Shown here piece by piece: positions 1 through 22,445 of a stretch of 22,445 nucleotides of DNA; positions within the stretch are counted from its first letter, which is position 1; each line of letters begins with the position of its first letter. Both the position numbers and the translations under genes were made by a program. The stretch is taken from the NCBI GenBank assembly GCA_937910235.1, contig CALENB010000151.1, forward strand, positions 1 to 22,445. Direction: 5' to 3'. The notes under the pieces are model-generated. The model did not search any database and was not told the origin of the DNA. It saw nothing but the letters and a program-made list of their open reading frames with translations. The DNA comes from an uncultured Myxococcales bacterium (GTDB lineage: Bacteria > Myxococcota_A > UBA9042).

Positions 1-1110
1 CGTCGTCATGGCGCGCTCGCCCTTGCCCACCACCGTCGTCTTCAGCGGAACTGTGGGCTCGAAGCGCACCGCGCGCTCGCCAACGACCTGCGCTTCGACA
101 CGGGTGATCGGCACCTTCGACAGCGGTAGTTTGATCTGCGGCTGTCCGTGGCTGCGATCCACCGCGAGGCGAAACGTCGCCGTGATCACGTGGTCGCCAG
201 CGCCGCGAACCGCCACGCGGTGCCAGCCGTCGGCGACTGTCGAGACCAGCGCCTGCTTGCCGTCGAGGACCGACGTGAGGGCCGAGGTTTCATCGATAAG
301 TCGCAGCTGCACGGGCGCCTGTCGCACGCGCACCGTGAAGGTCGCGCTGACGTCGACCCCGTCGCCCTGCGCGTCGGGCTTGACCACGTACCGCGCGCTG
401 CGAACGGCGCCCGACTCAGCGCCGAGGCCCCACGCCAGGACGACGGCGGTTGTCGCAGGTACCTCAAAGGTGTGGTTGCCGCTCGATTTCGCGCTCGGCC
501 AGAGCTGAACGCTGGCCGCGCCCGGGCCGCTCACCGATACGGACGCGCCGGGTACGGGGGGCAGGGCGATCAACGCGCTCGTGCCGGCCGCGGTCTCTCG
601 GACGCGAACCTGAATGACCATGCGAATGGAGACGGACGCGGAGGGGTCTTCGATCACGAGCAGGTGCGCGCCGGCGCGTCGAAGCAGGGGTACCGAGTCG
701 CCGTCCGCCGTCACCGACTCGATGATCTGATCGCCCGGCAGCAGCAACACCTCGGCGCGGCGTTTGCCCGTGACCTTGACCTCGCCCGTGATCACGACCC
801 GCGCGAAGGGTTGGGTTGGGCTGGGTAGCGTCACCTCGACCCTGGCTCGCGACCAGGCTGCGTCGGAGGCTTGGCCGCCCGCCTTGAGCATGAGCGCTTG
901 GTACCGTTCCAGACTCAACCGCACCGACTCCGTGGGTTTGGCGGCCTCCGCAGCTAACGGCGCGGTCGCCAGCGACGTCGCGCTGAGGAGGAACGCAGCA
1001 CCCAGCAGCAAGGCGCCGATCTGCGCTGATCTGAGCGGCGCCACGAGCCGGCTGGGGCGGCGGGCTGGGCCGTGGGCGGGGCGGCGGGCGATGAGGCGAT
1101 TCGGGGTCAT
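1..1110 (-). CDS. hypothetical secreted protein, N-terminal 370 codons (3' end lies beyond the left edge of the window)
   Basis: Absent from the ORF track because it has no in-window stop. The reverse-strand frame starting at ATG (complement of 1108-1110) reads stop-free down to position 1. AGGAGG lies 6 nt upstream (revcomp of 1111-1125 = tccaggaggacgcct). N-terminus MTPNRLIARRPAHGPARRPSRLVAPLRSAQIGALLLGAAFLLSATSLATAPLA has a basic n-region and hydrophobic core, consistent with a signal peptide. The listed + strand ORFs 8..508, 148..828 and 764..1141 are Arg/Ala-rich antisense-type reads. Confidence 0.7.
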   Translation of the reverse strand, partial: MTPNRLIARRPAHGPARRPSRLVAPLRSAQIGALLLGAAFLLSATSLATAPLAAEAAKPTESVRLSLERYQALMLKAGGQASDAAWSRARVEVTLPSPTQPFARVVITGEVKVTGKRRAEVLLLPGDQIIESVTADGDSVPLLRRAGAHLLVIEDPSASVSIRMVIQVRVRETAAGTSALIALPPVPGASVSVSGPGAASVQLWPSAKSSGNHTFEVPATTAVVLAWGLGAESGAVRSARYVVKPDAQGDGVDVSATFTVRVRQAPVQLRLIDETSALTSVLDGKQALVSTVADGWHRVAVRGAGDHVITATFRLAVDRSHGQPQIKLPLSKVPITRVEAQVVGERAVRFEPTVPLKTTVVGKGERAMTT

Positions 1111-1354
1111 AGGCGTCCTCCTGGACAAGCGACCTCAGTGAGGACGCGCGGCGCGGGCGTGCGATCTATCGAGTCTGCAAACAGGCTGTGTTCACAACGA
1201 CACAGACGTCTGATTGCACATCCCGCGCGGGGTAGCTGCATGCTGCTGGCGCCCGCAGAATCTATCACGAATGCAGGCTTCGCAAGGCGCTCGCAGCGCC
1301 GCGTTGACGCGCCAGGATTGACCCTTCGGACGTCACCCTCGCACACTCCGCGCC

Positions 1355-2797
1355 ATGATCGACGCCCGCCGCCAACCCGCCTCGTGCTGCTCGGGGCCCC
1401 AGGTCGCTCTCCGCCGCGAGCGGGGTGCGGTGTGGGCGTGGACCCTCGCCCTGCCGCTCCTGTTGGTCGGCTGCGGCGGCGCGACGCCACCGTTGGCCAC
1501 GGGTCAAGTGGCCGCGTCCGGCGCCAGCGCCGCCGCGGCGCGGCAGACGGCCGCGCAGCTGAAGGTGGCAGGCGCCAAGGGTGATGCGGAGGCGCAGGGG
1601 CAGCGGTGGGGGCCGGCGTCGTCGCGTTTTCACGCCGCGATGCGCACCGCCAAGCAGCCCAGTGTGTGCGCGGCGCTGAAAACTCGGCGAGATCGCGCCG
1701 CCGGACATTACGCGAGCCAGCTGCTGCGCGGCCTTGAAGACAGGCTCACGGCGCCGAGCGCGCGCGAGATTTTTGCGCAGGCCGCGGGCCTCGCGCGGGC
1801 CGCTTGGGTGCCGCTGCCGGAGCGCCACCGCGCCGAGGCCCTCATGGCCCGCGCTGGGGCCCAGCTCTGGGCGGCGTCCAGCGCGGCTGACCCCAGCGCG
1901 CGTCTCGCCCAGGTGCAAGGCGCCGCCGCGTGGGCGTTGCAGCTGCCGGCAGATGACCCGACGGTGCGGGCGTGGCGGGCGGAGAGCCTGCGCCTCGCGA
2001 CGCACCACGACGCGCTGCGATCGGCGCGCAGCGCGTTGCCGTTCGCCGGTTGGCTGCAGAACAGACTCGTGCGCGAGTTGGGTGGCGTCGCGCATCCGAG
2101 CGCGCGGCGTTGGCTCGCCGAGATGGTGCGCGCCAGCAGTCTGCGATTTGAGGTCCGCCTTGAGGGCCCATGCCGTGCGCAGGGTGATGCGGCGGCCGCC
2201 GCCCTGGCGTCGCCGTTCGGCGTGCGGGTGCCTGTGACGCTGCAGATGCAGTCCTGCGGCGACCAGCGGGCGGCGACCAGCAGCCTGGGCGCCTATCGCG
2301 TCTTTGTCGCAGATGTCCGCATCCGGCCGCCAAACGCGAACGTGATTCGTGTGCACCTCGGGCTCGGCGCGAAGCCGACCGCCGCGGCGAGCGCGCTCGA
2401 TCTGCAGTTGGCCGGCGCTGCGGCGGCTCGAATTCGCGCCGCCGCAGCGCCGATCCGTCGCGCGCAAGCGACGCCGTTGATCGCGCGGGCGCGCGTGGCG
2501 ACCAACCCGCTCCAGGCCGAAGAGCTGTGGCTGCATGCCTTGGCGTGGCGCGGCGCGCTGCCTGAAGATGGCGTCGCGTTTCTCCGCGCGCACGTCGGCC
2601 TGACGCTGGCCCAAGCGATCGCCGCTCAGTCGACGCGCTGGCCCCGCGCGCGCCTGCTCCTGCGCCTGCCAACGCGGCCGTATCCAGCAGGAAAACCCCA
2701 TGATTGCGGCCTTAAAGCTGACGCGCGTCGCCCGCCCAACCCAACCGCCGCCCCATCCCAGCCGGCGCACGCGTCAGCTGTCGATCGTGGCGACTAG
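1355..2797 (+). CDS. alanine-rich lipoprotein, unknown function
   Basis: N-terminus ...AVWAWTLALPLLLVGCGGATPP has a hydrophobic core plus lipobox L-V-G-C. Third-codon-position GC is above 90% over most of the frame, whereas the overlapping 501-aa minus-strand ORF (1265..2770) is Arg-rich and antisense-like. The true start may be the in-frame GTG near 1430 rather than the ATG at 1355. The last ~40 codons show a marked drop in GC3. Confidence 0.6.
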   Translation: MIDARRQPASCCSGPQVALRRERGAVWAWTLALPLLLVGCGGATPPLATGQVAASGASAAAARQTAAQLKVAGAKGDAEAQGQRWGPASSRFHAAMRTAKQPSVCAALKTRRDRAAGHYASQLLRGLEDRLTAPSAREIFAQAAGLARAAWVPLPERHRAEALMARAGAQLWAASSAADPSARLAQVQGAAAWALQLPADDPTVRAWRAESLRLATHHDALRSARSALPFAGWLQNRLVRELGGVAHPSARRWLAEMVRASSLRFEVRLEGPCRAQGDAAAAALASPFGVRVPVTLQMQSCGDQRAATSSLGAYRVFVADVRIRPPNANVIRVHLGLGAKPTAAASALDLQLAGAAAARIRAAAAPIRRAQATPLIARARVATNPLQAEELWLHALAWRGALPEDGVAFLRAHVGLTLAQAIAAQSTRWPRARLLLRLPTRPYPAGKPHDCGLKADARRPPNPTAAPSQPAHASAVDRGD

Positions 2798-2879
2798 GTG
2801 TGGTAGTCGTGCTGCGGCCCCACCGTTCTCCCGCCGACCCATTGCCCGGCCTCGATGGCTCGGCCCTCCAGGAGATCTG

Positions 2880-3611
2880 ATGTCCGCTGCGCACGCCCCC
2901 CTTGAGCCCCATGGACCGATCGAGCCCCTGTTCGACGATGTGTGGCGGGTCAACGGCTCGTTGGAGATGAAGCCCACCATGCGGCTGGGTCGCAACATGA
3001 TCGTTGTGCGCAACGGCGGCGAGCTGACGATTATCAACTCCGTCCGGCTCGACAGCGGCACAGAGGCGCAGCTCAAGGCGCTCGGCACCATCGCGCACGT
3101 CGTGAAGATCGGGCTGCATGGCATGGACGACGCCTACTACGTCGACACGTTCGGCGCGAAGATGTGGACGCTGCCGGGAGCGCGCGTGGCCGAGGGTGTC
3201 ACGGCGACAGACGTGTTGAGCGCGGACGGCGACAGCGCGACCCCCGGCAGCCCGATCCCCGACCTCACTGTCTTCGTCTTTGCGCTTACGAATAAGCCCG
3301 AGGCCGCGCTGCTGCTCGAACGGCACGGTGGCCTGCTCATCACGTGTGACAGCGTGCAGCACTGGGAGCCGTCGCCGCGCAACTCGTTCACCGCGCGGAT
3401 CGCCTTTAGACTGATGGGGTTCATGCACCCAGCGCAGATCGGGCCGCCCTGGCTCAAGGCCCAGACGCCTGCCGGAGGCTCCGCCCGCGGCGACTTCGAC
3501 CGGTTGGTGGCGCTGCCTTTTCGCCACGTCATCGGCGGACACGGCGGGCTGCTGCGCGACGACGGCCCTGCTAGGCTGGCGGAGACCATTCACCGAGTTT
3601 TTGGCAGCTGA
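2880..3611 (+). CDS. hypothetical protein (possibly metallo-beta-lactamase-fold-like hydrolase; function unassigned)
   Basis: The track ORF 2700..3611 has an internal ATG at 2880 preceded by AGGAG (ccaggagatctgATG). High GC3 throughout. His/Asp-rich motifs (HVVKIGLHGMDDAYY, ITCDSVQHWEP, FRHVIGGHGG) hint at a metal-binding fold, but no family can be named from sequence alone. Confidence 0.55.
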   Translation: MSAAHAPLEPHGPIEPLFDDVWRVNGSLEMKPTMRLGRNMIVVRNGGELTIINSVRLDSGTEAQLKALGTIAHVVKIGLHGMDDAYYVDTFGAKMWTLPGARVAEGVTATDVLSADGDSATPGSPIPDLTVFVFALTNKPEAALLLERHGGLLITCDSVQHWEPSPRNSFTARIAFRLMGFMHPAQIGPPWLKAQTPAGGSARGDFDRLVALPFRHVIGGHGGLLRDDGPARLAETIHRVFGS

Positions 3612-3735
3612 CGGCCCTGTGCGCGCATAAACCACCTCCGGCGTGCCGCCCGGTCGCCCGACTAGGCGATTGCGCGTGCGCTCCCTAGCCGCGACGGCGT
3701 TGTGCGGGTAAGCTCGCGAACGAACGGAGCTCGCC

Positions 3736-4323
3736 ATGCATCTCGCCTATCTCATCGCTGCGGCTATCGGTTGCACCTTGCTCATCGCCCAGGTGGCGCT
3801 TCAGCTGTTGGGGCTCGGCGGCGGCGATGACGTGGCCGGCCACGACTTTGGTGGCGACGCGGACCTGGGCGGCGACGGCGACGTCCACACCGACATCCAC
3901 GAGGGCGAAACCAACCTGTTTTTCGGCGTGCTCTCCTTTAAGACTTTGTCAGCGTTTGTCGCCTTCTTCGGCCTCTCAGGCCTCGCCAGCGCTGAGCTCG
4001 GCGTCGCGTCCGCGGGTCTGCAGCTGCTGATCGCCGTGTTGGCCGGTCTCGCTGCCGGCGCCGTCGTGGTCGTGCTGATGCGGCTGCTCGTCTCGCTCAA
4101 CACCTCGGGCACTACCCGCCTCGAGGACGCCATCGGCAAGACCGCGCGTGTCTACCTGAGCGTCCCGGGTGGCGGAGACGGCCACGGTAAGATCATCGTC
4201 GACATCGGTGGCCGCGAAGTGGAGCTGCTCGCGATCACGCCTGGACCGACCATCCCAACGGGAGCCGCCGTCGAGGTGGTGAAACGAACCGAGGGCGAGA
4301 CCTTCGAGGTCGTTCGCATCTGA
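3736..4323 (+). CDS. nfeD: NfeD-family membrane protein (YuaF/YqiJ-like; N-terminal TM helices, C-terminal OB-fold domain)
   Basis: SD acggag precedes the ATG at 3736. Two hydrophobic segments (LIAAAIGCTLLIAQVALQLLGL; LLIAVLAGLAAGAVVVVLMRLLV) and a C-terminal soluble domain (ARVYLSVPGGGDGHGKIIVDIGGREVELLAITPG...VEVV) are typical of short NfeD proteins that sit directly upstream of flotillin/stomatin genes. Confidence 0.8.
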   Translation: MHLAYLIAAAIGCTLLIAQVALQLLGLGGGDDVAGHDFGGDADLGGDGDVHTDIHEGETNLFFGVLSFKTLSAFVAFFGLSGLASAELGVASAGLQLLIAVLAGLAAGAVVVVLMRLLVSLNTSGTTRLEDAIGKTARVYLSVPGGGDGHGKIIVDIGGREVELLAITPGPTIPTGAAVEVVKRTEGETFEVVRI

Positions 4324-4392
4324 TCGATGCCCAGGCTATGAACCTGTTTTTCCGGCTCAACAGCGGCCCAGTAGCGGGCTTGGAGGCCACTC

Positions 4393-5976
4393 GTGAACTA
4401 CGTTATTGCCATCGCCGTCATGGCTACGCTGGTGATTTTCAGCTTCATGCTGCTGGTGATCAAGCGGTATCGGCGCTGTCCGTCCAATCAGATCTTGGTC
4501 GTCTACGGCAAGGTCGGCGGCGGGCAGAGCGCGCGGTGCATGCACGGTGGCGGCGCGTTTGTGTGGCCGCTGATTCAGAACTACGCCTATCTCAGCCTGG
4601 ATCCGCTGCAGATTGAGATCCCGCTCCAGGGTGCGCTCTCCGCCGAGAACATCCGCATCAACGTGCCCTCCGTGTTCACCGTCGCCATCGGAACCGAGCC
4701 CGCCGTGATGCAGAGCGCCGCGGTGCGTCTGCTCGGGCTGTCGCATCAACAGACCGTCGATCAGGCCCGCGACATCATCTTCGGTCAGATGCGCCAGGTC
4801 ATCGCCTCGCTCGAGATCGAGAACATCAACCGCGACCGAGACACCTTCAGTCACAGCATTCAGGGTGGCTTGGAGCCGGAGCTGCGCAAGATCGGGCTGG
4901 TGCTTATCAACGTGAACATCACCGACATCACCGACGAGTCGGGCTATATCGAGGCGATCGGTCGCAAGGCCGCCGCTGAGGCGATTCAGCAAGCGGTGAT
5001 CGACGTCGCTGAGCAGCAGAAGCGGGGCGCGATCGGTGTCGCCAGCGCGGAGCGAGACCGCGCCGTTGAGGTCGCCGAAGCTGAGAGGATCAAGCAGATC
5101 GGCGTGACGCTGGCGCGGCAGCAGCAGGCCATTCGCATCGCCGAGCTCGAGCGCGACCGGGTCGTTGGTGAGGAGCGCGCCTCCCTGCAGCGCGAGTCGC
5201 AGGTCGCCGAGGCGGAGAAGGAGAAGCGCGTGCGCGTGGCGGACGCTGAAGCGCTGGCGACAGAGGGCGAGAACCTGGCAGCCGCGAAGGTCGCCAAGGT
5301 GAACGCCGACCTGCAGGTCGACCGCGCAGACGCTCGGCAACGTGGTGAGACCCGCCAGCGCGAGGCAGATGCCGCCGTGTTTGCGGCGCAGTATCGCGCC
5401 GAGGCCGCGGCCGCACAGGAGCTGGCGAAGAAGGTCGAAATGGAGCGACGCGCCGAGGTGGAGGCCGTCGCGAAGGCGAACAAGGCGCGGATCATCGTCG
5501 ACGCAGAGGCCGAGGCCGACAAGCGTCGGATTGAAGCCGAGGGCGACGCCGCGGCGATCTTCGCGCGCCTGGACGCGGAGGCCCGTGGTCAATACGAGAT
5601 CTTGCGTCAGAAGGGCTTGGGTCTCCGCCAGATCGTCAACGGCGTCGGTGGCGCAGACGCGGCGTTCCAGCTGCTGATGCTGGAGCACATGGACTTCTTG
5701 GCTGAGCAGAGCTCCAAGGCGATCCAGAACATCAAGTTCGACAAGATCACGGTGTGGGACAACGGCATCGGTGAGGACGGCAAGACCTCGACCGGTCGCT
5801 TCCTGCAAGGGCTCGCTGGCTCGCTGCCGCCCGTGCTGCACATGATGCGCGACATCGCCGGGGTGCAGATGCCCGAGGCGCTCGGCAAGATCATCGGTGA
5901 CGCGGACGAGGTCAGCGCTCGGGTTGATTCGGGCGACGCTGGGAAGGCGGACCGCGCCGAAGACGCTGTGACCTAG
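4393..5976 (+). CDS. floT: flotillin-family SPFH-domain protein (FloT/YuaG-like)
   Basis: GTG start at 4393 with GGAGG 7 nt upstream. N-terminal TM helix (VIAIAVMATLVIFSFMLLVI), an SPFH/band-7 core, and a long E/A/R-rich coiled-coil (AEAERIKQ..., RAEVEAVAKANKARIIVDAEAEADKRRIEAEGDAAA) characteristic of flotillins. Lies immediately downstream of the nfeD-like gene. Confidence 0.9.
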   Translation: MNYVIAIAVMATLVIFSFMLLVIKRYRRCPSNQILVVYGKVGGGQSARCMHGGGAFVWPLIQNYAYLSLDPLQIEIPLQGALSAENIRINVPSVFTVAIGTEPAVMQSAAVRLLGLSHQQTVDQARDIIFGQMRQVIASLEIENINRDRDTFSHSIQGGLEPELRKIGLVLINVNITDITDESGYIEAIGRKAAAEAIQQAVIDVAEQQKRGAIGVASAERDRAVEVAEAERIKQIGVTLARQQQAIRIAELERDRVVGEERASLQRESQVAEAEKEKRVRVADAEALATEGENLAAAKVAKVNADLQVDRADARQRGETRQREADAAVFAAQYRAEAAAAQELAKKVEMERRAEVEAVAKANKARIIVDAEAEADKRRIEAEGDAAAIFARLDAEARGQYEILRQKGLGLRQIVNGVGGADAAFQLLMLEHMDFLAEQSSKAIQNIKFDKITVWDNGIGEDGKTSTGRFLQGLAGSLPPVLHMMRDIAGVQMPEALGKIIGDADEVSARVDSGDAGKADRAEDAVT

Positions 5977-5977
5977 C

Positions 5978-6643
5978 TCACGAGACGGGCGGCGGAGGGC
6001 GGACAGTCGGGCGGACAGTCGGGCGGACAGTCGGCCCGAGAGTCGGCTGGACAGTCGATAGGACTGGCTGCGAATTCGGTGCTAGGTGGCCCGACGCGGG
6101 ATCGGCCACCGACCCTGCGGGCGCCGCGCTCGGCTGCGCGTCCGGTACCGCGCGAATGCGGATGTCGAGATGCTCACCGTGTTTGCCGACGGGTAGCGAT
6201 ACGAAGTCATCTCGCGACCACGCCAGGCGCGCCGTCCACTGCCGATCGGGCGTTTGTACACGCAATGTGCTGCCCGGGCCGCCGATACAAGGCACGATCG
6301 TCGCTTCTACGCCGTCGACATCGCCGCGCACCAACGACCGCCAGCGCACCGTTGTGCCGTTGTCGTCGCGGCGATGGGGTGCGACGCCGTCGCCGTCCGC
6401 GATCTCAAGCTGGAGAAAGCGCACATCCGTGACGCGTCCACAGTCGAGGTGGAGGTTGCCGTCCCAGCGGCGTCCGACCGCGGTGGTGTCGCCGCCGCCC
6501 CAACGCAGCTGGACTTTCAGCGGCGCGCCAAAAGCGACGGTGGGCTCCGACGCCGTCGCGACGTCCGGCCCGGGGCTGTCACAAGCGACGCATGCGGCCA
6601 GCAGCGCGAGAATCCCGACCCTGTTGCGGTGCCACAAGCGCAT
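5978..6643 (-). CDS. lipoprotein, unknown function, with C-terminal PTVR tandem repeats
   Basis: ATG (complement of 6641-6643) preceded by GGAGG (cggaggtcggagATG). Signal peptide plus lipobox (GILALLAAC). GC3 about 80%. The C-terminus QPTLGPTVRPTVRPTVRPPPPVS is encoded by the 12-bp tandem repeat. Convergent with floT; the two stop codons are 1 nt apart. Confidence 0.6.
   Translation of the reverse strand: MRLWHRNRVGILALLAACVACDSPGPDVATASEPTVAFGAPLKVQLRWGGGDTTAVGRRWDGNLHLDCGRVTDVRFLQLEIADGDGVAPHRRDDNGTTVRWRSLVRGDVDGVEATIVPCIGGPGSTLRVQTPDRQWTARLAWSRDDFVSLPVGKHGEHLDIRIRAVPDAQPSAAPAGSVADPASGHLAPNSQPVLSTVQPTLGPTVRPTVRPTVRPPPPVS
6001..6060. repeat. 12-bp tandem repeat, 5 copies (ggacagtcgggc x2, then ggacagtcggcc, cgagagtcggct, ggacagtcgata); encodes (PTVR)n on the minus strand
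   Basis: Read directly from 6001-6060. The first three copies are near-perfect and the last two are degenerate. Confidence 0.9.
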
Positions 6644-6822
6644 CTCCGACCTCCGAAGATCAAGCTACGGATGCCCGCGAGGCAGGGCAACGCGCCGCGA
6701 CGTCTGGGGTAGGACTACTCCAGTGCATCGACGCACGGACGTCGGGCCACGACGAGGTCGAGTCGGCGCCGACGTCAGCGGTCGCTGTTGCCGTCCACGA
6801 CGACGGACGCTAGCTTGGCGAC

Positions 6823-7194
6823 ATGAGTCGACGCACCACACAGCGCTCCGCGATCTGCGCCGCCTTTGAATCCGCCGCGCGTCCGCTGAAACCAGACGAG
6901 GTGCTCGCCCTGGCGCAGCAAGTGGTGCCGGGGCTGGGCGCGGCGACCGTGTATCGCAACCTCCGCCGACTCACCGAGGACGGCTGGCTGCGCGTTGTGG
7001 CGCTGCCCGGCGACGCGACGCGGCTGTACGAACGAGCCGGGCTCGCGCATCACCATCATTTCCATTGCGACCGCTGTGACCGCGTCTTTGACGTGCACGT
7101 CTGCCCCGGGGATCTAGGCAAGCTCGTGCCGCCGGGCTTCGCTGTGACGCAGCACGAGTTTGTGCTGTACGGGAGCTGCGCCGACTGCAACTAG
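6823..7194 (+). CDS. zur: Fur-family metalloregulator (Zur-like by genomic context)
   Basis: Winged-helix region with the conserved ATVYRNLRRL motif, followed by HHHHFHCDRCDRVFDV and a C-terminal CADC metal site. Assignment to Zur rather than Fur or Mur is an inference from the adjacent znuACB-type operon. Confidence 0.85.
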   Translation: MSRRTTQRSAICAAFESAARPLKPDEVLALAQQVVPGLGAATVYRNLRRLTEDGWLRVVALPGDATRLYERAGLAHHHHFHCDRCDRVFDVHVCPGDLGKLVPPGFAVTQHEFVLYGSCADCN

Positions 7195-7284
7195 CCGCCA
7201 CGCATCGCCGATGCTCCATCGCCCCGCGGGCGGGCCATACGGATGCCATCTCCTAACTCTTTGGTTCTATTTACCGCGCACGCC

Positions 7285-7325
7285 ATGCTTGCAAATGAGA
7301 AGCAGTTATCATTAATGTTCGCCAT
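7285..7325. promoter_or_regulatory. AT-rich Fur/Zur-box-like operator candidate between the Fur-family gene and the OMP-znu operon
   Basis: ttgcaaatgagaagcagttatcattaatgttcgcc is a conspicuous AT-rich island in GC-rich DNA. It contains the perfect palindrome CATTAATG and a TTATCATTAAT core that matches the Fur-box half-site ATCATTATC at 7 of 9 positions. It sits immediately 5' of the likely OMP start codons at 7315 and 7324. Confidence 0.35.
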
Positions 7326-8676
7326 GCTCGACGCCTACCGACACAGTCTCCACCCCCGCGCCGCCCGCCAATCACTGGCTGTGGCGCTCCTGATCGGGTG
7401 CGTCGTCGCGTCGCCGCGGTGTCATGCCCAGCCCACACCGCCGCCGCCGCCGCCGCCGCTGGCGTCCACGGCGCAACCCTCGCCAGAAGAACAGCGCCTG
7501 CTGCGGGACAGCTTGCAGGCCGATCGTCGCGGCCAATCCGCCAGTGGGACGGTCCCAAACGCCGCGTCGCTCCCGGCGGGCACCGGCGGGCCGGCTGCCT
7601 ATCGAAGGCAGTCGCTCGCGACCGTCATGAACCCGAACATCTCGCTCATTCTCGATGTAGCCGCGGGCTGGTTCTCGGTCGAAAAGCCGCTGCAGGCCGG
7701 CGCGCATGACCCAAACAAGACTGGCTTTACCCTGCAACAACTCGAGCTACACCTGGACGCCGCGGTCGACCCATATTTTGAGTTGCAAGCCAACCTCGTC
7801 TTCACCGAGGAGGGCGTTGAGGTAGAGGAGGCCTATGCACGCACGCTCTCCCTGCCCGCTGCGCTGCAGCTGCGCGCCGGACAGTTCTTCACCCGGCTTG
7901 GGCGCACAAACGCGACGCATCCGCACACCTGGAACTTCGCTGACCAGCCGATCGTCAACGGTAAGATGCTGGGAGGGGATGGACTGCGCGGAGTCGGCGC
8001 CGAGCTGTCGTGGCTCAGCCCCTTGCCCTGGTATGCGGAGGTGGTCGTCAGCACGCAGATGGGCACTGGCGCCTGCTGCGCCCGCAGCTTCTGGGGCGAT
8101 CAGGCACAACCGGTGCGCACCCCGACGGACCTGATGCAGCTGGCGCGGCTTCAGCAGTTCTTTCCCCTGAACCAGGATTGGAGCGTGTCGTGGGGCTTGT
8201 CCGCCGCCACGGGACCCAACGGCTCAGGCGTCGGGACCGCGGGCCTCGCGACGTCGGACGACGTCCGCACCGATCTGTGGGCGACCGATCTCTACGTGCG
8301 CTACCGCCCGGTGGCGAACCGCGCGCGCGTCGCGTTGTCGTGGCAGACCGAGGCGATGTTGCGCCGTCGCCACGGAGGCGATCGTGTGCTTCAAGACTGG
8401 GGCGTCACCTCCGAGCTTGTGTGGCGCTACGACTTGCGGCACGCCGCTGGCATCCGTGTGGAGCACGTGACCGGCGTGGTGGACGACCCCCTGGATCCCG
8501 ACTGGACCGGGGCCCGACAGCGTCTCACGGCGCAGTGGACGCTGTTCCCCTCCCATTTTTCACGGCTGCGCTTTCAGACCAGCGTCGACCAGCCATCTTG
8601 GCGCTCAAAGCCGATAATCGCGGCGTTTGTGGCGCTTGAGGTGCTGATCGGCGCCCACGGCTCGCACGAGTTTTAG
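7315..8676 (+). CDS. outer-membrane beta-barrel protein (putative metal-uptake porin) in operon with znuACB
   Basis: The track ORF starts at 7243, but the signal-peptide-like stretch (RAARQSLAVALLIGCVVASPRCHA-QP) begins after the internal ATGs at 7315 and 7324. A poly-Pro linker follows (PTPPPPPPP), then alternating amphipathic beta-strand-like sequence. The C-terminus is ...EVLIGAHGSHEF with a terminal Phe, typical of OM beta-barrels. The downstream znuA start is 10 nt after the stop with a strong SD. Confidence 0.65.
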   Translation: MFAMLDAYRHSLHPRAARQSLAVALLIGCVVASPRCHAQPTPPPPPPPLASTAQPSPEEQRLLRDSLQADRRGQSASGTVPNAASLPAGTGGPAAYRRQSLATVMNPNISLILDVAAGWFSVEKPLQAGAHDPNKTGFTLQQLELHLDAAVDPYFELQANLVFTEEGVEVEEAYARTLSLPAALQLRAGQFFTRLGRTNATHPHTWNFADQPIVNGKMLGGDGLRGVGAELSWLSPLPWYAEVVVSTQMGTGACCARSFWGDQAQPVRTPTDLMQLARLQQFFPLNQDWSVSWGLSAATGPNGSGVGTAGLATSDDVRTDLWATDLYVRYRPVANRARVALSWQTEAMLRRRHGGDRVLQDWGVTSELVWRYDLRHAAGIRVEHVTGVVDDPLDPDWTGARQRLTAQWTLFPSHFSRLRFQTSVDQPSWRSKPIIAAFVALEVLIGAHGSHEF

Positions 8677-8685
8677 GAGGTTCAG

Positions 8686-9654
8686 ATGCGCTTCATCGGC
8701 AGCTCTCACCGACACCCAGGCCTACGGGGCGCCGTGGTTGTCGCCTTGGTCGTCGCCGGGATCGCGGCGCCGTCCGGATGGGCCGCCCCTTCGAAGATCG
8801 CGCCGGCGCTGCAGATTGTCGCGACCCTCCCCGATCTGGCGGCGCTTGTGCAGGCGGTAGGCGGCCCCCACGTTCACGTGACCGCCTTGGCCGCACCCAA
8901 CCAAGATCCCCACTACGTCGACCCTCGACCGAGCCTGATGTTGCCGCTGTCCCGCGCACATCTGCTCGTCGTCAACGGTCTGCAGCTGGAGCAAGGCTGG
9001 CTTCCGCCGCTGATCCGGGGTTCCCGCAACAGTCGCATCCAGCCGGGCACCACTGGGCACCTCGACGCGTCGTTTTTTGTGCAGAGGCTGCAGGTGTCGA
9101 CCGCCCCGCTCAGCCGCGCCATGGGGGACGTGCATCCCGGTGGCAACCCGCATTTTGTCTGTGATCCGCGCGCCAGCGCCCGCGTCGCTAAGGCGATTGG
9201 CGAACGGCTGGCCCAGTTGGACCCCGCGCACGCCGCCGCCTATCTGGCCCAGACGACGGCGTTTGTGGCGCAGCTGACGGCCATCGCCAAGGCCCAGCGG
9301 AGCCGCTTCGCCAAGCTGCCTGTGCCCAGGCGGCGTATTGTCAGCTACCACCGCTCGTTGCCCTATCTGCTCGATTGGCTGGGCCTGCAGGAGGTGGCGA
9401 CCGTCGAGCCGCGACCGGGCATCCCGCCGAGTCCGGCGCACACCGCGACCGTTCTGACCACGATGCGGCAGCTGGGCGTGACCGTGCTGGTGCAGGAGGA
9501 GTTCTACCCGCGCCGCGTCAGCCAGACATTGGCGAAGCTCGTGAAGGGCGCCGTCGTCGTGCTGCCGGGCGGAGCCCGCTTTGACCGAGGAGAGACCTAT
9601 GTCGCCCGCCTCCAGCGCACGACCGCCGCGCTCTACGCTGCCCTCGGTGGCTGA
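8686..9654 (+). CDS. znuA: metal (Zn/Mn) ABC transporter periplasmic substrate-binding protein, ZnuA/TroA family
   Basis: AGGAGG 6 nt upstream of the ATG. Signal peptide (AVVVALVVAGIAAPSGWA). Conserved cluster-9 SBP features (DPHYVDPRPSLMLPLSRAHLLVVNGLQLEQGW; HPGGNPHFVCDP). Confidence 0.9.
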   Translation: MRFIGSSHRHPGLRGAVVVALVVAGIAAPSGWAAPSKIAPALQIVATLPDLAALVQAVGGPHVHVTALAAPNQDPHYVDPRPSLMLPLSRAHLLVVNGLQLEQGWLPPLIRGSRNSRIQPGTTGHLDASFFVQRLQVSTAPLSRAMGDVHPGGNPHFVCDPRASARVAKAIGERLAQLDPAHAAAYLAQTTAFVAQLTAIAKAQRSRFAKLPVPRRRIVSYHRSLPYLLDWLGLQEVATVEPRPGIPPSPAHTATVLTTMRQLGVTVLVQEEFYPRRVSQTLAKLVKGAVVVLPGGARFDRGETYVARLQRTTAALYAALGG

Positions 9655-10396
9655 GGTCGCGCCGACGCTGGTGACGCTGGACGCGCTGCGTCCAGGCTAT
9701 GACGGACGCGCCTTGCTGCCGCCAGTGAGCCTGCGCCTCGTCGCTGGCGAGCTGTGGGCGCTGGTCGGTCGCAACGGCGGCGGAAAGACGACGCTGATGC
9801 AGACGCTCCTCGGTCTGCAGGCGCCGGTCTCTGGCGCTGTCACGCACAAAGACGGCCTGCGGATGGCCTACGTGCCGCAGCGATTACGCTATGATCTCAG
9901 TGTTCCGACGCGCGTCACCGACTTTGTGGCGGACGGGTTGGAGACCGGGTGGCGTTTTCTCAACCCCTTTCGGAGCGCCCAGCAGCGGGCCAGCGTGGCG
10001 GAGGCGCTGCGCGACACGGACCTTGAAGCCATCGCGCTGGCGCCCCTGAGCGCGCTCTCGGAGGGACAGAAACAGCGAGTGGTGATCGCCCGCGCTTTGG
10101 TCACCCAGCCGCACCTGATGGTGCTCGACGAGCCGACGAGCGCGATGGACCCCGTCAACGAGCGCCAGATCCTCGGGTTGATCGCCGGGCTCTCGCAACA
10201 GCGCGCCATTGCGGTGATGATCGCGAGCCACCACATGCGCGCCTTGCCGGACTTCGCCCAGCACGCCCTGCTCGTCGACAAAGACCTCGGCATCGCCCGC
10301 GCTGGTGGTCTGCGGGAGGTGTTTCAATCGGCTGAGTTTCGCCGCATCTACGGAGATCCGCCGCTCGGCGCGCAATCGGAGGCGCAACGTGCTTGA
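9599..10396 (+). CDS. znuC: metal ABC transporter ATP-binding protein
   Basis: Walker A GRNGGGKTTL, ABC signature LSEGQKQRVVIARAL, and Walker B LMVLDEPTSAMD. The ATG at 9599 has GGAGAG upstream but overlaps znuA by 56 nt. An alternative in-frame GTG at 9671 lies 17 nt after the znuA stop. Confidence 0.85.
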   Translation: MSPASSARPPRSTLPSVAEVAPTLVTLDALRPGYDGRALLPPVSLRLVAGELWALVGRNGGGKTTLMQTLLGLQAPVSGAVTHKDGLRMAYVPQRLRYDLSVPTRVTDFVADGLETGWRFLNPFRSAQQRASVAEALRDTDLEAIALAPLSALSEGQKQRVVIARALVTQPHLMVLDEPTSAMDPVNERQILGLIAGLSQQRAIAVMIASHHMRALPDFAQHALLVDKDLGIARAGGLREVFQSAEFRRIYGDPPLGAQSEAQRA

Positions 10397-11264
10397 GGCC
10401 GCGCCCACGCTCGACCAGTTCATGGACGGTTGGGAGCTCTTTGCCGACCCAGCGCTGACCGGCGCGGCCATGGGCATGACCCTCGGTGTCGTCGGGGTCT
10501 ACGTCGTCGTCCGCCATCTCGTCTTTCTCAGCGCCACCCTCTCGCAGGCCGCCAGCCTGGGGGTCGCGCTGTCGTTTCTCGGCCGCGGCTTGGGGCTGCC
10601 CGCGTGGCTGATCTCACCCACCCTCGGCGCCGCGGTGGTCAGCCTCGGCGCCGTCAGCCTTTTTGCCCGCCCGCTCCGACGCCCACACGCCCGCGATGAC
10701 GCCACCCTCGGCCTGCTGTACCTCGTCGGCGCCGCGGGCACCTTGGCCGTGGGGACCCGCGTTGTGCAGGATCTCGCCGACATCCAGACCCTGCTCTTCG
10801 GCACTGCGGTCGCCGTGTTGCCGGAGGATGTGCACCTCGTGTTGTGGACCTGCGCTGGCGTCCTCGCGCTCCACGCCTGGTGGTGGCGCGGCTTTGTGGC
10901 GACGAGCACCGACCTCACTGGGGCCCGCGTGCGGCAGCTGCCGGTGCGCTTGATCGACCTCACGCTCTTTGTGACGCTCGCGCTCAGCGTCTCCGTGTGT
11001 ACGCGCGTGCTCGGCGCGCTGCCGGCCTTCGCCTTCTCGGTGCTGCCCGCGCTGGGCGCGCTGCGGCTCGCCGCCAACGTGCCGCAGGCGCTGCTGTGGG
11101 CCGGCGGTCTGGGCGCGGTCATCGGCTTCTCCGGCTACCTAGTGGCCTTTCTGTGGTCCCTGCCAGTCGGCGCGAGCCAGGCGCTTGTGGGCGCCGCGCT
11201 GGTGGCGGTGACGTACGCGATTAGCCCGATTTTGCGCCGTTTCCGTCAGCGCCACCTCGGCTGA
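10389..11264 (+). CDS. znuB: metal ABC transporter permease (ABC-3 family)
   Basis: Multi-pass hydrophobic protein. GTG at 10389 overlaps the znuC stop (GTGCTTGA), a classic coupled start. The track ORF extends upstream to 10305 but that stretch is Arg-rich and non-membrane-like. Confidence 0.8.
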   Translation: MLEAAPTLDQFMDGWELFADPALTGAAMGMTLGVVGVYVVVRHLVFLSATLSQAASLGVALSFLGRGLGLPAWLISPTLGAAVVSLGAVSLFARPLRRPHARDDATLGLLYLVGAAGTLAVGTRVVQDLADIQTLLFGTAVAVLPEDVHLVLWTCAGVLALHAWWWRGFVATSTDLTGARVRQLPVRLIDLTLFVTLALSVSVCTRVLGALPAFAFSVLPALGALRLAANVPQALLWAGGLGAVIGFSGYLVAFLWSLPVGASQALVGAALVAVTYAISPILRRFRQRHLG

Positions 11265-11522
11265 AGCGCGTCGGATCGCGCCACTGCAGGGCCGCGTTCT
11301 CAGGCCAAGTTCGGCACGACCCAACGTCACCACCCGATCAGTTTTTGTCCTCGGCCACCGTCTGACGGCTATGTTCAATTCACAGTACTGCCGCAGCCAC
11401 GACGATGCGCTGGCATCCCGAGCGCTGACCGATGGAGCGGGTTCGCCGGTTTGTGGCCGAGCGATCGCCGCGATCGTGCGCGCGGTCCACACACAGCAGC
11501 CGACGGGGAGGAGCGCCGACAC

Positions 11523-12668
11523 ATGGAACGTGAGCACAAAAGAGTCGGGTCCGTTGCGCTCGTCTTGCTGGGGGTGGGCGTCGTCATCCTCGCGGCTGAT
11601 GCGGCGACGGGTCGCCAGCGCCTCGGGCTGCCTCCGGTGCCGGTGCCGGCCGACAACCAGATCACGCTCGCCAAGGTGGCGTTGGGTCAGAAGCTATTTG
11701 AGGACAAACGGTTGAGCGCCACGGGAGAGGTGTCCTGCGCGACGTGTCACGATCGTGCCAAAGCCTTTACCGATCATCGCAAGACCTCGCTCGGGATTCG
11801 CCAGCGCGCCAGCTTGCGCAACGCCCCAACGCTGATCAACGCCGCGTTCAACACGACCCAGTTCGGGGATGGCCGCTCACCGAGTCTGGAGGATCAAGCC
11901 CTCCATCCCTTTCTCAATCCGGTGGAGATGGGACTGGAGAGCCACGCCCCGGTCTTGCAGCTTGTCCGCACCGATGACGTGTACGTCGAAGCCTTCAAGG
12001 TGGCGTTTGGCAAGACCGACACAGCGATCACCATGAAGGAGGTCATTCAGGCCATCGCCACCTTCGAACGCACGCTCATCGCCGGCAACTCGGCGTTTGA
12101 TCGCTACTACTTCGGCCAGCAGAAGTCCGTGCTCACAGCCGCGCAGAAGCGGGGTCTCCGCGTCTTTCGCAACAAGGGCCGCTGCGTGTCGTGCCACGTC
12201 ATCGAGCAGACCACCGCGCTGTTCACCGACCACCAGTTCCACAACATCGGCGTCGGTATCCACAACATTCAGAACGACCTGCCGCGGTTGGTCGGCGAGT
12301 TTCTGAAGACGAAGCGGACCATGGCTGAGATCGACATCAACGTGCTCAGCGACGCCAAGACCTCGGAGCTCGGCCGCTTAGCGGTCACGCGCTCGTTTGA
12401 GGACATCGGGGCGTTCAAGACACCAACGCTCCGCAACGTCGCCTTCACCGCGCCCTACATGCACGACGGCTCCATCAAGACCCTGCGCGAGGCGGTTGTT
12501 CACCACAACAACGGCGGCGTGACGCGAAAGGGCGACAAGGTCAACGCCTACTTGAGCGGCGGCATCCGGCCGCTGGCGCTCACGAAGCAGGAGATCGACG
12601 ACTTGGTGTCGTTCATGGAGGCGCTGACGAGTCCAATGGTGACGCGGGGCGCCAAACGGGGGAACTAG
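11523..12668 (+). CDS. di-haem cytochrome c peroxidase (CcpA/MauG family)
   Basis: GGGAGG upstream of the ATG at 11523. Signal peptide. Two CxxCH motifs (CATCH, CVSCH) with the spacing and flanking motifs of bacterial di-haem CCPs (NAPTLINAAFN...QF..DGR; FKTPTLRNVAFTAPYMHDGS). The stop is 3 nt before the next start. Confidence 0.9.
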   Translation: MEREHKRVGSVALVLLGVGVVILAADAATGRQRLGLPPVPVPADNQITLAKVALGQKLFEDKRLSATGEVSCATCHDRAKAFTDHRKTSLGIRQRASLRNAPTLINAAFNTTQFGDGRSPSLEDQALHPFLNPVEMGLESHAPVLQLVRTDDVYVEAFKVAFGKTDTAITMKEVIQAIATFERTLIAGNSAFDRYYFGQQKSVLTAAQKRGLRVFRNKGRCVSCHVIEQTTALFTDHQFHNIGVGIHNIQNDLPRLVGEFLKTKRTMAEIDINVLSDAKTSELGRLAVTRSFEDIGAFKTPTLRNVAFTAPYMHDGSIKTLREAVVHHNNGGVTRKGDKVNAYLSGGIRPLALTKQEIDDLVSFMEALTSPMVTRGAKRGN

Positions 12669-12671
12669 CTC

Positions 12672-13742
12672 ATGACATCTATCAACCGGCGCAGCTTCCT
12701 GACCAGATCTGCCGCGGCGATCGCAGCTGGGGTGGTGCCGATGAGCGTCGTCAAACTCGCCTACGCCGACGCGGCGCAAGACTTCTCATTCGCGTACATC
12801 TCCGATGCGCACATTCAGCACATCAAGGGCGGTCGGTTCGTCCGCAGCTGGGATCGCGGTCTGATCCGAGCCGTGGCCGAGACCAACCTGCTCTCACCCA
12901 AACCGGACTTCGTCATGTTCGGCGGCGACTTGGCGCACCTTGGTGGCCGCGCCGAGCTCGACCACGGGGCGGAGATCCTGTCTGCGCTCGGCTACAAGAC
13001 GCGCTACGTGATGGGTGAACACGACTACTACCTCGATTTGGGTCGGTATTGGTCGACGCTGTTTGGTCCGCAGTACTACGCTTTCGACCACAAAGGCGTC
13101 CATTTCGTGGTGCTCAACAGCATCCTCACGCACGAAAAGTGGACCCTGCAGCGCTGGCCTGACGCCAAGACGCGCATGCGTCAGATGGCCGCGCTCGACA
13201 ATCCCAATGGCTCGCCATTTATGGTCGGCGCGCCACAGCGGGCGTGGCTGCAGGCCGACCTGGCGAAGGTCAACAAGGCCACGCCGGTCGTCGTCTTCTC
13301 GCACTCCCCGCTCCAGAAGCTCTACAGAGGCTGGAACTTCTGGACCGACGACGCAGACGAGGTCCAGGCGCTGCTGCAGCCGTTCGACCACGTCACCGTG
13401 ATCTACGGCCACGTGCATCAAATCCAATACAACCAGATCGGCAACATCAGCTTTCACGCGGTGATGGCGACCGCTTGGCCGTGTCCGTGCCCGTCGACGT
13501 ACGCGCAGGCCAAGCGCGCCATGCCTGTGTTGACGGTGCCGATGAACCGGGCCGATCCGTTCCATGAGCGCGACGGCACCGGCTGGCAGTTCATCGACAT
13601 GAACAGCGGCAAGGTGGCGGCGAACTACACGCTCTACAACAACCCCTCGCGGCGCGTGGTCTGGAACCCGACGACGCGTCGGCCCGAGGACGCGGACTTT
13701 CAGGATCCAACCAAACAGGTCGAGCCGCAGAAGCACTACTAG
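12672..13742 (+). CDS. Tat-exported metallophosphoesterase (calcineurin/purple-acid-phosphatase-like)
   Basis: Twin-arginine motif NRRSFLTRSAAAIAAG. Metallophosphoesterase metal-ligand motifs SDAH, GGDLAH, GEHDY, VVFSHSP and GHVH. GGGGAA SD upstream. Tightly coupled to the flanking ccp and cytochrome c genes. Confidence 0.85.
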   Translation: MTSINRRSFLTRSAAAIAAGVVPMSVVKLAYADAAQDFSFAYISDAHIQHIKGGRFVRSWDRGLIRAVAETNLLSPKPDFVMFGGDLAHLGGRAELDHGAEILSALGYKTRYVMGEHDYYLDLGRYWSTLFGPQYYAFDHKGVHFVVLNSILTHEKWTLQRWPDAKTRMRQMAALDNPNGSPFMVGAPQRAWLQADLAKVNKATPVVVFSHSPLQKLYRGWNFWTDDADEVQALLQPFDHVTVIYGHVHQIQYNQIGNISFHAVMATAWPCPCPSTYAQAKRAMPVLTVPMNRADPFHERDGTGWQFIDMNSGKVAANYTLYNNPSRRVVWNPTTRRPEDADFQDPTKQVEPQKHY

Positions 13743-13753
13743 GGGAACGCACC

Positions 13754-14167
13754 ATGAACAAGACCGACATCACGTTCGCGCTGGGCGCAGCGAGCCTCGT
13801 CGCCCTCGCCGTCGGGGCCACGGCGGACGCAGACAACTTCACCAAGCCGGACATCCGGCGTTGGACGAGCGAGTACCTGACGGTCGTGCAGCAGGGTCGC
13901 GCGTTGTGGGGGAGCCCCAAGCTGGGGACCAACGGCGTGACATGCGGGCAGTGTCACCCCAACGCCGCCAACACGCACCCGGAGACGTACCCGAAGTTCC
14001 AGAAGCAGCTCGGCAAGGTCGTGCCGTTGCGTGAGATGATCAACTGGTGCTTACGCAACCCGCTGAAGGGCAAGCCGCTCGCGTACGATGACCCGACGAT
14101 GATCGCGATTGAGGCCTACGTGACGCACGAACGACGCGGTGTGCGGTTGGCGCCAGGCAAACACTAG
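13754..14167 (+). CDS. mono-haem c-type cytochrome (periplasmic)
   Basis: Signal peptide MNKTDITFALGAASLVALAVGATADA and a single CGQCH haem-binding motif. The start lies 11 nt after the phosphoesterase stop with GGGGA upstream. Confidence 0.8.
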   Translation: MNKTDITFALGAASLVALAVGATADADNFTKPDIRRWTSEYLTVVQQGRALWGSPKLGTNGVTCGQCHPNAANTHPETYPKFQKQLGKVVPLREMINWCLRNPLKGKPLAYDDPTMIAIEAYVTHERRGVRLAPGKH

Positions 14168-14178
14168 CGCCGCGCGCC

Positions 14179-15021
14179 TCAGGGGCCGACGCAGGTGCCG
14201 CCGGCGCAGACCTTGCCGATAGCGCACAGCGAGCCATCGGGCGCGGGTTTGTGGGTGCAGCCGCCCTTGCCGTCACAGGCGTCGAATGTGCAGAGGTTCG
14301 TGTCTGCGCAGCCGATCACTGGCTTGCTGGCGCACGTTCCGGCGGCGTCACAGCTGTCGTGGCCCCACGGGTCGGTGCGAATAACGCGGATTTGTGGGCC
14401 TGCAGTTGTCTGCACTGCGCCGAGCAACGCCAGCGAGCCATCTGCCCAACGGTCGAGCGCGCGCGCCGTCGGCAACGACATGGCGGCCAAGTCGGCGTTG
14501 TGTTGCGTGTTCCAGATGGGGTTGCCCGCGCCGTCCGTCCCCATCAGGCCGAGCACGCCGACGCCGCTCACGCTGAGCTGGTTGGCCATCACGAGCCCTG
14601 TTTGCGTAGCGATCACGGAAGACCACTTGGACCCCGTCGGGCTGACCTGCTCCAGCAGCACCTTGCCGGATTCGTTGACCAGCATCGCCCACGGGATCTT
14701 GAATCCCGGCGCGTACGTGGCTTGGCCGCTCAACACGGTGCCGACCGAGGCCAGCGCTGCGCCGAGCACGGTGACGGGGTACTTCGCCTTGACGATGACG
14801 TTCGCCAGGACCAGGCCGCCCGCGCTCAGCAAGGCGACACGCACGGTCTTCTCGTTCGCCACGAGTGACGCCGCGATCAGCACGTGGCCGCTCCCGTTGG
14901 TGCTGAGGCGCGCGTTGCCCTGTATCGCGCCGGTCGCGCCGAGCGCAGCCGTCGGCCAGACCGCGGCGCCGTCGCCGTTGATGCGCTGCACACGCAACGC
15001 CGTGTCAAACCACGCGACCAC
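14179..15021 (-). CDS. C-terminal segment of the Cys-rich repeat protein (second beta-rich module plus DPWGHDSC Cys-knot tail)
   Basis: Same frame as the upstream piece. It begins at a GTG 24 codons after the TGA at 15094-15096 and ends RTDPWGHDSCDAAGTCASKPVIGCADTNLCTFDACDGKGGCTHKPAPDGSLCAIGKVCAGGTCVGP, paralleling the RADPWGRDSC... module upstream. Confidence 0.5.
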   Translation of the reverse strand: MVAWFDTALRVQRINGDGAAVWPTAALGATGAIQGNARLSTNGSGHVLIAASLVANEKTVRVALLSAGGLVLANVIVKAKYPVTVLGAALASVGTVLSGQATYAPGFKIPWAMLVNESGKVLLEQVSPTGSKWSSVIATQTGLVMANQLSVSGVGVLGLMGTDGAGNPIWNTQHNADLAAMSLPTARALDRWADGSLALLGAVQTTAGPQIRVIRTDPWGHDSCDAAGTCASKPVIGCADTNLCTFDACDGKGGCTHKPAPDGSLCAIGKVCAGGTCVGP

Positions 15022-15093
15022 CGCGTCACCGCCAGTCGCGGCGCCGATGGCGTCATGGCCCCAGGTCTTCTGCTTCGGATCGGCGTCCCAACT

Positions 15094-18000
15094 TCACATC
15101 GCTTTTCCCTCGAGATCTCGGCGTTGCAGCGTCGCGTGCGGGTAAGTACCGCCGCTGGTCACATGGCCGAGCACCGCGATGTCACCGCCGATCGGCGCGA
15201 CCGCGACGGCGCCCAAGCCTGCGCTCCCCACCGGCAGCGTGACGGAATCGGTCGCGACGCCAACCACGCCGCCGCTGTCCGAGATCCGCACGCTGACGTT
15301 GTTGGCGTCCGCGCCGCGGCCCACGACAGCCACGCCGCCATCCGGGAGCGTCGCGATCGCTGCGACCGACGTCACGCCTGGCACCGCCACCGTCTTGGCG
15401 TAGAGCAACGTTGCCTGTCCGGCGTTGCAGGTCGCCCCGCTGCAGGCCCCGTCGAGGTGGCACGCGTCGCCCGGTTTGCACAGCAGCCCCGGCGGCGCGG
15501 CGTGAAAGCAGCCGGTTGCGGCCGAACAGAGGTCGAGGTTGCAGCTCTTGCCATCTGAGCAGTCGTAGTACGCCTTGTCGCCGCACGCGCCGGAAGAAGC
15601 GCAGCTGTCACGTCCCCAGGGGTCGGCGCGCACGTACCAAGACTCCTCCTTGCCGCCGCCAACCGCCTCGCTGTAGCCCGCGAAAAACAACCTGCCGTTC
15701 GCCAGCACACCGACGGCCGTGGCCACGTCTCGCCGGCCCGGCTCCATCGGCGGATTGCGGACCCACTCCAAGTTGCCTTGCACGTCGAGCACGCCGAGGT
15801 ACGCGCGATTCGCGTACGACGGATCGTGAAAGCTCCCCGCGAAGACGACGGCGTCGTCGCCTCGGGTGACGAGCGAGTTGAGCTCACTGCCAACGGGGCT
15901 GGTGATCTGGCGCGCGAGCACCCCGGAGGCGTTGGTCATGACCGCCCACGCGTACGGGTAGCCATTCACGCGGTTCGCGCCGGCCGCGGCGAACGTGCCG
16001 GAACTGGTGACCGCCACATCGTTCAACCGCCCGTCGTTCGCCGTGACGAAGCGTCGCTGCCACAGCAGCTTTCCAGCCTTGTCGTGACGAAACAGCCACC
16101 CGTTCCGCTGTCCGGTTGTCCCCGTCCAGCCGCAGCCGACCGTGCCGCCATCGGTCCCCACACGCTTCAAGGACAGGGGCATCGCCGACTCCGTCGTCGG
16201 GATCAGGTAACGCCACATCGGGTTACCAATGAGCGTCGTGCGTCCGATGAAGGGCTTCGCGCCGCCGGTCTTTGTCACCTCGGCGCCAACCCACGTCGCG
16301 CCACCGTCGGCCTGGCCAGCCACGCCGCCCGCCCGCGCGTCCTTGGTCAGATCCCCAATCACCTTGGACCAGTTCGTGCCGAGGCCGACGTCGACGTGAT
16401 AGAGGAACAGGGCCCGCTTGTCGTCCTTGTACGCGGTGTCGCCGACGAGCGAGACCACCGTGCCGCCGTTTGAAGACAGCGCGGTGACCTCAAACGTCGT
16501 GTCTGGATACGGCGGCGGGGCGAGGTTGCCGCTGGAGATCTGACCGTTCGCGTCGGTCACGAGCAGCCAGCCGTAGCGCGTGCTGGTCTGGTCTCCCTTG
16601 ACCCCTGTCCACGCGATGCCTGCCATCACCGCCGAGCCGTCCGCCAGCGTGACCAGGTCGGTGATCCGGCTGCGGAGCCCAGGAACCGGCTTCTTCGTGT
16701 ACGTGCCGGCCTGCAGGCGCCGGTGAAAGAACGCCGCGTGGCCCGCGCCGCTGCACGTGCCTTGTGTGCACTCGGACGCCAGCGAGCACGCGTCGTCGTC
16801 GTCACACGCCGCGCCGTCACTCGCAGGCAGCACGACACACGTGAACGAGGTCGGACCCTGCGAGAGGCAGCTCGCCACCTGGCACGCCTTCACCGCCTGG
16901 GTGCAGATGACGCTGTTACCCGTCGCGCAGACGCCGTCTTTGGTGCACGTGTCATTCACCGTGCAGCCGGAGTTGTCGCCGTTGCAGACCTTGCCCTTCA
17001 TCGCGTCGGCGTCCCCGTCGCACTTGCCCGTCTTCGTGTCACAGCTGTCCACCGTACACGCGTTGCCGTCGTCGCAGCTCTTCGCCACGTGCATGCAGCC
17101 AGCCGGCGTCTTGCAGCTGTCCACTGTGCACTCGTCGCCGTCGTCGCAGTCGGTCGGTTGGTTGCCCTTGCAGCCGCCGAGCCCGTCGCACGTGGTCCCC
17201 GCTGTGCAGACGTCGCCGTCCTCGCACGGACTGCCGCCCTTGTTCGGTTGCAGTCCGCACACGCCGGACTTGCCGTCACAGCTGTTGGTCAAACACGCCG
17301 TGTTACCGAGCGGGCTGCAGAACACCTTGCTCGCCGGGTTAAAAACACATTTCGGGACTTTGAGGGACTTGTCGCAGTAGAAGATGCCGTTGCAGAGGTC
17401 ACCGTCGTCCTCCTTCTCGCAGTCCGCGTTCTGGGTGCACTCGCAGATGGCCGCCGCGCTCTTGCAGGCCTTGCCCTCGCACACATCACCCGTCGTGCAC
17501 GCGTTGCCGTCGTCGCACTTGAAGGGACCCTCATCGCCCTTCTGGCCCACAATCTTCGGCTGCCAGGCGCAGTCCTGCCCTTTGTCGCCGGTACAACTCA
17601 GCACCGCGTCGGCCCGCGCGACCTGGGTGCACGTGCCTTCTTTGGGCAAACACACCGTCTTCGCGCAGCCCGTGTCGTCCACCGTCGGGCAGACCACCAC
17701 CGACGCTGGATTGGGCGCGCACTGGCCTGTGGCTTTGTCGCAGAACGCGATGCCGTTGCACTTGTTGCCGTCGTCCTTGTCGGCGCAGTCGCTGTCTTTG
17801 GTGCACGCACACAGGTAGGTGCCCGCTTGGCACAGACCGCCAAGGCAATGATCGCCGCTGGTGCAGGCGTCGCCGTCATCGCACGCCGTCGTCGGCGGGG
17901 CCGCGGCGGGCTGGCAGAGCCCGGTCGCCGGGGTGCAGGCGCTCGTCGTGCAGGCATCCGCGCCGCCTTTGGGGCAAGTGACCACTGTCGCCGGGTTGAC

Positions 18001-18312
18001 CTTGCACACCGGCGGCTTCGCCGCGACGTCGCAGTACAGCGTGCCGTTGCAGGCGTCGCCGTCCTCTTTCTTAAGACAATCCGCGCTCGTCGCGCACGTG
18101 CACACGTTGTCGCCGCCGGGCGCGCAGACCCCGGATTTGCAGGCGTCGCCTACCGTGCAGCCATCGTCGTCGCTGCACGCGCTGCCGTCCTTGCTGGCGA
18201 CCTTCGCGCACGTGCCGGTCTTGGGCTGGCAGACCGAGTCTTGACACGCCGCGCCGCTGTCGCCGCAGACCACGATCGTCACCGGGTTGATCTTGCACCG
18301 GAACGGAAACAC
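15094..18312 (-). CDS. central segment of the Cys-rich repeat protein (about ten Myxococcales-type Cys-rich repeats plus a beta-rich module and a DPWGRDSC Cys-knot)
   Basis: The open frame actually continues upstream to 18465 without a start codon; 18312 is only the first in-frame GTG. Repeats of the form C-x-D-D-G-[DN]-x-C-T-x-G-D-x-C and CExDxDCxKEDDGDxCNGxxYCD with NPA[ST]VVxC spacers, similar to TIGR02232-type myxobacterial Cys-rich repeats. Confidence 0.6.
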   Translation of the reverse strand: MFPFRCKINPVTIVVCGDSGAACQDSVCQPKTGTCAKVASKDGSACSDDDGCTVGDACKSGVCAPGGDNVCTCATSADCLKKEDGDACNGTLYCDVAAKPPVCKVNPATVVTCPKGGADACTTSACTPATGLCQPAAAPPTTACDDGDACTSGDHCLGGLCQAGTYLCACTKDSDCADKDDGNKCNGIAFCDKATGQCAPNPASVVVCPTVDDTGCAKTVCLPKEGTCTQVARADAVLSCTGDKGQDCAWQPKIVGQKGDEGPFKCDDGNACTTGDVCEGKACKSAAAICECTQNADCEKEDDGDLCNGIFYCDKSLKVPKCVFNPASKVFCSPLGNTACLTNSCDGKSGVCGLQPNKGGSPCEDGDVCTAGTTCDGLGGCKGNQPTDCDDGDECTVDSCKTPAGCMHVAKSCDDGNACTVDSCDTKTGKCDGDADAMKGKVCNGDNSGCTVNDTCTKDGVCATGNSVICTQAVKACQVASCLSQGPTSFTCVVLPASDGAACDDDDACSLASECTQGTCSGAGHAAFFHRRLQAGTYTKKPVPGLRSRITDLVTLADGSAVMAGIAWTGVKGDQTSTRYGWLLVTDANGQISSGNLAPPPYPDTTFEVTALSSNGGTVVSLVGDTAYKDDKRALFLYHVDVGLGTNWSKVIGDLTKDARAGGVAGQADGGATWVGAEVTKTGGAKPFIGRTTLIGNPMWRYLIPTTESAMPLSLKRVGTDGGTVGCGWTGTTGQRNGWLFRHDKAGKLLWQRRFVTANDGRLNDVAVTSSGTFAAAGANRVNGYPYAWAVMTNASGVLARQITSPVGSELNSLVTRGDDAVVFAGSFHDPSYANRAYLGVLDVQGNLEWVRNPPMEPGRRDVATAVGVLANGRLFFAGYSEAVGGGKEESWYVRADPWGRDSCASSGACGDKAYYDCSDGKSCNLDLCSAATGCFHAAPPGLLCKPGDACHLDGACSGATCNAGQATLLYAKTVAVPGVTSVAAIATLPDGGVAVVGRGADANNVSVRISDSGGVVGVATDSVTLPVGSAGLGAVAVAPIGGDIAVLGHVTSGGTYPHATLQRRDLEGKAM

Positions 18313-18465
18313 CGATTTCTCGCAGTAGAGCGTGCCGTTGCACAGGTCGCCATCCTCCTGTCCGGCGCAGCTCAGCGTCTCGCTGCATTCGCAGAAGTTG
18401 GCGCTGCCCGTGGTGCATTTGCCCTTGAGGCAGTGGTCGCCGGTCGTACAGGGGTCGCCATCTTC

Positions 18466-18882
18466 TCACGCCGCGTGGCTGTTCTGCGGCTTGGCGACGC
18501 AAGCGCCCGTCTTGGGGTTGCACTGAGTAATGGAACAGATCCCATCGCTCGTGGTGTCGCAGGTCACCGCGCTGCCAGCCTTCAGACCGCATCGCCCCTT
18601 GGTGCAGGCCGGCACGCCATTGCACACGTCTCCGTCGTCGGCGCAGTCCGAATCGGTGACACATTCATTGGCCGTGTCCGGCGACGCCGTGTCTGCGCCC
18701 GCAGCGCTGTCCACAACGGTCGCGCTATCGAGGACCACGGTGGCGTCTACTTCGCCAACATCCGCGGCGGCGCCGTCGGTCGTCGTGCCGGAGACGGGAT
18801 CTGCCTCGGTGCATCCAGGCGACACGGCCAGGGCGAGGACCGCCAAGCTCAACACCAACAGCGCCAACGTGCGTCTCAACAT
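18466..18882 (-). CDS. N-terminal segment of the Cys-rich repeat protein (signal peptide plus first Cys-rich repeat), ending at an in-frame TGA
   Basis: ATG at 18882 with GGAGG at -9. Signal peptide. CVTDSDCADDGDVCNGVPAC...CNPKTGAC repeat. The track start at 18993 adds a non-signal-like extension. Confidence 0.55.
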   Translation of the reverse strand: MLRRTLALLVLSLAVLALAVSPGCTEADPVSGTTTDGAAADVGEVDATVVLDSATVVDSAAGADTASPDTANECVTDSDCADDGDVCNGVPACTKGRCGLKAGSAVTCDTTSDGICSITQCNPKTGACVAKPQNSHAA

Positions 18883-19115
18883 AGCGGTCATCCTCCAGCC
18901 TCCGGACCCGCGGAACGACAGCGAAACGCCTGACCAGACGACGCCTGTCGAACACGATAACGCTACTGTACACGATGGATGTTGGACCGCCACGGTGCGG
19001 GTTTACCGCGGCGTCGTGGGCGGCCGACTCGCGCGCCACCCCGGCGGCCGCCGCTCGCTCACAGGCCGGACCTACGGCACCGCAGCGGGCTTGTACGGCG
19101 ATGGCCGCGCGACGC

Positions 19116-19256
19116 CTAGTACTTCGTCCACACCGCGAGCTCGTTGCCGGCCGGGTCGCGGAACGTCCAGCCAAATGCGTCGCCATAGAACGACTTTAGG
19201 GTGTCGGTCCTGGCGCCGCTGAGTTCGATGTAGTCAACGCGGGCGATGGCGGTCAT
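19116..19256 (-). pseudogene. 46-aa remnant of a VOC/glyoxalase-family gene with the central ~70-80 codons deleted in frame
   Basis: ATG at 19256 with GGAG upstream (ggagactgcATG). Product MTAIARVDYIELSGARTDTLKSFYGDAFGWTFRDPAGNELAVWTKY joins the typical VOC N-terminal motif (VDYIEL...FY...FGW.F) directly to the typical C-terminal motif (F.DP.GN.L.VW), then stops. Too short for the ORF track. Confidence 0.4.
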
Positions 19257-19322
19257 GCAGTCTCCGTGGGGGGCGTGGCGGTCGCCCTCATCTGCTCAAA
19301 GGCTGATTTGCGGTGCTCGAAG

Positions 19323-21113
19323 CTAGAGGTTCTCGTCGCAGACCTTCTGAGTCTTGATGTCGAAGACCGAGGTCAACGCCTCCAGGAACTTGTTCGGATC
19401 GGCCGCGTCGATGCCCAGCAGCTTGCCGTTGCCGGATAACGCGAGGCTCATCGAGTTCTTGATGCTCGCTGCGCCGCTGATGTCGACGATGTGCACACGC
19501 ACGCCAAAAGGCTTGCCATCCGGCGAGCGCAGGACGTTGTGTGTCGGGTTGGTCGCGCACGCCGTCAGCGTAGACATGGGGTCCGCCACGCACTCCCCAG
19601 CGCAGAACGTCGCCTCGCCTGAGGCCGATCCCGGCAGGCAAGGCGCCATGCCTTTGGTGCAGTAGTAGCCGGTGACCGTGGTCTTCGGCAGGCACTTGCC
19701 GCTCTTGCAGGCGGTTGGGTTCTGCGTCGTGCCGCCCACGCAGTCGGCGTCAGATTGGCAGCATAAGCCATACGCCATCCGCTTGGCCTGCACCCAGGGT
19801 CCGAAGAAGTTCGAGGCGTTGTTGCTCTCGCCACCATCGGTAAACAACACCACGACCGTCTCGCGGCAGGTGCGGGCGACGTCCTTGCACTTGCCCGACT
19901 TGCAGCTGTAGTTGGCGTTGTCGCAGTCCCCATCTGTCTTGCAGAGCTTGCCGTCGATGACGACGCGGTTCTTGAGGTACTCCGCGACGTAGAACAGCGT
20001 CTTGCCGATGGGGGTGCCGCCAGTGGGCCGCAGCTCTGGGTCGGTGTGCACCCAGCACTGGCCTGAACAGCAGGTGCCCGCGCAGCCCGCCACCGGCTTG
20101 CAGACCGTCGAGCTGTTGGTGCAGGTGCCTTGGGCGCTCATCACCTCGGTGCCGTCCATCCACTTGGCGATCTTCTCCTTGGTCTTGAAGGCGCCGTCGG
20201 GTGGGAAACGCACACACATCGTCTCGTTGTAGGTCTGCCAATACCAGTTGGAGAGCGCCGTATCATCGACGAATTGCGCGTTGGAGGGGCCGGGGCTCAG
20301 CTCGCCGCTGAGCGCGCTCTGGCCTTGATAGAAGCCGTTTGCGCAGGTGCTGGTGGTCTTCTGGTAGAGCTTCTGTGGAAAACGAAACAGCGCCATCCGG
20401 GTCGCGTTGGCGTCGATCTTCTTGAGCGCCGCGGTGAAGACCTGCTTGGAGACGTCCATGCGACTGCAGCCCTTGGTCGGGTCACAGGTCGGCCAGGTTT
20501 GTCCGGTCGCCGTGCAGCCGGCGACCGCCGCGGTCATGGAGCCGGAGGTGTCAAAGGCGATGACGAGGTTGTTGCTCACCGGCACACACGCGCCGCCGCT
20601 GCAGGTGGTACCCGGAAAGCAGTTGCTCTCGATCCAGCCGTCTTCCAGCGCGCCGCAGGTGGCGAGCTTGGCGCCCGCGCATTGCTTCTCGCCTGCGTTA
20701 CAGACCTTCACCGGCGTCGTGTCCGCCGGACCGCCGTCGTTGGCGTCGACGCTGGTCGCATCGTTGGTGGCATCGCTGGTCGCGTCGCCGGTCGCGTCCC
20801 CTGCCGTGTCGCCGCCCACGCCGCCACCGTCCGCCGTCGGGCCCGCGTCGGTCGCGGCGTCCGCGCTTGTCGCGTCTGCCGCGTTGGCGTCGCTCGCGGT
20901 TGTGTCACCCGTCGGCGCGTCAACACCGCCCGAGTCGGCGACGTCGTTCAAGGTGCCGCCGGTGTCTTGCGCCGCGCCAGCGTCAGCGGCCGGGCCGGTC
21001 TCGTCAGCCGAGCAACCGAGCGCTCCCGCGGCCAACAGGACTGTCACGGTGATGCATCGGATGTGCAGGGCGTGCGCGCGGATGGCGAGCGTAGGCAAAT
21101 GAGGCGATCGCAT
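19323..21113 (-). CDS. von Willebrand factor A (VWA) domain lipoprotein with D/T/A/G-rich linker and Cys-rich N-terminal region
   Basis: ATG at 21113 gives MRSPHLPTLAIRAHALHIRCITVTVLLAAGALGC with lipobox L-G-C. The track ORF starts 28 codons further upstream at 21197. MIDAS motif in LVIAFDTSGSM and VVVLFTDGGES. Long low-complexity DATSADAATDAGPTADGGGVGGDTAGDATGDATSDATNDATSVDAND linker. Many Cys pairs. Confidence 0.85.
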   Translation of the reverse strand: MRSPHLPTLAIRAHALHIRCITVTVLLAAGALGCSADETGPAADAGAAQDTGGTLNDVADSGGVDAPTGDTTASDANAADATSADAATDAGPTADGGGVGGDTAGDATGDATSDATNDATSVDANDGGPADTTPVKVCNAGEKQCAGAKLATCGALEDGWIESNCFPGTTCSGGACVPVSNNLVIAFDTSGSMTAAVAGCTATGQTWPTCDPTKGCSRMDVSKQVFTAALKKIDANATRMALFRFPQKLYQKTTSTCANGFYQGQSALSGELSPGPSNAQFVDDTALSNWYWQTYNETMCVRFPPDGAFKTKEKIAKWMDGTEVMSAQGTCTNSSTVCKPVAGCAGTCCSGQCWVHTDPELRPTGGTPIGKTLFYVAEYLKNRVVIDGKLCKTDGDCDNANYSCKSGKCKDVARTCRETVVVLFTDGGESNNASNFFGPWVQAKRMAYGLCCQSDADCVGGTTQNPTACKSGKCLPKTTVTGYYCTKGMAPCLPGSASGEATFCAGECVADPMSTLTACATNPTHNVLRSPDGKPFGVRVHIVDISGAASIKNSMSLALSGNGKLLGIDAADPNKFLEALTSVFDIKTQKVCDENL

Positions 21114-21297
21114 GGGCTGTGTCCTCGTCGTGAGCCCCAGGTCCTGGAGCTGCTGCTGTGCCGCGAATGTGCCGTATTCCTGGGCCCTCCTGGGCATCGG
21201 AACGGCGACCGATCGGTAGCGTAGACGTTTCGTAGCGTCGCGTCACAAGTCATCGCACCACAAGCGCACGCCGCGCCGTGATCACCTAGCGGTCAGC

Positions 21298-21864
21298 CTA
21301 GAACGCCCAGCCGATGGAAGAGCGCGCGACGATTGGCTCTGGGTCCCGCACCACCTCGCCAACACGCACGATGAAGCCCGCCTGTAGGCGGAACAAGAAG
21401 CCGTTCGCCGCGATGACACGCCAACCGACCAACACGTCGCCGGCCCAACCGACGCTTGATCCAAACATCTCGGGATTATTCCACTGCCCCAATGGCACAT
21501 CGGCATTCAACATCAAGTGGCCGCCGATCGTCACGGCATGGCGTGGCTGCTCGCCGTGGCCAAAGAGATGCACCTCAGCGCCCATCCCGACGAGGGATTC
21601 GTCCTCGAAGCCAAAGAATGACGTCTGCGCGACGAAATCGATGACAAAGCGCGGTGTCACAAACGCGCCGACTGTGACGTGGCCGCCGGGCAACAGCGAG
21701 AGGCCGGCCGAAAAAAACACAGAACGCATCGGATGTGCTGGCTGCGCCAGGACCGACGGCGTCGGCCGCGCCACAGGTGGATGCGCCGAGGTTTGGCGTG
21801 CCGGAACCACGACGGCAACGGCCGCCATCAACGCGAGCATCACGCCTGTGCGTGCACAAATCAT
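21298..21864 (-). CDS. small outer-membrane beta-barrel protein (OmpA-N/OmpW-like 8-strand class), C-terminal Phe
   Basis: ATG at 21864 with AAGGAG 5 nt upstream. Signal peptide MICARTGVMLALMAAVAVVVPA. Alternating hydrophobic beta-strand pattern. Ends ...SSIGWAF. The track ORF 21298..22026 adds an Arg-rich N-terminal extension that is not credible. Confidence 0.75.
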   Translation of the reverse strand: MICARTGVMLALMAAVAVVVPARQTSAHPPVARPTPSVLAQPAHPMRSVFFSAGLSLLPGGHVTVGAFVTPRFVIDFVAQTSFFGFEDESLVGMGAEVHLFGHGEQPRHAVTIGGHLMLNADVPLGQWNNPEMFGSSVGWAGDVLVGWRVIAANGFLFRLQAGFIVRVGEVVRDPEPIVARSSIGWAF

Positions 21865-21890
21865 GTCGCTCCTTGGTTCACTGCACCACA

Positions 21891-22217
21891 TCACGATCCG
21901 ACCATGAACACCCCGCAGCTCCACACCGGGCAGCTCCACACCGGCATCGTCACGTCGCCGGTGTCGCCGCTCACCTTCAGCTGCGCGCCGAGGCCGACGT
22001 GTTGCTTGGCCGCGCCGTCGGGCCAAGCCACCGATGTCAGGTCGAGCTCCAGGGTTGCCGGTTTGTCGCTCCGGTGTACCACAACGACGCCCCGTTGCCC
22101 CAGCGCTTCGGTCCGAAAAAAGGGCAGCGCGCTCTCTGTGGCGCCGAGGGAGGTGTCGCTGCCGGTCCGCAACGGCGGCAGCTTGGCGCGGGTCTGGCCG
22201 AGCGCGCGGCTGATCAC
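21891..22217 (-). CDS. hypothetical small protein (108 aa from GTG; frame open upstream to 22295)
   Basis: Third-codon-position GC of this frame is about 85%, arguing that it is genuinely coding in this genome. No recognisable motifs. Its 3' end carries the 15-bp tandem duplication and overlaps the RBS region of the downstream OMP gene. Confidence 0.35.
   Translation of the reverse strand: MISRALGQTRAKLPPLRTGSDTSLGATESALPFFRTEALGQRGVVVVHRSDKPATLELDLTSVAWPDGAAKQHVGLGAQLKVSGDTGDVTMPVWSCPVWSCGVFMVGS
21915..21944. repeat. perfect 15-bp tandem duplication (gcagctccacaccgg x2)
   Basis: Read directly at 21915-21929 and 21930-21944. Lies in the OMP upstream region and within the small ORF 21891..22217, where it encodes PVWSC-PVWSC. 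Confidence 0.9.
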
Positions 22218-22445
22218 GAGGAGCCCGGTTTCTTCGGCGTCAGCGCAGCTTGTGGCGCCTTGGCCAGCCCGCGGAAGGGATGGCGGTTGTCGGGATCACG
22301 CGCCCCAAACGCGCCCTATTCGTCGCCCGCTAGAAACGGCATCACGACCGCGCCTTACGTGTACTGCGCAGGCGAGTGCTGGGTGGGCCCTGGTCATCGT
22401 TTCGTCCACCACGAAAAAATCAGCGACCGAACAGCAGCATCCAGC

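Follow-up and report, generated by a model that had tools for sequence, protein, structure and literature searches.

A widespread three-gene bacterial locus with a GEHD-type metallophosphoesterase-fold protein between two haem proteins: a candidate periplasmic electron-transfer module linked to H2O2

Introduction

What does a secreted metallophosphoesterase-fold protein do when it is encoded between two haem proteins? The question is raised by three adjacent genes in a 22,445-nucleotide stretch of DNA from an uncultured Myxococcales bacterium (contig CALENB010000151.1; the whole stretch is hereafter called the window). The original prediction for this locus was a unit encoding a classic CcpA/MauG-type di-haem protein, a Tat-exported metallophosphoesterase resembling purple acid phosphatases (PAPs) and a small CxxCH cytochrome, carrying out a redox-coupled periplasmic reaction rather than simple phosphatase activity. 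The trio was not recognised as a described system, and this still holds, as no publication describing it, and no experiment on its members, was found in the literature.

Results and discussion

Organisation and conservation of the trio

Translation of the window gave three co-oriented open reading frames, separated by 3 nt between the gene 1 stop (12668) and the gene 2 start (12672) and by 11 nt between the gene 2 stop (13742) and the gene 3 start (13754). Each ATG is preceded by an SD-like purine-rich run (GGGGAGGAG-N9-ATG for gene 1, GGGGGA-N8-ATG for gene 2 and GGGGA-N7-ATG for gene 3), in agreement with the gene calls, the translational coupling and the individual SDs that had been proposed. 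A 258-nt gap (11265–11522) lies between gene 1 and a set of upstream neighbours whose functional link to the trio is uncertain and whose arrangement was not kept at the other trio loci compared. The features are as follows.

6823–11264, + strand: upstream neighbours (Fur-family regulator, 477-aa OMP-like protein, MntC/ZnuA-type ABC metal importer)
11523–12668, + strand: gene 1, di-haem CCP_MauG-superfamily enzyme, 381 aa, N-terminal Sec-type signal or anchor (PF03150)
11736–11750, + strand: first haem motif of gene 1, CATCH, peroxide-side haem (translation; alignment to bCCP and MbnH)
11865–11867, + strand: gene 1 codon 115, GGG (Gly), at the inter-haem Trp position
12183–12197, + strand: second haem motif of gene 1, CVSCH, electron-transfer haem (translation)
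12504–12506, + strand: gene 1 codon 328, CAC (His), at the sixth haem ligand position (Tyr in all other orthologues)
12672–13742, + strand: gene 2, Tat-exported GEHD-type metallophosphoesterase-fold protein, 356 aa (PF00149, TIGR01409)
12681–12701, + strand: twin-arginine motif of gene 2, INRRSFL (TIGR01409, translation)
13014–13025, + strand: GEHD of gene 2, with Glu116 in place of the Asn metal ligand of GNH[DE]
13476–13493, + strand: WPCPCP of gene 2, where the family motif is WPWPYP (W271C and Y273C found in the window copy alone)
13754–14167, + strand: gene 3, SoxA/TsdA-fold mono-haem cytochrome c, 137 aa, Sec signal (PF21342, PDB alignments)
13943–13957, + strand: haem motif of gene 3, CGQCH (translation)
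14042–14050, + strand: NWC of gene 3, with Cys99 the predicted sixth haem ligand (invariant in all orthologues)

Recurrence of the trio in other genomes was one of the points on which the original prediction had staked itself, and the gene 1-2-3 order was identical in 84/84 fetched loci from at least 12 phyla, the exceptions in this count being two loci (L066 and L074) at which contig ends cut off flanking genes. Across the 84 loci, identity to the window was 55–68% for gene 1, 65–76% for gene 2 and 54–81% for gene 3. A genome scan found gene 2 relatives encoded in at least 583 species; gene 2 has more than 4500 homologues that are 70–77% identical across phyla, and its metagenome protein matches run into the thousands. 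The arrangement is far beyond chance, and no fourth conserved gene was present around the trio among the loci compared. Cultured carriers include Methylobacter tundripaludum SV96, Methylomicrobium sp. wino1, Steroidobacter and Sulfuriferula.

Around one-third of loci have an OxyR-like or Fur/PerR-like regulator beside the trio; most loci have no adjacent regulator. OxyR-like genes encoding both redox cysteines are divergently adjacent in four loci (L022, L036, L037 and L053) and lie within ~2.4 kb of the trio in two more (L008 and L076), the top OxyR NCBIfam score among the flanking regulators being 271 bits. A dedicated Fur-family clade with an HPTAD motif is found directly upstream in ~20 loci, seven of which show a palindromic operator belonging to it; the clade is not assignable to PerR versus Fur because the NCBIfam scores tie. 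Expression of the trio is probably peroxide-responsive.

Gene 1 belongs to a MauG/MbnH-type family

Gene 1 matched CCP_MauG (PF03150; 7.6e-57) and carries two CxxCH motifs in that fold (CATCH and CVSCH), as expected of a di-haem protein. Its top PDB match was MbnH (6e1c; 6e-45, full length), whereas confident alignment to bCCP structures was confined to the N-terminal domain. MbnH was also the top NCBIfam family (TIGR04039; 260 bits versus a cut-off of 363), and the MauG model gave 197 bits (TIGR03791; cut-off 444); gene 1 falls below both curated cut-offs and belongs to a separate subfamily. In ungapped alignments, position 328 corresponds to Tyr294 of MauG and Met275 of P. aeruginosa CCP, and position 115 to Trp94 of P. 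aeruginosa CCP. Position 328 is Tyr in 79 of the 80 orthologues from trio loci, as it is in the three divergent gene 1-like genes, and position 115 is Trp in 78/80 orthologues. His-Tyr ligation sets the MauG type apart from canonical bCCP (PMC11892367). Judged by these residues, the gene 1 family is of MauG/MbnH type, with a predicted His-Tyr haem and inter-haem Trp, and is not a classic CcpA: the His-Met ligation of canonical CcpA is missing, as the Met275 position holds Tyr in the family and His in the window. The di-haem and, for the family, MauG-type parts of the earlier description were therefore retained and the CcpA part was discarded. The window copy itself lacks both MauG-type residues (His328 and Gly115).

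Gene 2 is an exported metallophosphoesterase-fold protein with a changed metal site

The predicted superfamily of gene 2 was confirmed by a Pfam match above the gathering score (Metallophos, PF00149; 3.2e-12, 47.7 bits versus a cut-off of 21.5) and by Foldseek matches of its AlphaFold model to GpdQ, Rv0805 and PAP (probability 1.0). The model has a pLDDT of 84.6, with low confidence for residues 264–300, which hold the aromatic motif. The predicted Tat signal is likewise borne out: INRRSFL is followed by a hydrophobic stretch and then AYA, TIGR01409 scored above its cut-off (19.3 versus 16.7 bits), and PF10518 is annotated on many homologues. Translation revealed DAH, GD, GEHD, H211 and GHVH. 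Of the expected metal-ligand motifs (DxH, GD, GNH[DE], H and GHxH), four are intact and the canonical GNH[DE] reads GEHD, clade-wide. The predicted ligands are Asp45, His47, Asp86, Glu116, His211, His247 and His249, with the Glu invariant in the family and in more distant relatives.

Closer kinship to PAP, SoxB or PhoD, for which profile searches had been suggested, was not found. Where PAPs have GDxxY, the window has GDLAH and the family GDLAQ, both without the Tyr; gene 2 matched no PAP-specific Pfam domain and its nearest structures are GpdQ and Rv0805, so that the label 'PAP-like' does not apply in its defining sense. No NCBIfam SoxB or PhoD profile matched gene 2. Identity as SoxB was rejected on this ground and on its single catalytic domain of 356 aa, which is not the two-domain 5'-nucleotidase architecture; 5'-nucleotidase/SoxB-type structures ranked 30th or lower for the gene 2 model, with TM-scores of ~0.4. 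GpdQ and Rv0805 (class III phosphodiesterases) and the PAPs share the fold of gene 2 and six of its seven metal ligands. In contrast to them, gene 2 has Glu for Asn, lacks the PAP tyrosine, is Tat-exported, always has haem or copper redox partners and carries an extra C-terminal region with WPWPYP, and identity to them is 14–17%. W269 of this motif aligns with the active-site His217 of GpdQ.

Gene 3 is a SoxA/TsdA-fold cytochrome with a predicted Cys ligand

Gene 3 is the small CxxCH cytochrome that had been predicted (CGQCH, 137 aa) and matched SoxA-TsdA_cyt-c (PF21342; 1.5e-14, 54.2 versus 27 bits). In PDB alignments Cys99 falls at the position of the haem-ligating Cys in the SoxA haem-1 domain and of the active-site Cys in TsdA, and by its sequence gene 3 would belong with the SoxA-TsdA domains that have Cys as sixth ligand. 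A SoxX/TsdB-type cytochrome had been put forward for checking; the protein is instead of the SoxA/TsdA fold, with predicted His/Cys ligation, and is without the invariant catalytic Arg. Arg119 of TsdA, four residues before the Cys, is an active-site Arg that is invariant in SoxA and TsdA (PMC4423706), and gene 3 has an invariant Met95 at this position and Gln85 as the equivalent of Arg109. It is closest to the N-terminal SoxA haem-1 domain (35.5 bits), the catalytic domain being a much weaker match (11.7 bits), and the curated SoxA model TIGR04484 gave 49.6 bits against a cut-off of 110. Compared with SoxAX and TsdA, with which it shares the cytochrome fold and the position of the Cys ligand, gene 3 has a single haem and no SoxX/TsdB partner; neither a second haem domain nor an adjoining SoxX gene was present in the neighbourhoods checked.

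The gene 2–gene 3 pair as the conserved core

A sister clade ~40% identical to gene 2 was represented by 80 metagenome loci, nearly all of which, where the contig suffices, have the order gene 2-like, SoxA-like cytochrome, CcoN and CcoO/P fusion, while three have a gene 1-like gene upstream instead of the cbb3-type oxidase. The seven metal ligands, Glu among them, are all kept in 82/82 gene 2-like sequences, as is the Cys in all gene 3-like proteins. Between the cytochrome and the oxidase, ~19–23 sister-cluster loci encode a SoxY-SoxZ fusion that is Tat-exported and has an invariant GGC arm. More distant GEHD relatives have C-terminal cupredoxin, COX2-like cupredoxin, Rieske or c-haem fusions, and others have a separate cupredoxin together with a DUF2231 gene. 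Genes 2 and 3 are therefore the conserved core of the module, and the redox-domain fusions or adjacency and the cbb3-type oxidase neighbours of the gene 2 clade suggest a redox function and not plain hydrolysis, as had originally been proposed for the locus.

A possible route of electrons and its rivals

We tentatively read the trio as a self-contained periplasmic electron-transfer module linked to H2O2, and give this reading a little less than an even chance. Counted in its favour are the conservation of the trio and of the gene 2–gene 3 core, the redox fusions, the MauG-type residues of the gene 1 family, the Cys ligand position of gene 3, the alignment of W269 with the GpdQ active site, the regulators and the purifying selection described below. 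A redox-active two-metal centre in gene 2 and the Cys-ligated cytochrome would form the core pair, with the MauG-type di-haem enzyme as the partner that reacts with H2O2. Electrons yielded by the dimetal site, whose source would be its own metals or a small reductant in the periplasm, would pass along the gene 2 ladder W269-W271-Y273 to the gene 3 haem and the His-Tyr haem of gene 1, and from there through the inter-haem Trp to the five-coordinate haem, where H2O2 would be reduced; in the sister clusters the same core pair would feed the cbb3-type oxidase instead. In this chain the direction of electron flow, the identity of the metals and the substrate are inferred. Known His/Cys haems have very low potentials, which is awkward for a simple relay via gene 3.

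MauG-type enzymes mostly perform poorly as peroxidases, and what they usually oxidise is a partner protein (PMC11892367), a habit that favours a maturation or activation role for gene 1, which we nevertheless consider rather unlikely. Here gene 1 would react with H2O2 to a bis-Fe(IV) state and act by long-range hole hopping on gene 2 after Tat export, turning Trp/Tyr of WPWPYP into a protein-derived cofactor or oxidising the metal, e.g. Fe(II) to Fe(III); the catalytic work would then fall to gene 2, possibly as a hydrolase, with gene 3 supplying or removing electrons. In support, both MauG-type residues, Tyr and Trp, are present in the gene 1 family, their loss in the window coincides with the loss of W271 and Y273 in gene 2, and every MauG-type enzyme so far characterised has a partner protein as its target (preMADH for MauG, MbnP for MbnH; PMC11892367). 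MauG-preMADH resembles the trio in its Tyr-ligated haem, inter-haem Trp, long-range aromatic oxidation and an electron carrier in the operon, but no mau genes occur at the trio and the window copy lacks the Tyr and Trp. MbnH, the closest solved relative of gene 1, oxidises MbnP, whereas the partner in the trio is of metallophosphoesterase fold and no copper-uptake genes lie nearby. In Burkholderia, the MauG-type di-haem gene bthA always adjoins phosA, which encodes a secreted member of the metallophosphoesterase superfamily, putatively a purple acid phosphatase, and the two genes are co-induced (PMC6405878). BthA has a His-Tyr haem and a bis-Fe(IV) state (PMC6405878) but no inter-haem Trp (PMC11892367) and is a distant match to gene 1 (1e-18); phosA is reported to be PAP-type and predicted to be outer-membrane, and no SoxA-like cytochrome is reported for the pair. 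Similarly, Flavobacterium phoX and the MauG-like Fjoh_2477 share an operon induced by phosphate depletion (PMC8812569, PMC8115612), and Fjoh_2477 is suspected by the authors to mature PhoX, a periplasmic metal-dependent phosphatase (PMC8812569); PhoX, however, differs in fold from gene 2, and its operon is Pho-regulated, whereas Pho-regulon genes were absent from all trio neighbourhoods examined, which also argues against maturation. Moreover, the sister cluster, with a cbb3-type oxidase and no MauG-type gene, conserves WPWPYP to the same degree, so that the motif tracks the gene 3-type cytochrome and not gene 1; a maturase is unlikely to be encoded first, translationally coupled and at an apparent 1:1 stoichiometry; and the cupredoxin and Rieske fusions of gene 2 relatives point to continuous electron transfer.

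A reduced Sox-like oxidation of sulfur oxyanions is improbable. In such a scheme the gene 3 Cys would form an S-sulfonate or thiosulfonate adduct with release of two electrons, gene 2 would hydrolyse off sulfate by analogy with SoxB, and gene 1 would pass the electrons to H2O2. The SoxA/TsdA domain and Cys ligand of gene 3, the superfamily that gene 2 shares with SoxB and the SoxY-SoxZ fusion of the sister clusters are consistent with it, as is a rhodanese gene that overlaps the gene 1 start in one trio locus. However, the Arg replacements and the haem-1 rather than catalytic affinity of gene 3, the lack of a SoxB match and the low rank of SoxB-type folds for gene 2, the absence of a SoxYZ-like gene from every trio locus examined, the OxyR- or Fur-type regulators and the fact that trio carriers are mostly not sulfur oxidisers all argue against it. 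Very improbable is an assembly of ordinary parts, a periplasmic peroxidase with its cytochrome c donor and an unrelated secreted phosphodiesterase that shares the operon by chance. Small cytochromes are common electron donors of bCCPs, phosphodiesterases are the nearest structures to gene 2, and public annotations name its relatives CpdA/Icc. Set against this are the strict order and adjacency of the trio across phyla, the persistence of the gene 2–gene 3 pair without gene 1, the redox-domain fusions, the invariant Asn-to-Glu change and the predicted His/Cys haem of gene 3, which is not that of a class I His/Met donor.

The window copy

For the proposed electron-transfer module linked to H2O2, the window copy is a special case, as it alone carries gene 1 W115G and Y328H together with gene 2 W271C and Y273C. 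Since the four substitutions belong to one lineage, they amount to one event; their location on the proposed path is no proof of it. The copy stays under purifying selection (dN/dS versus the nearest relative: gene 2, 0.09; gene 3, 0.15; gene 1 C-terminus, 0.29), and probably works differently, e.g. as a simple haem relay in which one haem is bis-His-ligated.

Conclusions

A wider proposal, possible but somewhat unlikely, is that GEHD-type Tat-exported proteins are an unrecognised class of periplasmic dimetal oxidoreductases and that the trio is a substrate:H2O2 oxidoreductase of many soil and sediment bacteria. Fe(II), Mn(II) and sulfur or phosphorus oxyanions are examples of the small inorganic or organic reductants that these proteins could oxidise, with electrons passing to a His/Cys cytochrome, cupredoxin or Rieske protein and then to a MauG-type peroxidase or cbb3-type oxidase, and the window lineage would be a natural four-residue knock-out of the aromatic electron path.

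The trio is very widespread, at ~70% identity across phyla, yet no published description was found, and it joins three unusual chemistries: a MauG-type haem enzyme of a kind able to make very strong oxidants, a predicted Cys-ligated cytochrome and a phosphoesterase fold that has gained a carboxylate and redox partners. Its cultured carriers make it directly testable. If gene 2 proves to be a redox enzyme, electron transfer would have taken over a fold otherwise seen as hydrolytic, a concrete partner and test system would be at hand for the role of BthA and other orphan MauG-type enzymes, and the trio would represent a new route of peroxide or O2 consumption at oxic-anoxic interfaces, methanotrophs included.

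A conserved three-gene periplasmic unit

The trio consists of three co-oriented, closely spaced genes, with gaps of 3 nt between genes 1 and 2 and 11 nt between genes 2 and 3, and a purine-rich, Shine–Dalgarno (SD)-like run in front of each start codon. ORF listing and direct reading thus agree with the layout originally predicted for this locus, and codon-by-codon reading confirmed its haem and metal-ligand motifs.

Genes of the trio (ORF listing and direct reading)
11523-12668, forward strand: gene 1, CCP_MauG domain (Pfam, 7.6e-57), 381 aa counted from the SD-bearing ATG
12672-13742, forward strand: gene 2, Metallophos domain (Pfam, 3.2e-12, exceeding the cut-off), 356 aa
13754-14167, forward strand: gene 3, SoxA/TsdA cytochrome domain (Pfam, 1.5e-14), 137 aa

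Gene 2 has more than 4500 homologues in the databases; the best 120, at 69-90% identity, belong to Acidobacteriota, Planctomycetota, Verrucomicrobiota, Gammaproteobacteria and further groups. A one-genome-per-species scan confirmed relatives in at least 583 species, and a search of representatives recovered a compact family of 86 clusters at E <= 1e-30. The trio recurs well beyond this genome: gene 2 was flanked by homologues of genes 1 and 3 in the same order in 84 of 84 loci, the sole exceptions being contig ends, with identities to the window of 55-68% for gene 1 and 54-81% for gene 3. Clustering of all flanking ORFs revealed no fourth conserved gene. Both grounds on which the original prediction was to be given up, a gene 2 unlike metallophosphoesterases and a trio that never co-occurs, are clearly contradicted. 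The G+C content of the 2.6-kb unit is ~0.63 (window 11501-13500), against 0.68-0.70 in the flanks; this and the ~70% identity of the proteins across phyla would fit a horizontal spread of the module.

Gene 1 represents a distinct MauG-type subfamily

Among solved structures, gene 1 matches MbnH best (6e1c, 6e-45, full length) and MauG next (~1e-31, nearly full length), while canonical peroxidases align confidently over the N-terminal domain only. In ungapped local alignments residue 328 falls at MauG Tyr294 and Pseudomonas aeruginosa CCP Met275 and residue 115 at CCP Trp94 of the same species, residue numbers that agree with the alignments. Of 80 orthologues, the window's is the one without Tyr at position 328, and 78 have Trp at position 115. 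MauG-type and canonical di-haem enzymes are told apart by His-Tyr versus His-Met ligation (PMC11892367), and the gene 1 family is, by its sequence, MauG-type. An Ile occupies the distal-His position of activatable bCCPs. The original description of a classic CcpA/MauG-type protein therefore holds for its MauG half, at the family level, and fails for CcpA. Scores fall below the curated NCBIfam cut-offs for MauG and MbnH, and the family is therefore a distinct subfamily.

Gene 2 is a GEHD-type metallophosphoesterase-fold protein and gene 3 a SoxA/TsdA-like cytochrome

The predicted twin-arginine signal of gene 2 exceeds the NCBIfam cut-off and its place in the metallophosphoesterase superfamily stands, but the proposed likeness to purple acid phosphatases (PAPs) does not, as the PAP tyrosine (GDxxY) is missing. 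None of the SoxB, PhoD and PAP models in Pfam and NCBIfam matched. Six of the canonical metal ligands are kept, but GNH[DE] is read as GEHD (Glu116 in place of Asn), a change that is invariant throughout the family and in relatives as low as ~30% identity. An AlphaFold model built from 20 sequences, all ~70% identical, was discarded (pLDDT 51.6); one built from 55 sequences including distant relatives reached 84.6. The structures nearest to the latter were GpdQ, Rv0805 and mammalian PAPs (14-17% identity), with SoxB/5'-nucleotidase-type structures ranking low, and in a profile alignment the GpdQ active-site His217 is matched by W269, part of the invariant ATAWPWPYP motif.

Gene 3 has an invariant Cys99, within MINWC, at the alignment position of the haem-ligating Cys of SoxA and TsdA. 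An Arg is invariant in the catalytic sites of SoxA and TsdA (PMC4423706); gene 3 has Met95 at this position and Gln85 at that of TsdA Arg109. It scores 35.5 bits against the N-terminal haem-1 domain of SoxA versus 11.7 bits against the catalytic domain.

The wider GEHD family and a sister cluster

Proteins of a GEHD sister clade, ~35% identical to gene 2, carry a fused cupredoxin (plastocyanin-type or COX2-type), Rieske or c-haem domain; in other cases separate genes for cupredoxin and DUF2231 come next, near ECF sigma/anti-sigma and TatA/TatC genes (proteins P0215, P0283, P0286, P0205, P0217 and P0254; loci L085 and L086). A literature search for DUF2231 with cupredoxin returned nothing on this system. 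That GEHD domains are repeatedly joined to four kinds of one-electron carrier and have an additional carboxylate ligand speaks for a dimetal site that is redox-active and not just hydrolytic.

Another clade, ~40% identical to gene 2 and sampled in 80 metagenome loci, retains the WPWPYP motif. Its conserved cluster, a sister cluster to the trio, carries genes for an ECF sigma factor, a zf-HC2 anti-sigma factor, a beta-sandwich protein, gene 2-like and gene 3-like proteins, CcoN, a CcoO/P fusion and Caa3_CtaG (L093 4690-14135; likewise L092, L094, L096, L097, L099 and many others), and is apparently an as yet undescribed set of accessory genes for a cbb3-type oxidase. Three loci of the ~40% clade have, instead, a gene 1-like gene with its Trp and Tyr kept. 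Because the gene 2-gene 3 pair is retained with either partner, it is the core of the system; its partner can be either the MauG-type enzyme or the cbb3-type oxidase, each of them a consumer of oxidants.

Some sister clusters have a Tat-exported SoxY-SoxZ fusion inserted between cytochrome and oxidase. The L093 fusion (8590-9459) has an invariant GGC carrier arm and keeps residues (HPM..H, C..H) that correspond to the iron ligands of superoxide reductase, and both the SoxY and Desulfoferrodoxin Pfam models score above cut-off.

Regulators and neighbourhood

A dedicated Fur-family gene with an HPTAD motif lies directly upstream of, and co-oriented with, the trio in ~20 loci of several phyla; its PerR and Fur NCBIfam scores tie. 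In seven of these loci it is preceded by a TGAGA-N5-TCTCA palindrome, which was found nowhere else in 86 loci and is probably the operator of this regulator.

TGAGA-N5-TCTCA upstream of the trio-linked Fur-family gene
L007 2984-2998
L008 6317-6331
L011 6322-6336
L015 6335-6349
L017 6305-6319
L019 6238-6252
L046 6286-6323

The palindrome differs from classical Fur, PerR and Zur boxes, matches to which upstream of the Fur-like genes were no better than in shuffled sequence. Six loci encode an OxyR-like LysR protein with the redox-cysteine signature GHCLRD...C, divergent and adjacent in L022, L036, L037 and L053 and ~2.4 kb away in L008 and L076. Steroidobacter/Povalibacter loci encode, directly upstream of gene 1, a protein of ~105-120 aa with a LysR-type HTH only and a conserved C-terminal EEINC (L039 6354-6689, L051 6376-6690, L055 6147-6656, where the ORF was called longer at 169 aa, L058 6319-6687 and L081 6345-6677). 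In one gammaproteobacterial genome (L001) a rhodanese gene (6395-6898) overlaps the gene 1 start by 4 nt, with a Sulf_transp gene ~5 kb upstream, the only sulfur-related neighbourhood among trio loci.

In the window itself the palindrome is absent, no operator-like inverted repeat lies upstream of gene 1, no sigma-70-like promoter or terminator signal rose above background, and no Rfam family was found.

Neighbours of the trio in the window
6823-11264, immediately upstream of the trio: Fur-family gene (123 aa), 477-aa protein, MntC/ZnuA-type ABC metal importer
14179-15021, reverse strand: large cysteine-rich secreted-type protein, Dicty_CTDC repeats, 280 aa
15094-18312, reverse strand: large cysteine-rich secreted-type protein, Dicty_CTDC repeats, 1072 aa

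The window's Fur-family regulator has only 29-36% identity to the trio-linked clade, whose N-terminal extension and operator it does not share, and the importer is not conserved as a trio neighbour; a link of either to the trio is therefore unproven. The 477-aa protein has no Pfam match and is OMP-like, with a C-terminal Phe. The two Dicty_CTDC proteins converge on the end of the trio and are consistent with a Myxococcota origin.

A putative electron-transfer chain and its alternatives

We tentatively propose that the trio forms a periplasmic electron-transfer chain ending at H2O2; its flow direction, metals and substrate are inferences. Electrons would pass from the gene 2 dimetal site through an aromatic ladder to the His/Cys haem of gene 3, and from there through the two gene 1 haems to H2O2; expression would probably be peroxide-induced. 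The main alternative, in which gene 1 serves to mature or activate gene 2, would parallel two published pairs of a MauG-like gene with a metal-dependent phosphatase, but WPWPYP is just as conserved where no MauG-type gene exists, and we consider this reading rather unlikely. A Sox-like role draws on the SoxYZ-like gene of some sister clusters; however, trio loci contain no SoxYZ, the catalytic Arg is missing from gene 3 and a SoxB signal is absent, making such a role improbable.

The window's own copy departs from nearly invariant columns at four aromatic positions: W115G (GGG, 11865-11867) and Y328H (CAC, 12504-12506) in gene 1, and W271C (TGT, 13482-13484) and Y273C (TGC, 13488-13490) in gene 2. 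Each is a single-nucleotide change and unique to the window among more than 160 loci. In gene 2, Q89H, where PAPs have their tyrosine, is unique as well. The closest relative, L087 (gene 2 90% identical), retains Tyr328 and WPWPYP, and the substitutions are therefore recent. Pairwise dN/dS of 0.09-0.29 indicates continuing constraint, and on this and the intact frames the idea of a pseudogene was rejected. That all four losses lie on the proposed electron/hole path suggests a coordinated functional shift, seen in a single lineage, and the new C-P-C and His might, speculatively, form a metal site. W271G in P0085 (L088) was rejected as a further case of covariation, since the gene 1 Tyr is kept there.

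The trio's parts come from known superfamilies, and MauG-type enzymes paired with a partner protein are known too. Full-text literature searches, including those that paired a metallophosphoesterase or PAP with MauG, BthA or cytochrome c peroxidase, found no description of the trio. The GEHD proteins have a substantial chance of being a new class of periplasmic redox enzyme.

Follow-up and report, generated by a model that had tools for sequence, protein, structure and literature searches.

Our analysis indicates that the three open reading frames annotated at this minus-strand locus are parts of one gene, not three, and that the two in-frame TGA codons that divide them are real. The locus lies in a window of 22,445 nucleotides (the whole stretch of DNA that was analyzed) from an uncultured Myxococcales bacterium. 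Most likely the locus represents an ordinary pseudogene of very recent origin rather than a case of stop-codon recoding, and we consider it probable that this gene, disrupted by recent nonsense mutations, has become fixed in a near-clonal Baltic Sea population. A preliminary description of the locus had left very recent pseudogenization, assembly or base-call error, and UGA recoding side by side without ranking them; the first of these is the alternative that the evidence backs.

One gene and its protein family

The three minus-strand ORFs lie at 18466..18993, 15094..18312, and 14179..15021 and share one frame, as had been described. Translation of 19002..14179 (minus strand) yields one protein-like sequence throughout, and the only stops in it are two internal ones, at codon 142 (18468..18466) and codon 1266 (15096..15094), and the terminal one (14181..14179); all three are TGA. 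The absence of frameshifts, also part of the preliminary description, is borne out by tblastn searches, where the alignments of full-length homologues stay in a single frame across both stops (P0002, the closest full-length homologue, scores 1457 bits, and its alignment covers 100% of the query). P0002 is 51% identical and is encoded by one uninterrupted gene of 1558 aa; the arrangement of orthologues as three independent genes, which had been named as evidence to the contrary, is thus not seen in the closest homologue. The disrupted coding sequence as a whole (14179..18891, minus strand; 1570 codons with two internal TGA codons and a terminal TGA) is collinear with P0002. Its authentic terminal TGA, followed by G (14179..14181, minus strand), closes a C terminus that aligns with the ends of the homologues, and a back-up in-frame TAG stands five codons further on (14164..14166, minus strand).

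The span originally given, 14179-18882, identified the locus correctly, but 18882 is the second in-frame ATG, and gene callers on other contigs use 18891, from which 1570 sense positions are counted. ATG 18891 is preceded by GGAGGctGGAGG, and no other start in the locus has a Shine-Dalgarno motif; the putative ribosome-binding region (18892..18905, minus strand) comprises two GGAGG motifs directly upstream of this ATG. The translation opens with a predicted signal peptide (residues 1-27; 18811..18891, minus strand) whose lipobox-like end reads MTAMLRRTLALLVLSLAVLALAVSPG directly before C. An N-terminal Cys behind a hydrophobic stretch also occurs in P0002 (AAAFVGC) and in the family consensus, suggesting that the product was a lipoprotein.

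Neither downstream piece has such a beginning. The nearest candidate starts are GTG codons, 52 codons past the first TGA and 25 past the second; for the downstream pieces, neither stop is followed by an ATG, a Shine-Dalgarno motif, or a signal peptide. The codons skipped between each TGA and the next possible start (51 and 24) are 61% and 38% identical to P0002 and are conserved to the same degree as the remainder. Because homology spans the entire length, including these skipped codons, the continuity of the gene is far beyond chance. Both break points, moreover, fall within folded modules, stop 1 in a Cys-rich module and stop 2 in a propeller blade. In annotations, a single entry marked as a disrupted gene should replace the three ORFs from gene callers (141, 1072, and 280 aa).

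The product had been described as a giant secreted Cys-rich repeat protein, and this description is correct. The exported protein of about 1570 aa is predicted to consist of a disulfide-rich stalk followed by two beta-propeller-like domains and to be probably lipid anchored. The stalk (residues 76-715; 16747..18666, minus strand) is made up of five modules of about 97 aa, with a DNA periodicity of 291 nt, and then Dicty_CTDC-like CDDGxxCTxDxC repeats, and it holds about 110 Cys. Pfam PF00526 (Dicty_CTDC; gathering threshold, 27 bits) matches it with 31.1 bits and matches, with 27.7 bits, the C-terminal Cys-rich Dicty_CTDC-like cap in the third piece (residues 1511-1570; 14182..14361, minus strand), placing the protein in the Dicty_CTDC-containing family. 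Between the two, the first beta-rich domain (residues 716-1095; 15607..16746, minus strand) shows recurring G..xW blade-like motifs and a sub-threshold delta-60 repeat match and is probably a beta-propeller; a Cys-rich linker with invariant Cys columns from C1097 to C1155 (residues 1096-1160; 15412..15606, minus strand) joins it to the second predicted beta-propeller (residues 1161-1510; 14362..15411, minus strand), which holds stop 2.

Structure models were built on domains of P0002. The AlphaFold model of the first two stalk modules of P0002 reached a pLDDT of 91.5, and the fold matches of its stalk modules, to Cys-rich stalks of eukaryotic lectins and to disintegrins, were weak and nonsignificant. 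The equivalent of the second propeller was modeled as all-beta (pLDDT, 86.4; pTM, 0.86), and Foldseek matched it to beta-propellers (CylK, YncE, NHL, and PLL lectins) with E values down to 6e-13. A PDB sequence search and NCBIfam returned nothing usable.

The family is large and paralogous in uncultured Myxococcota, with several loci per MAG, and its architecture is collinear from signal peptide to C terminus in P0002 and more than 3000 database relatives, homologue coverage being 93-100% for many members. A single-protein scan of genome contigs from other genomes recovered only distant paralogues (27-58% identity). The orthology of P0002 itself rests on its best-hit status and full-length collinearity, and strict orthology is not proven; synteny between the two loci is weak, both having a convergent downstream metallophosphoesterase gene whose proteins are barely similar (E = 0.04).

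The two premature stops

When homologues were aligned, as the preliminary description had proposed, P0002 was found to carry TGC at site 1 and TGG at site 2. Premature stop 1 (codon 142, context GCG TGA G; 18466..18468, minus strand) replaces an invariant Cys, with TGC or TGT as the ancestral codon; the position is Cys in 28 of 28 family members, and its equivalent is Cys in the four later module copies of the same protein. Of the 124 columns invariant across the 28 homologues, mostly Cys, the gene retains 123, and this Cys is the sole loss. Premature stop 2 (codon 1266, context ATG TGA A; 15094..15096, minus strand) replaces a Trp (ancestral TGG) in a strand of a beta-propeller blade. The residue is Trp in 15 of the 28 homologues, including P0002, in whose propeller model it sits in strand E105-109 within a 10-residue block of mean pLDDT 93. 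A single base change separates either stop from its ancestral codon, and about 68 family loci in other genomes proved free of in-frame TGA across their homologous regions; judged from these alignments, both stops are derived.

An assembly or base-call error, one of the options raised initially, is refuted by the recurrence of both TGAs in about ten assemblies, produced by different assemblers, on contigs that differ elsewhere by SNPs. The exact 1072-aa piece is on record on 14 contigs and the 280-aa piece on 19. These contigs belong to some ten Baltic Sea assemblies of project PRJEB22997 and related samples, built with different pipelines; MEGAHIT, metaSPAdes-style, Logan, and scaffolded assemblies of several samples share identical TGAs. 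No contig seen has a variant at either TGA, and the SNPs that occur elsewhere are few relative to the window. The stops are real. Within the gene, the population SNPs comprise three nonsynonymous changes, one of them S674R, and one synonymous change, a ratio near the neutral expectation in small numbers; as the nearest homologue (51%) is too divergent for dS, the dN/dS view consists of these four SNPs only. SNP density in the gene is roughly twice that of neighboring genes, again in small numbers. What looked like a 198-bp deletion on one contig (L082) is a stretch of scaffold Ns.

In this genome, which is about 67% G+C, TGA serves as a normal terminator. It closes 11 neighboring genuine genes, seven of them with TGA-G as at site 1; ZnuA and ZnuB end, with TGA, at the ends of their Pfam models, and the +4 bases at both premature stops (G and A) match those of genuine nearby terminators. 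TGA thus ends genes, and the window contains no other split gene, which does not fit a UGA-reassigned code (code 4 or 25). UGA recoding, likewise proposed at the outset, is not supported: no SECIS-like structure follows either TGA (folding [MFE] z scores, -0.5 and -0.2), TGA terminates the neighboring genes, and site 2 is an ancestral Trp codon, so that selenocysteine in place of Cys could apply to site 1 alone. Among 132 windows downstream of Cys or Trp codons in the same gene, those at sites 1 and 2 rank 123 and 37 in stability, the 63-nt window after site 1 being among the least stable of the gene. Rfam gave no match at either stop region at E values up to 10 and nothing relevant in the window, which also contains no tRNA genes. 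Nor do the stops resemble programmed readthrough, being absent from the closest homologue and the roughly 68 family loci and having no stimulatory structure. TadA-type A-to-I editing was considered as a route from UGA to UGG and rejected: the edited A must lie in a TACG motif within a hairpin that mimics a tRNA anticodon arm, and the contexts here are TGAG and TGAA, with no hairpin.

A probable recent pseudogene and its alternatives

We propose that two independent single-base substitutions inactivated the gene, wherein TGC or TGT changed to TGA would have removed the invariant Cys at codon 142 and TGG changed to TGA the propeller Trp at codon 1266. With release factor 2 stopping the ribosome at codon 142, the product would be an N-terminal fragment of 141 aa at most, which can probably still be made because its start, ribosome-binding site, and signal peptide have not been damaged. 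The remaining 1428 codons would be untranslated relics, because they lack both a signal peptide and any start codon served by a ribosome-binding site. Since the codon bias has not decayed and no other conserved residue is lost, the inactivation would be very recent. Function has presumably been lost, translation of the relic codons is presumably absent, and redundancy among paralogues may be what makes the loss tolerable.

TGC to TGA is the commonest single nonsense route in the gene (23%), and Cys or Trp codons changing to TGA make up 33% of its one-step nonsense routes and 86% of its TGA-creating routes; the Cys/Trp pattern of the stops is expected by chance. As TGC to TGA is the dominant nonsense route in G+C-rich, Cys-rich genes, a TGA at a conserved Cys should not be taken as evidence for selenocysteine. 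Several features nevertheless count against decay, namely, the lack of any frameshift, a GC3 of 0.87 in both large pieces, and the 123 of 124 family-invariant residues that are intact. A neutrally evolving gene should accumulate about 34 substitutions on average before a second nonsense hit, so two stops without another lesion are mildly unexpected; the joint probability of two stops and nothing else is estimated at about 0.08 to 0.14 (412 nonsense routes, 124 invariant columns). We also count against a pseudogene that both stops are UGA, the leakiest stop codon, that both are fixed in every contig seen, and that near-cognate insertion of Trp at site 2 would restore the ancestral residue.

These features would suit a leaky "pseudo-pseudogene," in which low but useful UGA readthrough by near-cognate tRNA-Trp(CCA) or a suppressor tRNA yields a little full-length protein (site 1, Trp or Cys; site 2, the restored Trp) and expression is strongly tuned down: both stops are UGA, the gene is free of frameshifts or other lesions, and site 2 is an ancestral Trp. 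In bacteria, in-frame stops under purifying selection and nonsense pseudogenes translated at a low level are known, which favors this reading (PMC7918605, PMC9122581), and UGA readthrough is promoted by tRNA-Trp(CCA) variants whose anticodon stem has 4 bp, which a survey found to be comparatively prominent in Myxococcota (PMC13092985). We consider it unlikely all the same. Stops in series multiply the penalty (about 1% each would give a yield of about 1e-4), and Trp at site 1 would displace the Cys that is invariant in all 28 homologues. Read-through stops in Salmonella favor C at +4, whereas G and A stand there at both sites, as at genuine nearby terminators. A stimulatory structure is lacking, the closest homologue lacks both stops, the SNPs in the gene stand at three nonsynonymous to one synonymous, and the window offers no tRNA gene. 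The more specific proposal, that the lineage decodes UGA as Trp at a meaningful rate through a 4-bp-stem tRNA-Trp(CCA) or a suppressor tRNA, so that the gene is not dead and the UGAs act as a heritable dimmer on a surface protein that, at 1570 aa, is expensive to make, with Trp restored at codon 1266, seems to us distinctly unlikely, and none of the findings here requires UGA-to-Trp readthrough. Appreciable readthrough in a Myxococcota lineage where UGA still ends genes would make the locus a natural reporter of ambiguous UGA decoding in a free-living bacterium.

Insertion of selenocysteine, or of Cys in a SelB-dependent manner, at codon 142 would explain why this UGA aligns with a Cys invariant in homologues, the classical signature of a Sec/Cys pair. 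It is nevertheless extremely improbable: there is no hairpin beyond background and no Rfam SECIS match, the module model and conservation suggest that the residue is one of the roughly 110 stalk Cys rather than part of a redox-active site, and no family member in other genomes has UGA at this position. Nor could selenocysteine rescue the gene, because the second UGA occupies a Trp position. That the fragments instead function as separate products, for example a 141-aa truncated lipoprotein or re-initiated middle and C-terminal proteins, would accord with the intact promoter-proximal start, ribosome-binding site, and signal peptide and with the three annotated ORFs. We judge this very unlikely, as the downstream pieces, which encode disulfide-rich extracytoplasmic domains, lack an ATG, a Shine-Dalgarno motif, and a signal peptide, the called GTG starts would drop the 51 and 24 conserved codons, the breaks cut a Cys-rich module and a propeller blade, and no homologue is divided at these points. 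A sequencing or assembly artifact, or genome-wide reassignment of UGA to a sense codon, has a negligible chance of being right, with nothing in its favor beyond the presence of the stops themselves. Substitution errors creating TGA twice per gene in every assembly are implausible when several assembly types and samples agree, and reassignment is opposed by the 11 neighbors that TGA terminates at positions fitting Pfam models and by the genome's G+C content.

Comparison with known systems

The A1 protein of phage Q-beta arises by programmed UGA readthrough, a process that has a conserved stop and supplies an optional extension. The present locus likewise has a UGA with an open, protein-like frame beyond it, but its stops are lineage specific and interrupt core domains. 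With bacterial selenoprotein genes, which combine UGA with a SECIS hairpin, SelB, and tRNA-Sec, it shares a UGA (codon 142) that aligns with Cys in all homologues; it differs from them in having no SECIS-like structure, in that the Cys is a structural disulfide residue of a repeat rather than a catalytic redox Cys, in a second UGA that aligns with Trp, and in stops that are not conserved in relatives. UGA-to-Trp decoding, whether by genetic code 4, a suppressor tRNA-UCA, or the 4-bp-stem tRNA-Trp(CCA), matches the ancestral Trp at codon 1266, and this tRNA variant is reported to be comparatively common in the phylum to which the window belongs (PMC13092985). Here, however, UGA is clearly a terminator, the other UGA stands at a Cys position, and the genome is G+C rich.

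The recent pseudogene that we favor resembles bacterial nonsense unitary pseudogenes, such as the Salmonella "pseudo-pseudogenes" (PMC9122581) and genes with conserved in-frame stops (PMC7918605): an otherwise intact gene is broken by the leaky TGA where relatives have sense codons, and every stop arises from its ancestral codon by a change of one base. The present case differs in having two stops with no frameshift and in coming from Myxococcota that are uncultured and are not a host-restricted pathogen. Within the Myxococcota family of Cys-rich repeat and beta-propeller proteins, this copy shares the collinear architecture, and it alone carries premature stops.

A single gene interrupted by two TGA codons

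Our analysis confirmed that the three ORFs listed separately on the minus strand, at 18466..18993, 15094..18312, and 14179..15021, belong to one frame, as the preliminary description had proposed. In-frame translation of 19002..14179 yielded a continuous protein-like sequence that is broken by two internal stops before its terminal one, all three of them TGA. The frame comprises 1570 sense positions from the ATG at 18891, which is immediately preceded by GGAGGctGGAGG, and contains 111 Cys and 22 Trp codons. The premature stops lie on the minus strand at codon 142 (site 1; 18468..18466, context GCG TGA GAA) and codon 1266 (site 2; 15096..15094, context ATG TGA AGT), and the gene's own end is TGA-G, backed up by a TAG five codons on. 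The absence of a frameshift, likewise claimed earlier, holds because tblastn alignments of full-length homologues span both stops in a single frame.

The translated N terminus is a signal peptide with a lipobox-like end (SPG|C), followed by five Cys-rich modules of ~97 aa each, with a 291-nt periodicity in the DNA, and then by Dicty_CTDC-type repeats that score above threshold for Pfam PF00526, all of which fits the giant secreted Cys-rich repeat protein originally described. Beyond these repeats come a beta-rich domain, a Cys-rich linker, a second beta-rich domain, and a Cys-rich C-terminal cap. Searching the database gave >3500 relatives. Many align collinearly with 93-100% of the query, and the relatives that are named derive from MAGs of uncultured Deltaproteobacteria or Myxococcota. 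The best relative, P0002, is the product of a single uninterrupted gene (1558 aa; 51% identity, 100% coverage), and structure models were made on two of its parts, standing in for the window's own protein. The model of the C-terminal domain is all-beta and confident (pLDDT 86, pTM 0.86) and resembles beta-propellers (CylK, YncE, NHL domains, and PLL lectins). That of the first two Cys-rich modules is elongated and confident (pLDDT 91.5), and its resemblance to eukaryotic Cys-rich stalks is weak and nonsignificant. Together, domain order and models suggest a surface or secreted protein in which a disulfide-rich stalk would bear two propeller-like predicted binding domains.

Division into three separate genes was rejected on several grounds. 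The first possible start after the stop at codon 142 is a GTG 52 codons downstream, and that after the stop at codon 1266 is a GTG 25 codons downstream; a Shine-Dalgarno motif is absent at both and present at the true start. The codons skipped before each GTG share 61% and 38% identity, respectively, with P0002, in line with the remainder of the gene. A signal peptide is missing from both downstream pieces, though both encode disulfide-rich extracytoplasmic domains, and one break point falls within a module and the other within a propeller blade. The annotation is thus corrected to one disrupted gene, not three ORFs. A 736-aa ORF antisense to it (16723..18933, plus strand) is taken not as a gene but as a side effect of the codon-position bias in the opposite-strand gene together with high G+C content.

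The stops across homologues and assemblies

Residues at the stop columns were read from an alignment of the giant gene product with 28 full-length homologues. The codon 142 column holds Cys in all 28, and the equivalent position is Cys in the four later module copies inside the giant gene product. The codon 1266 column holds Trp in 15 of the 28, including P0002, where it belongs to one of the blade strands in the propeller model. The preliminary description had proposed looking for an uninterrupted orthologue with Cys or Trp codons at these positions, and the gene of the closest homologue, P0002, is uninterrupted and has such codons, its DNA reading GCC TGC GAA and GTG TGG ACG, respectively. 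The homologues' residues and these codons show that both stops are derived, each through a third-position substitution (TGC/TGT to TGA and TGG to TGA), which agrees with the earlier view that they are of substitution type.

The stops are also genuine. Records of 11 contigs carry the window's exact 1072-aa middle piece, 3 further contigs a variant with one residue different (P0001), and 19 contigs the exact 280-aa third piece. These contigs come from about ten assemblies, representing several samples and several assembly pipelines (ERZ1283799, ERZ1283818, ERZ1283824, ERZ23486278, ERZ23486334, ERZ888641, ERZ887841, ERZ964643, ERZ27059129, and Logan ERR2206771); the ERZ964643 record is labeled PRJEB22997, and papers on Baltic Sea metagenomes cite that project. 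Base-by-base comparison of 10 distinct contigs with the window revealed no variant at either TGA, despite SNPs elsewhere (overall identity, 99.9-100%). This invariance excludes a base-call or assembly error, an alternative raised earlier that does not survive the recurrence of both TGAs across these assemblies. Because the Baltic Sea population is near-clonal, fixation is little guide to the age of the stops.

Within the Cys-rich module array, contigs of three assemblies end or break exactly at 17502 and 17801: the matching contigs L083 and L084 begin at 17502, and a run of 100 Ns separates 17801 from 17502 in scaffold L082. Exact repeats do not account for these breaks, since DNA identity among the modules is only about 70%; strain-level variation in module copy number may possibly lie behind them. 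A 12-nt insertion/deletion polymorphism at ~5996, between the window and contigs L079, L081, L082, and L083, is placed at the boundary of a Band_7/SPFH gene (4393..5976) and an opposite-strand 221-aa ORF.

We enumerated all single-base changes of the reconstructed gene. Among its 412 nonsense routes, TGC to TGA is the commonest (94 routes; 23%), and Cys/Trp-to-TGA changes account for 33% of nonsense routes and 86% of those that create TGA, giving a chance of about 0.10 that two out of two stops would be of this kind. The Cys/Trp pattern is not special, as a Cys-rich gene in a G+C-rich genome presents a large TGA nonsense target. The nonsense share of all possible substitutions is 2.9%, so that about 34 neutral substitutions would, on average, precede a second nonsense hit. 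Besides the lost C142, all family-invariant residues are kept (123/123), and GC3 is 0.87 in each of the two large pieces. The joint probability of two stops and zero further invariant-residue losses is put at roughly 0.08 to 0.14, which is mildly unexpected and not significant. Population SNPs number three nonsynonymous (S674R, G916D, and G924R) and one synonymous in the giant gene and three of each in flanking genes, at about half the density, a pattern compatible with relaxed selection in counts too small for proof.

Gene neighborhood

A metal-related cluster on the plus strand (~6823..14167) is convergent to the giant gene and encodes, in order, a Fur/Zur-family regulator, an unknown 453-aa protein, ZnuA, ZnuC, ZnuB, a di-haem cytochrome c peroxidase, a metallophosphoesterase, and a SoxA/TsdA-type cytochrome c. 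The genes for ZnuB, the peroxidase, and the phosphoesterase share a reading frame with single stops between them, yet are clearly distinct genes. A 46-aa ORF (19116..19256, minus strand) situated between the giant gene and the 624-aa gene upstream has a sub-threshold match to the N terminus of glyoxalase/bleomycin-resistance (VOC) domains (Pfam Glyoxalase, positions 1-29 of 121, E = 0.17; Ble-like_N, E = 0.007). It resembles what is left of a truncated ~120-aa gene and would be a second local sign of gene decay. An IS200/IS605-type Y1 transposase gene lies ~0.2-0.6 kb past the window's right end, at 5142..5543 of L079, a longer 66.8-kb contig.

Recoding or gene loss

The window and its extension L079 hold 23 called genes, and the 21 genuine ends among them use TGA 11 times, TAG 10 times, and TAA never; the TAG share seems high for a ~67% G+C genome, 21 ends being too small a sample to interpret. 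TGA-G, the site 1 context, is the commonest genuine TGA terminator context (7/11), TGA-A, that of site 2, terminates ZnuB, and ZnuA and ZnuB stop where their Pfam models stop. With 11 genuine genes finishing in TGA, genome-wide UGA reassignment is excluded. Selenocysteine in place of Cys, which had also been suggested, is not supported. The 69 nt from each TGA fold no better than shuffled sequence (z = -0.5 at site 1 and -0.2 at site 2). When the 63-nt windows downstream of the gene's 132 Cys, Trp, and TGA codons are ordered by stability, those of the two TGAs come 123rd and 37th, and Rfam scans of the window and stop regions found no SECIS and no other relevant family. Moreover, site 2 is a Trp position, where selenocysteine would be no remedy for the gene. 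In other genomes, about 68 family loci contain no in-frame TGA within the homologous regions; the few stops spanned by alignments there are TAA or TAG and are taken as gene ends crossed by alignments running on.

With stops that are genuine, derived, and without a recoding signal, we consider it likely that the giant gene is a very recent pseudogene produced by two nonsense substitutions, the alternative we prefer among those first put forward. Its loss is probably tolerated through redundancy, since several paralogues of the family occur per genome. The main rival, low-level readthrough at both stops, draws on UGA being the leakiest stop codon and on precedent: both in-frame stops and "pseudo-pseudogenes" that are translated are on record for bacteria (PMC7918605, PMC9122581), and a 2026 survey found that tRNA-Trp(CCA) variants whose anticodon stem is 4 bp long, and which promote readthrough of UGA, are comparatively prominent in Myxococcota (PMC13092985). 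We nevertheless regard it as improbable, since the penalties of two serial stops multiply, site 1 would receive Trp in place of an invariant Cys, and the sequence contexts of both TGAs are ordinary.

Very recent pseudogenization, our preferred reading, carries a caution for G+C-rich, Cys-rich genes, in which a TGA at a conserved Cys should not be taken for selenocysteine. The protein family is poorly known, and the phenomenon itself is an ordinary one.

Follow-up and report, generated by a model that had tools for sequence, protein, structure and literature searches.

Two in-frame TGA codons, one at a conserved cysteine, in a gene for a large cysteine-rich repeat protein from a Myxococcales bacterium

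The disrupted gene and its surroundings

The window, by which we mean the whole stretch of DNA analysed, comprises 22,445 nt (positions 1 to 22,445 of the forward strand of contig CALENB010000151.1, assembly GCA_937910235.1). Its minus strand carries a disrupted gene whose full frame (14179..18891) holds 1,570 sense-equivalent codons and a terminal TGA at 14179-14181, as delimited by tblastn with the homologous protein P0002 (1,558 aa; assembly GCA_030425545.1). Residues 10-1558 of P0002 aligned to the window in a single frame (1,575 columns, 51% identity) that contained two stop symbols, and the same comparison detected no frameshift in the 4.7 kb gene. GC3 was 0.78-0.88 on either side of both in-frame TGAs. 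With the repaired protein as query, database searching found a 100% match limited to the middle fragment of the gene (P0001, 1,072 aa); the next best match after self was P0002 (53% identity by BLASTP), which stood out as clearly closer than the other homologues.

At its N-terminus the translation shows a signal peptide with a lipobox-like end, ...AVSPGC (Cys27; 18811..18891, minus strand), and the N-termini of the homologues are likewise hydrophobic and end in GC, AC or GGC; judging from these features, the product is probably secreted and lipid-anchored. The cysteine-rich region that follows (16732..18666, minus strand; about 640 residues) was defined by repeat alignment and Pfam and consists of five ~97-aa repeats, then shorter CDDG[DN]xCTxDxC modules; it holds eight C[EDS]D[GD][DN]xC sites. 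Beyond the repeats lies a long non-repeat part with a weak, below-cut-off resemblance to delta-60 repeats, and further short Cys modules make up the last part of the gene. The repaired protein matched Dicty_CTDC (PF00526) at 30.6 bits, above the Pfam gathering score of 27, and had no match in a sequence search of the PDB. It thereby resembles the Dicty_CTDC proteins that are expanded in Myxococcota MAGs, both in this match and in the CxDGDxCNG / CDDGDxCTxGDxC grammar of its repeats, and differs from them in that the copy described here is interrupted by two stops. Homologues of this type number in the thousands, measure 1,500-2,200 aa and come mostly from Myxococcales and Deltaproteobacteria MAGs.

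Three minus-strand open reading frames (18466..18993, 15094..18312 and 14179..15021) share the frame of the gene, and three separate proteins have been called from them. The first called fragment (18469..18891), 141 aa long, covers the N-terminus including the signal peptide; it ends at the TGA in the gene tables of contigs L001, L003 and L005, and its protein cluster (P0123) is present on 11 contigs. The second (15097..18312) starts at an internal GTG, comprises 1,072 aa without a signal peptide and has 100% matches in P0001 and P0121, and the third (14182..15021) runs for 280 aa, also from an internal GTG, and matches Dicty_CTDC at 27.7 bits. We rejected the reading of these fragments as natural independent genes. 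The 1,072-aa and 280-aa pieces lack a signal peptide, and homology to the coding sequence of P0002 persists by tblastn through the 25 codons from the second TGA to the GTG of the third fragment; because these 25 codons are still homologous coding sequence, fragments 2 and 3 are not natural independent genes. Public MAG annotation thus lists as three neighbouring "genes" (141, 1,072 and 280 aa) what are pieces of one 1,570-codon gene, and protein clusters built from them are clusters of fragments. Long antisense open reading frames of up to 736 aa also lie opposite the disrupted gene (for example 16723-18933, plus strand); in GC3 they mirror the true frame, and they are by-products of high GC and third-position phasing, not genes.

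Upstream, on the same strand, the disrupted gene is neighboured by a gene (19323-21197) for a 624-aa, Cys-rich probable lipoprotein whose VIAFDTSGSM motif recalls a vWA/MIDAS site; Pfam gave no match to this protein at E<=0.001. On the opposite strand a convergent metal/redox cluster (6823-14167, plus strand) stops 12 bases short of where the disrupted gene ends. It encodes, in order, a Fur-family regulator, a 477-aa protein without a Pfam domain, a ZnuA-type binding protein, an ABC ATPase, an ABC-3 permease, a CCP/MauG di-haem peroxidase, a metallophosphatase and a SoxA/TsdA-type cytochrome c. Across the window, well-supported gene ends use TAG 7 times and TGA 7 times, a TAG share that seems high for a composition of ~67% GC in this small sample.

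The two TGA codons and their positions in the protein

The first in-frame TGA (codon 142; 18466..18468, minus strand) lies in the repeat region, where positions 18483-18445 of the minus strand read AAC AGC CAC GCG GCG TGA GAA GAT GGC GAC CCC TGT ACG. MAFFT alignment of the five repeats revealed 12 conserved Cys columns, 11 of them invariant in all five; the TGA occupies the twelfth, is matched by Cys in 4/4 other repeats and directly precedes the [DE]DG[DN]xC motif. The same column is Cys in 5/5 homologues from other organisms (P0002, P0005, P0007, P0016 and P0046). These alignments confirmed the claim of the preliminary description that the TGA replaces a conserved repeat Cys. The intact paralogous codon with which it had made the comparison is indeed TGC (codon 337; 17881..17883, minus strand, read as 17883-17881), within a repeat that reads ACG GCG TGC GAT GAC GGC GAC GCC TGC. 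Its proposal of a single third-position change from TGC to TGA was likewise supported by the closest homologue, in which HAACEDGDPC, with a TGC codon, stands against HAA*EDGDPC in the window.

The TGA at codon 142 had also been called the first in its frame, correctly, given that a second in-frame TGA occurs at codon 1266 (15094..15096, minus strand; 15096-15094 in reading direction). By tblastn this second codon aligns with a Trp (TGG) of P0002, the window reading GKAM*SWDADP and P0002 GDAVWTWKPAV. The column is occupied by T, Q, G or A in P0005, P0007, P0016 and P0046 and is not conserved, so that, in the comparison with P0002 and the four distant homologues, only the first of the two TGA sites is a conserved position. 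Each TGA differs from P0002 by one third-position base. The location of the second TGA at a Trp position changes the interpretation.

We then considered how surprising a stop at a Cys is in such a gene. Among its codons are 111 for Cys (93 TGC and 18 TGT), and the repeat part has hardly any Cys that is not conserved. One-step nonsense routes total 409, or one per ~35 possible substitutions, and 111 of these (27%) start from Cys codons, which form the largest class; because of this share, roughly one in four stops would be expected to fall on a conserved Cys. Trp codons account for 11% of the routes, or 18% when transitions are weighted double. Routes ending in TGA number 155/409, giving a probability of about 0.14 that two of two stops are TGA. 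Neither the Cys share nor this two-TGA probability calls for special explanation. The counts also carry a caution for selenoprotein screens: since UGA for Cys is the likeliest random nonsense outcome in Cys-rich repeat proteins (27% here), the pairing alone carries little weight.

Broken homologues from other lineages were absent from the results of the full-length search against 5.8 billion proteins, and the 141-residue N-terminal stub retrieved only itself as a query. Protein matches that end or start at the break all come from the same population. In tblastn across 75 homologous loci, which total 524 kb and come mostly from Myxococcales MAGs, no in-frame stop stood at a Cys position, and scanning these loci for stops with a Cys-rich, high-GC3 frame on either side returned the window alone. 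A scan of the genome collection, represented by species representatives, yielded just ~30%-identical, paralogue-like loci, again mostly from Myxococcales MAGs. As far as these comparisons reach, the first TGA appears to be private to one lineage.

Assembly error, code reassignment and selenocysteine

Five contigs (L001-L005, from analyses ERZ1283818, ERZ23486334, ERZ1283799, ERZ1283824 and ERZ23486278) were compared with the window. They are metagenome contigs that two pipelines assembled from different samples, match the window across the gene at 99.9-100% identity and fall into three SNP variants, and both TGAs are present in 5/5. Within the gene the contigs differ by 1-2 SNPs per comparison, two in all, one synonymous at D271 and the other S674R. 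They represent one near-clonal population, so their agreement is silent on evolutionary conservation of the TGA, and two SNPs are too few for dN/dS. What the contigs do address is whether the TGAs are sequencing or assembly artefacts, with C as the true base at the first. The region is repetitive, and in scaffold L005 a stretch of Ns interrupts the repeats. Against this, identical TGAs recur in contigs that differ elsewhere by SNPs, which makes random base-call error improbable, since such an error would not recur; the fragment proteins are recorded on at least 11 contigs, and the second TGA lies at a non-repeat site. Cys-rich repeats are hard to assemble, yet the first TGA site is in uniquely matching sequence, and its flanks are distinctive enough to match at 100% over 3.8-4.7 kb. 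The TGAs are unlikely to stem from base-call or assembly error, and an artefact at codon 142 in particular has scarcely any likelihood; both TGAs are fixed in the sampled population. The N run itself (4710-4809 of L005, in the Cys-rich repeats) is the source of a false database entry, P0122, a "protein" of 796 aa.

A reassigned code of the kind of translation tables 4 or 25, in which UGA would be sense and the gene intact, might be suggested by the fact that the gene has two in-frame TGAs, of which one falls on a Trp position. The usage of TGA in the window led us to reject it. TGA ends at least seven other well-supported, high-GC3 reading frames, after which GC3 collapses or a gene in another frame starts, and none of the other coding frames of the 22 kb window contains an internal TGA. 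The GC content of ~67% and the first TGA, which stands at a Cys and not at a Trp or Gly, likewise speak against reassignment, to which we assign a negligible probability.

Selenocysteine at codon 142, or Cys inserted through a Sec-like tRNA and SelB, would make the protein a selenoprotein with Sec at a repeat Cys position. The UGA aligns exactly with Cys in the paralogous repeats and in 5/5 homologues, is stably present in the population and is followed by a fully intact frame with coding-type GC3, much as bacterial selenoprotein genes such as E. coli fdhF, and the Cys/Sec pairs of metagenomic selenoproteome screens (PMC1088965), have an in-frame UGA at a homologue Cys and an intact frame downstream. 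Of the features that published selenoprotein screens look for, this alignment of UGA with homologue Cys is the only one seen in the gene. A bacterial SECIS, by the published criterion (PMC1088965), is a stem-loop that directly follows the UGA and has a small, G-containing apical loop. The preliminary description had reported no convincing SECIS-like hairpin in the downstream RNA, the string of which it had quoted correctly, as re-reading of the window showed, and had proposed folding the 60 nt past the UGA and comparing them with SECIS models. These analyses upheld its view. Rfam gave 0 hits at gathering thresholds over the whole window and no SECIS at E<=10 over 14900-18600, where the two matches were to a plant miRNA and an sRNA and were due to chance. 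The 69 nt from UGA-142 folded with an MFE z of -0.53 against dinucleotide shuffles, and the 60 nt after it reached -13.9 kcal/mol, the weakest value among the eight paralogous C[EDS]D[GD][DN]xC sites, the seven Cys-codon controls ranging from -16.0 to -26.8. Exhaustive enumeration of single hairpins in the SECIS range found a best structure of -7.2 kcal/mol with an interrupted stem and a loop, ACCAC, without G, compared with -12.3 to -16.1 kcal/mol for the top hairpins of four control sites with TGC; an approximate fdhF sequence from E. coli, folded as a positive control, gave -14.9 kcal/mol.

Selenoprotein screens moreover require a UGA conserved in at least two sequences and count single sequences just as candidates (PMC1088965). 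Here one population, represented by contigs of >=99.9% identity, carries the UGA, and the next relative has TGC. The 22-kb window yielded no tRNA-Sec or other tRNA in a tRNA scan and no Pfam domain of the Sec pathway. Residue 142 falls in one of the repeat's 12 conserved Cys columns, and the gene has 111 Cys codons; such a pattern is typical of structural disulfides, and residue 142 would probably not be an identifiable catalytic redox Cys. The locus thus differs from known bacterial selenoprotein genes in that no SECIS lies 3' of the UGA, no second sequence has the UGA, the Cys concerned is a repeat and probably disulfide Cys, and a second UGA stands at a Trp position, which Sec cannot explain. 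Selenocysteine at codon 142 is unsupported, and we regard the chance of a Sec-type decoding there as very slim.

Nonsense mutation and the possibility of read-through

We consider it likely that the gene, which encodes a giant secreted Cys-rich repeat protein of a Myxococcota-like bacterium, was recently inactivated and carries two nonsense mutations, each at a third codon position. One third-position C-to-A change would have converted TGC (Cys) to TGA at codon 142, and a third-position change TGG (Trp) to TGA at codon 1266; the direction of these mutations is suggested by one close and four distant homologues. Translation would then end at codon 142, leaving a 141-residue stub with the signal peptide, and the ~1,430 codons beyond it would stay untranslated, except where a near-cognate tRNA occasionally misreads the UGA. 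The premature stops lie in a frame that is continuous in the intact homologue, with TGC and TGG at the two sites in P0002/L006, and TGA works as a terminator at the ends of at least seven other frames. Where the preliminary description had favoured "nonsense mutation or base-call error", the first half is strengthened by the TGC homologue, the lack of a SECIS, the second TGA at a Trp, the normal use of TGA as terminator and the restriction of the TGA to one lineage, and the second half is made unlikely by the recurrence of both TGAs in five contigs.

In these respects the gene resembles other nonsense pseudogenes, which have premature stops relative to an intact homologue, more than one lesion per gene, a stop that is the normal terminator and changes private to a lineage. 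It departs from them in that its inactivation appears very recent, no frameshifts or acceleration were detected, and the two lesions are TGA alike. That the gene otherwise looks intact counts against a pseudogene. The homologue alignment disclosed no loss of another conserved Cys in the gene, and lineage-specific changes at conserved sites in the window and P0002 numbered 8 vs 14, 37 vs 45, 21 vs 23 and 59 vs 52, respectively, a relative-rate comparison that showed no excess and has little power at this divergence and for a recent event. By a rough estimate, it is only moderately likely (10-25%) that a second nonsense mutation precedes any frameshifting indel. The simplest reading of the intact frame is that the mutations are recent, which equally explains the lack of acceleration; both the loss of function and its recency are conclusions that we infer from these comparisons.

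Near-cognate misreading of UGA inserts Trp or Cys. The stops could accordingly be real and the gene still work at a low level, through misreading by tRNA-Cys and tRNA-Trp or through an organism-level UGA suppressor, with the TGAs as strong down-regulators. Both stops are third-position changes from codons for the very amino acids inserted by such misreading, and the rest of the frame is free of frameshifts and, by the weak test above, of accelerated change; as in known cases of leaky UGA termination by near-cognate tRNA-Trp and tRNA-Cys, the stops derive from those codon families and rare read-through would restore the protein. Here, nothing points to a programmed or efficient event, and neither a stimulatory structure nor a conserved context was seen. 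No promoting structure follows either UGA (z = -0.53 at codon 142 and -0.83 at codon 1266), the ends of at least seven neighbouring genes at TGA speak against an efficient general suppressor, read-through of one leaky stop after another would give very little product, and the intact frame is equally explained by recency. Low-level function of this kind is unlikely in our judgement, and some selection for the full-length frame through low-level read-through may nonetheless have acted. Decoding of both UGAs to give a full-length ~165-kDa Cys-rich lipoprotein, with Sec or Cys at 142 by a signal unlike SECIS and Trp at 1266, or by a general suppressor, is very unlikely. If it did occur, the stops would act as a translational throttle, and the gene would be a case of structural (disulfide-position) Sec or of SECIS-independent recoding in Myxococcota; a selenoprotein, or an instance of read-through, that lacks a recognisable SECIS would merit real attention. 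The gene is most likely an ordinary, recently broken one.

The gap separating the disrupted gene from its upstream neighbour of 624 aa holds a 46-aa open reading frame (MTAIARVDYIELSG...FGWTF...ELAVWTKY; 19116-19256, minus strand) with a weak Pfam match to Ble-like_N (E = 0.007, below cut-off). In translation it resembles the N-terminus of a protein of the VOC/glyoxalase/bleomycin-resistance type joined directly to the C-terminus, and it is probably what a deletion has left. It follows the TAG of the upstream gene in the same frame; we rejected it as a third instance of read-through, given the further in-frame stop between the two and its unrelated, VOC-like nature. This remnant weakly suggests some gene decay in the neighbourhood. 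On L003, a contig of 66.8 kb, an IS200/IS605-type Y1 transposase gene (PF01797; 5142-5543, minus strand) lies about 200 bases past the right end of the window and about 4 kb upstream of the disrupted gene.
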